The notes under the pieces are model-generated. The model did not search any database, was not told the DNA's origin, and was given only the letters and a program-made list of their open reading frames with translations. DNA of 64,000 bases. Origin: Candidatus Gastranaerophilaceae bacterium (GTDB lineage: Bacteria > Cyanobacteriota > Vampirovibrionia > Gastranaerophilales > Gastranaerophilaceae). The stretch is taken from positions 1,701 through 65,700 of the forward strand of contig JAZRSZ010000050.1 in NCBI GenBank assembly GCA_045651695.1, given 5' to 3'. A program made the position numbers and the translations under genes. Positions 1 through 64,000 of this stretch are shown here, in pieces (position 1 is the stretch's first letter; each line of letters begins with the position of its first letter).

Positions 1-547
1 TACTAAAGGCAAAGGTATCACGCCCAAAAGTATTTGGCTTTTTCTTAGCATTAATATCTACAACAACCTTAAAAGGGCCTCCATTATGTGGATAAGATGA
101 ACAAATAGTTGCACCTGAATTTATAGTCGCGCAATAATCATAGCAACGTAAGACATCCCTAAAACTTTCACCATATAACTCTCCATTAATCAATTTATAA
201 TGTTCTGCTACACAATCTGACCAATCTTCTTCATCATAACCACAATCTTTAGATATTTTAAAATATTTCTTGAAAAAATTTCCAAGATGTACTATACAAT
301 CTTCATATGCAGTATGCTCACTACAATACAAAGATGTTTCATTCAAATTGTCTACTTCTTCATCTACCATAAGAAGTGAAACTGCGTTTGAAATTTGGTT
401 ATACACTTTTTGGAGTTGTGCTACATATACTTTCTTTTGATAATTGGAAACTATATTAGGAACAGTCAAAACAGCAACCACTCCAATTATGCCTAGAGTA
501 ATTAAAACTTCAGCAAGTGTAAACGCTTTTCTCTTATGGTTTTGCAT
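1..547 (-). CDS. Type IV pilin-like / pseudopilin-like protein with a prepilin-type N-terminal cleavage/methylation motif. The gene runs off the window start, so the C-terminus is missing.
   Basis: My own translation of the minus strand from the ATG at 547-545 gives MQNHKRKAFTLAEVLITLGIIGVVAVLTVPNIVSNYQKK... and stays open to position 2. An SD sequence AAAGGAGAGAA lies just upstream. It ends ...VVVDINAKKKPNTFGRDTFAF, typical of this pilin-like family. It is absent from the ORF track because it is truncated by the window edge. Confidence 0.85.
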   Translation of the reverse strand, partial: MQNHKRKAFTLAEVLITLGIIGVVAVLTVPNIVSNYQKKVYVAQLQKVYNQISNAVSLLMVDEEVDNLNETSLYCSEHTAYEDCIVHLGNFFKKYFKISKDCGYDEEDWSDCVAEHYKLINGELYGESFRDVLRCYDYCATINSGATICSSYPHNGGPFKVVVDINAKKKPNTFGRDTFAFS

Positions 548-587
548 TTTTCTCTCCTTTTGTATTTCCTTAACTCAATTAATTTCT

Positions 588-619
588 TAGTGCCATAGTG
601 TCTTAGTATTCTAGTGTCT
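588..619 (+). repeat. Four direct TAGTR-N3 units with an 8-nt period (TAGTGCCA TAGTGTCT TAGTATTC TAGTGTCT), lying between the slt stop and the pilin-like gene start.
   Basis: Read directly from the sequence at 588-619, with a degenerate fifth unit TAAAC at 620. It sits 41-72 nt upstream of the pilin-like ATG on the opposite strand. Confidence 0.6.
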
Positions 620-623
620 TAAA

Positions 624-2564
624 CTAAAATGTGTAAACTCTCAAGTAGTTCCAATATGTTCTAAATACTTTTTTCACATAGTTTTGTGTTTCAGAATAAG
701 GAATTTGCTCAACAAATTCATCAGTATCAGCATAATCAAAACGCTTTAGCCATTTATTTATCGAACCAATTCCACCATTGTATGCTGCAACTGCTGATAT
801 ATCATTATCATTGAGCATGCCTCTTAAACTAGCATAATAAGATGTTCCAATTTTAATATTCAATTCAGGTTTAAATAAATCCTCTGCATCAACTCCAGCA
901 AAACCCTTTGCCGTCGCTGGCATGATTTGCATTAAACCTCTTGCACCTACTGAACTTTGCGCATTTGGATTAAAGAAACTTTCTTCTCTTATCAAACTCA
1001 TCATCAATTCAGTATTTAGTGCATACTTTTCAACTTCTTCATAATAATTCAATGGATAAACCAATCTCCATCTCAAATCTGTCTTGTCTGGTTTTGGATT
1101 AATTTTTTCCATAGCGTCTCTTGCCAATAACATAGAATGAGCAAAATCACCTTTTTGGTAATAAATCCAACTCTTGATAAAATCGTCTTCCGTTACCAAA
1201 TCCAAAATCTCATAATCTTTCAACTCTGCCAACTTCAATATCACATCATTTTTAGAAACATTTTGGTATGGAAACGCTACAGGCTTTTCAACAATTTTTG
1301 CATTTAACAATGGTTTATTAATATGCTTCATCGCAATATAAGCACGATACGCATAATATGTATCAGGATATTTATTAATTGTACTTACATAATAATTCAT
1401 GTAGTTTTTATAGTCATTTCTACGTTCAGCAACCTTACCCAACCAGAACATAACCTTTGGCGCTGAATTTGTATTTGGGAATTTATTCAAATAATCCTTA
1501 CCAATTTTTTCCGCATTAATATAATCTTTGGTTCTAATCTTGTCGAAATATATATTTGCCAATGCAGATGCCGCATAATTTCCATTAGGAAAATTTAAGT
1601 ATAACTGCTTATAGCATGCCGCTTGGTAATCTACAGGAGCAATCTCACATTTTAGTGTCCAAATATAATCTTTACCATTAGGTAATGATATATCATATAA
1701 ATAATTTATATCCGCAGTTTTCGATTTAGAAAGTTGCATATATATATTAATAGCATCATAAATATCTTCTGCCGAAACATGCCCAGCATAATTTTGCAAT
1801 CCTTCCTCTATTACGGATCTTGCTCTAGCATAATTTTTTGTTACATAAGATGTTTTTGCATCCAATACCCAACTATCTTGGATATCAGTTTTGGCCAACA
1901 TTTTCTTCACATTATCATAGTCGTCAAATAAATAATACGTATTAGCCATTAACAAATAATCATCTTTGTATATTTCTGTACCAAGAGAAAGCCAATTAGT
2001 TATAGCATTCAACGCCAATCTGCCTTGAGGCGCTTTCGTTAAATAATGACGGAATGCTATTTCTATCTCATGTTTTTTAGAATTTGGAAAAATCTCAGCG
2101 TCTTTGTATTCATTTAACTTCAAAACCCCCAAGTAGTATTCAGACGCAATTGCATAATCAGTTTCTGGATTGTTTTTAATAATATATTCAAAATATCTTT
2201 GTGCTTGTTTTGGATTGTCGCTAATTAACATTTGAGCGGCTAAGTATCTTGCCCTTACACTCAATATAGTTTTAGTGTAATTATTAAACAATAACTGATA
2301 TTGTTTCATTTCTGATTTCTTATCAGCAAGTTCTTTAGCACACATCGCTTGATGATATATTGCATAAGGCTTCAACTTAGACGAGAAACTTACCCTAGAG
2401 AATAAATAATAGGCATTTTGGTATTCTCCATTTGTGTAATCCTTTAATGCGTTACTGTATATTGTCATTGTTTTACCCATAGGCTGATATAACTTAACCG
2501 CTAAGCCCCCTAAAATAAAACACACAATAACAACAAATAAACTAATTAAAGCCTTCTTATCCAT
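624..2564 (-). CDS. Membrane-anchored lytic murein transglycosylase (Slt-like): helical/TPR-like repeats followed by a C-terminal SLT domain.
   Basis: The C-terminus carries the SLT catalytic signature LIREESFFNPNAQSSVGARGLMQIMPATA...AAYNGG. There is an N-terminal TM segment (ALISLFVVIVCFILGGLAV) and a long helical repeat region, as in Slt70. Confidence 0.85.
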   Translation of the reverse strand: MDKKALISLFVVIVCFILGGLAVKLYQPMGKTMTIYSNALKDYTNGEYQNAYYLFSRVSFSSKLKPYAIYHQAMCAKELADKKSEMKQYQLLFNNYTKTILSVRARYLAAQMLISDNPKQAQRYFEYIIKNNPETDYAIASEYYLGVLKLNEYKDAEIFPNSKKHEIEIAFRHYLTKAPQGRLALNAITNWLSLGTEIYKDDYLLMANTYYLFDDYDNVKKMLAKTDIQDSWVLDAKTSYVTKNYARARSVIEEGLQNYAGHVSAEDIYDAINIYMQLSKSKTADINYLYDISLPNGKDYIWTLKCEIAPVDYQAACYKQLYLNFPNGNYAASALANIYFDKIRTKDYINAEKIGKDYLNKFPNTNSAPKVMFWLGKVAERRNDYKNYMNYYVSTINKYPDTYYAYRAYIAMKHINKPLLNAKIVEKPVAFPYQNVSKNDVILKLAELKDYEILDLVTEDDFIKSWIYYQKGDFAHSMLLARDAMEKINPKPDKTDLRWRLVYPLNYYEEVEKYALNTELMMSLIREESFFNPNAQSSVGARGLMQIMPATAKGFAGVDAEDLFKPELNIKIGTSYYASLRGMLNDNDISAVAAYNGGIGSINKWLKRFDYADTDEFVEQIPYSETQNYVKKVFRTYWNYLRVYTF

Positions 2565-2600
2565 ATCAAAATATTAACAAAAAAAGTAAATGTTTGCAAA

Positions 2601-4997
2601 TTAGCCTTTTATAATCGAACTAAACACAGGTCTCTCTTTTGGCATTACCAACGCTTTCGCATCTTTATGTGAATCTTTCATTATTTTTATATCTTTGACC
2701 TGTTCTGCTTTTACATCTTTTGAAGTTTCTTTTACCTTATAAGACTCAATAGAACGCTTACCCGTTAATCTGCGCATAAAGTTATAATAACCTTTTGTAA
2801 AACCTGTTGCTTCATTTTGCTTTTTCTCAATTGCCTTTAATTCATCTCTACTATGTGCGCCAACCGGCATGCCAACTGATTTTCTTGTTAAAATTTCACC
2901 CAATGTTGTATTCGTTAATGTAATCCAACTCATACCCATCAATGAAGCATTGTATTGACTTCTAAATGTAGAGTTGAACAAATCAATCAGTAATGTTTGG
3001 TAGAATAATCTTGACAATTCCTGAACGAAACGTTCTTTAAATTTAGTTTCAGCACCCTCTTTGTCATTACCGTTTGATTTTAACATTACCATATTATAGT
3101 TATCTGTCATTAAAAACCATAATGTTGATGCTGTCGCCGCTGTTTTTGCCAAGTTTGATAATTCTGCATTCGAAACGTTTGACATAGTCGTTACGTTAAA
3201 TGCTTTCAATATATTATCTTTTACAAATGACGTAAATTCTTCTGGTGTATTACCTTTTTTCAATGCTTTTTCGCCAATGCTTTCAATAGTTTTTGCCAAA
3301 ACTTCAACATCTTTTTGTGATAATTCTTTCTCTAGTACTTCTGCTGTTTTTTGAACTTCGGCTGGTTTTTTAGCAAATAAACCAACTAATTTGTCCGCGT
3401 ATCTATAAGGTAATGTCACTGCATTATATGCAAACTTAAATGGCGCTAATACAAAGTTAACCGCAGGTTTTATAAATTTCTTATCTTTTTTACCTAAATG
3501 AATTATTCCATCTTTATCAACTAAAGTTTCTGCAACTTTATTATATTTTGTCGCTAAATCTTTAAATCCGTTATCCTCTAATACTTTAACAATTTTTCCA
3601 AACTTTTCCTGTGAAATTGTATAATCAGGAATTACAGTAAGTTTATCGTATAATTTTTCAAATGGTTTTTGAACTGCTTTGAACATATCATCAACAACTT
3701 TGATTTTTCTTAACCCTTTAATACCAAAGCCTGCAGCAATCACAACACTACTCGCTTTTAATAATGTACCCATTGATAAAAGTGGCTTTTGTTGTTCTTG
3801 AGATTTTTTGCTATCTTCTGATTTTTTCTCAAAATTTGTATTTACAGATTCGTTTGCCTTAAATGAAACCGGTTTTATATCTTTTTCTGGAGCATTATTC
3901 ATTTCATTTTCACGTCTTGCTTCTTCTGGAGTTAAGCGTTTAATATGTTTTCCATTCGCTAAACGTGAGAATGCCTCTGTTACAAGTACCGTAGCACCTG
4001 TCATTAACATAATGCCTAATTTAGAGTTATTAATATATTTATTTAATGCACCTAAAGTTACAAGGGTTAAGTAGCCGCTTGATAAAATACGTGCAGTCTC
4101 TTGTTTGAACCTTGTTTTCTTTTCTTTATCCGCTTTTTTAGAATCATCATCCATCATACGAGATAAGTTATAAGCATCATTTGCCAAGAATATCGCTGGT
4201 GGTAAACCAGAAACCAATCTGTTTAGTGCTCTTTCGTGTTTTGTATCGTATGCGCCGTATTTTTGAGTATCAAACATCTTCACTGATTTTTGGAACATAT
4301 CAGAAACAACTTGTGATTCTGTTAGTTCACCCTTTTGAAGTTGTGACATCAACTTACCCTGAGTCTCTACCAACCCAAGCAACGCATTAACTTTTGCATC
4401 AATTTTAGATCTTTGTCTTATTTTTTTAAATGTATCAGTTTGCAAAACATTATTTGCCCATTTTTTCAACGGTTTAATTTTACCCAACAATCCAACAAAA
4501 CCATTCAACATATCGCCTGGTAAAATAGTAAATGGATATATTAAACCATCCCAAATCAAATGTGAACCTGTTTTCTTATATATAGATATATTATCGCCAT
4601 CAACCTTTATCATGTTTTTGGCTAATTTAGATTCTTTTAAATTATTTAAAAGATCTTTACCGATATCTGAACCTATATATTTTTGAGTAAATTCATTAAA
4701 ACTTTTTTCACTAAATTTAGAATCAAATTTGTATCGAGGTGCTAAAAATCTTAAACATAAACCTGCTGCAGCTATTGTGCCTAACAAAACTAATGTTGGA
4801 TTGATTGGTTTTTTAGGCTCGTTTTCTTCTTTTTCTGCGCCACTAAAAGAAAGACCTTTAAAAGATAAATCGTCCAAGTGATTATTTTTTAAAGGTCTCT
4901 CTAAATATCGATAGTTATTTTGGGGGTCGGAAGTGACTGATGGCTTTCGCATCTTATCGTGTCGATTATTATTCAGTTGAATTCCGTTGACTAACAT
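2601..4997 (-). CDS. Hypothetical 798-aa multi-pass membrane protein with no domain I can recognise.
   Basis: Long uninterrupted ORF with several hydrophobic segments (TLVLLGTIAAAGLCL, GYLTLVTLGAL...IMLMTGATVLV, LLSMGTLLKASSVVIAAGFGI, ASTLWFLM). Two copies of an SFK[AG] - K-rich linker - TM arrangement are described in the findings. Confidence 0.6.
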   Translation of the reverse strand: MLVNGIQLNNNRHDKMRKPSVTSDPQNNYRYLERPLKNNHLDDLSFKGLSFSGAEKEENEPKKPINPTLVLLGTIAAAGLCLRFLAPRYKFDSKFSEKSFNEFTQKYIGSDIGKDLLNNLKESKLAKNMIKVDGDNISIYKKTGSHLIWDGLIYPFTILPGDMLNGFVGLLGKIKPLKKWANNVLQTDTFKKIRQRSKIDAKVNALLGLVETQGKLMSQLQKGELTESQVVSDMFQKSVKMFDTQKYGAYDTKHERALNRLVSGLPPAIFLANDAYNLSRMMDDDSKKADKEKKTRFKQETARILSSGYLTLVTLGALNKYINNSKLGIMLMTGATVLVTEAFSRLANGKHIKRLTPEEARRENEMNNAPEKDIKPVSFKANESVNTNFEKKSEDSKKSQEQQKPLLSMGTLLKASSVVIAAGFGIKGLRKIKVVDDMFKAVQKPFEKLYDKLTVIPDYTISQEKFGKIVKVLEDNGFKDLATKYNKVAETLVDKDGIIHLGKKDKKFIKPAVNFVLAPFKFAYNAVTLPYRYADKLVGLFAKKPAEVQKTAEVLEKELSQKDVEVLAKTIESIGEKALKKGNTPEEFTSFVKDNILKAFNVTTMSNVSNAELSNLAKTAATASTLWFLMTDNYNMVMLKSNGNDKEGAETKFKERFVQELSRLFYQTLLIDLFNSTFRSQYNASLMGMSWITLTNTTLGEILTRKSVGMPVGAHSRDELKAIEKKQNEATGFTKGYYNFMRRLTGKRSIESYKVKETSKDVKAEQVKDIKIMKDSHKDAKALVMPKERPVFSSIIKG

Positions 4998-5133
4998 CTT
5001 CCTCCACCTTAGAAACTATTTTCACTCTAATAAAAACTAAACACAATATTTTTTGCTAATATTTTAACTTTTTTTTACATTATATTATTATATAAATGTT
5101 TATATGTTAAAATTATAGAAAAAGAGGGGCGTT

Positions 5134-5868
5134 TTGAAAAAAAATACATTCTTTACATTCTTGAATAAAGTAGAAAATTTTCCACTATGGTTGAAACAAA
5201 TCATTTGTCTTAAACTATCAGAAGATATTAAGGCTCAAGTTTGTGAAACTTTTTTAGAAGAAAATGCCGATAATATATTCTCACTTTATCAACCAATCTT
5301 AACTTTTAAAGGTAAAGAAGAATTAGAAAAAAAATCTTGTGGTCTCGATTTGAATATACACAATTTTTTAAGATACTGTGAAAGCAATTATAGTATTTAT
5401 GAAATCTCATTAAATACTTTCTTATCTATGGAAGAAGTTGCGAAATATTTTATTCTTTGCGTAGAACAAGGATATATTGAAAAACCTGATAATATTGAAA
5501 TAGAAGCAATGGCAGGCTTCATTGCAGGTAAATTCAGAACAGGTGAATTTTTTGCCCAAAAAGGAACTATTACAGAAGATCAATTGAATAAAGCAATCGA
5601 AGTTAGCGAAAAATCAAACAAAAAATTTGCACAAATTCTTATAGATTTAGGATTTATAACTCAAAAAGACGTAGCAACAATGCTTGCTTTCAAAGAAGAT
5701 TCTAAAAAAAGATTTATCCTAGATCACAACAATGTTCCTCAAGCAAAAACTGAATATTGCAAAGACGAAGATAAATATTTAAAAGAAATTGAAGAATTAA
5801 AAGCGGAAAACAAAAAACTTAAACAAAAAATATCACAATTATTAGAAATCGTAAAAACTTACGACTAA
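5134..5868 (+). CDS. Small cytoplasmic protein with a T2SS-E N-terminal (MshEN-like) domain and a C-terminal coiled coil. Candidate c-di-GMP receptor.
   Basis: TTG start 5 nt after GAGGGG. Residues 135-187 form two 24-aa motifs separated by 5 aa (RTGEFFAQKGTITEDQLNKAIEVS-EKSNK-KFAQILIDLGFITQKDVATMLAFK), matching the MshEN pattern RLGxx(LVI)(LVI)xxG(LVI)(LVI)xxxxLxxxLxxQ. The C-terminus is EIEELKAENKKLKQKISQLLE. Confidence 0.6.
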   Translation: MKKNTFFTFLNKVENFPLWLKQIICLKLSEDIKAQVCETFLEENADNIFSLYQPILTFKGKEELEKKSCGLDLNIHNFLRYCESNYSIYEISLNTFLSMEEVAKYFILCVEQGYIEKPDNIEIEAMAGFIAGKFRTGEFFAQKGTITEDQLNKAIEVSEKSNKKFAQILIDLGFITQKDVATMLAFKEDSKKRFILDHNNVPQAKTEYCKDEDKYLKEIEELKAENKKLKQKISQLLEIVKTYD

Positions 5869-6936
5869 TTATTGTGTTACAAGTTCGATTTTATCCCCAA
5901 AATATTTTTGTACATCTGCGTTGTAGCCAACAAGCATATTTTTGAAAACTTGTTCTGAACCGCATTCTTTCTTTAATAGTTCTACCCCTCGGTTATAAAC
6001 CTGTTGAGCAGTTTTGAGGTTACTTCTTGGGATATTTCCATTATACATTTTGCAAGCAGTAGATATATCAAATAATCTGCGTTTACTCAAACCACTTAAT
6101 TCTGTACCACCAAAAGACTTGTTATTAGTCATTTCATTTATAGCAGATTCATAATCACCATCACGCAAAGCATTCAGCATATCTTCAGTTAAAATTTTTG
6201 GACCTTTATTAAACACCATATCTAACAATGCTTCTTTAATACTTTGTGGCAAAGCATTATATTTTTGTTTGCTACCCAGAAGAATTTGAATATTATCTTC
6301 CATTCTCAACAAATCTTTTGTAAAAGTTTCTAACACCTCACGATTTGTAAGTTGTTCTTTTTCGCCTTTTTTAACAACATGCCCGATACCTATGGTCTTG
6401 TTGCCTGTTTTATCGACATACGGAGTATTATGAAACTCATTATCTCCATAAGGTTTGCCATCAGGTTTTTTGCCATCTTCAATTTGTTTGAGATTTTTTA
6501 TAAATTCTTGACTAACACCCATTGCACTTGCAACATCTGACAAATTGTTTACATTCTGAACGATTTTTGTCGGTGGGATTTTTAATTTCTGATTTAATTG
6601 CAATACACTTGTTTTGGTTAATTGATTAACATGCATAAGCACATTCACATCAACCCCATATTTCTCTGCAATTTTGGATAAATTATCCCCAGATTGAACA
6701 ACATGAATTGGGTTTTGTTTTTCAGTTACATATTTTTGTCTTTCAATATCAACATCAGAGACATCACTCGACATCTGAATATCTCTGGACGGAGGTAATC
6801 TCAATTTGGTATTTATGGATAAAATCCCATTTGGATCCAAGTGGTTATATTTAACCAAACTATCTACAGGAATTCCCGTTCTGCGAGAAATCCCATATAA
6901 TGTATCACCACTTTTTACTGTATAAAAATCAACCAT
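5869..6936 (-). CDS. Peptidoglycan hydrolase: two LysM domains plus a GH24 (phage-type) lysozyme-like domain.
   Basis: LysM motifs are YTVKSGDTLYGISRRTGIPVDSLVKYN...LRLP and HVVQSGDNLSKIAEKYGVDVNVLMHVN...LKIP. The lysozyme-like core is NEFHNTPYVDKTGNKTIGIGHVV...ALLDMVFNKG. No N-terminal signal peptide is visible. Confidence 0.75.
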   Translation of the reverse strand: MVDFYTVKSGDTLYGISRRTGIPVDSLVKYNHLDPNGILSINTKLRLPPSRDIQMSSDVSDVDIERQKYVTEKQNPIHVVQSGDNLSKIAEKYGVDVNVLMHVNQLTKTSVLQLNQKLKIPPTKIVQNVNNLSDVASAMGVSQEFIKNLKQIEDGKKPDGKPYGDNEFHNTPYVDKTGNKTIGIGHVVKKGEKEQLTNREVLETFTKDLLRMEDNIQILLGSKQKYNALPQSIKEALLDMVFNKGPKILTEDMLNALRDGDYESAINEMTNNKSFGGTELSGLSKRRLFDISTACKMYNGNIPRSNLKTAQQVYNRGVELLKKECGSEQVFKNMLVGYNADVQKYFGDKIELVTQ

Positions 6937-6940
6937 ATAT

Positions 6941-8542
6941 CTATTTCATTGTTTCAACTATTGCTTTTGCTACACAGTCCATATATTTATTTTGGTCGTA
7001 ATTAGATAACAAAGCATTTTGAATATTGTTATTAGCAATATTACCAATCTCTAACAAAACACCTGGTACCGCATCACCAATTGCATTAAGCACATACAGT
7101 TCTTGAGATTGTACTTTTGGTGCTAATAAAGTAAAGCCAGAGTTTACTTGCGATTGTATTTTGTCGGCTAATTGTTTATCTTTTGTGTCGCCACTTCTAT
7201 ATTTAACAGAACACCCTTTATTACTAGAGTTTTCCTTCATTGATTCAACATGAATAGACATAAAAAGCATATTGGATTTTGATGTATTTTTCATCAATGT
7301 TTTCGCTTCTTTTGAACCAACTTTACCAGCCAAAAGATTTTGAATATATTTTTGAGAATACATCCCGCCATTTTGAACTGCGCCTTGGATAATAACAACA
7401 TGAGCACCTTGAGCCCTCAGTTTCGCAGATAAAGCATCAGTATAATCTCTTGCAACACGCCATTCTTCAATTGGCATATATTTACCTTGAGCATTTTTTA
7501 CAGCATGAATTGTTCCTGCATCAAAAAAGCCATTCTCTTGTGCGTAGCCACCGTGACCGGAATTCAAAATAACAACTTTACCTTTAAGCGGTCCCTTGTT
7601 TGTAGTAGGGGCTTGGACATCACAAGTTGCCTCGATTTTGCCATTAACAACGTGAGGCATAGGTCTTACAAGATACGGGTTATTTAAACCATATTTCCTG
7701 TTAAATTCTTTTTGTCCTGATCTTATAGCATCATCTCTTAAATCACTTAACTTGAAAGTTTTACCATTATTTAATGTTACTTTTACATTACCTTTTGCTT
7801 CTTCGCCTTTTGGTTCTGGTACCGTATTTGGTTTTGGCGCCGGCTTTGGAGTTGGAGTTGGATCTGTTTTAGGAGTAGTTTCTTTATCTTCCCCAAACGG
7901 TCTTAGTGGAACCATTATCCAAGTCCCAGCTTTTAGTTTTGTAGGATCTGTAATTTGAGGGTTTAATGCCAACAAATCTTTATCCTCCATGTTATATTTT
8001 TTTGCCAATTGATCAAATTTTGTTTCCAATTTTTCCAATGGAACATTAACTGGTTCACCTGCTTTTACAGAATTCCAATTCTTGATTTGAGGATTCATTT
8101 TTTGGAATTCTTCAACAGTCATATTGAATTTTCTTGCCATATTCCAAGCGGATTTTTCAAACTCTGCTTGTGGCTTATCATTAAACGGTCTTAGTGGAAC
8201 CATTATCCATGTTCCAGCTTTTAATCTTGTTGGATCTGTAATTTGAGGATTTAAATCCAACAAATCTTTATAATCCATATTATATTTTAATGCCAATTGA
8301 TAAACGGTTGTTTCCAATTTTGCCAATGGGACATTAACTGGTTTACCTGCTTTAACAGAATTCCAATTTGTAATTCCAGGATTCATTTTTTTGAATTCTT
8401 CTTCAGACATATTGAATTTTTTTGCCATATGTGAAAGGTCTTTTTCAAACTCTGCTTGTGGCTTGTCATTCGTTGTTGATTGTTGAGTAGTACCTACTTG
8501 AGCCGTTTTTGAGGGCGCTCCTACACCTGATACTTGAACCAT
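6941..8542 (-). CDS. N-acetylmuramoyl-L-alanine amidase (Amidase_3) with four N-terminal LysM-like modules.
   Basis: The C-terminal domain reads VVILNSGHGGY...DAGT...FMSIHVES...LLEIGNI, typical of the AmiC/CwlD family. The N-terminus is a duplicated 96-aa unit, each with two LysM-like segments. A Pro/Thr linker TPKTDPTPTPKPAPKPNTVPEP follows. No signal peptide is visible. Confidence 0.85.
   Translation of the reverse strand: MVQVSGVGAPSKTAQVGTTQQSTTNDKPQAEFEKDLSHMAKKFNMSEEEFKKMNPGITNWNSVKAGKPVNVPLAKLETTVYQLALKYNMDYKDLLDLNPQITDPTRLKAGTWIMVPLRPFNDKPQAEFEKSAWNMARKFNMTVEEFQKMNPQIKNWNSVKAGEPVNVPLEKLETKFDQLAKKYNMEDKDLLALNPQITDPTKLKAGTWIMVPLRPFGEDKETTPKTDPTPTPKPAPKPNTVPEPKGEEAKGNVKVTLNNGKTFKLSDLRDDAIRSGQKEFNRKYGLNNPYLVRPMPHVVNGKIEATCDVQAPTTNKGPLKGKVVILNSGHGGYAQENGFFDAGTIHAVKNAQGKYMPIEEWRVARDYTDALSAKLRAQGAHVVIIQGAVQNGGMYSQKYIQNLLAGKVGSKEAKTLMKNTSKSNMLFMSIHVESMKENSSNKGCSVKYRSGDTKDKQLADKIQSQVNSGFTLLAPKVQSQELYVLNAIGDAVPGVLLEIGNIANNNIQNALLSNYDQNKYMDCVAKAIVETMK
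7892..8467 (-). repeat. Tandem duplication of 2 x 288 bp (96 codons) inside the amidase gene.
   Basis: Copy 1 is DKPQAEFEKDLSHMAKKFNMSEEEFKKMNPGITNWNSVKAGKPVNVPL...GTWIMVPLRPFN. Copy 2 is DKPQAEFEKSAWNMARKFNMTVEEFQKMNPQIKNWNSVKAGEPVNVPL...GTWIMVPLRPFG. The DNA anchor tcttagtgga recurs at 7901 and 8189, confirming the 288-nt period. Confidence 0.9.
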
Positions 8543-8631
8543 AAAGTCTCCTACGCTATTACACTATTTGTTAAAGGTAACGGCTAAATCTCAAAAAACT
8601 TTAATTAATATAAAATATTGTTTACAAAAAG

Positions 8632-9276
8632 TTACGTGTTAAATATTCTGTCGCCAGCATCACCCATACCTGGTACAATATAACCTTTTTCATTCAAATG
8701 GTCATCTATTGCGGCAGTAATGATTTCAATATCTGGATACTTTTCGTGAATATTTTTTATACCCTCTGGGGCTGCAATTATACAAATAACTTTAATATTA
8801 TCTATTGGAATACCTTTATCTGCATATAATTTAATTGCTTCAATCAAAGAATTTCCTGTCGCAAGCATTGGGTCTGTAATATATATATAAAACTTTTCAG
8901 GATTTGGGGCTTCCATAGGAACTTTGTTGTAATACCAAACTGGTTTTAGAGTTTCTTCATCCCTATACATTCCAATATGGCGAATACATGCCTGTGGCAA
9001 AATATCAATCGCTTCATCTGTAAATATCAACCCTGCACGGAGAATTGGGGAAATAATCAAGTTTATATCTGGATCCACAGTTTTCGCTTTGAATGTAGTT
9101 AATGGAGTTGTTACATCTTTTTCGACAAGTGGCAAATTTTGTGCTGCTTCATACAACAAGCATCTTGTGATTTTTCGTGTTGCAATTCTTACACCTTGGC
9201 TATCTGTTTTTTTATCACGCATTGTACATAGATTTAACAACACAACAGGATTTGTAATAACTCTAACATTATTCAT
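8632..9276 (-). CDS. upp: Uracil phosphoribosyltransferase.
   Basis: The length (214 aa) and motifs fit Upp: LRAGL, ITDPMLATGNS (PRPP loop) and the C-terminal IVPGMGDAGDRIFNT. Confidence 0.9.
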   Translation of the reverse strand: MNNVRVITNPVVLLNLCTMRDKKTDSQGVRIATRKITRCLLYEAAQNLPLVEKDVTTPLTTFKAKTVDPDINLIISPILRAGLIFTDEAIDILPQACIRHIGMYRDEETLKPVWYYNKVPMEAPNPEKFYIYITDPMLATGNSLIEAIKLYADKGIPIDNIKVICIIAAPEGIKNIHEKYPDIEIITAAIDDHLNEKGYIVPGMGDAGDRIFNT

Positions 9277-9895
9277 TTTTAGTCCCTTTCCACTTATCTA
9301 TAAATTTTGTTCTTTTGTTTGAAACATCATCAACAAATTTATTCAACTTATTAACTTTTTTCATCGCACTATCTGGTTCAACTTTTAATTTATTATCACT
9401 TATCACACCAACTTTGTCTCCAAAGTTTGTAATACGGGAACCAATAGAATCTATTTTGGTAAACATTTCATTTATTAATAATAATGAATCATTAAGTCTT
9501 CTAGGATCTTTTACTACAACTAATTTGTCAGTTTTATTATTATCGTCTGGAGCATATAACTCTAAACTCTTAGATCCACCAAGTCCATTAAATTCAACTC
9601 CGGCAACAACGCCTTGAGGCAGAACTACATCTTCCTCTGTAATAATAAACTTAACAAAAACCCTATCACTCAATAATTTTATGTCTTTGATATAACCAAC
9701 TTGAACACCCAAGTATTTTACAGGAGAACCAATAATCATCCCATCGGCATCTTGCATAAATATTTGATAACTCTCAAATTGCTTTTGCTTTTCATAATTA
9801 TGAATACGGAAAGCAAAAATACAAACACAAAGGATAATAAACCATAATAAAAATTCTAACCAAGTATATAATCTGATGTTATCTTTAAATTTCAT
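9269..9895 (-). CDS. MlaD/Mce-family protein. The start is revised to the ATG at 9895.
   Basis: One N-terminal TM segment (WLEFLLWFIILCVCIFAF) is followed by the Mce core GSPVKYLGVQVGYIKDI. The TTG at 9931 used by the ORF track coincides with a -35-like TTGCAA. It overlaps the upp start by 8 nt, consistent with an operon. Confidence 0.75.
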   Translation of the reverse strand: MKFKDNIRLYTWLEFLLWFIILCVCIFAFRIHNYEKQKQFESYQIFMQDADGMIIGSPVKYLGVQVGYIKDIKLLSDRVFVKFIITEEDVVLPQGVVAGVEFNGLGGSKSLELYAPDDNNKTDKLVVVKDPRRLNDSLLLINEMFTKIDSIGSRITNFGDKVGVISDNKLKVEPDSAMKKVNKLNKFVDDVSNKRTKFIDKWKGTKNE

Positions 9896-9901
9896 ATGCT
9901 T

Positions 9902-9931
9902 ATTATACAATGAAATCCTAATTACTTGCAA
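9902..9931 (-). promoter_or_regulatory. Sigma-70-like promoter TTGCAA-18 nt-TATAAT, placed so that transcription would start at or next to the mlaD-like ATG (possible leaderless mRNA).
   Basis: The minus strand reads AAATTTGCAAGTAATTAGGATTTCATTGTATAATAAGCATATG. Only 6 nt separate TATAAT from the ATG, and there is no SD. Confidence 0.45.
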
Positions 9932-9975
9932 ATTTTTTTTTTGTATTATAAGATAATAAAAAAGAGGTTTAAAAA

Positions 9976-10215
9976 ATGGAACAAATAATTAAAGTAGCGT
10001 GGGATTTAAACGAAAACACAGAAAACAGATACCAATTAGTTTATGAAATTGCTGAATTGGCTAAAAAACTAGTTGACGAAACACAAGCAAAAAAAGCTCG
10101 TGAAGATTATGGTTTCGAAGAATCTTTCGAAGGTTCTTATACAAAAGAAAATCCTGTTGAACACGCAATTATGGTTAAAGCATCTGAAGCAGATGACAAC
10201 CGTTTAGTAGGTTAA
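9976..10215 (+). CDS. rpoZ: Probable DNA-directed RNA polymerase omega subunit.
   Basis: It is 79 aa with a NRYQLVYEIAELAKKL motif resembling the omega NRYxLvxxaaxRArqL helix. It has a strong SD (AAAGAGG) and its own terminator. The assignment rests on motif and size only. Confidence 0.55.
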   Translation: MEQIIKVAWDLNENTENRYQLVYEIAELAKKLVDETQAKKAREDYGFEESFEGSYTKENPVEHAIMVKASEADDNRLVG

Positions 10216-10226
10216 TAATTTACGTT

Positions 10227-10255
10227 AAAACACGAGAGTAATCTCGTGTTTTATT
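10227..10255 (+). terminator. Intrinsic terminator after the rpoZ-like gene.
   Basis: ACACGAGA-GTAA-TCTCGTGT is followed by TTTTATT. Confidence 0.8.
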
Positions 10256-10278
10256 GTGTCCTTAGGGGGTATAGTGTT

Positions 10279-11076
10279 ATGGATAAGACAATTGAATTTA
10301 TTGAAAAACAAATTAATGATTTTAAACCTGAAATAGCAATCGTTTTAGGGTCTGGTCTTGGTGAATTTGCAGATGAACATTGCGATTATGCAATAGCATA
10401 TTCTGAAATTCCAAACTTTATAAAGTCAAACGTAGTTGGACATAAGGGACGATTAGTTTTTGCCGAAATCGAAGGTAAAAAAGTTATGATGATGCAAGGT
10501 AGATGCCACTACTACGAAGGTCATTCAATGGCAGATATTACTTATCCTATTAAAGTAATGAAAAAATTGGGCATAAAAACTGTTATTCTAACAAATGCCG
10601 CTGGAGCAATTAACGAAAGTTTCAGACCAGCAGATTTAATGATTATAACCGACCATATCAATAATATGCCGAACCCTCTAATTGGCAAAAATGATGACTC
10701 ATTAGGAGAAAGATTCCCTGATATGAGCGAAGTTTACAAGAAAAATTTGGTTAAAATTGCAGAAAAATGCGCTGAGAAATTGTTTATCGACATTCAAAAA
10801 GGTGTTTATATGGCTTCAACAGGACCGAGTTATGAAACTCCAGCAGAAGTTAATATGGCAAGACTTTTAGGCGCAGACGCTATCGGTATGTCAACTGCAC
10901 CAGAAGCAATCGTCGCAAATTACTGCGGTTTGAACGTTTTGGGTATTAGTTGCATTTCAAACTCCGCAAGTGGAATTACAGATATTAAACTTTCTCACGA
11001 AGAAGTTATTGAAACAACAAATAAAGCAAAAAACAGATTTAAAAGTTTGATTATCGAAATATTAAAAAATCTATAA
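10279..11076 (+). CDS. punA: Purine nucleoside phosphorylase (trimeric PNP/PunA type). The start is revised to the ATG at 10279.
   Basis: Motifs are AIVLGSGLGEFAD, GHKGRLVFAEIEGKKVMMMQGRCHYYEGHS, GPSYETPAE and GADAIGMSTAPE. The track start at 10246 lies inside the upstream terminator hairpin. Confidence 0.85.
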   Translation: MDKTIEFIEKQINDFKPEIAIVLGSGLGEFADEHCDYAIAYSEIPNFIKSNVVGHKGRLVFAEIEGKKVMMMQGRCHYYEGHSMADITYPIKVMKKLGIKTVILTNAAGAINESFRPADLMIITDHINNMPNPLIGKNDDSLGERFPDMSEVYKKNLVKIAEKCAEKLFIDIQKGVYMASTGPSYETPAEVNMARLLGADAIGMSTAPEAIVANYCGLNVLGISCISNSASGITDIKLSHEEVIETTNKAKNRFKSLIIEILKNL

Positions 11077-11142
11077 TACTTTCTGCTATTGATTTATAAT
11101 TTCCGGTAATATAAAATAAAAAAAGAAAGAATAGGGAGAAAT

Positions 11143-12309
11143 ATGAATAAAAAAAATTTATTGATTGGAATTATTGGGATTATCGGACTTATAACTACAA
11201 TAAAACTTGGTATTATTTATTATAATGCAAACTTTAATCCATATGCTTTATCAAGTTTTTGCTCTGTAAATGATTTTGTAGATTGCGACGGCATCGCAAA
11301 AACATCAGAATCTCAATTTTTAGGAGTCCCTCTTGCATTTTGGGGAATGTTCCTTTACGCATTTATTTTCTTACTACTTTTTGTAGATAAATTAAAAAAT
11401 CATAAATGGCTAAAATTTTTAGAAGTATTCAAAAACCCTATGTCATACATCGCAGTTCTAGGTGTTGTTTCTTTCTCTATCTCAATGATTTTACTTTGCA
11501 TAAGCCTATTCGAAATCAAAAAAATATGCATACTTTGTGCATTTACATATATACTAAACTTGCTAATTGGTTTAATCGCAGTAAAAGGAATTGGATTTAA
11601 AAAGGCATTCAAAGATAGCGTTCAAGACCTTATTGATGGTGTAAAAATTAAAAAATATGGGATTGCACTTGGTGTTGTGGCTTTGCTTGCTACAATATTT
11701 TTGACTTACACAAGAATAACTTATGTTTTTGCACCACACGTAAAAAGACAAGCCGAATTCAAAGAATTTAGGGCAAAAACTAACAAATATGCTGTTTCTG
11801 GGAATTTATTAGGTAGCGAAAACCCTGAAATTGTGGTTCAAATTTTCACCGATTACCGTTGTCCTATGTGTAAAGCACATAACATAATGGTTCACAAGTT
11901 AGCAAAAGAACACAAAAATATCAAAATCGAACATTATAGTTTACCTTTAGATACTGAATGTAATAAATACTTACATCAAGAATTTCATAAAGGTTCTTGC
12001 ACAATGGCACAATTTGCAATTGCAGCAGAAAAACAAGGTAAATTCTGGGATATGAATAATAAATTGTTCGAAAAACAACCAAATAATATTAAAGAAATCC
12101 TTGAAATTGCTCAAAATTTAAAACTTGATATCGACAAACTTTTAGATGATGCAAATAGTTTTGAAACAATACGTAGAGTTCAAGCCGATATCGATAAAGC
12201 ATATGGATACGGAATTAATGGAACTCCAACAACCGTTATAAATGGTGAAGTCCGCATGGGTATGAAACCATATTCCGAAATGAAAGAATGGTTAAAGAAT
12301 GTCAAATAA
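11143..12309 (+). CDS. Vitamin K epoxide reductase (VKOR) fused to a DsbA/thioredoxin-like domain.
   Basis: The N-terminal part has several TM segments with CSVNDFVDCDGIAKTSESQFLGVPLAFWGM and a CILCAFTY pair. The C-terminal part is a thioredoxin fold with a CPMC active site (FTDYRCPMCKAHN) ... GINGTPTTVING. Confidence 0.85.
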   Translation: MNKKNLLIGIIGIIGLITTIKLGIIYYNANFNPYALSSFCSVNDFVDCDGIAKTSESQFLGVPLAFWGMFLYAFIFLLLFVDKLKNHKWLKFLEVFKNPMSYIAVLGVVSFSISMILLCISLFEIKKICILCAFTYILNLLIGLIAVKGIGFKKAFKDSVQDLIDGVKIKKYGIALGVVALLATIFLTYTRITYVFAPHVKRQAEFKEFRAKTNKYAVSGNLLGSENPEIVVQIFTDYRCPMCKAHNIMVHKLAKEHKNIKIEHYSLPLDTECNKYLHQEFHKGSCTMAQFAIAAEKQGKFWDMNNKLFEKQPNNIKEILEIAQNLKLDIDKLLDDANSFETIRRVQADIDKAYGYGINGTPTTVINGEVRMGMKPYSEMKEWLKNVK

Positions 12310-12838
12310 AATAATTTTGCATTCTTGTTGTGCAATTTGTTCAGCATACCCTATAAAAATGCTTCAAGAATTAGGATATGAAGTTGTTTCTTATTTTTAT
12401 AACCCGAACATATTCCCTAAAAATGAATACGATAAGAGATTTGAATCACACAAAAAACTTTGTAAACATTTTGGAATAGAATTAATAGAAGGAGAATATG
12501 CTACCGAAACATTTTACAATGCTTGCAAAGGACTAGAACAAGAACCTGAAAAGGGCGCAAGATGTGATAAATGTTTTGAACTTCGCCTACTAGAAACTGC
12601 AAAATTAGCAAAAAACTTAGGTATAAAAGAATTCACAACATCTATTGTAATAAGCCCTCATAAAAACTTCGCAAAACTTTCTTCATTAGGCGAAAATATA
12701 GCAAAAGACTTAAACTTAAAATTCAAAGCAATTGATTTTAAAAAACAAGATGGATTTTTAAAAACAAACCAGATATCAAAAGAATTAGAATTGTATAGAC
12801 AAAATTACTGTGGATGCGAATTCAGTATTAGGAAATAA
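12299..12838 (+). CDS. queH: Epoxyqueuosine reductase QueH (DUF208 family).
   Basis: Motifs are LHSCCAICSAYP...YFYNPNI.P..EY..R...., RCDKCFELRL and the C-terminal YRQNYCGCEFS. Confidence 0.85.
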   Translation: MSNKIILHSCCAICSAYPIKMLQELGYEVVSYFYNPNIFPKNEYDKRFESHKKLCKHFGIELIEGEYATETFYNACKGLEQEPEKGARCDKCFELRLLETAKLAKNLGIKEFTTSIVISPHKNFAKLSSLGENIAKDLNLKFKAIDFKKQDGFLKTNQISKELELYRQNYCGCEFSIRK

Positions 12839-12862
12839 ATTTGTTTAAGATATAATAAAAGC

Positions 12863-13435
12863 ATGCACGAAATATTATCACAATTAAATGTATTATTTCA
12901 GAGTTGGGGTATTGCAGGACTTGCAATAAATGCTTTTATTGAAAGTTTCTTTCTGGCTCCACCTCCTGATTTTTTACTTATTACAATGGATTTGGCAAAA
13001 CCAGAAAAAGCATTATTGTACGCTGCCATCTCCACATTAGCATCTGTAACCGGTGGCTCCTTTGGTTATGCGTTAGGTAAATTCGGCGGCAGACCTGTGT
13101 TTAATTTTATATTTAAAAATAAACAAGAACAAATTGCTGTAGTTGAAAATATGTACGAAAAATACGGTCCTTATGCAGTATTTTTCGCTGCATTTTCTCC
13201 TGTTCCATTCAACGTTTTTACATTAGCAAGCGGTCTTTTAAACATGAAATTTTTACCATTCTTCCTCGCTAGTGTTTTAGGGAGAGGATTAAGATTCTTC
13301 TTGGTAAGTACTGTTCTTATGCTTTTTGGAGAAATGGTTAAACAATATATTAATCTTTTCATAATTTTTGGAACAATAATTATCATTATTTTCTTTGCAA
13401 TTTTGTACTCAAAAAAACACTTATTCCATAAATAA
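12863..13435 (+). CDS. DedA/YqaA-family (SNARE-associated) membrane protein.
   Basis: It is 190 aa with multiple TM segments and the motifs ESFFLAPPPDFLLI...GGSFGYALGKFGGRPV...FAAFSPVPFNVFTLASG. Confidence 0.75.
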   Translation: MHEILSQLNVLFQSWGIAGLAINAFIESFFLAPPPDFLLITMDLAKPEKALLYAAISTLASVTGGSFGYALGKFGGRPVFNFIFKNKQEQIAVVENMYEKYGPYAVFFAAFSPVPFNVFTLASGLLNMKFLPFFLASVLGRGLRFFLVSTVLMLFGEMVKQYINLFIIFGTIIIIIFFAILYSKKHLFHK

Positions 13436-13480
13436 TTTCATATATTTATATTATTAAATCTTTTTAAAAATGTTATATAA

Positions 13481-13508
13481 TTGATTTATATAAAAAAATC
13501 ATTATAAT
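13481..13508 (+). promoter_or_regulatory. Sigma-70-like promoter TTGATT-16 nt-TATAAT upstream of the 13530 gene.
   Basis: TTGATT lies at 13481-13486 and TATAAT at 13503-13508, followed by the SD GAAGGA and the ATG at 13530. Confidence 0.5.
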
Positions 13509-13529
13509 AATATCAGAAGGAAAAAATAT

Positions 13530-14540
13530 ATGAAAAAAACTTTACTATTATTATTGGCAACAATTTTTGTTAGTTCACCTGCGTTAGCAGTTCCAGGTGC
13601 TTTTGGCTACGATTTAGAAGCAGACATCAATAGAAACAATCCAAAATATTCTAAAAATAAAGCAAAATCTAACACCGCAACGAAAACTAAAACTAAAAAA
13701 ACTAAAAATACCGAAGCACAAGCCCCACAATTCCACGGAGACAACATTGAAGCGACTTGGGAAGATGAAGTTTGTCACTACCCAAATGCAACAATGAAAA
13801 CAGCCGTTGCAAAATACAAAACAGGAAATTACTCTGGCGCATTACAAGAATTAATTTCAATAACAAAGAAAGACCCTTCAAATCCCGTTGTGTATTATTA
13901 TCTAGGCATGGCATATACACAAGTTGGAAATAAAGACCAAGCCATAAAAGCATACGAAAATGTTATAAGACTAAATTCTGACGATACACTAACAAAATAT
14001 GCAACAAAAGGTCGCGATTGCTTAGTTGGTGGTCCAACTTGCCAGGAAGAAACCACCGATTCTAGTCTTGAAGAATTCGTTAATTCTCCATACGGAAATG
14101 GTTTATCAAAAGAAATTAACCAAAATATAAAACAACAAGAATTAAAAAGAATCAAAGATACTATCAATAAAAAACAAATTTTAGACGAAAAAGATATCGA
14201 CAGAATCCAAGATTTTGATGATAATACTTCTGAAGTAAAACCATCAGAAAAAGTTGCAACTTCAGATAAAGATATTTTATCAGCGATTGAAACACTAAAA
14301 AATGCTGGTATTACTGTTACTGTAAATCCTTATCAACAACCAATGATGGAAAATAATGAATATGCACAACTTCAAATGCTATTCGGGAACAACAACAATA
14401 ACAATAATTCTATGATGAGCATGTTACCTTATTTGATGAGCCAAAATCAATCTGGTAAAAACATTGATCCTCAAATTTTTCAATCAATGATGATGAATTC
14501 AATGATTCCTGATTTTACTTTTAACGATAAAAGAGACTAA
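13530..14540 (+). CDS. Secreted TPR-repeat protein with a Q/N/M-rich C-terminal tail.
   Basis: Signal peptide MKKTLLLLLATIFVSSPALA, TPR-like VVYYYLGMAYTQVGNKDQAIKAYENVIRLN, and the tail NNNNNNNSMMSMLPYLMSQNQ. Confidence 0.6.
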   Translation: MKKTLLLLLATIFVSSPALAVPGAFGYDLEADINRNNPKYSKNKAKSNTATKTKTKKTKNTEAQAPQFHGDNIEATWEDEVCHYPNATMKTAVAKYKTGNYSGALQELISITKKDPSNPVVYYYLGMAYTQVGNKDQAIKAYENVIRLNSDDTLTKYATKGRDCLVGGPTCQEETTDSSLEEFVNSPYGNGLSKEINQNIKQQELKRIKDTINKKQILDEKDIDRIQDFDDNTSEVKPSEKVATSDKDILSAIETLKNAGITVTVNPYQQPMMENNEYAQLQMLFGNNNNNNNSMMSMLPYLMSQNQSGKNIDPQIFQSMMMNSMIPDFTFNDKRD

Positions 14541-15133
14541 TGAATTTTAATTATGAAACAGCAAAAAAAGATTTCCTTGCAGCCAAAATAAAAGGCTGCA
14601 AAAAATTTTTTGAATTAAATAATTATAAACTCGAACAGGCATATTGTGAAATTGTTTTAGATAATCTTAAAAAAGCCAAGGCACTATTTGAAGAACTTGC
14701 TCCTATTGATGCTCGCGCTCATTGGGGACTTATAATTATTAGTTTTATAAAAGGACAAATAAACGAATACCCTACATATTTTGAATTAAGAAACTTTTTA
14801 GAAATCGATTTAAACATATTAATAAATTATTGCAAAGGCAATTACGTAGAAAAAATAGTCCGCTACGCAGACTTTATGTATACAATAAACCCTGAAACAC
14901 ACAAATTTATAGGTAGAGTATTTTTAAACAATGGAATGAAACCTCAAGCAATGTTTTTCTTAAAACGTGCAAAAGATTTCTTCTATAAAGACCCCGAGTT
15001 ACACTATATTTTGGCAGAAATATACTACAAAGACGAGGATGTCGCACTCTGCAAAAAGTCACTTAAAACATGTCTAGAAGTCCTGCCAGAATACGCTCCC
15101 GCAGTTGCACTATTAAAGAAAATTAGTAGTTAA
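14540..15133 (+). CDS. Hypothetical helical-repeat (TPR-like) protein.
   Basis: ORF with a start overlapping the upstream stop (TAATG). The C-terminus ELHYILAEIYYKDEDVALCKKSLKTCLEVLPEYAPA is TPR-like. Confidence 0.5.
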   Translation: MNFNYETAKKDFLAAKIKGCKKFFELNNYKLEQAYCEIVLDNLKKAKALFEELAPIDARAHWGLIIISFIKGQINEYPTYFELRNFLEIDLNILINYCKGNYVEKIVRYADFMYTINPETHKFIGRVFLNNGMKPQAMFFLKRAKDFFYKDPELHYILAEIYYKDEDVALCKKSLKTCLEVLPEYAPAVALLKKISS

Positions 15134-16731
15134 TTTTCAATATCTCTTCCGCCAACAATCTTAAGGTGTCTTTGTTCACCTTCACCAACAGACTTGGATT
15201 CCAAATTGTGTTGTTCAACTAGTTCATGTTGTAATTTTCTAATCTGCTGATTTTGAGGGCGTAATTCTATATTCTTTTCCGCACCGTCTAAAATCTTATT
15301 AATTGCAATTTTAGCCTCGTCCAATGCTCTTTCTGCATCATCATAGTACCCTCTTAGAGTTTCTGATGCTTCTTGAATATCAAGTGCTTCTTTTATAACT
15401 TTTTGGATTTGTGCCATTGAATTTGTTTTTACATAAAATATTTGAAGTCTGTAATCATTAGCAGTTGAAAGAACCTTCGCTCCACCTTTTGCAAAGTTTT
15501 TATGCGCGATTACAATATCTGCATCTTCTATGCTACGAGTAATTTCAGCATTCAAATCTAATCGTTCTATAACCTTTTCTACAATACTTCTTGAAACCGC
15601 ATATAAATAGATTTTTTTGAATTTTGTTTTTACGCTTTCAGTATAATCTTTTCTAGAGAATGTAAATTTCAAACTATCAACGGGCTCTGGTAATATTTTT
15701 TGTTCTAGTTTAGAAATTTCTTCGGATATTGTTCTTTCTTGAGGTTTTTCAACAACTTGATCAACTTTTCTAATTTCAGGTCTTATTGGCCAACCTCTTA
15801 AGATATAATCAACAGCCTCGGTCGTATCTTTATAAACCGCTAGAGTATTTCTATCTAAAATTTCTATAACAATATCAAATGTTGGTTGTTTTTCTCTCTC
15901 TAAAACTGTTTTTTGTGATGCTCTACGTTTTGCTTCATCATCACCCAATGTTACAGACTGAATACCACCAACCAAGTCAGATAATGTTGGGTTTTTAATC
16001 AAGTTTTCTAACGTATTACCGTGCGCAGTTGCAATCAACATAACACCACGCTCTGCAATTGTTCTTGCCGCTTGTGCTTCTTCTTCTGTACCAATTTCGT
16101 CAACAACAATAACTTCAGGAGTATGGTTTTCTACTGCCTCAATCATTATATCTTTTTGAAATTCAGGTTGTCTAACCTGCATACGACGTGCGTGACCTAT
16201 TGCTGGGTGTGGAGTGTCGCCATCACCTGCAATCTCGTTTGATGTATCAACAACAACAACCCTTTTTGCAAGTTCATCTGCAACTAAACGTGATATTTCT
16301 CTTAATTTTGTCGTTTTACCAACCCCAGGACGCCCAAGGAACAAAATACTCTTTCCTTGCATACAAAAATCTTTTATACACGCAATTGTCCCCGTAACGA
16401 CTCTACCAATTCTGCAAGTAAGACCTATAACTTTTCCTTGTCTATTCCTTATTGCACTTATCCTGTGGAGTGTTCCGGGGATACCTGAACGATTATCTGA
16501 AGTAAATTCTTGAACTCTCTGTGTGATAAAAGAAATATCATCATCAGTGACCTCTTGCGTACCTAAATACTCAATTTGACCCGATGAATGACGAATCTCT
16601 GGGACTCGCCCCACATCTAAAACAACCTCAATCACATCAGACATACCCTCAAAAGTTATATGCTTTCGAACCTTTTCGGGTAAGATTTCGATTAACTTTT
16701 CTAAATCATTCTGAAATTGTAATTTGCTCAT
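15130..16731 (-). CDS. Ycf45-like AAA ATPase with a C-terminal R3H domain (SpoIIIAA-like N-terminal ATPase).
   Basis: Walker A GRPGVGKTT, Walker B VIVVDEIG, and the C-terminal R3H-type segment LRPQNQQIRKLQHELVEQHNLESKSVGEGEQRHLKIV. This architecture is typical of cyanobacterial and plastid Ycf45. Confidence 0.8.
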   Translation of the reverse strand: MSKLQFQNDLEKLIEILPEKVRKHITFEGMSDVIEVVLDVGRVPEIRHSSGQIEYLGTQEVTDDDISFITQRVQEFTSDNRSGIPGTLHRISAIRNRQGKVIGLTCRIGRVVTGTIACIKDFCMQGKSILFLGRPGVGKTTKLREISRLVADELAKRVVVVDTSNEIAGDGDTPHPAIGHARRMQVRQPEFQKDIMIEAVENHTPEVIVVDEIGTEEEAQAARTIAERGVMLIATAHGNTLENLIKNPTLSDLVGGIQSVTLGDDEAKRRASQKTVLEREKQPTFDIVIEILDRNTLAVYKDTTEAVDYILRGWPIRPEIRKVDQVVEKPQERTISEEISKLEQKILPEPVDSLKFTFSRKDYTESVKTKFKKIYLYAVSRSIVEKVIERLDLNAEITRSIEDADIVIAHKNFAKGGAKVLSTANDYRLQIFYVKTNSMAQIQKVIKEALDIQEASETLRGYYDDAERALDEAKIAINKILDGAEKNIELRPQNQQIRKLQHELVEQHNLESKSVGEGEQRHLKIVGGRDIEN

Positions 16732-16802
16732 ATTTTCTCGCCTTTCCGTTCCACCAACGTAGAACTTGGGCCCTTGAGGATTTTCTTTTCTCCTCTAATA
16801 TT

Positions 16803-16811
16803 ATTATACCA
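16803..16811 (-). promoter_or_regulatory. Extended -10 element TGGTATAAT for the ycf45-like gene (about 65-nt leader).
   Basis: The minus strand reads AAAAAGTGGTATAATAATATTAGAGGAG..., and the leader contains a GAGGA...TCCTC hairpin. Confidence 0.45.
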
Positions 16812-16952
16812 CTTTTTTTACAATTTACATCAATCTTTTATATTACACGTGTAGTAATTTTACAAAACTTAATCGTGTTAACCTTACACCAAAAGAATTT
16901 TAGACAATTTAATAAGTTTTTAAAAAGATTTAAAAATAAATCTATTGATTGA

Positions 16953-16979
16953 TAAAAAAAAGAGCGTTTCTAAACGCTC
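16953..16979 (-). terminator. Intrinsic terminator of the methyltransferase gene.
   Basis: The minus strand reads GAGCGTTTAGAAACGCTC followed by TTTTTTTT. Confidence 0.8.
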
Positions 16980-17009
16980 AGGGGGTTACTTATTTTTCTT
17001 AGAAAGAAT

Positions 17010-17876
17010 TTAGTGTTTTTGGAATACCATTACGTATTCGTGTTTAAAAATATAAAATCCACCTGCTAATGCTCTATAACGCCATAGATTAGCAGTTTTC
17101 CCTTTTGCTCTCTCATTACCTTGCATATCTTTTACAATAATTGCTTTTAATGAGAAACCTAATTTTTGCATTCTTGCCATACATTCAAAGCCCAATGGTT
17201 GAACTTCTGAATTTTTGTAACTATCTCCAATAATAAGAGCAGCAAATCTTCCTTTTTCTAATAAGTCATATCCATTTTTTGCTACTTTTTCGAACAAATC
17301 GTAAAATTGTTCAGTACTTTCGCAATTAGAAAGATCCTCTTTTTTATCTGAAAATTTAATAATATCATCATAAGGTGGGTGTAAAATTAAAAATTGTGCA
17401 AAATCTTCCCCTAAAATTTCTAATCTTGCCTTAATTTTTTCTTTAGCAATTTCAGATGCGGAATCAGCACAAATGATATTTACATCAGTAACCAATTGTT
17501 TCGGAGTAAATTTTTCTGAAACTTTTTCTGCTAAATCTTCTTTTAATTCAACACCAATACAACGTCTGTTCATATTAATTGCTTCGATACCAGAAGTGCC
17601 TGAGCCAAAAAACAAATCTAAAACAACATCATTTTTCTTTGTAAATCTTTCATATAATTGTTGTGCAATTTGTGGGATATAATTACCATGGTATTCATTT
17701 GAATGGCCGTGTTCTTTAAGTCTTGACGGAAATTCCCAAAGAGTATCCGTTTTAACATGTCCGTAATCTCTCCAAGCATTCAAATTTATGTCACTGTATT
17801 TTGTAGTCTTAACCTTTTCAACGACTTGTAAGTCTGCTTTTCTTGATGGTTTTAATTTAGTATTAGTTCTAGCCAA
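17010..17876 (-). CDS. Orphan N6-adenine/N4-cytosine-type DNA methyltransferase-like protein (motif I before an HPPY motif IV).
   Basis: The segment YHGNYIPQIAQQLYERFTKKNDVVLDLFFGSGTSGIEA (SAM motif I, preceded by the HPxxxP-like helix of N4/N6 MTases) is followed by IGVEL, ICADSA and LILHPPYDD (motif IV). The gene is monocistronic with its own terminator, and there is no nuclease-like neighbour. Confidence 0.65.
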   Translation of the reverse strand: MARTNTKLKPSRKADLQVVEKVKTTKYSDINLNAWRDYGHVKTDTLWEFPSRLKEHGHSNEYHGNYIPQIAQQLYERFTKKNDVVLDLFFGSGTSGIEAINMNRRCIGVELKEDLAEKVSEKFTPKQLVTDVNIICADSASEIAKEKIKARLEILGEDFAQFLILHPPYDDIIKFSDKKEDLSNCESTEQFYDLFEKVAKNGYDLLEKGRFAALIIGDSYKNSEVQPLGFECMARMQKLGFSLKAIIVKDMQGNERAKGKTANLWRYRALAGGFYIFKHEYVMVFQKH

Positions 17877-17972
17877 CTTTCTTCCCCCCGTGATTTCTTC
17901 TCATATTTTATAAAATTGTTTCAAATTTGTAATCAAACATTTAGATGAATTTATATTTGATGTATAGTAAAC

Positions 17973-18998
17973 ATGAATGGAGGAAGAATGCTGAGCATGT
18001 CCATGAGTACAATTTATATGATATTGGGATTTTTGCTATCAATGACTGCATGTATCTCAAACGACATCATACAAACTTTAGGGACGTTTTATAGTGCTAA
18101 CAAAAAAACCCATTTTATTTGGTTATGGTTATTTGCCTCGACAATTATGATTGCAACAATTGCAACTGGTTGGTATATAAATGATGGCGATATGGCCTTT
18201 GGACTTTTAAGTAGAATACCTGTTGCAGAAGAATATACATTTTTATATTTATTGCCCCCAATTATTTTAATAATTTTAACTGAATTTGGAATCCCTGTTG
18301 CATCAACTTTTTTAATTTTAAGTGTGTTCTCTGTTAGTGATGTAGATGTAATTTGGATGATTTTAGCAAAATCTATCTTGGGCTATGTAATAGCATTTGT
18401 TGTTGCAATTATCTTATACAATATTATCGCCAGACCCCTTGAACGATATTTCTATTACACTCAAAAACGTTACCAAAACGAAAAAATTTCAAAATGGTGG
18501 ATGGCTGCAAAATGGATTTCCACAGCATTCATTTGGTCTCAATGGTTAATGCAAGATTCAGCCAAATTTTTCGTTTATTTACCAAGACATGCAACATTTG
18601 GCCAATTAATTTTTGCACTTGTAACTATGACAATATTTATGGGTATTTTAACATACCAAAGAGGTGGAAACATTCAAAATGTTGTTAAAATGAAAACCAA
18701 CGTTCAAGACCCTCGTTCAGCGACAATCATTGACTTAATTTATGCATTCTTATTATTATACTTCATTAGTTTAAATAATGTTCCAATGTCAACCACATGG
18801 GTATTTATAGGTTTATTGGCAGGTCGTGAAGTTGCATTATATCAACGTTTAAGATTTGAATCCCCTAAAAAAATGTATAAACATATTCTTAAAGATTTAA
18901 CAAAAGTATTTTTAGGATTAGTTGTTTCTATTGTAGCAGTAGTTTTATTAACTCAATATAACATTATATGGGAACATATAATCTCTTTCTTTGCATAA
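17973..18998 (+). CDS. Polytopic membrane protein, possibly a divergent PiT/PHO4-family transporter.
   Basis: About 9-10 hydrophobic segments. The N-terminal ISNDIIQTLGT resembles GANDVANAxGT, and the C-terminal PMSTTWVFIGLLAG resembles PVSTTHxxxGxxxG of PiT. Several start codons are possible (17973-18009). Confidence 0.4.
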   Translation: MNGGRMLSMSMSTIYMILGFLLSMTACISNDIIQTLGTFYSANKKTHFIWLWLFASTIMIATIATGWYINDGDMAFGLLSRIPVAEEYTFLYLLPPIILIILTEFGIPVASTFLILSVFSVSDVDVIWMILAKSILGYVIAFVVAIILYNIIARPLERYFYYTQKRYQNEKISKWWMAAKWISTAFIWSQWLMQDSAKFFVYLPRHATFGQLIFALVTMTIFMGILTYQRGGNIQNVVKMKTNVQDPRSATIIDLIYAFLLLYFISLNNVPMSTTWVFIGLLAGREVALYQRLRFESPKKMYKHILKDLTKVFLGLVVSIVAVVLLTQYNIIWEHIISFFA

Positions 18999-19007
18999 GG
19001 AGTTTAG

Positions 19008-20774
19008 ATGGCAAGAATTAAACAATTATCAAAACACCTTATAAACCAAATCGCAGCAGGAGAAGTAATTGAACGTCCTGCATCAGTGGTAAAAGAACTT
19101 GTTGAAAATTCAATTGATGCTGGTGCGACAAAAATTAGCGTTGAAATTACAAATGATTGCAGAGATATAAGAGTTGCAGACAATGGTTCTGGAATACATC
19201 CTGAAGATATTGTACTCGCCTTTTCTAAACACGCAACAAGCAAATTGCAAAAGGACGAAGATTTGTTTGAAATCCAAACATTAGGATTTAGAGGCGAAGC
19301 CCTTGCAAGTATCATTTCCATTTCAAAATTAACTTGTACAACTCGCACAAAAGATTTTGAAACTGGCACTAAAGTAAAGTGCGAGAATTCCGAAGTTAAA
19401 CAAGTGGAAACAGGTTGTGCAATAGGTACAATTATGGATATCAAGGATTTATTTTATAATGTACCTGTTAGACTTAAATTCTTAAGAAACCCTAATACTG
19501 AATTCTCGTACATTCAAGAGATTGTTCAATCTTTGGCATTGATAAACACTAATATATCTTTTGAACTTAAAAAGTTTGGTAAAACTGTTTTAAAAACAAC
19601 TGGGCAAGGGAATTTGAATCAAACAATCAAAGAAATTTATTCTTCTGACATGAATAATAACCTCAAATCTGTATTAAAAACCGATGAAATTTCAGGTTTG
19701 AAAATTTTTGGTTTAATAAGCAAACCTGATTTTACACGTTCAAGCAAAAAAGATTATCATTTGTATATTAATTCACGTTCTGTAAAATGTCCTGTAATAC
19801 AAAAATCAATTGATATGGTTTATAAAACTTTAATTGCAAATGGTAAATATCCATTTGTTATTTTAAATGTTGAAATTCCACCACATGATGTGGATGTAAA
19901 TGTTCATCCTACAAAAAAAGAAGTTCGTTATAAAAATACGAACCAAATATTCAATTTTGTAAGAACCGCAGTAGAGGGCGGACTCGCTAATTATGTGGAA
20001 CAAACACCTACCATCCAGAATGTAATTGAATTCAGGCCTCAACATTCAGAAATAAAAATAGATAAAGAAGAAGATACGATGTATGTTTCTGATTTTATGA
20101 TGAAAAAGATAGAAGACGAAGTTAAACCTATTCTTTATGCTGAACCAAAGCCAATAGAAACATTACAACAAACATCCCAACAAACATTTATCCAAGAACA
20201 TTTTGCACAAGAAGAGGAAGAAAACGAAAACATTATTGGTCAATATAAAAACACATATATATTGATTGAAACGCCAGAGGGATTAGAAATAGTTGACCAA
20301 CATATTGCACAAGAAAGATTTATATATGAAAAATTAAAATCTGAAAAACAAGTCGCATCACAAATTTTGTTTATTTCTGATGTTGTAGAAGTTGCACCTA
20401 GCGATATTGCAATAATCAAAGAAAATCTAGAAAAATTTGAAAAATTTGGTTTTGGTATAGAAATAATAAATGACCACGAATTAGTTTTTAGAAAAGTTCC
20501 TGTACTAATTGCCAAGGTCAATCCAAAAGATATTATTGCTGATATTTTATCGAATATTGAAGGAGATATAGACAACCTTGAAGAACGAATATTAATTACA
20601 ACATCCTGCAAGGCTTCTGTCAAAGCGAACCAAAAATTAACTATGTGGCAAATGCAAGAAATTATCAAAAATTGGCGAACAACGAAAATGCCTTACACTT
20701 GTCCACACGGAAGGCCAATTTCACACATTATCGCACACAAAGATATTGCTCATTTCTTTGAAAGACAAAAATAA
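19008..20774 (+). CDS. mutL: DNA mismatch repair protein MutL (endonuclease-type).
   Basis: N-terminal GHKL ATPase IKQLSKHLINQIAAGEVIERPASVVKELVENSIDAGAT. The C-terminus carries the endonuclease motif DQHIAQERFIYE and CPHGRP. Confidence 0.95.
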   Translation: MARIKQLSKHLINQIAAGEVIERPASVVKELVENSIDAGATKISVEITNDCRDIRVADNGSGIHPEDIVLAFSKHATSKLQKDEDLFEIQTLGFRGEALASIISISKLTCTTRTKDFETGTKVKCENSEVKQVETGCAIGTIMDIKDLFYNVPVRLKFLRNPNTEFSYIQEIVQSLALINTNISFELKKFGKTVLKTTGQGNLNQTIKEIYSSDMNNNLKSVLKTDEISGLKIFGLISKPDFTRSSKKDYHLYINSRSVKCPVIQKSIDMVYKTLIANGKYPFVILNVEIPPHDVDVNVHPTKKEVRYKNTNQIFNFVRTAVEGGLANYVEQTPTIQNVIEFRPQHSEIKIDKEEDTMYVSDFMMKKIEDEVKPILYAEPKPIETLQQTSQQTFIQEHFAQEEEENENIIGQYKNTYILIETPEGLEIVDQHIAQERFIYEKLKSEKQVASQILFISDVVEVAPSDIAIIKENLEKFEKFGFGIEIINDHELVFRKVPVLIAKVNPKDIIADILSNIEGDIDNLEERILITTSCKASVKANQKLTMWQMQEIIKNWRTTKMPYTCPHGRPISHIIAHKDIAHFFERQK

Positions 20775-21824
20775 TTATTGAATATTTGCAGAAAGACAAG
20801 ATTTTTCATAATGCAAATGTTCAATCATAGGATTAACCCTTGTCATCATATCCTTAAACGTTTCAATAGAAAGCGTTTGTTTACCATCAGAAAGTGCATT
20901 TTCAGGGTTATGATGAACTTCAATCATAACACCATCGGCACCAACTACCAAACCTGCTTTTGTCATAGGTTCAATCAAATATTTTTGGCCTGTGGCATGA
21001 CTTGGATCAACTATTATCGGCAAGTGAGATAATTTTTTAATAACAGGAACACTTGCTATATCCATAACATTACGAGTAAATGTAGAATCAAAACTTCTTA
21101 TTCCTCTTTCACACAAAATAACATTATGATTACCTGCATGCATGATATGTTCCGCTGCTAATAAAAATTCTCTTATAGTGCTTGCCATACCTCTTTTTAA
21201 AATTACAGGTTTATTACATTGGCCTACGGCTTTTAAAAGTTTAAAGTTTTGCATGTTTCTTGCACCGATTTGAATTACATCTGCATATTTACAAACCAAA
21301 TCTATATCGGCAGAATCCATAACTTCAGTTACTACCAAAAGCCCTGTTTCATCACTTGCTCTTTTTAAATTCTGCAATGCTAATTCTTCATAACCTTGAA
21401 AATCATATGGTGATGTTCTCGGTTTGAATGCCCCACCACGCAAAAATTGGCAACCTGTTTCTTTAGCTGCAATAGCAACTTTTTTCAAGGATTCATATTC
21501 TTCTTCAACAGAACAAGGACCAATAATCATTACAGGAGTATTTTCTCCTCCTATTTTAACTCCATTTGCAAATTCAATTACAGTATCCTCAGATTTTCTA
21601 TCACGAGAAGCAAGCCTAAAGGGCTCTCTAATCATTTTCACTTCTTTAACACCTTCTAAAGCACTCAACCTATCTGCTGTTAAAGATGTTTTATCACCAA
21701 AAGCATCAATAGTTGTAAGAAGTTCTCCTTTATTTACAACATATTTAAATCCATGTTCTTCAAGAGTTACTACAACCTTATTTATATTTTCTGAAGAAGC
21801 CTTTGGCTCCATTACTATAATCAT
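20775..21824 (-). CDS. aroF: 3-deoxy-7-phosphoheptulonate (DAHP) synthase, type I-beta, with an N-terminal regulatory domain. The start is revised to the ATG at 21824.
   Basis: Motifs are IIGPCSVE, FLRGGAFKPRTSPYDFQG, VIQIGARNMQN, PVILKRG and DPSHATG. The SD AAGGAGAGAAGT lies directly before the ATG at 21824 (MIIVMEPK...). Confidence 0.9.
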   Translation of the reverse strand: MIIVMEPKASSENINKVVVTLEEHGFKYVVNKGELLTTIDAFGDKTSLTADRLSALEGVKEVKMIREPFRLASRDRKSEDTVIEFANGVKIGGENTPVMIIGPCSVEEEYESLKKVAIAAKETGCQFLRGGAFKPRTSPYDFQGYEELALQNLKRASDETGLLVVTEVMDSADIDLVCKYADVIQIGARNMQNFKLLKAVGQCNKPVILKRGMASTIREFLLAAEHIMHAGNHNVILCERGIRSFDSTFTRNVMDIASVPVIKKLSHLPIIVDPSHATGQKYLIEPMTKAGLVVGADGVMIEVHHNPENALSDGKQTLSIETFKDMMTRVNPMIEHLHYEKSCLSANIQ

Positions 21825-21899
21825 ACTTCTCTCCTTGTTGCAATTATTATAACATAGCAAAGTTGGATATACAATAAATTTTTATGTTATAGTAAGAAT

Positions 21900-22685
21900 A
21901 TGAAATTTGCGATATGTTACAACAAAAATATAAAAAACTCCCAAGATATTTTAACAGAATTAGAAACAACTTTGTCAAAAAATAATATCAAAGCAGATGT
22001 ATTGAATATTGACAAATTAAAATCTGGATATGATTTTGTTTTTGTAATCGGCGGAGATGGAACTATATTAAAAGCCGCAAGATTTTATGCAAAAACCTCT
22101 ACTCCTATTTTTGGGATTAATTTAGGTAGATTAGGTTATTTATCACAATCTTCAAAAGAAGATCTCGATGATACTGTCGAAAAAATACTAAAAGAAAACT
22201 ATAAAATAGAAGACAGAATAATGCTTGAGAGTGACTCTAAAACAGCACTAAATGACATTGTTGTGAAAGGAACTACCAATGGTAGAACATCGCGATTTTC
22301 ATTAAAAATCAATGACAAATTTGTATGTGATTACTTGGCTGATGGTATCATCATCACAACACCAACAGGTTCAACTGCATACGGTTTATCTGCTGGTGGC
22401 CCAATTATTTCGCCAAAACTAAATGCTTTTGTGATTGTTCCTATATGCCCCCATACATTAAGCGCAAGACCTTTAGTGATTCCTGACGACGAAATTATCA
22501 CAATATGCACTGATAATAAATCCTTTGCATCTTGTGATGGTCAAGAATTTTATGAATTTAAAAAAGAAATACAAATTAAAAAATCAAAATATAGTGCAAA
22601 ATTAGCATTATTAGATGGCGCCGGTTTCTATTCAATTTTAAGAAATAAACTCCATTGGGGAGTTTCACCAGCTTGTATAAAATAA
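21900..22685 (+). CDS. nadK: NAD kinase.
   Basis: Motifs are FVIGGDGTILKAAR, GINLGRLGYL, NDIVV and ADGIIITTPTGSTAYGLSAGGPI. Confidence 0.9.
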   Translation: MKFAICYNKNIKNSQDILTELETTLSKNNIKADVLNIDKLKSGYDFVFVIGGDGTILKAARFYAKTSTPIFGINLGRLGYLSQSSKEDLDDTVEKILKENYKIEDRIMLESDSKTALNDIVVKGTTNGRTSRFSLKINDKFVCDYLADGIIITTPTGSTAYGLSAGGPIISPKLNAFVIVPICPHTLSARPLVIPDDEIITICTDNKSFASCDGQEFYEFKKEIQIKKSKYSAKLALLDGAGFYSILRNKLHWGVSPACIK

Positions 22686-22835
22686 TTTAAAATTATATTA
22701 ACTTTTGTTCATAATTTGACAAAAAATATTGTACTTTTTTTCTATTTTACATAGTATAATGTTATAGTAATCTCACTTAGTTTAAGTGGGTTATTAGTCG
22801 AAAAGTTAAACATACACAATAAAGAGGTAAAAATA

Positions 22836-24002
22836 GTGGAAAATTTCGTATCAGATATCTTTGCTAAGAAAGATGAAACAACTAACGACACAATGAAAAG
22901 ATCTCCAATCAACCCTACAAACATTAAAGTAGTTGGTGTTGGTGGTGGCGGTGGAAACGCTGTTAACCGAATGATTAAAGCAGGTTTGTCAAACGTAGAA
23001 TTTTGGTTAATGAATACAGATTTACAAGTATTGGAATATGGCCAAACTCAAAACAAAATTCAATTAGGTTCAAGTTCAACAAAAGGTTTGGGTGCTGGTG
23101 GCGATCCTTCAGTTGGTGAAAAAGCCGCTGAAGAAGCACAAAAAGAAATCACTGCTGCACTTGAAGGCGCAGATATGGTATTTATCACTGCTGGTATGGG
23201 TGGTGGAACAGGTACTGGTGCTGCTCCTGTTGTTGCCAAAATCGCAAAAGAATTAGGTATTTTAACAGTTGCTGTTGTAACAAAACCTTTCTCTTGGGAA
23301 GGTAAGAAAAGACAAAACCAAGCAGTTCAAGGTTTGGAAAAACTTAGAGAAGCAGTTGATGCTGTTATCGTAATTCCTAACGACAAATTATTACAAGTTG
23401 TTGACAGACAAGTATCTCTTACAGAATCATTCATCATTGTTGATGAAGTCCTATTAAGAGGTGTTCAAGGTATATCTGATATAATCACAATCCCAGGAAT
23501 GATAAACGTTGACTTTGCAGACGTAAGAACAGTAATGCAATCTTCAGGTTCTGCATTGATGGGTATTGGTCGTGGTCAAGGTGAAGGCAGAGCAATCAAA
23601 GCAGCTGAAATCGCTATCAATTCTCAATTACTTGAAACATCTATCCAAGGTGCATCAGGTGTTATCGTTAACATTACTGGTGGTCCTGATATGACACTTC
23701 ATGAAATCACAGATGCTGCTAACATCATCCACGATGCAGTATTAGATGATGCAAGCGTTATTATCGGTACTAACGTTAACGAAAATATTCAAGGTGAAAT
23801 TCAAGTTACTGTTATCGCAACAGGATTTGAACTTAAAAACACACTTCCTGCAAACCAAATGGTTGAAAAAATGCCTACAGCAGCAGATTACTTCGCTAGC
23901 GGTGGTTTAAGCAGTTCATTCAACCAACCTAGAAGAACTTCTATTCCTGAAGTTTCTCCTAGTTTCACAAATATTGAAATCCCTGATTTCTTGAAAAAGT
24001 AG
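22836..24002 (+). CDS. ftsZ: Cell division GTPase FtsZ (GTG start, N-terminal extension).
   Basis: Motifs are [25 protein letters not shown] and [18 protein letters not shown]. The SD AAAGAGG lies 8 nt before the GTG. Confidence 0.95.
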
Positions 24003-24026
24003 GAAATAGTATGAAATAAGATTCAA

Positions 24027-24053
24027 GGGAACGGTAAAACGTTCCCTTTTTTT
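24027..24053 (+). terminator. Intrinsic terminator after ftsZ.
   Basis: GGGAACG-GTAAAA-CGTTCCC is followed by TTTTTTT. Confidence 0.85.
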
Positions 24054-24085
24054 GTGTTATAATCAAAACATATAAGGAGTAGAAA

Positions 24086-26902
<2,817 letters not shown>

Positions 26903-26903
<1 letters not shown>

Positions 26904-27319
26904 TGAGAAAGAATGCAAAAATAATACAAATAAATGGACTTAGAGGACTAATTATGGCAATGTTTATAGTTACTTGCCTTATTGCAGGGTTTGTTATATT
27001 CCCTGGTTTTGTGACCATGAATATTTGGAATTATTTTGCAACATTTATTCCAAAATTAAACATATACCAAGGCGTGTTATTATGGGCAATTATTGCATTT
27101 ATTTTGTTTGTAATTAACAAACAAACATTCTCTGTAACCATTGCTAGCCCAAAAGAACTTAATGACGAAGAAATGAACATGCTTATGGAAAGAATTAAAA
27201 TGGATTCTCAAGCAAGAATGTTCAACAAAATGATAGTTAAAAACCTTGAAGAACTAGAAAAGAAAGAATTGACAGAATCTATTGAAACAAATGAATTAGA
27301 AGAATCTTCCGAAAAATAA
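26903..27319 (+). CDS. Hypothetical small membrane protein (two TM segments plus an acidic tail).
   Basis: The start overlaps the ligA stop (TAATG). Hydrophobic segments are LIMAMFIVTCLIAGFVIFPGF and VLLWAIIAFILFVI. Confidence 0.5.
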
Positions 27320-27320
27320 A

Positions 27321-28121
27321 CTATTTTATTATCATAAAAGATTTAAGCATTCTTCCACCACCGTCTCCAACAGTGGAAACGACTTCCAAATTCTTTTTAT
27401 AATTCAATGATGTCGAACTACCACCATCAAAAGCCATTGCCCTTTCAAAACCTAAATTTTTGCATAAGGTTTGAACTTCATACATATCCATAGGGTGTTC
27501 ATCTGTAATTATTAAAATATGAGCATTATTATCTTTTATTCCTATTATCGTTCTAGGAACTTTATGCAAAACTGATGCAGATTCTCTAATAATATTGCCT
27601 TCTTTATCTTTTTCTATAAAATATTCTTCTTCAAGACGTAATTCAGGTAAAATTAAAGGCCCCCCTTGTGCGGAGGTTACCAAATCACAAGAAAAATCAA
27701 CTGCGGTTTTATGAGGCACAATTTCATAACGATATTTATTATCACAATCTAAAACCCTAAATTCAGTACGATTAATTATCTTGTCTAAATTTTTGCGTAA
27801 AAACGGATTATTTAGCAAATTTTCATTTAACAATGGGTCTACTTCTGTATTTCGTTCTGAAACAATATAAGAAATTGTTTTTGAATTTGTAGGATCAAAA
27901 AATCCTGCATTAATAGTTAATTTTGATTTTGAAGTAAAATGTGCTTCTCTATTCGTAATCAAACTTTCACTAACAATAAATTTAATTTTTCTTTTAATTT
28001 TTTCACCCTGTAAAACGATATGGTAAATACCATTCGCATATTTTATATCAATATCACCTGCAAAAACACTGTTTACTGATAAAAATAGACCTAATAACAA
28101 TATTAAAAATCGTTTTGACAT
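27321..28121 (-). CDS. Secreted phosphodiester glycosidase-family (DUF2233-like) protein.
   Basis: A signal peptide is followed by INAGFFD ... AMAFDGGSSTSL, resembling the NAGPA/DUF2233 signature. Confidence 0.55.
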   Translation of the reverse strand: MSKRFLILLLGLFLSVNSVFAGDIDIKYANGIYHIVLQGEKIKRKIKFIVSESLITNREAHFTSKSKLTINAGFFDPTNSKTISYIVSERNTEVDPLLNENLLNNPFLRKNLDKIINRTEFRVLDCDNKYRYEIVPHKTAVDFSCDLVTSAQGGPLILPELRLEEEYFIEKDKEGNIIRESASVLHKVPRTIIGIKDNNAHILIITDEHPMDMYEVQTLCKNLGFERAMAFDGGSSTSLNYKKNLEVVSTVGDGGGRMLKSFMIIK

Positions 28122-29233
28122 TATAAATCCTTTACTTTATAAAATCCTATAATTGCACCTAAAAATGCTAAAGGTGGGAATGCAGCAGTAATTAACGGTG
28201 GCAAAATTCCTTTTTCAGCCAACAAATCAAAGAATGGTAATGTAATATAATATAAGAATATGCAACCAATAGCAATCGTAAACCCAATTAACCTTTGTTC
28301 TCTCGGTTTGCTAAAACCTAACAAGCAACCCATAATAGCCAACAATATACAAACAAAAGGATGGAAGTATCTTTGTAAATATTTATTTTTCATATAACGA
28401 TATTCCTCATCCATACCTTCTGTTTTTAATAATTTCACATATCTACGCAAATCGGTACAATTAATTTCTCTTTCTTTTTTTGTAGAATAAGACATTAAAA
28501 TATAAGCATTCTGCGCCGCTTCAGAATTTAAAACAGACATCGTATCAATTTTTCCAATATCTTCAAAAATACCATCTCTCGAAATTTGATAACGAATTAT
28601 ATCTTTCAGTTCCCATTTATCATCCATAACAAGCCCTGTCTTTGCATAATAAATATTGGACAATTGTTGCACATCAGAATAAACTTCACTAGAAAAATCA
28701 AGAACAATAACACTTTCTAAATTTTTTCCCTTTGATTTGGAAACAACAATTGTTTGCAAAGGTGCTCCCGATTTATCTTTTTGATTGTAAACAAATTGTG
28801 TTGCTTTGACAGAACCAGAAAGTTCACGTGTTTTATACGCAGCATATGGGATTAACTTATCACCTGTGTAATAGCATAAAAAAGTAACTATTATGCTCAA
28901 TACAACAACCGGTGCTATGATTCTTTTAAAAGAAAGACCTACTGCTCTAAAAATAGTAAGTTCACAGTCTTTACTCAATTTATCAAAAGTAAACAGTGTT
29001 CCTAACAATAAACCAACAGGAAATGCTTTACCTAAAATTTTTGGTAATTCATAAACTATATACATTATAGCCGTTTTCACAGGATAATGTCCTGCTAAAG
29101 TATTTTTTATTGTATTCAAAAGCATTTCTGGTGCAATCCAAACGATTGTAAACAACAAAATCGCCACACAAGTTGTAAAAAATACTTGCTTAAAAATGTA
29201 TCTATCATAAATTGTAATTTCAGGTAATTTCAT
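28121..29233 (-). CDS. LPS export ABC permease, LptF/LptG (YjgP/YjgQ) family.
   Basis: It begins IYDRYIFKQVFFTTCVAILLF, with three TM segments, a periplasmic beta-jellyroll-sized insert, then three more TM segments. It directly follows lptB with an overlapping stop and start. Confidence 0.8.
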   Translation of the reverse strand: MKLPEITIYDRYIFKQVFFTTCVAILLFTIVWIAPEMLLNTIKNTLAGHYPVKTAIMYIVYELPKILGKAFPVGLLLGTLFTFDKLSKDCELTIFRAVGLSFKRIIAPVVVLSIIVTFLCYYTGDKLIPYAAYKTRELSGSVKATQFVYNQKDKSGAPLQTIVVSKSKGKNLESVIVLDFSSEVYSDVQQLSNIYYAKTGLVMDDKWELKDIIRYQISRDGIFEDIGKIDTMSVLNSEAAQNAYILMSYSTKKEREINCTDLRRYVKLLKTEGMDEEYRYMKNKYLQRYFHPFVCILLAIMGCLLGFSKPREQRLIGFTIAIGCIFLYYITLPFFDLLAEKGILPPLITAAFPPLAFLGAIIGFYKVKDL

Positions 29234-29958
29234 TATAAAGCGAAATCCTTTCCTAAATAAAATTCTTTCGCAACAGGGTCAACAGCAACGTCTTCACTTT
29301 TACCTTGAATTTTAATTTTACCATCAAAAATGACATATGCTCTATCTGTAATAGATAAAGTTGCTTTAGGATTGTGGTCTGTAATCAAAACGCCCAAGCC
29401 TTTATCTTCTGATAATTTTCTTATGTTATCTTTAATCTCACCAATAGCAATCGGATCAATACCTGTAAATGGTTCATCTAACAATATAAAATCTGGACTT
29501 GCGGCTAATGCTCTTGCCAATTCAACCCTTCTTCTTTCTCCACCTGATAATGAAATTGCAGAATAAGAACGTAATCTTAAAACCCCAAACTCTGCCAATA
29601 ATTCTTCCAATTTGCGTTTCTTTTCATCTTCAGTAAGTTTTTCATTCATTTGCAAAACAAGTTTTATATTTTCTTCAACAGTAAGTTTTCTAAAAATAGA
29701 TGATTCTTGTGGCAAATATCCAATACCGGCCTTTGCTCTAAGGTTCATCGGCCAAGCAGAAATATCTTCATTATCCAAAAATACATTACCCTTGTTAGGC
29801 TTAACTAAACCTACAATCATATAAAATGTAGTTGTTTTACCTGCACCATTTGGCCCTAACAAACAAACTACTTCGCCTTTATTAACTTCGAAAGAAACGT
29901 CATTTACAACGCTTCTATCTCCATATATTTTAATAAGATTTTTGGCTTCAATTCTCAT
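29233..29958 (-). CDS. lptB: LPS export ABC transporter ATP-binding protein LptB. The start is revised to the ATG at 29958.
   Basis: It begins MRIEAKNLIKIYGDRSVVNDVS, with Walker A GPNGAGKTT, signature LSGGERRR, Walker B ILLDEP, and the LptB-type C-terminal tail. Confidence 0.9.
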   Translation of the reverse strand: MRIEAKNLIKIYGDRSVVNDVSFEVNKGEVVCLLGPNGAGKTTTFYMIVGLVKPNKGNVFLDNEDISAWPMNLRAKAGIGYLPQESSIFRKLTVEENIKLVLQMNEKLTEDEKKRKLEELLAEFGVLRLRSYSAISLSGGERRRVELARALAASPDFILLDEPFTGIDPIAIGEIKDNIRKLSEDKGLGVLITDHNPKATLSITDRAYVIFDGKIKIQGKSEDVAVDPVAKEFYLGKDFAL

Positions 29959-30146
29959 AAAAAATAATCCCCTTTTAGTCAATATTTTAACTGAAAAACA
30001 TTTTTATTGCAATTTATTAGAGTTCTAAATAATCATATATTTAAAAAAACATTAACAAATGTAACAATAAATAGTATATACGTTATATATCCACAAAAAA
30101 GTGGAATACATGAGTATAACCATTTTCTTTATTTTCTCCTACACAC

Positions 30147-30166
30147 TAACCTTTTTACTAATATGA
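30147..30166. repeat. Copy A of an identical 20-nt intergenic motif TAACCTTTTTACTAATATGA (copy B is at 43448-43467).
   Basis: An exact 20/20 match between two unlinked intergenic regions. Both copies continue into G-free tracts on the plus strand (C-free on the minus strand). Confidence 0.9.
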
Positions 30167-30167
30167 T

Positions 30168-30190
30168 GCCGTTTTAGGACGGCTATTTTT
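30168..30190 (+). terminator. Terminator-like hairpin whose U-tail is on the plus strand only, convergent on the trpS stop codon.
   Basis: GCCGT-TTTAGG-ACGGC is followed by TATTTTTATT on the plus strand. On the minus strand the hairpin is followed by AUCAUAUUAG, so there is no U-tail. No plus-strand CDS lies upstream. Confidence 0.45.
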
Positions 30191-31190
30191 ATTGATACAT
30201 TCCGATTATATTTTTAACTTCAGCAAGAACTTTTTTTGCTTCATTTCTTGCTTTTTCGGAACCAGTACGAATAATTTCTATAACTTCATCAGTGTGTGTT
30301 TCGTAATATTTTCTGCGTTCCCTTATTACGCTTAATTTTTCATTTACAACAACACCAAGACGTCTTTTGCAGTCTGCACAACCAATTAAACCTTTTTCGC
30401 AATCACATTTAATTGAGTTTACTTGCTCTTCAGCGGCAAAAATTTGCCAATATTTATATGCTACTTCACAATTTTCAGGATGGCCTAAGTCATCTCTTCT
30501 AATTCGAGTTCTATCCGTAATTGCTGACATAATTTTTTTGGCAGTAACCTCTTCAGAGTCAGACATTTTAATATCGTTGTTATAAGATTTACTCATCTTG
30601 TTGCCGTCTAAACCACAAATCAAAGAACATTTATTCAATATTGGCTGAGGTTCGTTAAAGAATTGTGTTTTATAAATATTATTAAATCTTCTAGCAATAT
30701 CTCTTGTTATTTCAATGTGTGCAACTTGATCAATACCAACCGGAACTGCATTTGCATTTAACATCATAATATCTGCACTCATCAAAACAGGATACCCCAT
30801 TAAACCATAACTAATTTGAGAGTTTGAGCCATCTTTAGTACGTAATATTTTTGCCATATCCTTTAAGGTTGGATCACGTTCAACCCAATTTTGCGGAGTA
30901 ATCATACTTAAATAAATATTTAACTCTGCAATTTCAGGAACCATAGATTGAACATAAATAGTTGATTTTTTAGGATCAATACCAGACGCTAACCAATCAA
31001 TTACAACGTCTATAACATCTTGTTTCAAATCTTTTGTATCGTCATATTTAGTCGTCAAAGCATGCCAGTCAGCAACAAAGAAATAACACTCATTGTCATT
31101 TTGAAGATTAACCCAATTTTCAATTACACCTAAATAATGCCCCAAGTGTAATCTGCCAGTTGATCTCATTCCTGAAACTATTCGTCGCAT
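30189..31190 (-). CDS. trpS: Tryptophan--tRNA ligase. The start is revised to the ATG at 31190.
   Basis: It begins MRRIVSGMRSTGRLHLGHYLG (HIGH-type motif) and carries KMSKS. The SD AAGGTAGG precedes the ATG at 31190. The track start at 31259 lies inside the upstream terminator. Confidence 0.92.
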   Translation of the reverse strand: MRRIVSGMRSTGRLHLGHYLGVIENWVNLQNDNECYFFVADWHALTTKYDDTKDLKQDVIDVVIDWLASGIDPKKSTIYVQSMVPEIAELNIYLSMITPQNWVERDPTLKDMAKILRTKDGSNSQISYGLMGYPVLMSADIMMLNANAVPVGIDQVAHIEITRDIARRFNNIYKTQFFNEPQPILNKCSLICGLDGNKMSKSYNNDIKMSDSEEVTAKKIMSAITDRTRIRRDDLGHPENCEVAYKYWQIFAAEEQVNSIKCDCEKGLIGCADCKRRLGVVVNEKLSVIRERRKYYETHTDEVIEIIRTGSEKARNEAKKVLAEVKNIIGMYQ

Positions 31191-31212
31191 AACTAACCTA
31201 CCTTTCAAAAAA

Positions 31213-31223
31213 ATTATATCACA
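31213..31223 (-). promoter_or_regulatory. Extended -10 promoter element TGTGATATAAT for trpS (leader only about 20 nt).
   Basis: The minus strand reads TTTTTATTTGTGATATAATTTTTTTGAAAGGTAGGTTAGTTATG. Confidence 0.55.
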
Positions 31224-31250
31224 AATAAAAAGTCGGTTTTTAACCGACTT
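31224..31250 (-). terminator. Intrinsic terminator of the 94-aa ORF.
   Basis: The minus strand reads AGTCGGTT-AAA-AACCGACT followed by TTTTTATTT. Confidence 0.8.
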
Positions 31251-31288
31251 TATTATCATTTCCTATTTCCTTATCTTATCCTATTGAC

Positions 31289-31573
31289 TTACGCAACGAC
31301 TCTTGATACAAAGTTTGCAATATCACTGAATGAATCTCTTACAAATTCTTTTGCCAATGTTTTAATTGGTCTGTTTTCAATACAGTTGAAAACATAATAT
31401 ATTGGATCTTGTGCATTATTAAATCTCATTCTTCTGTCTTTTTTATCTAAGTAACAGTAATCTTCAATAGAAAAACCTTTTGTAGTTGATTTTCTATTTC
31501 TTCTTCTTGTTAATGAACCAAATTGACCATTACCAGAAGTTTCATTATGTGAATTTGCTGCTGTTTCAATCAT
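31289..31573 (-). CDS. Hypothetical 94-aa protein.
   Basis: The ORF is bounded by its own terminator and has a basic N-terminal region (RRRNRKSTTKG). I recognise no domain. Confidence 0.45.
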   Translation of the reverse strand: MIETAANSHNETSGNGQFGSLTRRRNRKSTTKGFSIEDYCYLDKKDRRMRFNNAQDPIYYVFNCIENRPIKTLAKEFVRDSFSDIANFVSRVVA

Positions 31574-31688
31574 CTCTTGCTCTCTTTCTAAATAATCTCT
31601 TCTTGTATATATAAAGTATATAACTTTAAAAAAATTGCCTTTTGGGATTTCTTTTTGTTAACATTTGTTTACAAAAAAAATAAGCATT

Positions 31689-31716
31689 TAAAAAAGCCCT
31701 TGTAACAAGGGCTTTT
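31689..31716 (-). terminator. Bidirectional-looking intrinsic terminator.
   Basis: AAAAAA-GCCCTTG-TAA-CAAGGGC-TTTTCT. Confidence 0.8.
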
Positions 31717-31731
31717 CTATTGTTGTATATC

Positions 31732-32139
31732 TTAAGCCTTTGCTGCCGCTTCTGCTGCTTCTGCTGCTACGCCAGCTGCTGCATCTTTAGATTTCGCTGG
31801 TTTTAATTTTTCAACTGCAAGAACCAACGGTGTCCAAACTTTTTCATCAATTTTATTACCAGCAACTGCCAAATAGTGTTTTGCTTTCTCCATCATTTTA
31901 GCGTCAGCCAAGTTATCAACTTGTTTAAACCATTTACCATTTTTAGCACCATAAACTAAACCACCAGCAACTACTACTGCTGCTGCAACTGTTGCTGCCA
32001 AGGCTTTTAAAAATTTACCTTTTTTCTTTGGTGCAGCATTTACCGGCGCAGAATCCGGTCTCGTATATGCTCCAGGACGACTAATTGGATCCATTGGGGC
32101 ATTTGCTTTAAAACTTACTGAAGAAACAGAACCTATCAT
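31732..32139 (-). CDS. Hypothetical single-pass membrane protein with an Ala-rich C-terminal tail. The start is revised to the ATG at 32139.
   Basis: GGAGG lies 8 nt before the ATG at 32139 (MIGSVSSVSFKANAP...). The TM segment is LKALAATVAAAVVVAGGLVYG. It shares the VSFKAN - linker - KK - TM arrangement with the 798-aa protein at 2601-4997. Confidence 0.55.
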   Translation of the reverse strand: MIGSVSSVSFKANAPMDPISRPGAYTRPDSAPVNAAPKKKGKFLKALAATVAAAVVVAGGLVYGAKNGKWFKQVDNLADAKMMEKAKHYLAVAGNKIDEKVWTPLVLAVEKLKPAKSKDAAAGVAAEAAEAAAKA

Positions 32140-32302
32140 AAGAGAACCTCCTACTATTACTTTTACATGCATATTAAGAAAACTGACAAAAATATTTTGA
32201 CTTAATTTAGAGGTTTATTCAAATATTGTTACAAAACTTTACATTATTTTTGGAATATTTTTTTATTTATTGCCATCTTATTATATGTAAGGGGAGAATG
32301 AA

Positions 32303-34780
32303 ATGGAACAAATTATTTATATTGAACAAAATGACAGAGATGAAGCAACTAAGTTATCTAAGAGTTTCACACTTAAAGAAATAAGCGAAAGAGCATATGT
32401 TAATGCGTTAGGCGCAGAAATAGCAATGAAATATCTTGCTCAAGCAAATATTAACGTTTCAAATGCGTACAACTTGCATAACATTAACAAAATTCGCGAA
32501 GAATTTGATATTGCAGATATTATGTTGCCAAATATTCATCTTGATGTACGTATGGTATATAACGAAGACGAAATTTTTGTTCCAAAATCTCACTTTGAAT
32601 ATAACTTATTACCAGATATATATCTCGTATTTGAAGTCGCAAAAGATTCTACCCACGTTAAATTTTTAGGATTTTTCGAGCCTAAATTAATCAATAAAAA
32701 CAATAAAAACAAAGATTACTACTTTATAGAAAAAGAAAAATTATCAAATCCTGATGATCTAAAAAATTTCATTGAGAATTTTAATGGAAACACCACACAA
32801 GCAACCGAAGAAGATGAAATAGAACTTGGGCAAAAACTTGCATTATCTTTAATTGATAACAATATCAGCAAAGATAATAAAAAAGAACTTATAGAAATGC
32901 TAAAAAAATCTTCTGTTTTAAGACAAGATTTAATTGAGTTTGATAATTTTGAACTAATCTCATATCACACATCACAAATAGAAGATTTTAAAAATCCTGA
33001 TATAAATATTTCAACACAAGTTGCAAATAATATTGATGAATTTGATATGTTTGATACACCTTTTGAAGCCGTTGAAGCAACTGTTCAAACAGAAACACCA
33101 ACAATAGATGTTAACCCAATAGAAAATTTAAGTTCTCCTGAACCAATCGAAGGACTTAATCCTATAGAAGACGTTACTCTTCAGGAGCCTGTTCTAGAAA
33201 CTTTGGACACATTAGAACCTATTGAGACTATTGGTGAAATAGATACCCTTGAGCCTATTGACACTATTGAGTCCATTCAACCTATAGAAGAACTTAATCC
33301 TATAGAAGACATTACTCTTCAAGAACCTACTCTTGAAACTGCGAACTCTATTGAATCAATTGCAAATATAGAAGCAATAGATATCCTTGAACCTATTGAT
33401 ACTACTCAACCTACACAGGAAATCAATACTATAGAGGAACTTACAGTGACAGAAGCACCTATTCAAGAACCTACTCTTGAGGCTTTGAATTCTCCTGATC
33501 CTATTAAAAATATTGAAACAATAGATGCCATTGAGCCAATTGATTCTGTCGAAACTATTGATTCTATCGAGCCTATCGAGGATAATAACACGGTAGAAAA
33601 TGTTACCTTTGAACCAATAGCAGAACTTAACCAAACTCAAGAAAACAATACAGATATCCCTGTTATTGAAACATTAGATACTTTTGAAGCACTTGAAGCA
33701 TTAAAACCTATCGAAGAAGTTAATTCTATTGAAGAAATTCAAGAACCAGTAATAGAAACTCCACAAACAAATATCATTCAAGATTTAATAAATGAAGAAA
33801 GAGAAATTAGCGCAGATATTGAATACACAGAAAATTCAAATGATCCTTTAGACACTTTATTTAACAGCGGAGAAGAATACAACGCAAAACCAACTAAAAC
33901 AAACAACACCCCACCACCTCCTCCACAACCTAACAAATCTGCGGAAACATATCAAATCCCTCAAGAGGAAGTTAACACTAATAAGTCTTTTGAAAACTCC
34001 AGAGTTATTTCAAATCAAAATATAACAGTTGGAGAAATTCCTATTGACATAAACAATAACGATACTACAATGAGAGATCAATTACCAGAAGCAGAACAAA
34101 CATATGAAACACCTATAGAGGCAAAACCACAAGGAAACAAAAAAATATTAACAGCAATTGTTTTATTAGCAATTATTGGCTCTGGTTTAGCATACACATT
34201 GTTGAATAAAAAACCTGCAAGCAAAAATATTGCCAAAAATATTCCAGATAATATTACAAAAGAAATTCCTCAACTTCCACCAACAGTGGATTTAGAAGAC
34301 GTTACTCTTCCGCCAATCGAACCTAATAAAACAACTAAAAAGGAAGTTCAAAAACCTTCAACAAAAGCAACAAAAGCAGAAGCAAAAAAAGAAATAACAA
34401 AACCTGCAACTCCTAAAGGACCAGCAATTGAAACTCCATATTTAGAAGTTAAAAAAATAAGTTGGTCAATTCCTGATTACTTATCATACAATGATACATT
34501 CAAGAGTTATCTACAAACAGCAGGCAAAAGTTTGAAATTATCATTATCAAGTGATTTATTACTTGCTACTGAATATTCATATTCAAACAAATTACAAGTC
34601 GATATTAAATTATCAAAAGAAGGCTCTATACAAGACGTAACAATGCTCCAATCAAGCGGTTCAACCCAAATTGACAACATTGTGTTACGAACTGTTAAAG
34701 AAACTTTAACAATCCTGAAAGCGCCTAATGACGCTATTGTTGGGGATAAATTAAACTTAACTCTTATAATATATTTGTAA
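32303..34780 (+). CDS. Large single-pass membrane protein: N-terminal soluble domain, acidic PIE-rich repeat region, TM segment, and a C-terminal TonB-C-like domain.
   Basis: The TM segment is ILTAIVLLAIIGSGLAYTLL, preceded by NNTPPPPPQPNK. The C-terminal KLQVDIKLSKEGSIQDVTMLQSSGSTQIDNIVLRTVKETL resembles the TonB_C pattern G.V.V.F.V...G.V.DV.V..SSG...LD.AA. The N-terminal segment ...IFVPKSHFEYNLLPDIYLVFEVAKDSTHVKFLGFFEPKLINK is reminiscent of cyanobacterial DUF1822, though my confidence in that is low. Confidence 0.6.
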   Translation: MEQIIYIEQNDRDEATKLSKSFTLKEISERAYVNALGAEIAMKYLAQANINVSNAYNLHNINKIREEFDIADIMLPNIHLDVRMVYNEDEIFVPKSHFEYNLLPDIYLVFEVAKDSTHVKFLGFFEPKLINKNNKNKDYYFIEKEKLSNPDDLKNFIENFNGNTTQATEEDEIELGQKLALSLIDNNISKDNKKELIEMLKKSSVLRQDLIEFDNFELISYHTSQIEDFKNPDINISTQVANNIDEFDMFDTPFEAVEATVQTETPTIDVNPIENLSSPEPIEGLNPIEDVTLQEPVLETLDTLEPIETIGEIDTLEPIDTIESIQPIEELNPIEDITLQEPTLETANSIESIANIEAIDILEPIDTTQPTQEINTIEELTVTEAPIQEPTLEALNSPDPIKNIETIDAIEPIDSVETIDSIEPIEDNNTVENVTFEPIAELNQTQENNTDIPVIETLDTFEALEALKPIEEVNSIEEIQEPVIETPQTNIIQDLINEEREISADIEYTENSNDPLDTLFNSGEEYNAKPTKTNNTPPPPPQPNKSAETYQIPQEEVNTNKSFENSRVISNQNITVGEIPIDINNNDTTMRDQLPEAEQTYETPIEAKPQGNKKILTAIVLLAIIGSGLAYTLLNKKPASKNIAKNIPDNITKEIPQLPPTVDLEDVTLPPIEPNKTTKKEVQKPSTKATKAEAKKEITKPATPKGPAIETPYLEVKKISWSIPDYLSYNDTFKSYLQTAGKSLKLSLSSDLLLATEYSYSNKLQVDIKLSKEGSIQDVTMLQSSGSTQIDNIVLRTVKETLTILKAPNDAIVGDKLNLTLIIYL
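33140..33600 (+). repeat. About three imperfect tandem units of 138-146 nt (46-48 aa) encoding acidic (E/D/P/I/T/L) repeats.
   Basis: The units are LNPIEDVTLQEPVLETLDTLEPIETIGEIDTLEPIDTIESIQPIEE, LNPIEDITLQEPTLETANSIESIANIEAIDILEPIDTTQP... and LTVTEAPIQEPTLEALNSPDPIKNIETIDAIEPIDSVETIDSIEPIED. The DNA anchor cttaatcctatagaagac recurs at 33155 and 33293. Confidence 0.8.
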
Positions 34781-34783
34781 ATA

Positions 34784-34792
34784 TGGTATAAT
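34784..34792 (+). promoter_or_regulatory. Extended -10 element TGGTATAAT in the 31-nt gap upstream of the sigma-like gene.
   Basis: AATATGGTATAATTCACACTATAGGTGAAATAGTG, with a GTG start at 34812. Confidence 0.5.
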
Positions 34793-34811
34793 TCACACTA
34801 TAGGTGAAATA

Positions 34812-35363
34812 GTGGAATTAGCACAAGACAAATTAGATTTAATAGAGAAGATAGTAAAGAGCAATAAAAAATTCTTAAACAACGAGGATTTATACGAAGA
34901 TTTCTTTAATGAGACTTGCAAGCGCTCACTTGCAATAATTAATGTTGTGTCTTCTGAAGCAGCATTAGAACCTTATATAAGGAAAATTGCAACAACATCA
35001 ATTTTAAATGTTCTTAAAGATTCTGGCAGACTAAAACGTACAAAAGACGGGTACACTCCTGTTGTGGAAGTTTCTCTTGATACTAAAGATTATTCAGAAG
35101 TTGAGATTTCATATAGTAATTTCTCTATAGAACCATCACCGGAAGAAATAGTAATTCAGCAAGATATTTTATCTAAAATTGCTGGCTACGTTCACAAAGC
35201 AAACGAAGAAGAACCTGAAAAACAATACTTACAAATATACAAACTTAGATACCAAGACGGTATGACACAGAATGAAATTTCTGAAGAATTAGGTTTATCT
35301 CAATCTGAAGTATCAAAAAGATTATTCAAATTAATGAAAAAGATTAAACAGTCATTGGTATAG
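34812..35363 (+). CDS. Divergent sigma-70-family (ECF-like) protein with a clear region-4 HTH.
   Basis: Region 4 reads YLQIYKLRYQDGMTQNEISEELGLSQSEVSKRLFKLMKKIK. The N-terminal helices (DLYEDFFNETCKRSLAIINVV...YIRKIATTSILNVLKD) are only loosely like region 2. Confidence 0.6.
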   Translation: MELAQDKLDLIEKIVKSNKKFLNNEDLYEDFFNETCKRSLAIINVVSSEAALEPYIRKIATTSILNVLKDSGRLKRTKDGYTPVVEVSLDTKDYSEVEISYSNFSIEPSPEEIVIQQDILSKIAGYVHKANEEEPEKQYLQIYKLRYQDGMTQNEISEELGLSQSEVSKRLFKLMKKIKQSLV

Positions 35364-35365
35364 TT

Positions 35366-38284
35366 ATGAAGTGCCCTATTTGCAAAAAAACAATATCAGA
35401 GAACATATTAAAATGTCCACATTGTAATGTTAGAGTTGGTTTAAGATGTAAAAATTGCAATACTATCAATTCAGTACATAATTTAAATTGTTCCCAATGT
35501 GGTCAAGAACTTCTTAAAATATGTAATAAATGCAAAAGTGTAAATTTCCCAAATGCAAAAAGTTGCAGAAAATGCGGAACACATTTTCAAACTGAAAAAC
35601 CACAACCAATGGTTTATAAAGCTAAAGTATATTCTCAAAAAGAAGCCATCAAAGTTCTGACATCTGGATTAAAAGCAAATCATAAAAAAATCTTTTCAAT
35701 ATCTGGCGAAAAAGGAAGTGGAAAAAGCGAAGTTTTAAAAAGAGTAATTGAAAGACTTGAACAAGAAAGAATAATATGGCTTTTTGGTAAATGTACACCA
35801 CTGACACAATTGACACCAGGTGGATTAATCCAAGATATTTTACTAAATATGTTTGGATTGCCCAATTTTTGCTCTAGTTCACCAACCTTTAAAAAAGAGG
35901 CAATAAACTTTTTTAAAGGGGAATTCCCAGAAATGGATTTAAAAGAAATTGAACTATTACTAAATTTCTTATACTCAACAAATTATGGTAAATTTGAAGA
36001 TTTGCAAAAAAACAAAACTTTGACTTTTGAAGTATTATATAAAGTTTTCAACAAAATTTCTACCCTCGGCTGTTTCGTAATTGTTGCTGACAATTTTGAT
36101 TTTATAGACGGTTTTTCATACGAATTTATGAATAATTTATTCAAAAATAAAACCCACAATATGAAACTTGTAATGATGTACTGTGAACCAAAACCATCTA
36201 GTTCCTTTATTTTTTATAACGAAGAAAACTCAACCTTAGACATAAATCTTGCGCCACTAAACAAAACCGAGATGCAAGAATTTTATAGGACATTCCAAGA
36301 AGATTTTTCATACACAAATGACGCAGAGAAAAGAGAAATCTTTGAAAAAAGTAACGGTAATCCAGCATTTTTAGAACAGGCACTCAGCCTTTGTTTTGAT
36401 TGTCAATTCAGCGAAAAAACATTTAAACTACCAAACACCTTTACTGAAATCACTAAACAACGTTTAAAAAATTTAAAAGAGTTTAATCCTATTGCATACA
36501 AAACTCTTGTTGGGGCTTCTGTTTTAGGAGATAAAATAAACCCGACATTATTAAAAGAAATTTTCGCATTCAAAGACAATGAATTTAATGGAATTCTTGA
36601 ATATTTAACAAAAATGCAATTTATTAAACCTTTAAACGAAAATTTGTATGAATTTAAAAACCTATTACTTTGGGAAACAATCCTTACCAATTCAAAATCC
36701 GATAAAGATTTTATAGAGGCAAACAAACAAATCGCAAATTCTCTAAACTCGTTAGTTCTAAATTCAAATGCGATTTTAGGGATTATTGCACAAAATCTTA
36801 AACAGACGGAGTTGGCACTAGATATTTGGACAAAAAACACTAAACTAGCGGCCTATTTAGGTGATGTTAACTTATACGTTATCTCACAAAAACAATGCCT
36901 TGCTTTAATTAATGAAATTGATGATAAAACAACCCTTGCAACAAGATACAATATATACGAAAGATTAGGAAAAATTTTATCAGAATACAATCCCAAAGAG
37001 GCAATGGAATACTTACCTGATGCCATAAATAATGCAAAAATAACAGGAAATAACACAAAAGAAATTGAACTTTTAGGATATTTAGCAAATTGTTGTGAAA
37101 AAACAAGTAATTTCTATGGTAATATCGAATGCGTTAACACTGTTTTGTCAAAAACAAACCCAAACAGATCACTAGAAATAGCACTTTTAAAAACAACAAA
37201 ATTAAATGCGCTATTACACGTAGGTAATTTTGGCGAAATAATTAATACTATAGAAAACGATATCTTGCCTGTTTTAGATGAATATTTATCAAGACCAAAA
37301 AGAATGGCTTTTAGTTATGAATTTTTGTATGATACTTGGGTAAATACATATTTAATTTTAGCAAAAGCACTTGTAAGACAAGGTAATGACCGTTCATTTG
37401 AAATACTTACAATAATTTTTGATATCATCGAAAGAGACAAAATAAAAGACAAAAACTTTATTTGCAAGAGCAAACTTACATTAGCATTGGCAAATACAAT
37501 AAAAGGAGATTACACAACATCTGAAAAAATTTTGAATGATATTTTTGAACATTTTCCATCAAAAGATTTGGAAAATGCAAATATCCTCGAATGGAATTTA
37601 ATTAAAATTATCAACAAAATTTTAAACAAAAAACATGATGGTTTACAAGAAAACCTTTTTAACGCGGTAACTTTTGCAAGTGACTGTCAAGACGAATATA
37701 CAAAAAATATTCTAAAAACATTATTGGGTAAAGTATTCAAAGATAATAGACAAGCAAAAGAGGCTTTAGAAATATATAATGGCCAAATCACGTATTTTGC
37801 CAAAGAAAAATTTGCAACAGGCGCACTACTTACATGGTATTTAATTGCGGAAGCAACTTTAGATACAGAAGGCCCACATGCAGCAATCGATATCGCTCAA
37901 CAAGCCATTGATGTTGCGAAAAATCCTAGTTTATATAACTATTATTTCTTAGTTCTTTTGAAATTAATTATCGCAAAAGCCAGCATCGTTATTTCTGATT
38001 ACGAAACCGCAAAAATAAATTTAGATAGTGCCATTACCCAATCCGTAAAATTTAATATGCTTGATTTATTATCTAAATCTTATCTTCTTTATGGCAAATA
38101 TTTCCAAGAAATCGGATTAGTAAAAACACCTCAACAAAAACAATACTTATTTGCAGCAAAAGAAATGTTTAATAAAGTTTCAGAAATACTTAAACATACA
38201 AAAAATAGTTCTGTAAATAAAGAAAATGAACAAGCAAAAAAAACATTGAACTCTTTTTGCACTTTACACAATATGAAGATTTAA
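35366..38284 (+). CDS. STAND-type P-loop NTPase with an N-terminal triple zinc ribbon and a long C-terminal TPR-like helical repeat array.
   Basis: Six CxxC pairs occur in the first 72 aa (CPIC/CPHC, CKNC/CSQC, CNKC/CRKC). Walker A is SGEKGSGKS, Walker B-like is CFVIVADNFD, followed by about 650 aa of helical repeats. It starts 3 nt after the sigma-like gene. Confidence 0.7.
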   Translation: MKCPICKKTISENILKCPHCNVRVGLRCKNCNTINSVHNLNCSQCGQELLKICNKCKSVNFPNAKSCRKCGTHFQTEKPQPMVYKAKVYSQKEAIKVLTSGLKANHKKIFSISGEKGSGKSEVLKRVIERLEQERIIWLFGKCTPLTQLTPGGLIQDILLNMFGLPNFCSSSPTFKKEAINFFKGEFPEMDLKEIELLLNFLYSTNYGKFEDLQKNKTLTFEVLYKVFNKISTLGCFVIVADNFDFIDGFSYEFMNNLFKNKTHNMKLVMMYCEPKPSSSFIFYNEENSTLDINLAPLNKTEMQEFYRTFQEDFSYTNDAEKREIFEKSNGNPAFLEQALSLCFDCQFSEKTFKLPNTFTEITKQRLKNLKEFNPIAYKTLVGASVLGDKINPTLLKEIFAFKDNEFNGILEYLTKMQFIKPLNENLYEFKNLLLWETILTNSKSDKDFIEANKQIANSLNSLVLNSNAILGIIAQNLKQTELALDIWTKNTKLAAYLGDVNLYVISQKQCLALINEIDDKTTLATRYNIYERLGKILSEYNPKEAMEYLPDAINNAKITGNNTKEIELLGYLANCCEKTSNFYGNIECVNTVLSKTNPNRSLEIALLKTTKLNALLHVGNFGEIINTIENDILPVLDEYLSRPKRMAFSYEFLYDTWVNTYLILAKALVRQGNDRSFEILTIIFDIIERDKIKDKNFICKSKLTLALANTIKGDYTTSEKILNDIFEHFPSKDLENANILEWNLIKIINKILNKKHDGLQENLFNAVTFASDCQDEYTKNILKTLLGKVFKDNRQAKEALEIYNGQITYFAKEKFATGALLTWYLIAEATLDTEGPHAAIDIAQQAIDVAKNPSLYNYYFLVLLKLIIAKASIVISDYETAKINLDSAITQSVKFNMLDLLSKSYLLYGKYFQEIGLVKTPQQKQYLFAAKEMFNKVSEILKHTKNSSVNKENEQAKKTLNSFCTLHNMKI

Positions 38285-38306
38285 AAAAGCACCCTTTCGG
38301 GTTCTT
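38283..38306 (-). terminator. Weak hairpin terminator shared by convergent genes.
   Basis: The minus strand reads ACCC-GAAA-GGGT followed by GCTTTTTT. The stem is only 4 bp. Confidence 0.3.
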
Positions 38307-38314
38307 TAAATTCA

Positions 38315-38842
38315 TTAATCAATTGGCATTATAAGTTTTTGACCAATTTGTAATTTATGAATATTACTCATTTTATTAACCCTCTGAACTTCTTTTGCTC
38401 TTTCTGGGCTATATGAGCCATAAAATCTAATTAAAATGCTTTCAACTGTGTCACCACTTTTTACAATATATGTCTCAGGAGAAGATGACGTTGTTGAAGT
38501 TGAAGACGGAATAAAATGAACACTTTCATTTTTAACCGGTGTTGTAGAAGCAACTTTAACATCAGGTGTTTTTGAAGCAAAACTAATAATTGTTGTCAAA
38601 ATCAACATAAAGATTGCACCTGAAACAAAACCTGTTGCAAGATAAACACTTGGAGAGGTTTTTTGATTGATTTTAAAGTTTTCCCAAAGAATATCTAGTT
38701 CTTTTTCTTTATTTGGACGCACATAAACACTTGGAGAGTTATCAAAAGATGTTTCTTCTTTATAACGAGAAAGTGCTTCTAACACGGCCATTTTTTCTTT
38801 AGATAAATTTGATCTTCTTAATGTTGAACTTTTCATTTTCAA
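38315..38842 (-). CDS. Single-pass membrane protein with a C-terminal LysM domain.
   Basis: The TM segment is VYLATGFVSGAIFMLILTTIISFA. The LysM domain is YIVKSGDTVESILIRFYG...LQIGQKLIMP. Confidence 0.7.
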   Translation of the reverse strand: MKMKSSTLRRSNLSKEKMAVLEALSRYKEETSFDNSPSVYVRPNKEKELDILWENFKINQKTSPSVYLATGFVSGAIFMLILTTIISFASKTPDVKVASTTPVKNESVHFIPSSTSTTSSSPETYIVKSGDTVESILIRFYGSYSPERAKEVQRVNKMSNIHKLQIGQKLIMPID

Positions 38843-38971
38843 ACCTCACAATCCCTAACATGTAATAAAATGCTAGCATGACAAATTTTGAATTTCAAGT
38901 ATTTGTAAATTTTTCAAAAATTTTAGACTATAAAAGGTTTTTTGTATATAATTTGTAGTGGAAGTAAAACA

Positions 38972-40006
38972 ATGACTAAAAAAGCACTTTTAATCAAATT
39001 ATCATCACTAGGAGACGTAATTCATACAATTCCACTTGCAAATTCATTAAAATCTGCAGGTTATGAAATCACATGGCTAGTTTCAGAAAAAGGGATACAA
39101 GTATTAGAAGGTAACCCTTGTGTTGATAAAGTTGTCCTTGTTCCTATTAAACAATGGAAAAAGAGAGGATTTTCATTTAAAAGTTTCAAAGAATATTTAT
39201 CAATATTAAAAACCTTACGCAATGAACACTTCGACCTAGCGATTGACGCTCAAATGATGTTCAAGACTCTTTATTGGATGTTATTTTGCGGTGCAAAACG
39301 CAGAATTATCTCAAAACAAACTCAAGAATTTGCCTTTCTTGGCGCAAATGAAATTATCCCAGATACAATAAAAGATTTGAAATATCCTGTAGTTAGAAAT
39401 TATTTAAAATACGCAGATTACCTAGGTATTGATACAAGTGAAATTAAAATAACTTTACCAGAAAGTAGCCAAGAAATAAAAGATAAAATTGATAAGTTAT
39501 TAGCAGACATAAAAAAACCAATGGTCGTTATTTCACCTGCTACAACCTGGGACCCAAAGCATTGGGACAAAGACAATTGGATAGAAGTTATAAATGGGAT
39601 TGAGGATAAATGTTCAATCGTATTTACAGGAGGTCCAAACGATAAAGATCTTATCTCTTATATTGGCAACAACAAATTTTTAGATTTGAGTGGGAAAACT
39701 AATATTATAGAACTTGCAGAAATATTTTCTCGTGCAGATATTGTTATATCGCCAGACTCTGGCAGTACTCATCTTGCTTGGGCAACTCAAAAACCACACA
39801 TTATTACTATTTTTACTTGTACTCCAATTGAACATTATGCACCACCAGGGGATAATTGTAGTGCTTTAATTGGGAATTTGCCTTGCCAACCCTGCTACAG
39901 ACGTAAATGCAAGTTAAAAACTAATGCTTGTACAAAACTTCCAAAACCAAAAGATATTATTAACATTGTTAACAAAGTGTTATCAAATCAAAAAAATTGT
40001 GTATAA
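38972..40006 (+). CDS. Glycosyltransferase family 9 (LPS heptosyltransferase-like). The start is revised to the ATG at 38972.
   Basis: Motifs are KALLIKLSSLGDVIHTIPLANSLK and ...ISPDSGSTHLA. A candidate promoter TTAGAC-18-TATAAT (38923-38952) lies upstream of the ATG at 38972. Confidence 0.8.
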   Translation: MTKKALLIKLSSLGDVIHTIPLANSLKSAGYEITWLVSEKGIQVLEGNPCVDKVVLVPIKQWKKRGFSFKSFKEYLSILKTLRNEHFDLAIDAQMMFKTLYWMLFCGAKRRIISKQTQEFAFLGANEIIPDTIKDLKYPVVRNYLKYADYLGIDTSEIKITLPESSQEIKDKIDKLLADIKKPMVVISPATTWDPKHWDKDNWIEVINGIEDKCSIVFTGGPNDKDLISYIGNNKFLDLSGKTNIIELAEIFSRADIVISPDSGSTHLAWATQKPHIITIFTCTPIEHYAPPGDNCSALIGNLPCQPCYRRKCKLKTNACTKLPKPKDIINIVNKVLSNQKNCV

Positions 40007-40017
40007 TAAAGGAATAT

Positions 40018-41880
40018 ATGGGTTTCTTCGATAAAATAAAAGAATATAAAAGAATGGTTTCCCAAGTAGAAAACAATATCTACGGGGAGAAACAAGATTA
40101 TTTGGAAGTTTACGAAAGAAACCAACAACTAGAAAAAGAAATTGAAGAAAGAACTCTTGAATTAAACGTAGCAAATAAACGTATGCTTTCTTTGCAACAC
40201 ATTTGGGATATGATGAATTCTTCAACTCCTTTAGAAAATATGCTTGAAAGCGCAGTTAATAGTATTCAAGGAGAATTAGGATATTTATACTGTGCCATTT
40301 TAGAAAAAAAATCTGACGAAAATGGTGAATATATGGAGATTGTGACCCAATCAAAAGATTCCCCATTAGCAAAAGCAAATGTTATTTTAGATGCAAAAGT
40401 TAAGAGAATCGAATACGATCCAGATGGTATTTTTGCAGATGCAATCAAAAACAAAAAAATCTTGCAATCAAAAGATATCGAAAGTGTTTTGCAATATTTC
40501 ACTTCTAACGAGAATGCAGTAAAATCAACAGGATTAAAATCATTGATTATAATCCCCCTTTGCCCATTAGAAAACAATTTTGGTTGGCTATGTGTACTAA
40601 ATTCTAGGGAAGAATTAGCGACTTCTGAAACTGATTTCTTAACTCTTTTTGGACAACAAATTGAGATTTCAATAACTATTGCGGGATTATTCCAAGCGGT
40701 AAAAGAGCAGGCTGTTACAGATTCATTAACTGGATTGTATAACAGGAGATACTTTGAAGAAAACCTTAAAAAAGAGGTTATCCGTTCAAAACGTCAACAT
40801 CAACATTTTTCAATTATTGGAATAGACTTGGATTATCTCAAAAAAATTAATGACGAACATGGCCATTCATTTGGAGATATTGCAATAAAAACAGTTGCTA
40901 ATATATTAAAAAGTAATGCTCGAGCAATCGATATTCCAGCGAGAATGGGTGGAGAAGAATTTAACGTTTTACTTCCTGGTATTGATTCAAAAGGTGCCGC
41001 AATAGCAGCGGAAAGAATTCGTAGAGCAATCGAAGAAAAAGAACTTGATACCATTGGTCATATAACTGCAAGTATCGGGGTTGCTACATTCCTTGAACAT
41101 TCAGAAAACATTGAAGAATTATTGGAATTAACAGACCAAGCAATGTATGCTTCTAAACGCAATGGTCGTAACAAGGTTACATTGGCAAAATCTATTTCTG
41201 AAACTTCTTGGCAAGAAATTGCTATCAATACATTCATTGATATTTTATCAAAATTACCTATACAAAAAGAACTTACAGATGAATTAAAAGAAAGACTTCA
41301 AAACAACGAACTTTCAAAAGACACATTGTACAATGTAGCGGATATTTTAACTACAACATACAATCCAATGCATAACAATGGCATAATGAAATCAAAAGTT
41401 TTACTTGCAACAAGTTTGGGTAAAAGATTAGATTTATCTAAAGCGGAATTAGACAATTTAAGAGTCGCTATTTTATTATATGATATCGGTAACTTATTAA
41501 TTCCACCGGAAATTTTACAAAAAACCACACCTCTTACAGAGGATGAGAGAACACATATTAAAGAACACCCAATGATTGCGGCAAGAGAGATTTTAAAACC
41601 AATTTCTTATGTCCAAGATGTAATACCTATAATTGAACACCACCACGAGAATTGGGACGGTTCTGGTTACCCTAACAAATTATCAAAAAGCGATATTCCT
41701 GTAACTTCTCAAATTGTTTTGATTATAGATTCTTATTTCGCATTAACAGAAAACCGTCCATATCGCAAAAAATTATCCCCACAAGAAGCATTAGAAGAAA
41801 TTAAAAAAGATGCTGGCAAAAAATGGGACGAAGAATTGGTAAAAGAATTCATAACTTTAACAGAACTTGATATTGTATAA
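40018..41880 (+). CDS. GAF - GGDEF (intact GGEEF plus an RxxD I-site) - degenerate HD-GYP signalling protein. The start is revised to the ATG at 40018.
   Basis: RAIDIPARMGGEEF gives the active-site and I-site spacing. The HD-GYP tail is HHHENWDGSGYP, but the HD position reads LLYDIGN. The SD AAGGAA precedes the ATG at 40018. Confidence 0.85.
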   Translation: MGFFDKIKEYKRMVSQVENNIYGEKQDYLEVYERNQQLEKEIEERTLELNVANKRMLSLQHIWDMMNSSTPLENMLESAVNSIQGELGYLYCAILEKKSDENGEYMEIVTQSKDSPLAKANVILDAKVKRIEYDPDGIFADAIKNKKILQSKDIESVLQYFTSNENAVKSTGLKSLIIIPLCPLENNFGWLCVLNSREELATSETDFLTLFGQQIEISITIAGLFQAVKEQAVTDSLTGLYNRRYFEENLKKEVIRSKRQHQHFSIIGIDLDYLKKINDEHGHSFGDIAIKTVANILKSNARAIDIPARMGGEEFNVLLPGIDSKGAAIAAERIRRAIEEKELDTIGHITASIGVATFLEHSENIEELLELTDQAMYASKRNGRNKVTLAKSISETSWQEIAINTFIDILSKLPIQKELTDELKERLQNNELSKDTLYNVADILTTTYNPMHNNGIMKSKVLLATSLGKRLDLSKAELDNLRVAILLYDIGNLLIPPEILQKTTPLTEDERTHIKEHPMIAAREILKPISYVQDVIPIIEHHHENWDGSGYPNKLSKSDIPVTSQIVLIIDSYFALTENRPYRKKLSPQEALEEIKKDAGKKWDEELVKEFITLTELDIV

Positions 41881-42767
41881 TGAAAGAAAAAGAATTTATA
41901 AATATAATAAAAAATACTCTTAAATCTGAATACATCGGAGACGATTGTGCTTACTTAAAAGATTTAGGAATAACTATATCCCAAGACACATTAGCAGAAG
42001 ATGTCCATTTTTTGAGCAAACATATTACTGCATATCAACTAGGTTACAAATCAGCAATGGTGAACCTTTCTGATATCGCAGCAAGCGGTGCTGAACCGAA
42101 ATATATGACAGTAGCATTATCTTTACCAAAAACTATCGAAAATGATTTTATAAAAGATTTTTATTTAGGTTTAAAAGATGCTTGCAAAAATGTTGAAATA
42201 GTCGGTGGGGATATCACAGCAAGCGAAAAAATATTTATATCAATTTGCGTAATCGGTATCACAAAAAATCGAAAAATATCCTCAAGAAGCCACGCAAAAA
42301 TCGGTTATAAAATTATTGTTTCAGGGGCTCACGGTTCAAGTGCTGCAGGTTTGAAAGAAATTTTAAACAACGACAAAAATGGCCTTTTTGTAATTTCTCA
42401 TCTTCAACCACAAGCACAAATAGAATTTTCTAAAAATATAGCGACACAAATTAAAGAAGATTATGCAATGATGGATACATCTGATGGCCTAATGGACGCA
42501 CTACTTCAAATATCACAAAGCAGTAATGTTTGTTTAGAAATAGACTTTGATAAAATACCATATGACAAAAAACTAGAGAAATACTCCGACTATAAAGACT
42601 TAATTTTATACGGAGGTGAAGATTACCACCTTGTTGCGTGCGTACCGAAAGATTTTGAAGTCCCTAATTCATATACAATTGGTGAAGTTACAAAAGGCTT
42701 GGGCGTAAAAATTAACGATGAACTAATTACAGATACAAATAAAATATACAATCACTTTGAGGAATAA
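41880..42767 (+). CDS. thiL: Thiamine-monophosphate kinase.
   Basis: AIR-synthase-like fold with GDDCAYL...QDTLAEDVHF, NLSDIAASGAEP and GGD. The start overlaps the upstream stop (TAATG). Confidence 0.85.
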   Translation: MKEKEFINIIKNTLKSEYIGDDCAYLKDLGITISQDTLAEDVHFLSKHITAYQLGYKSAMVNLSDIAASGAEPKYMTVALSLPKTIENDFIKDFYLGLKDACKNVEIVGGDITASEKIFISICVIGITKNRKISSRSHAKIGYKIIVSGAHGSSAAGLKEILNNDKNGLFVISHLQPQAQIEFSKNIATQIKEDYAMMDTSDGLMDALLQISQSSNVCLEIDFDKIPYDKKLEKYSDYKDLILYGGEDYHLVACVPKDFEVPNSYTIGEVTKGLGVKINDELITDTNKIYNHFEE

Positions 42768-42768
42768 A

Positions 42769-43407
42769 ATGAAAACAACAGTAATAATTACAGCAGGCGG
42801 AACATCAAGTAGATACGGCAATACAAACAAACTTCTTGAAAAAATTAATGGGAAAGAAGTTATTAAATATACTGTCGAAGCATTTGAAAAATCTAACGTA
42901 GATGAAATTATTATATGTGCAAATGAATCAATTATTGATACACTCTCAACAATGTTTAATCACAAAATAATCCAAGGTGGCGAGACAAGACAAGCCTCTG
43001 TATATAACGGGCTACAAACAATTGATTGTGATTATGTACTTATCCATGATGGTGCAAGACCAATTATCAATCCAGAGTTAATAAACGAAGTTATTGAAAA
43101 GGTAAAAGAACAAAAAGCCATTACTGTAATGACAAAAACAACCGACACAATCAAAGAAGTTGATGAAAACGGCAAAATTATACGAACAATTGACCGAACA
43201 AAATTATACAACACCCAAACACCACAAGCATTTGAATACCACCTTATAAAATCAGCACACGAAAAACTTAAAGGACAAAACTTTACAGATGATGCAAGTA
43301 TGCTTGAGTTTTTAGGTAAAAATGTTTATATCGTTGTTGGCGATTATAAAAATATTAAAATTACAACAAAAAACGATTTGGATGTAGCAAAAACATATTT
43401 AAAATAA
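42769..43407 (+). CDS. ispD: 2-C-methyl-D-erythritol 4-phosphate cytidylyltransferase. The start is revised to the ATG at 42769.
   Basis: Motifs are VIITAGGTSSRYG, VLIHDGARP and TPQAF. The SD GAGGAA precedes the ATG at 42769. Confidence 0.9.
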   Translation: MKTTVIITAGGTSSRYGNTNKLLEKINGKEVIKYTVEAFEKSNVDEIIICANESIIDTLSTMFNHKIIQGGETRQASVYNGLQTIDCDYVLIHDGARPIINPELINEVIEKVKEQKAITVMTKTTDTIKEVDENGKIIRTIDRTKLYNTQTPQAFEYHLIKSAHEKLKGQNFTDDASMLEFLGKNVYIVVGDYKNIKITTKNDLDVAKTYLK

Positions 43408-43429
43408 AAAAGGGCTCTTTTTGAGCCCT
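43406..43429 (-). terminator. Intrinsic terminator whose U-tail is on the minus strand. It ends the 43508-44680 transcript and may also stop ispD.
   Basis: The minus strand reads AGGGCTC-AAAAA-GAGCCCT followed by TTTTTTATTTT. The plus strand has no U-tail after the hairpin. Confidence 0.75.
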
Positions 43430-43447
43430 GAGATAACTACTACTACT

Positions 43448-43467
43448 TAACCTTTTTACTAATATGA
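43448..43467. repeat. Copy B of the identical 20-nt motif TAACCTTTTTACTAATATGA.
   Basis: An exact match to 30147-30166. On the minus strand it lies in the 3' UTR of the 43508-44680 gene, followed by AAGTAGTAGTAGT and the terminator. Confidence 0.9.
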
Positions 43468-43507
43468 GGAATCGTCTAATAAACTTTTTATATAATCTTT
43501 GTGATTA

Positions 43508-44680
43508 TTATTTTGCTTGAACTTTTTGAATTAAGTCATTAACTGCGTCACAAATTTCATTTTTATTTAACCACAATCTATTTCCTCTTACGGAATATCT
43601 TGCTTTTGCGACTTCTGTTGAAACATCAATACCTTGTGCATTTGCTCGTTCTTCAAGAGCATTTACCAATAATCTTGTAACTAATGCTTTTTCAACATCT
43701 TCACAATCATCCATTAATGTTTCTATAAAACCTTTTTTATCTTCTGCGTATTTACCAAAAGAACCGTATGTTTTATTCCATTCATTGATAACTTCAATTA
43801 CGTTATCACCATTAAGTTTTTTCATTGATTCTAAAAGGCCATTTTTACCATTAAAATTTGTACCTAGGCCGTCAACTGCACGAAAAATATTATTTACAAT
43901 TGTTTTTGGAGTATCTGCAACTTTGCTATCATTATTAGTAGCAGATGTTGTAGTACTTGCTGTTGTGTTTGTTGTACTTGTTGTTGTGTTTGCTGTACTT
44001 GCTGTTGTAGATTCTGATGTACCTGTTGTAGTTGTAGTACTTGCTGTTGCATCACCTGCACCGTCTGCATCACCTGCACCGTCTGCATTGTCTATTTGTT
44101 GTTGAATTTGTTTAGCCAATGTTTCTACTTGAGTTTTTAAACCATTGTATTCAGCGCTAATATTATCTAAAGCCGCTTTTACTTGTTCTAAAGTTGCACC
44201 TTGACGACGCAGATCAGATACATTATTCATTTTATTTTTCAATGCTTCTAATTGTTGCTTGATTTCTTTTAATTGCTGTTTTTGTTCTGCTTTTACTTTA
44301 TCAGAATTTAAAGCAGTATCAATATGATTGCCTAAACTTGTAATATTACCAGCAATAGCATTAAATCTATTATCTAAAAGAACATTATTGCCAATATTTT
44401 GTCCAAAAGCATACGCAGCCTGTTGAATTTCTGCATACTGTATATTTTGATACGGATTAATCATTTGTTCAAAGTTACTCAACATTTGAGAGATATGAAA
44501 AAATGGATTAGCCACATTTTGAATTGCAACTGCTTCCTGTGGAGTATATGTAAAAGGAAGTACATTAAATTGAACTCTTCTGCCATAATTTGTTGTGAAA
44601 TTATATGGAGCTGTTGCTTGCCATAAATACAAATTTGGCATTGAATCTGTTCTGAATGCGTTTAAATATCCCCAATCCAT
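43508..44680 (-). CDS. Hypothetical protein: N-terminal region, coiled coil, Thr/Ser-rich low-complexity linker, and a C-terminal annexin-like repeat.
   Basis: The coiled coil is KAEQKQQLKEIKQQLEALKNK...VETLAKQIQQQI. The linker is DGAGDADGAGDATASTTTTTGTSESTTASTANTTTSTTNTTASTTTSATNN. The C-terminal IFRAVDGLGTN...LLESMKKLNGDNVIEVINEWNKTYG...DVEKALVTRLL aligns to the annexin repeat consensus. No signal peptide is visible. Confidence 0.6.
   Translation of the reverse strand: MDWGYLNAFRTDSMPNLYLWQATAPYNFTTNYGRRVQFNVLPFTYTPQEAVAIQNVANPFFHISQMLSNFEQMINPYQNIQYAEIQQAAYAFGQNIGNNVLLDNRFNAIAGNITSLGNHIDTALNSDKVKAEQKQQLKEIKQQLEALKNKMNNVSDLRRQGATLEQVKAALDNISAEYNGLKTQVETLAKQIQQQIDNADGAGDADGAGDATASTTTTTGTSESTTASTANTTTSTTNTTASTTTSATNNDSKVADTPKTIVNNIFRAVDGLGTNFNGKNGLLESMKKLNGDNVIEVINEWNKTYGSFGKYAEDKKGFIETLMDDCEDVEKALVTRLLVNALEERANAQGIDVSTEVAKARYSVRGNRLWLNKNEICDAVNDLIQKVQAK
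44049..44084 (-). repeat. Perfect 2 x 18-nt tandem repeat (encoding DGAGDA twice) at the start of the Thr/Ser-rich linker.
   Basis: gcatcacctgcaccgtct occurs at 44049-44066 and again at 44067-44084. Confidence 0.9.
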
Positions 44681-44852
44681 ATCGTTTCCCCTTGTAGTTG
44701 TTCCCCGTACCTATATAAAGATTTTTTAGTTTAAAAAATTGCCTCACTCATCAAAATTTGTTAATAACAGTTTTGGAAAAACCCAATAAAACATAGGTTT
44801 TAAGCCACTAATATCCTTGTTTACATTTCGTAACAATTGACTTTTTATAATG

Positions 44853-44880
44853 AAAAGGTTGGGTTTTCACCCAACCTTTT
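44853..44880. terminator. Bidirectional terminator hairpin, copy 1 (stem AAAAGGTTGGG/CCCAACCTTTT).
   Basis: AAAAGGTTGGG-TTTTCA-CCCAACCTTTT. The A4/T4 arms give U-tails in both directions. Confidence 0.75.
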
Positions 44881-44911
44881 CATTTTTAACAAAAGTGTCC
44901 AAGTGCCCAAA

Positions 44912-44974
44912 GAAGTAAGTGGAGTAAGTGAGGTGAGTGGAGTGAGTAAAGTAAGTAAAGTGAGTAAAGTGCGT
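44912..44974 (+). repeat. Seven tandem 9-nt units, consensus RRAGTRAGT, within a 63-nt stretch free of C on the plus strand.
   Basis: The units are GAAGTAAGT GGAGTAAGT GAGGTGAGT GGAGTGAGT AAAGTAAGT AAAGTGAGT AAAGTGCGT. No C occurs from 44909 to 44971. Confidence 0.9.
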
Positions 44975-44980
44975 ATATAA

Positions 44981-45009
44981 AAAAGGTTGGGCGAAAAACC
45001 CAACCTTTT
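44981..45009. terminator. Bidirectional terminator hairpin, copy 2, with the same 11-bp stem. It serves as the terminator of the pilin-like gene.
   Basis: AAAAGGTTGGG-CGAAAAA-CCCAACCTTTT, located 25 nt downstream of the stop of the 45034-46158 gene. Confidence 0.8.
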
Positions 45010-45033
45010 ATTGTTTTATTTATGTTTTAATTA

Positions 45034-46158
45034 TTACTTCACACAAATCGCCTGTATCATACCATCGTCGCAATCACGACGAGAGGTAGCCCATTCTGAA
45101 AATAATGGATGATCGATAGACCTATAATACGAATTACTTGCCACCATTTCAACACCAGACCAAATACCTAACATAGATAAATCAATACCTAAAGAAAGTG
45201 CATTGTCATCATTTCTGGAACCATCTTGACCACTATATATGTGGTCCATTATCGCTGCCAATTGAGTCTCATTTGGTAGTTTTGATACTCCACCACATTG
45301 TTTTACCGCACCCGCCCAATAATCATCATCATATTGACACTCTGATATACCTAATTCACCTTTTAATGCTTCACATTCTGCTTTTGTGATTGAAGTAGGA
45401 GTAAATGCTTGAGTAGTAACACAAACGCCACCAACTTCAGCAATACAATCTGCAGGGCCAATACGTTTTACTGAACCAAATTGATTAAAGTCTTTACCCA
45501 TCTCGTTTGGATCTGAAAAACCTGATGTGTCATAAACAAGCGCAAAACAATCTGAACCTGTAATTTTGTTGTCATAAGGATCTGCAGTACATTTTGGGTT
45601 GTATGCAATCAATCCTGTAACACCGTTTGCGAATTGGATACCCATTACATTTGTACCCCAATCATCTTGACCAAAACCGCTTGCGTCTACAATTGCTGAC
45701 ATATCTACTTCTTTATCGTTTACTGTTGTTGTTTTTTCAAAACATTGCATTGTGTGGTCTTTGTCGCATACTTTGGTTATTTTGTAGTGTTTTTGTAATT
45801 CTTCTACAAAACCTTCTGTATCATTATACTTACCATATTTACCAAGTTGGCCTTGTACGTTCATTGTTTTTAATGCTTCAGTAAATTTTGCTTCAAACAC
45901 TTGGGATGCAGTTGCCCAAGATTTTGTTTGGTAATTTTGTACCAATGTCGGTATTGTCAACGCAGCGACTACACCGATTATGCCTAGGGTGATTAAAACC
46001 TCTGCAAGAGTGAATGCAAATCTACGTTTATTGTTAGAGTTGTCTACGTGCGTAGCACCTTCGGCCAAGGTAAACCCGAATTTACGTTTTTTGTTAAACG
46101 TATCTACGTGCGTAGCACCTTCGGCCAAGGTAAACCCTTTTCTTTTGTTCTTTTCCAT
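45034..46158 (-). CDS. Type IV pilin-like protein with a triplicated prepilin leader/cleavage motif and a Cys-rich C-terminal globular region.
   Basis: It begins MEKNKRKGFTLAEGATHVDTFNKKRKFGFTLAEGATHVDNSNNKRRFAFTLAEVLITLGIIGVVAALTIPTLVQNYQ. The SD AAGGAGAGAA precedes the start. The segment ...ALVYDTSGFSDPNEMGKDFNQF matches the family seen at 1-547. Confidence 0.85.
   Translation of the reverse strand: MEKNKRKGFTLAEGATHVDTFNKKRKFGFTLAEGATHVDNSNNKRRFAFTLAEVLITLGIIGVVAALTIPTLVQNYQTKSWATASQVFEAKFTEALKTMNVQGQLGKYGKYNDTEGFVEELQKHYKITKVCDKDHTMQCFEKTTTVNDKEVDMSAIVDASGFGQDDWGTNVMGIQFANGVTGLIAYNPKCTADPYDNKITGSDCFALVYDTSGFSDPNEMGKDFNQFGSVKRIGPADCIAEVGGVCVTTQAFTPTSITKAECEALKGELGISECQYDDDYWAGAVKQCGGVSKLPNETQLAAIMDHIYSGQDGSRNDDNALSLGIDLSMLGIWSGVEMVASNSYYRSIDHPLFSEWATSRRDCDDGMIQAICVK
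46043..46137 (-). repeat. Two perfect 35-nt direct repeats with a 60-nt period (46043-46077 and 46103-46137) encoding GFTLAEGATHVD. A third, diverged copy at about 45983-46017 encodes the real FTLAEVLITLG.
   Basis: tctacgtgcgtagcaccttcggccaaggtaaaccc occurs twice. It is 20/35 G+C in an AT-rich genome. The sense RNA can form ACCUU-GGCCG-AAGGU and CUAC-GCAC-GUAG hairpins. Confidence 0.95.
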
Positions 46159-46231
46159 TTTCTCTCCTTTTTTATGTTTTATTATTATTTCCTAAAAATT
46201 TGCAATTTTACGAGGTTTGACAAGTTGTTTA

Positions 46232-46891
46232 TTAAATTTCACTTAACGTAGAAAATACTTTAATAATATCATCTTTTGTAATATCAGGATTTATTTCTTT
46301 AACACTGATGATAGAATTTGTATCAACTTCTTCTCTAAAAATTTCTTCTAAAAGTGCTCTGTCATAATCATATAAAATAGAACCGTGTTGAAGAATATAT
46401 CCCTCTTTTCTACATTGAGCAGAACCTATAAGTTTTTTGTTGTTATAGCACAAATCAGCACCTGTCGAAATCAACATACAATAATCAAATTTTGTATGAA
46501 CGCCTTTTTCTCCACCAAGTACCAAATCAATTCCCAATAACTTAAATTTATCAATTAAAATCTGCGAAATTTCCTTATATGATGCAGTGACATTTGCCCC
46601 ATTTTGTAAATACTCAAACGGACAAACAAAACTATATGTAATTTCATTATCATGTAACAAGGCTCTACCGCCAGTCAAACGGCGAACTACATCAATGTTT
46701 TTTGATTTCAAAAATTCATAGTCTATAAAACTATCATTTTGGTTTCTACCCAAAGAAACACATGCCGGAGACCAACCATAAAGTCTAAATATAGGTTCTT
46801 TCAATTGTTTTGCTATCGCTTCATCTAACAAATCAGAATCGATTTGCATATTTTCAGCACCAGTTTTTACTTCATAGTTCATAAATCTCAT
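46232..46891 (-). CDS. Lipoate-protein ligase / octanoyltransferase-family protein (BPL_LplA_LipB domain).
   Basis: Motifs are VVRRLTGGRALLHDNEITYS and KLIGSAQ (catalytic Lys region). Its ATG overlaps the TGA of the upstream gene (ATGA). Confidence 0.75.
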   Translation of the reverse strand: MRFMNYEVKTGAENMQIDSDLLDEAIAKQLKEPIFRLYGWSPACVSLGRNQNDSFIDYEFLKSKNIDVVRRLTGGRALLHDNEITYSFVCPFEYLQNGANVTASYKEISQILIDKFKLLGIDLVLGGEKGVHTKFDYCMLISTGADLCYNNKKLIGSAQCRKEGYILQHGSILYDYDRALLEEIFREEVDTNSIISVKEINPDITKDDIIKVFSTLSEI

Positions 46892-47766
46892 CTTTTATCT
46901 CTCTCCATTATCTCTTTTTCAAATTCTACAAAAGTTTCATTACCGACAAACTGTTCTAATGCAGCACGAGCGACCATAAAATCCGATTTTGCTTTGTTTA
47001 ATTTGTCTAAAGAACTTCTATAATATGCGTCTGTTATCAAAATTATTTCTCTAGTCGAGTTTTGCGCTAAATCATAATTTTTCTTACGTTGGACTACTAA
47101 CTTGTCAAACATTTGTAACTGTTTTTTAGCAGTCATATAATCATAATACAAATCAATCGTGCGCTGTTGCAAATCTTCAATTTTTCTGACAAGAATAATC
47201 ATATCTGCATCAGTTACTTTTGTATATTTATAGTTCAAAGCTTTTGTATCTTGAGACATAATACCCAAGACATTTCCACCAATCAAAGACCCAGCAGCAA
47301 GCATGGGATTCCCAACACCAGCCCCAACAAGAGTCGACATACTTGCAATTGTTGTCAAAACTTTTTTAACAGACTTTTCATCAGGTTTGTCTGCATCTGG
47401 ATTTGCTAATTTATACAATGCAAAATTTATAGTATCACTTTTGGTTGCTGCACCCTTCCATAAAAGCGACAAATCACCCAACATCTCCTTTTCTTCCATC
47501 ACTAACTCTGATGCAATTTCTCTTGACATACGTTTTATACTCAAATCTGCGTATGTTAATTCATCAGGAGAATATTGTTCTGAAGTATCTTTAGTAATGT
47601 ATTCTTTTTGCAACGCTGGCATACTTTGAACAGAACTTTCAGGCGTACTTGAAATACCCAGTCGATACGCAGGATCTTTCGGTGATAACAAATCCTCATA
47701 CGGAGTCACCGCAATAACAGGTAGAGCAAATGTAGAAATCAATAAAGCAAAAAGTATTCTTCTCAT
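46888..47766 (-). CDS. Hypothetical secreted protein, paralogue 1 of a tandem pair.
   Basis: The signal peptide is MRRILFALLISTFALPVIA. It shares LWKG...FALxKL...(Gly/Ala-rich hydrophobic patch)...helical C-terminal half with the adjacent gene. Confidence 0.55.
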   Translation of the reverse strand: MRRILFALLISTFALPVIAVTPYEDLLSPKDPAYRLGISSTPESSVQSMPALQKEYITKDTSEQYSPDELTYADLSIKRMSREIASELVMEEKEMLGDLSLLWKGAATKSDTINFALYKLANPDADKPDEKSVKKVLTTIASMSTLVGAGVGNPMLAAGSLIGGNVLGIMSQDTKALNYKYTKVTDADMIILVRKIEDLQQRTIDLYYDYMTAKKQLQMFDKLVVQRKKNYDLAQNSTREIILITDAYYRSSLDKLNKAKSDFMVARAALEQFVGNETFVEFEKEIMERDKR

Positions 47767-48569
47767 TATTTGCCCCCCTTTATCAATGCACTATTGTAAT
47801 TAAATTGGTATAAGTTTAAATTATCAACAACTTTTTTCCCAGCCAAACGTTGCAATTCGTGATGATATTTTTTCGCCAACTGCAAATAATAACTTTCCTC
47901 TATTAACACATCATCATATAAAGAAGATGATAACGCTATTTCTAAAAAGTCCTCATTATCCATAGCTTTTACATAATTTTTATTATACAAAAGTTCTCTT
48001 GATCGCACTTCTTTCAACTGCAATAATACATTTTTATAATTGTAATATGCATTAATAATTTTATCTTGTAAATTTTCCACCAAACCCGCCAACTCAATCA
48101 ATTCCGTATCAGTAAGTGGGATTTCTTGCGGTAAATTTTTTCTATTGATCAACGATTGAGCAATTCTACCCGCAGCAAAAGCACTTGACTGCACCAAATA
48201 ATCAGAACCCATTGCATAAGGTAAAAACGAAGAACCAGCGACAATCGCAGACAATGTCTTAGCCATTAATGAAGAATGAATACGTCTTTGACTTTCAGGT
48301 GTTGAAAGTTTTTTAAGTGCAAAACCTATAACTTGATTATTTTCAACAGTACCTTTCCATAGATTTTCAATATCTTCCAAATCTTTTTCTTTTTGGAAAT
48401 TAATTAGTTCTTCTATTTTCGCTTTATCATTAATTACGAGTGAATCTTTTAACTTTACATTCCGTTTCGGTATCTCAATCTGTTGCGTTGAAACATTTTC
48501 CAACTTAACCTCATCAGCAAAACAAGGAACTCCCAACAGTAATATTAAAGATACTAAAACCCTCTTCAT
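47766..48569 (-). CDS. Hypothetical secreted protein, paralogue 2. The start is probably the ATG at 48569.
   Basis: MKRVLVSLILLLGVPCFA looks like a signal peptide. The upstream ATG at 48647 would add 26 non-signal residues. Neither start has a good SD. Confidence 0.5.
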   Translation of the reverse strand: MKRVLVSLILLLGVPCFADEVKLENVSTQQIEIPKRNVKLKDSLVINDKAKIEELINFQKEKDLEDIENLWKGTVENNQVIGFALKKLSTPESQRRIHSSLMAKTLSAIVAGSSFLPYAMGSDYLVQSSAFAAGRIAQSLINRKNLPQEIPLTDTELIELAGLVENLQDKIINAYYNYKNVLLQLKEVRSRELLYNKNYVKAMDNEDFLEIALSSSLYDDVLIEESYYLQLAKKYHHELQRLAGKKVVDNLNLYQFNYNSALIKGGK

Positions 48570-48691
48570 AATAAAAGTTATAACATAAGAAAATAATAAA
48601 TCCAACGATTGATTAAGTTTTACATCATTTGGAGGTACTCCTAACATGAAAAATTTTTTAGAATTATTACATAACTTGGGTTTTGGAGATT

Positions 48692-49414
48692 ATGACAAAG
48701 AAAACACAATATATGACAAGTCCAATAAATACTTGTCAAAAAGCAGACGAATTACGTAAAAATAACTCATATAAAGAAGCAATTCCTAACTACTTGAAAT
48801 CTATTTTAGTAGATAGAAATAATGCTAAATCTTATTTTGGACTTGGTGTTTGTTATAAACATATGGAAAATTACTCCAAAGCAATACACTATTTAGAAAA
48901 ATCATCTGAAATTGATAATAAAGATTATGATACATTTTTTGAACTTGGAGTTTGCCATCTACTAAAAGGTATTCCTTGTGGAGCCATCAAAAATTTTGTA
49001 AAAGCAGTTCAGATAGATCCAAAAAATCCAGAAGCAATCTTACAACTAGGAATTTCTCATGAATTGTGCGAAGAATACGATATGGCACTTATGATTTATC
49101 AAAAACTAATCGAGAACTCCCCTGAATTTATAAAAGCATACGATCATAAATCATCATTATTAATGAAAATGAATAGATACCAAGAAGCATCACAAGTTTT
49201 AACTAATATAATTAAAAAAGACAGTTCACATCACGAGGCCTTTGTTGGTATTGGAATTTGTTTAGATAAATTAGGTCAAAAAACAGACGCACAAAGATAC
49301 TACCGTAAGTTTTTATCCAACGAACCTAATTCTCCGCAAGCAAGTTTTGTGAAAACTAGAATGCAAAAAATTAAAATGCAGTTGAACAACAACACCAACT
49401 TAGCACTAGTTTAA
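48692..49414 (+). CDS. TPR-repeat protein.
   Basis: There are at least five 34-aa TPR units (for example AKSYFGLGVCYKHMENYSKAIHYLEKSSEIDNKD). I prefer the ATG at 48692 over the TTG at 48683. Confidence 0.7.
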   Translation: MTKKTQYMTSPINTCQKADELRKNNSYKEAIPNYLKSILVDRNNAKSYFGLGVCYKHMENYSKAIHYLEKSSEIDNKDYDTFFELGVCHLLKGIPCGAIKNFVKAVQIDPKNPEAILQLGISHELCEEYDMALMIYQKLIENSPEFIKAYDHKSSLLMKMNRYQEASQVLTNIIKKDSSHHEAFVGIGICLDKLGQKTDAQRYYRKFLSNEPNSPQASFVKTRMQKIKMQLNNNTNLALV

Positions 49415-50725
49415 TTCGCCTTTTAAATACCACGTTTTAGCACCCGAGATTTTTACATCAACAAATTGTCCTGTTAAATCTCTATCGCATTGAATATGAA
49501 CCGTTTTGTTATTTCTTGTTTTGCCTGTATTTATCATAACGCCTTTGCGTTCATAAAAACTTTCAACCAAAACTTCCATATCTTTACCAATATATTTTAA
49601 ATTCGATTTAAGACAATTTTCTTTAACTTTGCTATTTAAGCGTTGAAAACGGTCATCTTTAACATCTTCTGAGATATATTTATCAACCCACTTTGCTGCA
49701 ATTGTTTTTTCACGCGGTGAATATGCCGCAACATTTGAATAGTCTAATTCAAACTCATCAATTGCAGTAAGTGTTTCAACAAATTGTTCTTCAGTTTCCC
49801 CAGGGAAACCTGCAATAAAATCACTTGTAATAGTTACATCAGGAACCATTGTTCTTACTTTATTAACTATTTTTGAATATGTTTCCCTATCATACCGTCT
49901 ATTCATTTTTTTCAAAACTTCACTTGAACCTGATTGCATAGGAATATGAAAATACTCACAAACTTTATCCAATTCCACAACTGTTTTGATTAAATCGTCA
50001 GTGATGTCTGTTGGGTATGATGTAACAAATCTAATTCTAAACTTTCCTTCTAATGCATTTATATCTTTCAATAAATCCGCTAATCTGTAATTTTTATCTT
50101 TAAAATCTTTTCCATAACTATCAACATTTTGCCCTAGCAATGTTAATTCTTTGTAGCCTTGCGCCAAAGCATCTTTTGCCTCTTGAATAATAACCTCTGG
50201 TAATCTTGAACGCTCTCTACCTCGAGTATATGGAACAATACAATATGTACAGAAATTATTACATCCTTCAGTTATGTTAATCCACGCATTTGTAGATTTA
50301 ACTCTTTTTATACCGAACCCTCTAGTGTCAGCAACCTTATGCGTTTCTTCACAACGACATACTTTATTCCCCTTTTCAATTTCTTTTAAAATTTCCGGCA
50401 AACAATAAATATTGTGCGTTCCTAAAACAAAATCAACATAATGTGCACGTTTAAAAATTTGTTCCGCTTTTTGTTGCGCAACACAACCACAAAAACCTAT
50501 TTTTAATTCTGGTCTTTCTTTTTTCCATCGCCCCCAAGTTCCAATAAGACTATATGACTTATCTTCACTAAGTTGACGAATAGAACACGTATTCACCATC
50601 AATAAATCCGCCTCTTGCGGCTCTTGTGTTTCCTCATAGCCAAAATGCAACAATATACCAAGCATGCGCTCAGTATCTGATTTATTCATTTGGCAACCCA
50701 TTGTTTCTATATAAACTTTTTTCAT
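49406..50725 (-). CDS. miaB: tRNA-i6A37 methylthiotransferase MiaB (radical SAM). The start is revised to the ATG at 50725.
   Basis: It begins MKKVYIETMGCQMNKSDTERMLG. The radical-SAM motif is CNNFCTYCIVPYTRG, and there is a C-terminal TRAM domain. Confidence 0.85.
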   Translation of the reverse strand: MKKVYIETMGCQMNKSDTERMLGILLHFGYEETQEPQEADLLMVNTCSIRQLSEDKSYSLIGTWGRWKKERPELKIGFCGCVAQQKAEQIFKRAHYVDFVLGTHNIYCLPEILKEIEKGNKVCRCEETHKVADTRGFGIKRVKSTNAWINITEGCNNFCTYCIVPYTRGRERSRLPEVIIQEAKDALAQGYKELTLLGQNVDSYGKDFKDKNYRLADLLKDINALEGKFRIRFVTSYPTDITDDLIKTVVELDKVCEYFHIPMQSGSSEVLKKMNRRYDRETYSKIVNKVRTMVPDVTITSDFIAGFPGETEEQFVETLTAIDEFELDYSNVAAYSPREKTIAAKWVDKYISEDVKDDRFQRLNSKVKENCLKSNLKYIGKDMEVLVESFYERKGVMINTGKTRNNKTVHIQCDRDLTGQFVDVKISGAKTWYLKGELN

Positions 50726-50819
50726 ATTTACAATTATAATACAAAAATTAGTACAAACTTGACTTTTATACAAATAAATAATAAAATACTGTATTATAAT
50801 TTTCAGAAATGGGGGAAGT

Positions 50820-52502
50820 ATGTCAAAAACTAGAGATTATTTTCTTTCTATATTGGAAGAAAAAACAAACAAATATGCTGATAGAACAGCAGTTGGTATT
50901 AGAACTCAATTAGGTTGGAAAGAATTTTCATATAGAGGTCTTGGTTTATTATCAAGAAAACTTGCTAACTACCTTATTAATGATGTTGAAGTTAAAAAAG
51001 GTGACAGATGTGCAATTCTTTCTGAATCAAAACCTGAATACGGTGCATGCGTATTTTCAGCAATTATGGCTGGTATGACCGTCGTTCCACTAGATATTAA
51101 ATTAACGAAATTTGAACTTAAATCAATCTTAACTGACTGTGAACCAACAGTTATGTTAGTTTCTCAAGCATACGTTGAAACAGCATTAGAATTACAAAAA
51201 GAAATTCCATCAATCAAAACAATATTAGTAAACGATGAACCATCATATAATTTAGGTTTAACAAGCATTTATGATGTTCCAAACGTATATCAAGGCAGAT
51301 GGAGATACAGAAGTTCAAAATCAACAGCATTGATTATTTACACATCAGGCACAACAGGTATGCCAAAAGGTGTAGAAATTTCTTTCAAAAATATGTACAC
51401 TCAATTAAAAGATTTGGGTTATGTTTTGGAAGACTTATTCCCAGGTAAGAAAAAAGAAGGTATGACTTGTTTATCAATTCTACCAATGAACCACTTATTT
51501 GAAATGACTGTTGGTTTCTCAACATTCTTGAACTATGGTTTTTCAGTATATTACACACAAAGTTTAAAACCAAAAGATATTTTAGGTATCATGGTAGATA
51601 AAAAAGTAAACTTCATGATTGTAGTTCCTGCTTTCTTAAAACTTTTGAAAGTTGCAATTGAAGCAGAATTACAAAAAGCACCGGCACAAGTTAAATTTAT
51701 ATTTAAAACTATGTATCACTTGGCAAGATTTATACCATCTTACAGAGTTAAGAAAATGTTATTCAAAAAAATCCATGACAAATTTGGTGGTCACTTTACA
51801 CACTGTATTTCAGGTGGTGCACCAATGGATTCTGACGTTGCTAAATTCTTCAACAGAATTGGTATCAGAGTAATGCAAGGTTACGGTTTATCAGAAACAA
51901 GTCCTGTTGTATCCGTTAACCACCAAAACTTAGAAGATTTACATTCTGTTGGCAAACCTCTAAAAAGTTTTGAAACTAAAGTTGATCCGGAAACAGGAGA
52001 ACTTTTATTAAAAGGTCCTTCTGTTATGAAAGGTTATCATAACCAAGAAGAACTTACTAAAGAGGTTATCGACGAAGATGGTTGGTTACATACCGGTGAC
52101 ATCGCTAGAATTTCAAAAGAAGGACATATTTATATTACAGGTAGAATTAAAAATATGATTGTTCTATCAGGTGGTAAAAAAGTATTCCCTGAAGAAGTTG
52201 AAGCAGTACTTGAAAAAAGTGAATATGTTGCAGAAGTTTGTGTACTAGGTACATCAAGAACATCAGGTTCAAAAGACGGTACTGAAGAAATTACAGCAGT
52301 TATCGTTCCAAGAGAAACTTTATACGCAGATAAAGATGAAGCAACTATCGATAAATTAATTCGTGATGACGTAAAAGTTTTATCAAATAGATTAGCACTT
52401 TACAAACGTCCAACAAATGTTATTATTAACAAAGATCCTCTACCAAAAACAACAACAAGAAAAATTAAACGTAAAGATGTTAGAGAATTGTTAGCAGTTT
52501 AG
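50820..52502 (+). CDS. AMP-dependent synthetase/ligase (long-chain acyl-CoA synthetase-like).
   Basis: Motifs are IIYTSGTTGMPKGV, QGYGLSET, GWLHTGDI and the C-terminal TTTRKIKRK. Confidence 0.85.
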   Translation: MSKTRDYFLSILEEKTNKYADRTAVGIRTQLGWKEFSYRGLGLLSRKLANYLINDVEVKKGDRCAILSESKPEYGACVFSAIMAGMTVVPLDIKLTKFELKSILTDCEPTVMLVSQAYVETALELQKEIPSIKTILVNDEPSYNLGLTSIYDVPNVYQGRWRYRSSKSTALIIYTSGTTGMPKGVEISFKNMYTQLKDLGYVLEDLFPGKKKEGMTCLSILPMNHLFEMTVGFSTFLNYGFSVYYTQSLKPKDILGIMVDKKVNFMIVVPAFLKLLKVAIEAELQKAPAQVKFIFKTMYHLARFIPSYRVKKMLFKKIHDKFGGHFTHCISGGAPMDSDVAKFFNRIGIRVMQGYGLSETSPVVSVNHQNLEDLHSVGKPLKSFETKVDPETGELLLKGPSVMKGYHNQEELTKEVIDEDGWLHTGDIARISKEGHIYITGRIKNMIVLSGGKKVFPEEVEAVLEKSEYVAEVCVLGTSRTSGSKDGTEEITAVIVPRETLYADKDEATIDKLIRDDVKVLSNRLALYKRPTNVIINKDPLPKTTTRKIKRKDVRELLAV

Positions 52503-52516
52503 GGAAAGGAACTAAA

Positions 52517-52804
52517 ATGAAAAAAGTACTATTATTCACATTATTATTTGCAATATTAGGTCTTCAAACTCCTGCTTTAGCAGCAGCAACAGAAGGCCAA
52601 CCTGGTAAAATTACAGGTAGAAGTGTTGGTGCCGCTGCATTATCATTACTTGTTTGGCCTGGTATTGGTCAAGTAATTAATGACAACCCAACTGATAAAA
52701 ACGTTACTCACGCAGTACTAGGTCTTACAGGCATTTTCAGATTTTGGTCATGTTATGATGCACTTGTAGATAGAAAAGGTGGCGTTTGGCACAACAGAAT
52801 ATAA
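52517..52804 (+). CDS. Hypothetical small secreted or membrane protein.
   Basis: A signal peptide MKKVLLFTLLFAILGLQTPALA is followed by a hydrophobic segment AAALSLLVWPGIGQVI. Confidence 0.5.
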   Translation: MKKVLLFTLLFAILGLQTPALAAATEGQPGKITGRSVGAAALSLLVWPGIGQVINDNPTDKNVTHAVLGLTGIFRFWSCYDALVDRKGGVWHNRI

Positions 52805-52815
52805 TTTATTCACAT

Positions 52816-52848
52816 AAAAAAGGAGCCTTTAAAAAGGCTCCTTTTTTA
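52816..52848. terminator. Bidirectional intrinsic terminator between convergent genes.
   Basis: AAAAA-AGGAGCCTT-TAAA-AAGGCTCCT-TTTTTATT. Confidence 0.85.
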
Positions 52849-52862
52849 TTGCTTTTCAAAAC

Positions 52863-53399
52863 TTATGAAAAGTATCTTTTCAAAAGTCCGTCAAAACCTT
52901 TGCCATGACGTGCTTCGTCTTTTGCCATTTCGTGAACTGTATCATGAATTGCATCATAACCTAATTGTTTTGCACGTGCTGCAATAGCCATTTTTCCTTC
53001 GCAAGCGCCGTGTTCTGCTTCTGCACGAAGTTCAAGGTTTTTCTTAGTTGAATCTGTAACAACTTCACCTAAAAGTTCAGCAAATTTTGCTGCGTGTTCT
53101 GCTTCTTCAAATGCGTATCTTTTGTATGCTTCTGCAATTTCTGGATATCCTTCTCTTTCAGCAACTCTAGACATTGCAAGATACATACCAACTTCAGTAC
53201 ATTCGCCATTGAAGTGCGCTCTTAAACCATCCATAATTTCTTTATCTTCAACAACGCCGTCGCCTACTTTATGTTCAGTTGCATAAACTTTTTCTCCACC
53301 ACCAACTGTTTTAAAAGTAGTAGCATTACATAAAGGACATCTTTCAGGTGCTTGATCTGCTTCTGTTGACCAGCCACATACTGTACATACGTATTTCAT
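52863..53399 (-). CDS. rbr: Reverse rubrerythrin (N-terminal rubredoxin-like Cys4 domain plus a C-terminal ferritin-like diiron domain).
   Basis: The N-terminus reads [10 protein letters not shown]...CPLC, followed by diiron ligand helices E..(E..H): ECTEVGMY..., [10 protein letters not shown], ...EMAKDEARH. Confidence 0.85.
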
Positions 53400-53465
53400 A
53401 ATAACCTACCTTTCTTATTTACTCTATTTTAACATTTCTCGTATTTGTTGTAAATATCAACCTTA

Positions 53466-54575
53466 CTATATTATTAACTCTCTTGTTTTTGCACGAACTT
53501 CATTATCCACTTCAAAAATTTCATCAATAGTTGGAACTTTTATAAGTTCATGTTTATTACACATTTTTTCAGTAATTTCATATATTTCATAAAGCCTTAT
53601 TTTACCATCTAAAAATGCAAAAACTGCTTCTTCATTGGCTGCATTCAAACAAGTAGTCATTGTTCCTCCAGTTTCGCCTGCGTAATATGCAAGTTTTACA
53701 GTAGGAAATTTTTCAAAATCAGGCTTTTCAAAATCCAATCTTGCGATTTCTGAAAAACTAAAACTTTTTGATTTTATGCCCTCAAATCTTTCTGGATAAC
53801 TAATTGCATATTGAATAGGGATATGCATACTTGGCAATCCTAACTGAGCAATCACACTGCCATCTTTATATTCAATTGCAGAATGTACGATACTTTGAGG
53901 ATGCACAACCACATCAATATCTTTATAATCAAACCCAAAAAGATGATGTGCTTCAATAATTTCTAAACCTTTATTCATTAATGTTGCACTATCTACAGTA
54001 ATCTTTCTGCCCATATTCCATCTTGGGTGTGCTAATGCTTCATTTACTGTTGCATTTTTCATTTCTTCAATTGATTTATAAAGAAAAGGGCCACCTGACG
54101 CTGTTATTATCAATTTTGAAACCTGTGAAATATCTTTTATACATTGATGAATAGCAGAATGTTCACTATCAACTGGGATTATATTAACACCGTGTTTTTT
54201 TGCCTCTGACATAACAATATCACCCGCCATAACAAGTGTTTCCTTATTTGCCAAAGCAATATCAATATCATTTCTTATAGCAGTAATCGTAGGTTTTAAA
54301 CCAATTTTGCCTGAACACGCAACCAAAATTATATCATTTTCTTTATTAGAACAAATTTCTTCTAATGTAGATAAAGTTTCAACACCATCAAGAGAAATAG
54401 GTTTAGACGCATAAATGGATTTTGGTTTAAATTTTTTAGCCTGTTCTTTTAATAATTCAACATTACTTCCACCTGCCAATGAAATTATTTCAAACTTATC
54501 TTGTAATTTCTCAATTACTTGTAAAGCCTGTGTACCAATTGAACCTGTCGAACCAATTATACTAATTTTTTTCAT
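53466..54575 (-). CDS. dxr: 1-deoxy-D-xylulose 5-phosphate reductoisomerase.
   Basis: Motifs are ISIIGSTGSIGTQAL, LANKE, PVDSEHSAI, HPRWNMG and NKGLE. Confidence 0.93.
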   Translation of the reverse strand: MKKISIIGSTGSIGTQALQVIEKLQDKFEIISLAGGSNVELLKEQAKKFKPKSIYASKPISLDGVETLSTLEEICSNKENDIILVACSGKIGLKPTITAIRNDIDIALANKETLVMAGDIVMSEAKKHGVNIIPVDSEHSAIHQCIKDISQVSKLIITASGGPFLYKSIEEMKNATVNEALAHPRWNMGRKITVDSATLMNKGLEIIEAHHLFGFDYKDIDVVVHPQSIVHSAIEYKDGSVIAQLGLPSMHIPIQYAISYPERFEGIKSKSFSFSEIARLDFEKPDFEKFPTVKLAYYAGETGGTMTTCLNAANEEAVFAFLDGKIRLYEIYEITEKMCNKHELIKVPTIDEIFEVDNEVRAKTRELII

Positions 54576-54596
54576 TGTCTGCGTCTCTTAATTATT

Positions 54597-55892
54597 CTAT
54601 TCTTTGATAATTTTATTATAAGCCGTATCGATGTTTTTTAAAAAGTCTTCTTTATTGAATATATTTGATAATTCATCTAAAGTTAATAATTTAGTAACTT
54701 CAGAATCATTTTTTAAATTTTCTCTGAAATTTCCATTGTTATTGAATGCATCAAGGGCATTTCTTTGAACAATTTTATATGCGTCTTCCCTTGTTAAACC
54801 TTTTTCCACTAAAGTTAAAAGAGCTTTTTGAGAGAAAATTATACCTCCAAATTTGTCGGTATTTTTAAGCATATTATCTTCGTGAACGACTAAATTTTCT
54901 ACAACACCATTAAATCTTGTTAACATAAAATCTACAAGAGTTAAACTATCAGGGAAAATAATACGTTCTGCACTACTATGAGAAATATCTCTTTCGTGCC
55001 ATAAAACAACATTTTCCATCGCCACTAAAGAATTTGAACGAACAACTCGTGCTAGCCCACAAAGATTTTCACTCAAAACAGGATTCTTCTTATGTGGCAT
55101 AGCAGAAGAACCTTTTTGATTTTTACCAAAACCTTCTTCCACTTCCAAAACCTCAGTTCTTTGAAGATGTCTTATTTCTGTGGCGAATTGTTCAATTACA
55201 GTTGCAATAAGCGCTAATGATTGCATAAAATATGCGTGATAATCGCGAGCAATAATTTGTGTTGAAATTTTTGCAGGTTTCAAACCTAAATTTCTGCAAG
55301 TTATTTCTTCAATTTCAGGTGAAATATTACTATAAGTTCCAACAGGGCCTGATATTTGTCCTACTCTAATTTCTTCTAATGCGTGAACGAAATTATCTCT
55401 TTGGCGAGTCAAAATATCAATCCAAGAACAAAGTTTTACACCAAAAGTCATAACTTCAGCATGTATGCCGTGTGAACGACCAACACAAACTGTATTTTTG
55501 TGCTTTTTCGCTAAATTTTTCAATGAATTGATAGTTTTATTCAAACCATCAAGAATAATTTTTCCACTATCCTGAATTTGAAGAGCAAAGGCGGTATCAA
55601 TCACATCAGAACTTGTCATTCCAACGTGAATATATCTTGCATAATCGCCAACATTTTCATTAACATTAGTCAAAAATGCAATCACGTCGTGCTTAACTTC
55701 TTGTTCTATTTCGTCAATCCTTTTGATATCAAACTTTGCAAGTTTTTTCAAACTCTCAATATCATCTTTTGGGAAATCACCTACTTCAACATAAGCATCA
55801 CAAACGGCTAACTCAACTTGTAAATAATAATTGAACTTAGAATTTAAGTCCCAAATTTTTCTCATTTCTTCTCGTGAATATCTTTCAATCAT
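54597..55892 (-). CDS. purB: Adenylosuccinate lyase.
   Basis: It begins MIERYSREEM..IW, with HVGMTSSD and the fumarate-lyase signature GSSAMPHKKNP. Confidence 0.93.
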   Translation of the reverse strand: MIERYSREEMRKIWDLNSKFNYYLQVELAVCDAYVEVGDFPKDDIESLKKLAKFDIKRIDEIEQEVKHDVIAFLTNVNENVGDYARYIHVGMTSSDVIDTAFALQIQDSGKIILDGLNKTINSLKNLAKKHKNTVCVGRSHGIHAEVMTFGVKLCSWIDILTRQRDNFVHALEEIRVGQISGPVGTYSNISPEIEEITCRNLGLKPAKISTQIIARDYHAYFMQSLALIATVIEQFATEIRHLQRTEVLEVEEGFGKNQKGSSAMPHKKNPVLSENLCGLARVVRSNSLVAMENVVLWHERDISHSSAERIIFPDSLTLVDFMLTRFNGVVENLVVHEDNMLKNTDKFGGIIFSQKALLTLVEKGLTREDAYKIVQRNALDAFNNNGNFRENLKNDSEVTKLLTLDELSNIFNKEDFLKNIDTAYNKIIKE

Positions 55893-55996
55893 AGTTTTAT
55901 TTTAACACAAAAATTTATTTAATATTAGTTTACAAAAAGGCAATTTTTACAAAGAAATATTCTTTATATATATAAGAGGCAAGAGAAAGGCTAACC

Positions 55997-56479
55997 ATGA
56001 GCGTACAAAAAGCAGGACAAATCCTAACAGAACAACAGTTTAACAGTTCACCATATAAAAGCCTTATGTCATATAATGACTATGTTTCTTATGCTTTGAA
56101 AATGGGTTCGGCATTCACTATTGCCAAAGCAATGGTACTAAAAAATGCAGAAGATACTCAAGAAAAAATCAACGAATCAGTTCAGGGCTGGTATCTTGAA
56201 AAAGAAGCAGCATTAGATGTTGCAGAAAAAGATTATTATACTGCACTAGCAGAATATGATGCAATGAAAAGCGGTAAAGATAAAGCGACAAGCGACTTAA
56301 ATTATGCAACAAAAATTTATGGTGAAGAATCATCTCAATATAACGCTGCATTGAAAAAATACAAAACATCCTCCAAATCTTTATTTGGGGCTGATGTTAA
56401 CCTTGGTATTGCAAGAGATAAATTTAGTTTTGCGAACCAAGCAGCACATAAAGCATTTTTAACATCAAGATTATCTTAA
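55997..56479 (+). CDS. Hypothetical 160-aa helical protein.
   Basis: An ORF with an SD (AGAGAAAGG). I recognise no domain. It is predicted to be helical (EKDYYTALAEYDAMKSGKDKA...). Confidence 0.45.
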   Translation: MSVQKAGQILTEQQFNSSPYKSLMSYNDYVSYALKMGSAFTIAKAMVLKNAEDTQEKINESVQGWYLEKEAALDVAEKDYYTALAEYDAMKSGKDKATSDLNYATKIYGEESSQYNAALKKYKTSSKSLFGADVNLGIARDKFSFANQAAHKAFLTSRLS

Positions 56480-56569
56480 CAATTGCTTGCATTTTTTTTT
56501 TGATATATTAAAATCTTTTTTGTAGAGTGCTTACGCCAATATGTCACTCAACAAAAAAGGAAAAACAAT

Positions 56570-56839
56570 ATGTCAATTAACTTGAAAAACAAACAAGAAA
56601 TCATCAAAAAATACGGCGCAAACGAAAAAGATTCAGGTTCTGCTGCTGTACAAGTTGCGATGATGAGTAAGAAAATCACTGAACTTACTGAACACTTAAA
56701 ATCTAACAAAAAAGATTTCGCTACAAAAAGAGGTCTATTTATGTTAGTAGGTAAGAGAAAAAGATTACTTTCTTACATTAAAGACAGAAATCTTGATGAA
56801 TACAGAGATTTAATCAAGAAACTAAAAATCAGAGGTTAA
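56570..56839 (+). CDS. rpsO: 30S ribosomal protein S15.
   Basis: It is 89 aa with the motifs GSAAVQVAMMSKKITELTEHLKSNKKD..TKRGLFMLVGKRKRLLSY. Confidence 0.95.
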   Translation: MSINLKNKQEIIKKYGANEKDSGSAAVQVAMMSKKITELTEHLKSNKKDFATKRGLFMLVGKRKRLLSYIKDRNLDEYRDLIKKLKIRG

Positions 56840-56844
56840 TTTTA

Positions 56845-56872
56845 AAAAGCCGACCGAAAGGTCGGTTTTTTG
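56845..56872 (+). terminator. Intrinsic terminator after rpsO.
   Basis: CCGACC-GAAA-GGTCGG is followed by TTTTTT. Confidence 0.85.
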
Positions 56873-56898
56873 ATTAGTTTTACTTTTCAAAGTTTATT

Positions 56899-56907
56899 TG
56901 ATATAAT
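56899..56907 (+). promoter_or_regulatory. Extended -10 element TGATATAAT upstream of the WecA-like gene.
   Basis: TTTGATATAATAAAAACACAAAGAGGGTATTCATATT. The SD AAAGAGGG lies at 56917-56923. Confidence 0.5.
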
Positions 56908-56930
56908 AAAAACACAAAGAGGGTATTCAT

Positions 56931-57968
56931 ATTATTATCAGACTAACACACGCACACATAATCGGAACAGTTATCGCTTATATTTTAGGCGTATTTTTAG
57001 TGCCGCTAGTAATAAGTTTTTCTAAAAAAGAAGGACTCGTTGATATCCCTAACGAAAGAAAAATTCACACCAAACCAATATCTAGAATTGGTGGCGTTGC
57101 AATTTGGGCAAGCACAATGCTCACTTTTTTGTGCCTTGTTTTCTTGAGTTATTATCCTTATGGCAGTTTGTTGTCAGGCATTTTATTAGGAAGTTCTTTA
57201 ATGTTCCTCTTAGGATTAATTGACGATATTTATAATTTAAACGCTAAATTTAAACTTTTTATACAGGTAGCGATTGCCACTTTGGTTTATTTACTTGGTG
57301 TTCAGATTAACGAACTACCAATTGCTGGTGGTATTGATTTAGGAATTTTTTCTTACCCAATAACTTTATTATGGATTGTCGGTATTAGTAATGCAGTAAA
57401 CTTCATTGACGGGGTTGATGGTTTAGCGGGTTCTGTTGTAACCGTCAATGCAATAACTTTAGCAATAATTGCAGTTGCTATGACACCTTCAAGTCCAATT
57501 AGTGCACTAATCGGGTTTATTTTGGCCGGTTCAATGTTGGCATTTTTAACTTTCAACTTTAACCCAGCAAAAATATTTATGGGCGACAGTGGAGCATTAT
57601 TCTCTGGATTTTTACTTGCAACAATTTCCATCACAGGTGTTATGAAAGCCGCAACATTAGCAATTATTGTACCTTTCGTTGTTTTAGCAGTTCCAATTAT
57701 GGACATAACTTATGCTTCATTACGCAGAATTTTGAAAGGTAAATCTCCTTTTGTTGCTGATTCGGAACATATCCATCACAAACTTTTACACGCTGGATTT
57801 TCACAAAAGAAAACTGTTGTTATTCTAACATCAGTTGCAATTCTTGCAGGTGCAATGGCAGCATTCTTTATGGGACATAATACAATGAAAGATTATATGA
57901 TTTATATAATCGTTCTCGTATTATTTATGCTCGGACTAAATTACCTTAAAACAAGAGAAAAGAAATAA
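56931..57968 (+). CDS. WecA/MraY-family polyprenyl-phosphate N-acetylhexosamine-1-phosphate transferase (GT4). The start is probably a non-canonical ATT at 56931 rather than the GTG at 57000.
   Basis: Motifs are GLVDIPNERKIHTKPISRIGG, LIDDIYNL, NAVNFIDGVDGLAG and FMGDSGALF. The reading frame is open from 56910. The upstream extension encodes the expected first TM helix (IIGTVIAYILGVFLVPLVISF). Confidence 0.8.
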   Translation: MIIRLTHAHIIGTVIAYILGVFLVPLVISFSKKEGLVDIPNERKIHTKPISRIGGVAIWASTMLTFLCLVFLSYYPYGSLLSGILLGSSLMFLLGLIDDIYNLNAKFKLFIQVAIATLVYLLGVQINELPIAGGIDLGIFSYPITLLWIVGISNAVNFIDGVDGLAGSVVTVNAITLAIIAVAMTPSSPISALIGFILAGSMLAFLTFNFNPAKIFMGDSGALFSGFLLATISITGVMKAATLAIIVPFVVLAVPIMDITYASLRRILKGKSPFVADSEHIHHKLLHAGFSQKKTVVILTSVAILAGAMAAFFMGHNTMKDYMIYIIVLVLFMLGLNYLKTREKK

Positions 57969-57969
57969 T

Positions 57970-58722
57970 TTATTTAAACATTTCTTTACGTTGCGCTTTA
58001 ATATCTTGAATGATTTGAGGATAATTTTCACTCATCAAATCTCCAACTGATTTATATAATTTTAAAATAGAATTTTGAATATTTGTAGAGTTCATATTAA
58101 CCATATCACACGCCATTTCTTCATTTGAAAGAGCAAGACGAGTCATATCTCTAAAACCACTAGATGCAATCTCTAGTGCCAATTCATTATCAGAAGCAGT
58201 TAAAAATATAGATTGTGCAATAACCATCGGCATATGAGAAATCAATGCAACTGCTTCATCATGTTTTTGTGGAGTCGTTACAACAATTTTTGCCCCTAAA
58301 TCTGTAATAATTTTACCTAACAATTCAGGATATTCTTTTTTGCATACAACCCATTTCGCACCTTCAAACAGCCCATCAAAAGAACTTTCAAAACCTTTGT
58401 GTTCAGTTCCCGCCATTGGATGAGTAGGAACAAAATTGTATGGTCTATTTTTAAGCGTTACAAAATTCTTTAACGAACATACATCAGCAACTATTGCATT
58501 TGGATTTAAAATTCCTTCCAATTTATCCAAAATCTCAAGAGTTTTATTCATAGGTGTACAAACAAACACTAAATCACAAGTTTTTAAAACATCATAATCT
58601 TTAAAAACATTTGGCAATTCAATTGTTCTAGAAACACCAACAACATCATAACCCAATTTAAGTAAAGACTTAAATATTGAGCCACCTATTAATCCTAATC
58701 CAATAATACCAACTTTTGCCAT
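57970..58722 (-). CDS. tyrA: Prephenate/arogenate dehydrogenase.
   Basis: The Rossmann motif is VGIIGLGLIGGS, with DVCSLK and HPMAG. Confidence 0.8.
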   Translation of the reverse strand: MAKVGIIGLGLIGGSIFKSLLKLGYDVVGVSRTIELPNVFKDYDVLKTCDLVFVCTPMNKTLEILDKLEGILNPNAIVADVCSLKNFVTLKNRPYNFVPTHPMAGTEHKGFESSFDGLFEGAKWVVCKKEYPELLGKIITDLGAKIVVTTPQKHDEAVALISHMPMVIAQSIFLTASDNELALEIASSGFRDMTRLALSNEEMACDMVNMNSTNIQNSILKLYKSVGDLMSENYPQIIQDIKAQRKEMFK

Positions 58723-58771
58723 ATTCGTATTATATCAGATTTTGAAATAAATGATATTTGGTAACATATCT

Positions 58772-60016
58772 TTATAACAAATCTTTGTGAGTAAATTCTT
58801 TAGTCCCATCAGCATAATCTTTTACAATATGCCCATTACCAACCAATTTGTATTTATAAATAACCAAACCTTCTAAACCAACAGGTCCTCGTGCGTGTGT
58901 TTTATTTGTTGAAATTCCAACTTCAGCACCAAAACCATACCTAAAACCATCAGCAAAACGAGTTGAAGCATTCATATAAACACCTGAAGAATCCACTTTA
59001 TTCATAAATAATTCTGCATTTTGAATATTATTTGTGAGAATACAATCTGTATGCCCTGAACCATATTCATTTATATGAGAAATTGCTTCTTCTAATGATG
59101 AAACATATTTTACCGCTAAAATTTTATCACCATATTCAAAATCCCATCTTTTTGGATTTTCAATAAGTTTTATTTCAGACAATTGTAATGAAGCCAACAA
59201 TTTTTCAGAGTCCTTAAAATTCTTATGGATTAAAAGAGTCTCAACAGCATTACAAGCACTAGGATACTGACATTTTGCATCAACAACAACTTTTTCTGCC
59301 ATTTGAATATCAGCACTTTCATCAACAAAAATATGACAGATTCCATCTGCATGACCCAAAACAGCAATTTTAGTATTTTCTTTTATAAATTTAACTAAAT
59401 TATTACTCCCTCTAGGAATAATCAAATTAATATATCTATCACACTTCAACATTTCATTGACTTCTTCGTGCGTAAAAATTTGTTGTAAAGCATTTTTAGG
59501 AAAATTTTCAACCTTATCAAGTGCATCATTGATTACTTTTAGAATTGTTTTATTTGTATTTACTGCTTCTTTTCCACCTTTTAAAATGACTGCATTTGAA
59601 GATTTTATCGCCAAAGAACAAATCTGTACGATAACATCTGGGCGTGCTTCAAAAATAATCCCTAAAACACCAATAGGGCAAGTAACTTTGTATAAAGTTA
59701 AATTTTTATCTAATTCTCTAACTAACAATTTTTTATTTACAGGATCATCAAGTTTTGCGACATCACGAATACCCTGTATCATCGTTCTCATTTTATTTTC
59801 ATCAAGTTTTAATCTATTGAAAGTTGCTTGAGACAGTTCACCTTTTTCAACGAAAACTTTTGCCTTTTCTAAATCTTGCTTATTACTTTCAAAAATTTCA
59901 CTCTTATTTTTTTCAAGAGCATCAGCAACCGCGAAAAGAGCCTCATTTTTGTTTTGCATTTCTGCCATCTGTAATGCTGCTATTTTTGCTGCTTTTGCAA
60001 TATTTTCAAAACCCAT
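58772..60016 (-). CDS. proA: Gamma-glutamyl phosphate reductase.
   Basis: Aldehyde-dehydrogenase fold with ILKGGKEA, CNAVETLLIH, GHTDCILT and the typical C-terminal YKYKLVGNG. Confidence 0.92.
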   Translation of the reverse strand: MGFENIAKAAKIAALQMAEMQNKNEALFAVADALEKNKSEIFESNKQDLEKAKVFVEKGELSQATFNRLKLDENKMRTMIQGIRDVAKLDDPVNKKLLVRELDKNLTLYKVTCPIGVLGIIFEARPDVIVQICSLAIKSSNAVILKGGKEAVNTNKTILKVINDALDKVENFPKNALQQIFTHEEVNEMLKCDRYINLIIPRGSNNLVKFIKENTKIAVLGHADGICHIFVDESADIQMAEKVVVDAKCQYPSACNAVETLLIHKNFKDSEKLLASLQLSEIKLIENPKRWDFEYGDKILAVKYVSSLEEAISHINEYGSGHTDCILTNNIQNAELFMNKVDSSGVYMNASTRFADGFRYGFGAEVGISTNKTHARGPVGLEGLVIYKYKLVGNGHIVKDYADGTKEFTHKDLL

Positions 60017-60024
60017 AAAACCCT

Positions 60025-61164
60025 CTACAAAATAGTTATATTATCACGTGTAATAATTGCATCATAGTTTTTAAAACCTAAAATTTCCAATATATTATCA
60101 GAATGACAACCAATAAGTTTTTTACAAGAATCAGAACCATAGTTTACAATTCCTCTTGCAAACTCCTTATGGCTTTCATCCAAAATTGACACTACATCAC
60201 CTTTTCCAAACTTATTTATAACGTCAGAAACCCCTATTGGTAACAAACTTTTTTGTTCCAAAAGTGCTTCTTTTGCACCTGAATTAACAACAATTTTACC
60301 AACAATATTAGTAGCAAAACCAATCCAACGTTTTTTGTCAGATAAACTTTCATTTTGTGGATAAAACATTGTCCCATATTCTTCACAATTAAAAATTTTC
60401 TTTAATATGTATGGTACAGTACCATTTGCAATAAGCATTTTGCAACCAAAACGAGTAACCATTCTTGCGGCTTCAAGTTTTGTTGCCATACCTCCACGAC
60501 CACCAGATGAAACCCCTTGTGCTAATGCTAAAACCTCATCTGTAACTTCATGAACTTCAGAAATAATTTTTGCATTTGGATTTTCTTTTGGATTTGAATC
60601 AAACAAACCATCTATATCAGACAAGATTATTAACAAATCAGCATCTAATTCGCTTGCAACAAGTGCGGATAATTTGTCATTATCTGAAAAACAAACTTGC
60701 TTATCGATCATTTTAGATGAAATTTCAACTGTAGAAACAGTATCGTTCTGATTAATCACAGGAACTGTACCTAATTCTAAAAGCCTATTCAACGTGGTTC
60801 TCAAACTTAAATATTTTGTACGATTTGCAAAATCATCCTCAGTCAACAATATTTGCGCTGCAACCAAACCATAAGTATCAAAACCTTCTTCGTAAATTGA
60901 CATCAATTTACCTTGACCAATTGCAGCACACGCTTGTTTTAATGCTGTTCCTTCAGTACTTTTTAGTCCTAATCGTTTTTTACCTAAACCAACAGCACCT
61001 GAGGTTATAACAATAACTTCTTTACCCATTTTTACAAGGGCTGAAATATCTTCAATAAAAGAAAAAATTCTAGGTAAAGAAACATTACCGTCGGAATTCC
61101 TCAAAATATTTGTACCAAGTTTGATAACAATACGTTTTGCTTTTATAAATTTTTTTCTATCCAT
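60025..61164 (-). CDS. proB: Glutamate 5-kinase (with a C-terminal PUA domain).
   Basis: Motifs are RIVIKLGTN, ITSGAV, NDTV, DNDKLSA and GGMATKL. The PUA tail is GKGDVVSI. Confidence 0.92.
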   Translation of the reverse strand: MDRKKFIKAKRIVIKLGTNILRNSDGNVSLPRIFSFIEDISALVKMGKEVIVITSGAVGLGKKRLGLKSTEGTALKQACAAIGQGKLMSIYEEGFDTYGLVAAQILLTEDDFANRTKYLSLRTTLNRLLELGTVPVINQNDTVSTVEISSKMIDKQVCFSDNDKLSALVASELDADLLIILSDIDGLFDSNPKENPNAKIISEVHEVTDEVLALAQGVSSGGRGGMATKLEAARMVTRFGCKMLIANGTVPYILKKIFNCEEYGTMFYPQNESLSDKKRWIGFATNIVGKIVVNSGAKEALLEQKSLLPIGVSDVINKFGKGDVVSILDESHKEFARGIVNYGSDSCKKLIGCHSDNILEILGFKNYDAIITRDNITIL

Positions 61165-61223
61165 ACCCTTATTGTATCAAAAATTTATTATACATACAAG
61201 AATTTTTGTAATATACTCTAATT

Positions 61224-62345
61224 ATGAAAAACATTAGGCAAACAAACATAAATGTTCATCGTGATGCTTGGGTTGAGATCAATATAGGCAACCTTGAACA
61301 CAATATTAAAGAGATTAAAAAGTTTGTACCTGAGAATAAGAAAATTTTAGGGGTTGTAAAAGCAGACGCATACGGACATGGTGCAGTAATGCTTGCTCCT
61401 ACGATTTTGGCTAGCGGAATAAATATGCTTGGCGTTGCATCTATTGATGAAGGCGTTGATCTTCGAAACGCAAACATAAATTGTGAAATCCTTGTACTCG
61501 GGGCAGTGCCTGTTTGGGCCGTTGAAAGTGCTGTAAAATCAGATTTAAGTATTTCAATTTTCTCAAAAGGGCATATTGATGCCTGCAAAAAAGCATTTGA
61601 GAGAACAGGGATTAAACCAAAGGTTCACATCAAAATAGATACAGGAATGAATAGAATCGGAGTCTCAACAGAAGATGCCGTTGATTTTATAAAACAAGTT
61701 CAAAATTCTGAATTTATCAATTTTCAAGGTATTTTCACACATTTAGCGATGGCTGAAAACATTGAAGAAACAGATAAACAAATCCAAAAATGGCAAGAAA
61801 TCATAAAACAAATTGATACTGAAGGACTACTATTACACGTTCAAAATACAGCAGGAACAATTTGCTATGATATAGAAAACACAAATATGTGCCGAGTTGG
61901 AATTTCTTTATATGGATTAGCTCCTGATTATCCACAAAACAGTAATATTAAAATAAACCTTAAACCGTTAATTTCTTTAAAGGGCAGAATTGTAAATATC
62001 CACCAAATGCAAAAAGGTCAAGGGGTAAGTTATTCTTACACATATAAAGCAAATGATAAACGAGATATTGCAACGATTCCTGTCGGATATGCAGACGGTG
62101 TAGAAAGGGCATTGTCTAACAAAATAAAAGGAACTACTAATAATAAAACAATCCAACAAATCGGTAATATCACAATGGATCAAATGATGTTTGATGTTAC
62201 AGGAATTGATTGTACTATCGGAGATGTTATTACACTATTAGATGAAACAAACTCAATAGATGAGTGGGCAAAAATATTAAACACAATAAATTACGAATTA
62301 ACATGTAGATTAAAGGTAAGATTACCAAGAGTTTATACGAGGTAG
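61224..62345 (+). CDS. alr: Alanine racemase.
   Basis: The PLP motif is VVKADAYGHGA, with CRVGISLYG and YGY/GYADG. Confidence 0.92.
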   Translation: MKNIRQTNINVHRDAWVEINIGNLEHNIKEIKKFVPENKKILGVVKADAYGHGAVMLAPTILASGINMLGVASIDEGVDLRNANINCEILVLGAVPVWAVESAVKSDLSISIFSKGHIDACKKAFERTGIKPKVHIKIDTGMNRIGVSTEDAVDFIKQVQNSEFINFQGIFTHLAMAENIEETDKQIQKWQEIIKQIDTEGLLLHVQNTAGTICYDIENTNMCRVGISLYGLAPDYPQNSNIKINLKPLISLKGRIVNIHQMQKGQGVSYSYTYKANDKRDIATIPVGYADGVERALSNKIKGTTNNKTIQQIGNITMDQMMFDVTGIDCTIGDVITLLDETNSIDEWAKILNTINYELTCRLKVRLPRVYTR

Positions 62346-62347
62346 AA

Positions 62348-63595
62348 ATGAATTTTGATTATGGAATAGTTGGTTCTGGTCCAGCGGGTTATACGGCAGC
62401 ATTATACGCAGCAAGTATTGGTAAAAAAGTTGTATTATTTGAAAAAGATTTTGCAGGTGGTGTTTGTTTAAATAAAGGTTGCATACCTACAAAAACCCTT
62501 TTACATAGTGCAGAAATATACGAAACAAATAAAACCTGTTCTGAAATGGGTATTAACATCCCTGAAAATTCTTTTGATTTCACAAAAATTGCAGAAAGAA
62601 AACAAACCGTTATCGAAAAACTTCGTAACGGTTTAGAGCGTTCTTTCAAATCAGCTGGCATTAATTTTATTCAAGCAGAAGCACAAATAATAGATAAGAA
62701 CACAATAGAAGCAAACGGAGAAAAATACACTTGCGAAAAAATCATATGTGCAATTGGTTCTAAACCAAGAGAAATAAAAGGAATGGAATACGACCATAAA
62801 TTAATACTTTCTTCTGACGACATTTTAAATCTAACAATATTACCTAAAAGCATTGTTGTTATTGGTTCGGGCGCAATAGGAGTGGAATTCTCAAGAATTT
62901 TATCTTCATTTGATGTTAATGTAACCTTAGTTGAAGTCGCAGAAAACCTATTACCGCTTGCAGATATTGAAATTTCAAAACGTTTAGAACGAGTTTTCAA
63001 AGCAAAAAATTTAAAATTTTACACAAAAACAACTGTTGAAAAAATCGAAAAAATAGAAAACCAAGTTAATGTTTATTTAAACAACAATGAGGTAATAAAT
63101 GCTGATTGTGCGCTCCTTGCAATTGGTAGAGTTCCAAATGAAATTGAAAAAATTGACGGAGTTATTTACCTTGGAGATGTAGCCGGTTCCATCCAACTTG
63201 CACATTTCGCTAGCAAACAATCAATGAAAGAAGTTTTAGACATACCTTTTGACGAAAATTTTGTTCCGTCAGTAGTTTATGGTTATCCTGAAATAGCGTG
63301 GATAGGCAAAAGAGAACAAGATTTAGAAGTCGGAACATTCCAAAAATCAATGTTACCGATTTCCGCACTAGCAAAATCTCAATGCGATAACGCAACCGAT
63401 GGTATGATGAAAATTTTGATACAAGATAACAAAATTGTTGGGGCACACATTATGTCAAATGAAGCATCATCACTACTTCAACAAATTGTTATTGCTATGC
63501 AAACAGGAATTACCGTAGATCAATTAAAAGCAATCTGTTTTGCACACCCAACATATTCTGAAGGAATTTTAGATTGCTTAATGAGGTTAAAATAA
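62348..63595 (+). CDS. lpdA: Dihydrolipoyl dehydrogenase-like FAD/NAD(P) disulfide oxidoreductase. At 415 aa it is short.
   Basis: The FAD motif is IVGSGPAGY, the redox-active disulfide is GGVCLNKGCIPTK, the NAD motif is VIGSGAIGVE, and the dimerisation domain ends in HAHPTYSE. Confidence 0.75.
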   Translation: MNFDYGIVGSGPAGYTAALYAASIGKKVVLFEKDFAGGVCLNKGCIPTKTLLHSAEIYETNKTCSEMGINIPENSFDFTKIAERKQTVIEKLRNGLERSFKSAGINFIQAEAQIIDKNTIEANGEKYTCEKIICAIGSKPREIKGMEYDHKLILSSDDILNLTILPKSIVVIGSGAIGVEFSRILSSFDVNVTLVEVAENLLPLADIEISKRLERVFKAKNLKFYTKTTVEKIEKIENQVNVYLNNNEVINADCALLAIGRVPNEIEKIDGVIYLGDVAGSIQLAHFASKQSMKEVLDIPFDENFVPSVVYGYPEIAWIGKREQDLEVGTFQKSMLPISALAKSQCDNATDGMMKILIQDNKIVGAHIMSNEASSLLQQIVIAMQTGITVDQLKAICFAHPTYSEGILDCLMRLK

Positions 63596-64000
63596 TGAGA
63601 GAACGATTACCAGAATATTTAAAACGACCAATTATAGATACAGACAAAACAAGAACCGTAAGAAAAATTTTAAAAACCAAATGTTTGAATACGGTTTGCG
63701 AAAACGCTCGTTGTCCAAATAAAAATGAATGTTACACAAAAAACACTGCCACTTTTTTGATTATGGGCAACAACTGTACTAGAAATTGTCGTTACTGCAA
63801 CATCTCTTGCAACAAGCCTGAGCCTTTGGATTTATCCGAACCACTTCACGTTGCAGAAGCAGTAAAAGATTTAGGACTAAAATATTCAGTAATAACATCA
63901 GTTACAAGAGATGACCTAAAAGATGGTGGTGCTGAACATTTCGCTAATTGTATCCACAAGATACGGGAACTATCTCCAGAAACTAAAATAGAAATTCTAA
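63595..64000 (+). CDS. lipA: Lipoyl synthase (N-terminal part; the gene runs off the window end).
   Basis: My own translation from the ATG at 63595 (overlapping TAATG) gives MRERLPEYLKRPIID...CENARCPNKNECYTKNTATFLIMGNNCTRNCRYCNI, which contains the auxiliary and radical-SAM clusters. Confidence 0.9.
   Translation, partial: MRERLPEYLKRPIIDTDKTRTVRKILKTKCLNTVCENARCPNKNECYTKNTATFLIMGNNCTRNCRYCNISCNKPEPLDLSEPLHVAEAVKDLGLKYSVITSVTRDDLKDGGAEHFANCIHKIRELSPETKIEIL

Follow-up and report, generated by a model that had tools for sequence, protein, structure and literature searches.

Tandem Modules Repeating the Prepilin Peptidase Motif in the Translated Leader of Gastranaerophilales Pilin-like Genes

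Introduction

Prepilin leaders are usually short and simple. With the precursors of type IV pilins and type II secretion pseudopilins, the pilin-like gene considered here shares a basic leader, Gly or Ala at position -1, Phe at +1 and Glu at +5 of the cleavage site, a hydrophobic helix of ~20 residues, and a globular Cys-containing C-terminal part. It differs from type IV pilin precursors in that its leader is 48 residues long (often 50-150 in relatives) and is built of repeat modules, the complete cleavage motif being repeated 1 to 4 times without the helix. The gene lies in a 64,000-nucleotide stretch of DNA, hereafter the window, and it raises the question of what the extra cleavage motifs, and the GC-rich repeats that encode them, represent. 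No description of such modular repeated pilin leaders was found in the searchable literature, in agreement with a first-pass annotation of the window, made from its sequence alone, which knew of no pilin with a reiterated cleavage motif. This report describes the anatomy of the module, its translation, the two types of constraint within it, its wide distribution, and its unstable copy number.

Anatomy of the Pilin-like Gene

Translation of the ORF at 45034-46158 yields a protein with the N terminus MEKNKRKGFTLAEGATHVDTFNKKRKFGFTLAEGATHVDNSNNKRRFAFTLAEVLITLGIIGVVAALTIP, laid out as MEKNKRKG-FTLAE-GATHVDTFNKKRKFG-FTLAE-GATHVDNSNNKRRFA-FTLAE-VLITLGIIGVVAALTIP (Table 1), which bears out the three consecutive prepilin motifs described by the first-pass annotation. 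The protein comprises the 48-residue leader, a prepilin N terminus, and a globular Cys-rich C-terminal part. The hallmarks of a class III site, with Gly or Ala at -1, Phe at +1, and Glu at +5, are present at A48↓F49 TLAE53, and the same class III motif is also found at G8↓F9 and G28↓F29. A helix of ~20 hydrophobic residues follows the third motif and not motifs 1 and 2, as had been claimed. The Pfam N_methyl model matches residues 44-67 only, i.e. the third motif (E = 1.3e-6, above the cut-off), and NCBIfam IV_pilin_GFxxxE also matches the protein. In the AlphaFold model, a helix spans residues 51-101, residues 1-44 are disordered (pLDDT about 40), and the globular part is modelled with confidence. 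Ten Cys residues in the globular C-terminal part are invariant in an alignment of homologues. A fold search of the AlphaFold model against solved structures returned no significant match for this domain, a further difference from type IV pilin precursors.

A good Shine-Dalgarno (SD) sequence, AAGGAGAG, does precede the ATG, and the same arrangement of SD and ATG recurs in the relatives L245, L246, and L247. The statement that no in-frame ATG, GTG, or TTG lies before the third motif proved wrong, since TTG occurs at codons 11 and 31 as the Leu codon of each extra FTLAE; initiation at either of these codons would leave the remaining unit untouched rather than bypassed.

Recomputation returned the reported repeat unchanged, with positions 46043-46077 and 46103-46137 identical at 35/35 nucleotides and a G+C content of 57%, as against 31.7% for the window. 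When the 60-nt units are compared at full length, 53 of 60 positions are identical, and Tandem Repeats Finder reports a period of 60 with 2.0 copies and 89% matches. A search of the window with the 35-mer, allowing up to 3 mismatches, recovered only these two copies, with 0 expected from 100 shuffles. All five codons of the true FTLAE are unlike those of the extra copies.

The second pilin-like gene of the window (1-547) has the normal single leader ascribed to it, MQNHKRKA↓FTLAEVLITLG. The neighbors of the gene in the window are housekeeping genes, lipoate-protein ligase, a GGDEF-HD protein, and IspD among them, and a scan of 30 window ORFs found no pilus machinery and no prepilin peptidase (Peptidase_A24). 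In close relatives with examined contigs, the loci are likewise scattered. The genes pilA, pilB, pilC, pilT, and pilD are reported from a published Gastranaerophilus genome (PMC5877343).

Table 1. Coordinates of the features of the pilin-like gene in the window
Feature	Position	Strand	Basis
Pilin-like gene, 374 amino acids	45034..46158	minus	ORF list; Pfam N_methyl; AlphaFold model; homologues
Shine-Dalgarno sequence AAGGAGAG, 3 nt ahead of ATG (46156-46158)	46162..46169	minus	sequence reading
Start codon and first basic leader, MEKNKRKG	46135..46158	minus	sequence reading
Extra FTLAE number 1 (TTT ACC TTG GCC GAA)	46120..46134	minus	sequence reading
16-mer GGTGCTACGCACGTAG, copy 1, read as GATHV	46104..46119	minus	motif searches
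Linker 1 (..DTFNKKRKFG), basic-leader-like end, Gly at -1	46075..46103	minus	sequence reading
Extra FTLAE number 2, codons those of number 1	46060..46074	minus	sequence reading
16-mer GGTGCTACGCACGTAG, copy 2	46044..46059	minus	motif searches
Linker 2 (..DNSNNKRRFA), Ala at -1 of true site	46015..46043	minus	sequence reading
True mature N terminus FTLAE (TTC ACT CTT GCA GAG)	46000..46014	minus	sequence reading
Hydrophobic N-terminal segment VLITLGIIGVVAALTIP, where the long helix begins	45949..45999	minus	Pfam N_methyl, AlphaFold helix, invariant alignment columns
Terminator-like hairpin directly 3' of stop codon	44981..45009

Translation of the Repeat Units

Frame-0 stops are found in none of 98 linkers, whereas frame-2 stops are found in 57 of the 98. 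Ahead of the first unit, the median open stretch is 41 codons in frame 0 and 4-5 codons in the other frames, with frame 0 the longest at 83 of 93 loci (Wilcoxon p about 1e-16). A strong SD and ATG stand directly ahead of the units in the window gene, L245, and L247.

The leader region of 56 related genes contains a tract of G residues (G8-14), and in 55 of these 56 genes no stop interrupts the pilin frame between this tract and the cleavage site. An ORF that starts upstream at an SD-ATG enters the tract but shares the pilin frame in only 5 of 55 cases; in-frame poly-G versions exist as called proteins, e.g. P0037, P0038, and P0041. A poly-G switch requires that the leader be translated into the pilin, and the tract data were therefore counted toward translation of the units. 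The window gene itself, as read from its sequence, lacks a homopolymer tract in the interval from start codon to main frame. These data indicate that the units are translated, as the first-pass annotation had expected of the two extra ones.

Two Types of Constraint within One Unit

Each unit consists of three parts, namely A/G-FTLAE, the 16-mer GGTGCTACGCACGTAG, and a 29-nt linker. Sequence entropy was determined for 101 distinct units collected with a degenerate pattern in which the third positions of GATHV were left free. In this set, entropy at the third positions is 0.8-2.0 bits in the extra FTLAE, comparable to the true FTLAE, and 0-0.27 bits across the five codons that follow, where GGT GCT ACG CAC GTA G is essentially invariant. 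A second set was anchored on the 16-mer alone and is thus unbiased for the preceding sequence; here, of the 30 units that lie ahead of a pilin start, 27 have FTL(A/S)E before them, with Ala (20) or Gly (7) at -1, and third positions again account for most of the variation. The comparison of synonymous with non-synonymous conservation, which the first-pass annotation had proposed as a means of separating peptide from RNA, returned a divided answer, FTLAE being constrained as codons and the GATHV stretch as nucleotides. One 60-nt stretch is thus a clean case of two constraints, on peptide over 15 nt and then on nucleic acid over 16 nt.

The extra FTLAE matches the true FTLAE of its own gene at 11.88 of 15 nt, compared with 11.49 ± 0.10 for that of other genes, and none of 2000 shuffles reached the own-gene value. 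Codon usage nevertheless differs between extra and true FTLAE (Leu, p = 1e-5; Ala, 6e-6; Glu, 7e-6), so that the extra FTLAE is not simply overwritten, and frequent copying from the true site leaves conservation of the peptide unexplained. The extra A/G-FTLAE is evidently conserved in the manner of coding sequence, with free synonymous sites. Conservation of this type would be unexplained if the extra units were mere passengers, and it suggests that the peptide motif is seen by something.

The 29-nt linker is alike among paralogues sampled from one genome and different between genomes, and it ends in Arg/Lys, Arg/Lys, x, Ala/Gly. Of 129 units, 22 have ATG at unit codon 12, which lies nine codons ahead of the true site; the linkers contain 23 ATGs in all. 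In L105, a TAA stop followed by an ATG at unit codon 12 separates the upstream piece from the linker; in the window gene, unit codon 12 is ACG and AAC, neither of which is a start. Given its basic end with Ala/Gly and the concentration of ATG at unit codon 12, the linker has the appearance of a short but complete prepilin leader fused downstream of a "start + leader + FTLAE" piece.

Distribution and Copy Number of the Unit

A protein search returned more than 7000 relatives, which are pilin-like, about 340-440 residues in length, and have the same N terminus. Among the best 120 of these, many are without an extra unit, ~20 have one FTLAEGATHV unit, and P0019 has four. In the Gastranaerophilales (Melainabacteria), over 100 distinct pilin-like genes are preceded by the 60-nt unit, whose copy number ranges from 0 to 4. 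When one genome per species was scanned at the DNA level with a pattern degenerate at every synonymous site, FTLAEGATHV-coding matches turned up in at least 118 genome stretches. Among the matches listed, the titles are nearly all those of Gastranaerophilales, Melainabacteria, or Cyanobacteria metagenome-assembled genomes (MAGs) or of "uncultured bacterium" MAGs, a few naming other taxa, e.g. Muribaculaceae, and there are often several stretches per genome, ahead of pilin-like genes with different bodies. The proposed search of related genomes for the motif also showed that the unit precedes a true FTLAEV, which lies exactly 20 codons downstream in 107 of the 116 units among the matches listed; the remaining units carry longer inserts without loss of frame. 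G↓FTLAE is likewise retained in a second type of extra unit, whose insert is different (..EPRHxxGFWSKG). The module is present in only 2 of 19 bystander pilin-like genes and is therefore not required by the pilin-like family as a whole. Nucleotide identity between the window and the housekeeping genes of unit-bearing MAGs is 70-76%, and the window very probably derives from the Gastranaerophilales.

L247 (P0002), with 84% nucleotide identity and shared downstream genes, is the strongest candidate for an orthologue of the window gene. It has one unit, the linker of which (DNSNNKRKFA) is of the type of the window's proximal unit, and its distal leader is different. P0003, P0007, and P0018 each carry one unit only, of the window's distal (linker 1) type. 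At another orthologous locus, with flanks that are 95-97% identical, L016 has two units and L109 one, and the single unit of L109 resembles a hybrid of the two of L016. The unit is thus a tandem repeat whose copy number differs between orthologues (L016 and L109; L247 and the window), and these shifts stay in register. Since L247 has a single unit and close relatives at most one, the second copy in the window is evidently a lineage-specific gain, and the two-unit array arose most simply by unequal recombination at the FTLAE/16-mer homology. The first-pass annotation had reasoned that a repeat confined to this strain would point to a recent neutral duplication; the second copy is restricted in this manner, but the unit itself is order-wide. 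Exact-protein look-ups of P0001, P0003, P0004, and P0007 returned no record.

The 16-mer in Other Contexts

The 16-mer is present in reverse orientation, read as YVRST beside a poly-G tract, in L194, L218, L227, and L228, and L035 has a variant with 2 mismatches. In L184, it is read in another frame, as RCYARS, within a leader ORF. It also heads intergenic repeats of 59-63 nt, including in named Gastranaerophilales genomes; such repeats form tandem arrays of 59-60 nt as well, and in L215 inverted arms of 80 nt flank about 330 bp. In non-coding copies, the FTLAE equivalent is decayed and stops appear, the 16-mer being kept. About half of the 16-mer copies without a preceding FTLAE sit 100-700 nt from a pilin-like start, in a scan for which some chance matches are likely at this collection size and matches in high-GC contexts are probably chance. 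Because it recurs in other frames, in reverse orientation, and in intergenic repeats, the 16-mer acts as nucleic acid, i.e. as a DNA or RNA signal, and not as peptide, and we infer that it works as a cis signal.

The intergenic 16-mer copies and the L215 arms display features of a mobile element, namely dispersed copies, a conserved terminus, and inverted arrangements. Outside pilin genes, the flanks of the 16-mer share no common target motif. FTLAE stands on both sides of the unit, and its two copies are barely more alike than expected by chance. Three further candidates were rejected. Shufflon- or integron-like exchange of cassettes at the 16-mer is at variance with the finding that F-x-x-x-E stands before each of the 189 hydrophobic N-terminal segments, which leaves no orphan pilin bodies, and the sole allelic replacement seen breaks in the helix-coding region and not at the 16-mer. 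For an inverton with its crossover at the 16-mer, the 16-mer was found to lie inside the segment inverted between L184 and L227 and not at its end. For a phage origin of the unit, only 6 matches were found in viral contigs.

The first-pass annotation had also proposed that each copy folds into two small hairpins as an mRNA structure, a claim that folding and covariation analysis did not support. Hairpin 1 (ACCTT/AAGGT) shows no covariation (Fisher p = 0.49) and is peculiar to the codon choice of the window gene, and RNAalifold returned only a 5-pair stem inside the 16-mer (-4.3 kcal/mol) with no compensatory change. The minimum free energy (MFE) of the unit is -21.2 kcal/mol, compared with -19.1 kcal/mol for shuffles. 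When the window and 20 loci were scanned against Rfam with gathering and E-value thresholds, nothing was recovered at the units, and with neither a curated family match nor covariation there, the units were not classed as a structured RNA element. The broader suggestion that the constraint acts on nucleotides is upheld by the near-invariant third positions of the 16-mer in the 101 units but not by the RNA hairpins; the sequence of the 16-mer itself, and not a fold, is what is conserved.

Discussion

We consider it probable, if by no great measure, that the extra sites represent tandem modules within a long translated leader, which would be removed by cleavage at the last site. The module would be transcribed and translated within an unusually long modular N-terminal leader, and the prepilin peptidase would cut at the last G/A↓FTLAE, presumably only there, thereby discarding the whole leader. 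The mature pilin would then start at F49 and be normal, because the leader would be discarded at the last site, the sole one before the membrane helix. Each module would contain a pseudo-N terminus (basic residues, G/A, and FTLAE) kept by coding-type selection, a 16-nt GGTGCTACGCACGTAG kept as nucleic acid and read by some factor, and a linker akin to a complete short prepilin leader, often still beginning with ATG. Copy number would change in register through unequal recombination or slippage between modules. A more far-reaching proposal, which we put forward tentatively, is that the extra G/A↓FTLAE are peptide-selected sites for the peptidase or another pilin-handling protein and that the 16-mer is a family-wide cis signal, together governing a large, phase-variable repertoire of pilin-like surface proteins.

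It seems rather unlikely that the extra sites are working peptidase sites, which would be bound or cut and would recruit the enzyme, time or titrate processing, or release fragments of 20 residues. Conservation of FTLAE as codons, with Ala/Gly at -1 in 27/27 and basic residues before it, is what such sites would show, as are a codon usage distinct from that of the true site, by which the motif is not kept by copying from the latter, and the retention of G↓FTLAE in the second unit type. No hydrophobic segment follows the extra sites, however, and residues 1-44 are disordered in the model; moreover, copies number from 0 to 4 among close relatives and orthologues, and most pilin-like genes lack the unit, as the bystanders illustrate. 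Prepilin peptidase acts on the cytoplasmic face, so that any released leader peptide would be freed in the cytoplasm, which makes secreted peptides unlikely. An unlikely reading, too, is that the unit is a selfish GC-rich mini-element that uses homology at the FTLAE-coding site to spread from one pilin paralogue to another, and that does no harm because it is in frame and stop-free, restores the cleavage site, and is lost together with the leader. The dispersed intergenic repeats, tandem arrays, and inverted arms associated with the 16-mer favor such an element, and subtraction of one unit gives back a canonical prepilin. The similarity of linkers within a sampled genome and their divergence between genomes, the slightly greater likeness of the extra FTLAE to the true one of its own gene, and the joining in the window array of two linker types found singly in relatives are also in keeping with it. 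Yet no transposase, recombinase, or target duplication was identified, the excess of within-gene similarity is small, extra and true FTLAE differ in codon usage, and the sequences ahead of the 16-mer outside pilin genes lack a common target motif.

The ATGs of the linkers raise the further idea that the 16-mer is an internal translation start region, with an SD-like GGUG, a small hairpin, and a start at unit codon 12, which we regard as decidedly unlikely; on this view, each extra FTLAE would be part of a fused upstream ORF. All but one of the 23 linker ATGs lie at unit codon 12, TAA directly precedes the ATG there in L105, and P0117 is called from the codon-12 Met, but the units of the window have ACG and AAC at this codon, 78% of units are without a canonical start there, an association with an absent upstream start was not found (p = 0.49), and copies of the 16-mer in reverse orientation are at odds with the idea. 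Removal of the units by mRNA splicing or by ribosomal bypass between matching FTLAE codons, giving a canonical MKKG↓FTLAEV prepilin, would be suggested by the fact that deletion of exactly one 60-nt unit recreates such a prepilin, and some yeast mitochondria bypass GC-rich hairpin inserts. The depletion of stops, the open upstream frame, the placement of SD and ATG, and the poly-G-tract leaders nevertheless make removal very unlikely, to the point of being negligible. The imbalance between frame-0 and frame-2 stops and the in-frame longer inserts point to selection for read-through, the Glu codons of extra and true sites often differ, and the would-be take-off codon GAA is followed by GGT and not by a stop; programmed bypass or splicing was accordingly rejected.

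Translational bypass elements are known from phage T4 gene 60 and from the yeast mitochondrial "byp" GC clusters. The units resemble these in being short GC-rich coding inserts of an AT-rich genome with matching flanking codons and differ in being stop-depleted and in frame, i.e. read and not skipped. Rickettsia palindromic elements are repeats inserted in frame in protein-coding genes. The likeness here extends to dispersed repeats of an AT-rich genome that are both intergenic and in frame, translated, and tolerated; by contrast with the Rickettsia elements, the present unit is much shorter (45-63 nt), is concentrated at a single place of one gene family, the cleavable leader, and is paired with a duplicated peptide motif under coding-type selection. 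In Neisseria and Haemophilus, phase-variable surface protein genes contain homopolymer tracts in the 5' coding region. Many relatives are similar to these in having a G8-14 tract between an upstream SD-ATG and the pilin frame, unlike the window gene, which has none, and the 60-nt repeat of the window cannot switch the gene on or off because it is always in frame.

In this uncultured lineage from gut metagenomes, pilin-like genes have long leaders made of repeat modules, each of which re-creates the peptidase motif. For annotation, the long N-terminal "extensions" of these genes should be taken as real coding sequence, and many of the genes carry homopolymer switches. The unit offers a direct test of the site requirements of prepilin peptidase and points to a factor that would read a 16-nt signal common to many surface-protein genes. 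If the extra sites are indeed peptide-selected and the 16-mer is a cis signal, they would constitute a new layer of control within the cleavable leader in gut Melainabacteria.

Globular Part and Neighborhood of the Window Pilin-like Protein

A high-confidence model was obtained for the globular part of the window pilin-like protein, which contains ten invariant cysteine residues. Comparison of this model with the PDB gave no significant structural match, the best being the C-terminal domain of Legionella Lcl (E = 0.036). A 9-nt tandem repeat lies in the intergenic spacer that separates the pilin-like gene from the next one. The protein encoded by a neighboring gene is 390 residues long. One part of it is a coiled coil, and tandem repeats of 21 nt and 18 nt code for a low-complexity stretch rich in Thr and Ser; a counterpart of this protein is kept beside the pilin-like gene at L247, the best candidate syntenic orthologue locus.

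Features located in the window and at locus L215
Feature	Location	Remarks
Globular part, C-terminal 320 residues	window 45034-45998	high-confidence model
9-nt tandem repeat	window 44912-44975	GAAGTAAGT and variants, ~6 copies
Terminator-like hairpin	window 44981-45009	adjoins 9-nt tandem repeat
390-residue protein	window 43508-44680	minus strand
Tandem repeats encoding Thr/Ser-rich stretch	window 43948-44088	
288-nt unit repeated twice	window 7895-8470	86% matches; inside LysM/amidase gene 6941-8542
Two inverted arms	L215 7215-7715	80 nt each; 16-mer at start of each

Homopolymer Tracts and a Second Type of Extra Unit

Inspection of the leader regions of related loci revealed a G8-14 tract, mostly G10, in 56 pilin-like genes, all outside the window (L194, L218, L227, L228, L035, and L248-L250 among others). 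In 55 of these 56 genes, no stop interrupts the pilin frame between the tract and the cleavage site. The SD-ATG ORF upstream of the tract is in frame with the pilin in only 5 of 55, so that most tract-bearing genes are assembled in the "off" phase, with the caveat that short-read assemblies may misreport tract length. At L227, the ORFs would join with one extra G.

Extra units of a second type, G|FTLAE-(A/G)(V/A)EPRHxxGFWSKG|FTLAEV, are found in four homologous proteins (P0040, P0043, P0058, and P0085) and at L248, L249, and L250. Their period is 16-19 residues, and their GC-rich insert is unlike that of the 16-mer unit. Synonymous sites vary within EPRH, and the genes concerned also lie behind homopolymer tracts.

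Other Contexts of the 16-mer

In five low-GC metagenome contigs (L169, L237, L224, L137, and L179), the 16-mer is directly adjoined by the T-run of an intrinsic terminator, with no pilin start nearby. Read one base later after FTLAE, in the +1 frame (G + GTG CTA CGC ACG TAG), the 16-mer yields FTLAE-VLRT-stop, a sequence similar to the true FTLAE-VLIT. The similarity may be a remnant of an origin from a pilin N terminus, or it may be due to chance.

Apparent Rearrangements around Pilin Starts

A ~95-nt segment that precedes the pilin start and contains poly-C, GCAAGC, and the 16-mer with its flanks lies in L184 in the orientation opposite to that in L218, L227, and L228. An ORF is open through the segment in both orientations, and an imperfect inverted repeat (..AGCTCC..) is present at the segment ends; the segment may be invertible. 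Numerous other GC-rich repeats fill the ~330 bp between the inverted arms at L215. L121 and L215 are 99% identical upstream; L121 then diverges inside the inverted-arm element and runs into a pilin-like gene.

Comparison of L120 with L197 revealed a common upstream region, unit, and coding sequence for the N-terminal helix, followed by replacement of 686 nt of the pilin body, after which downstream homology returns. This pattern resembles an exchange of the variable domain between alleles or paralogues.
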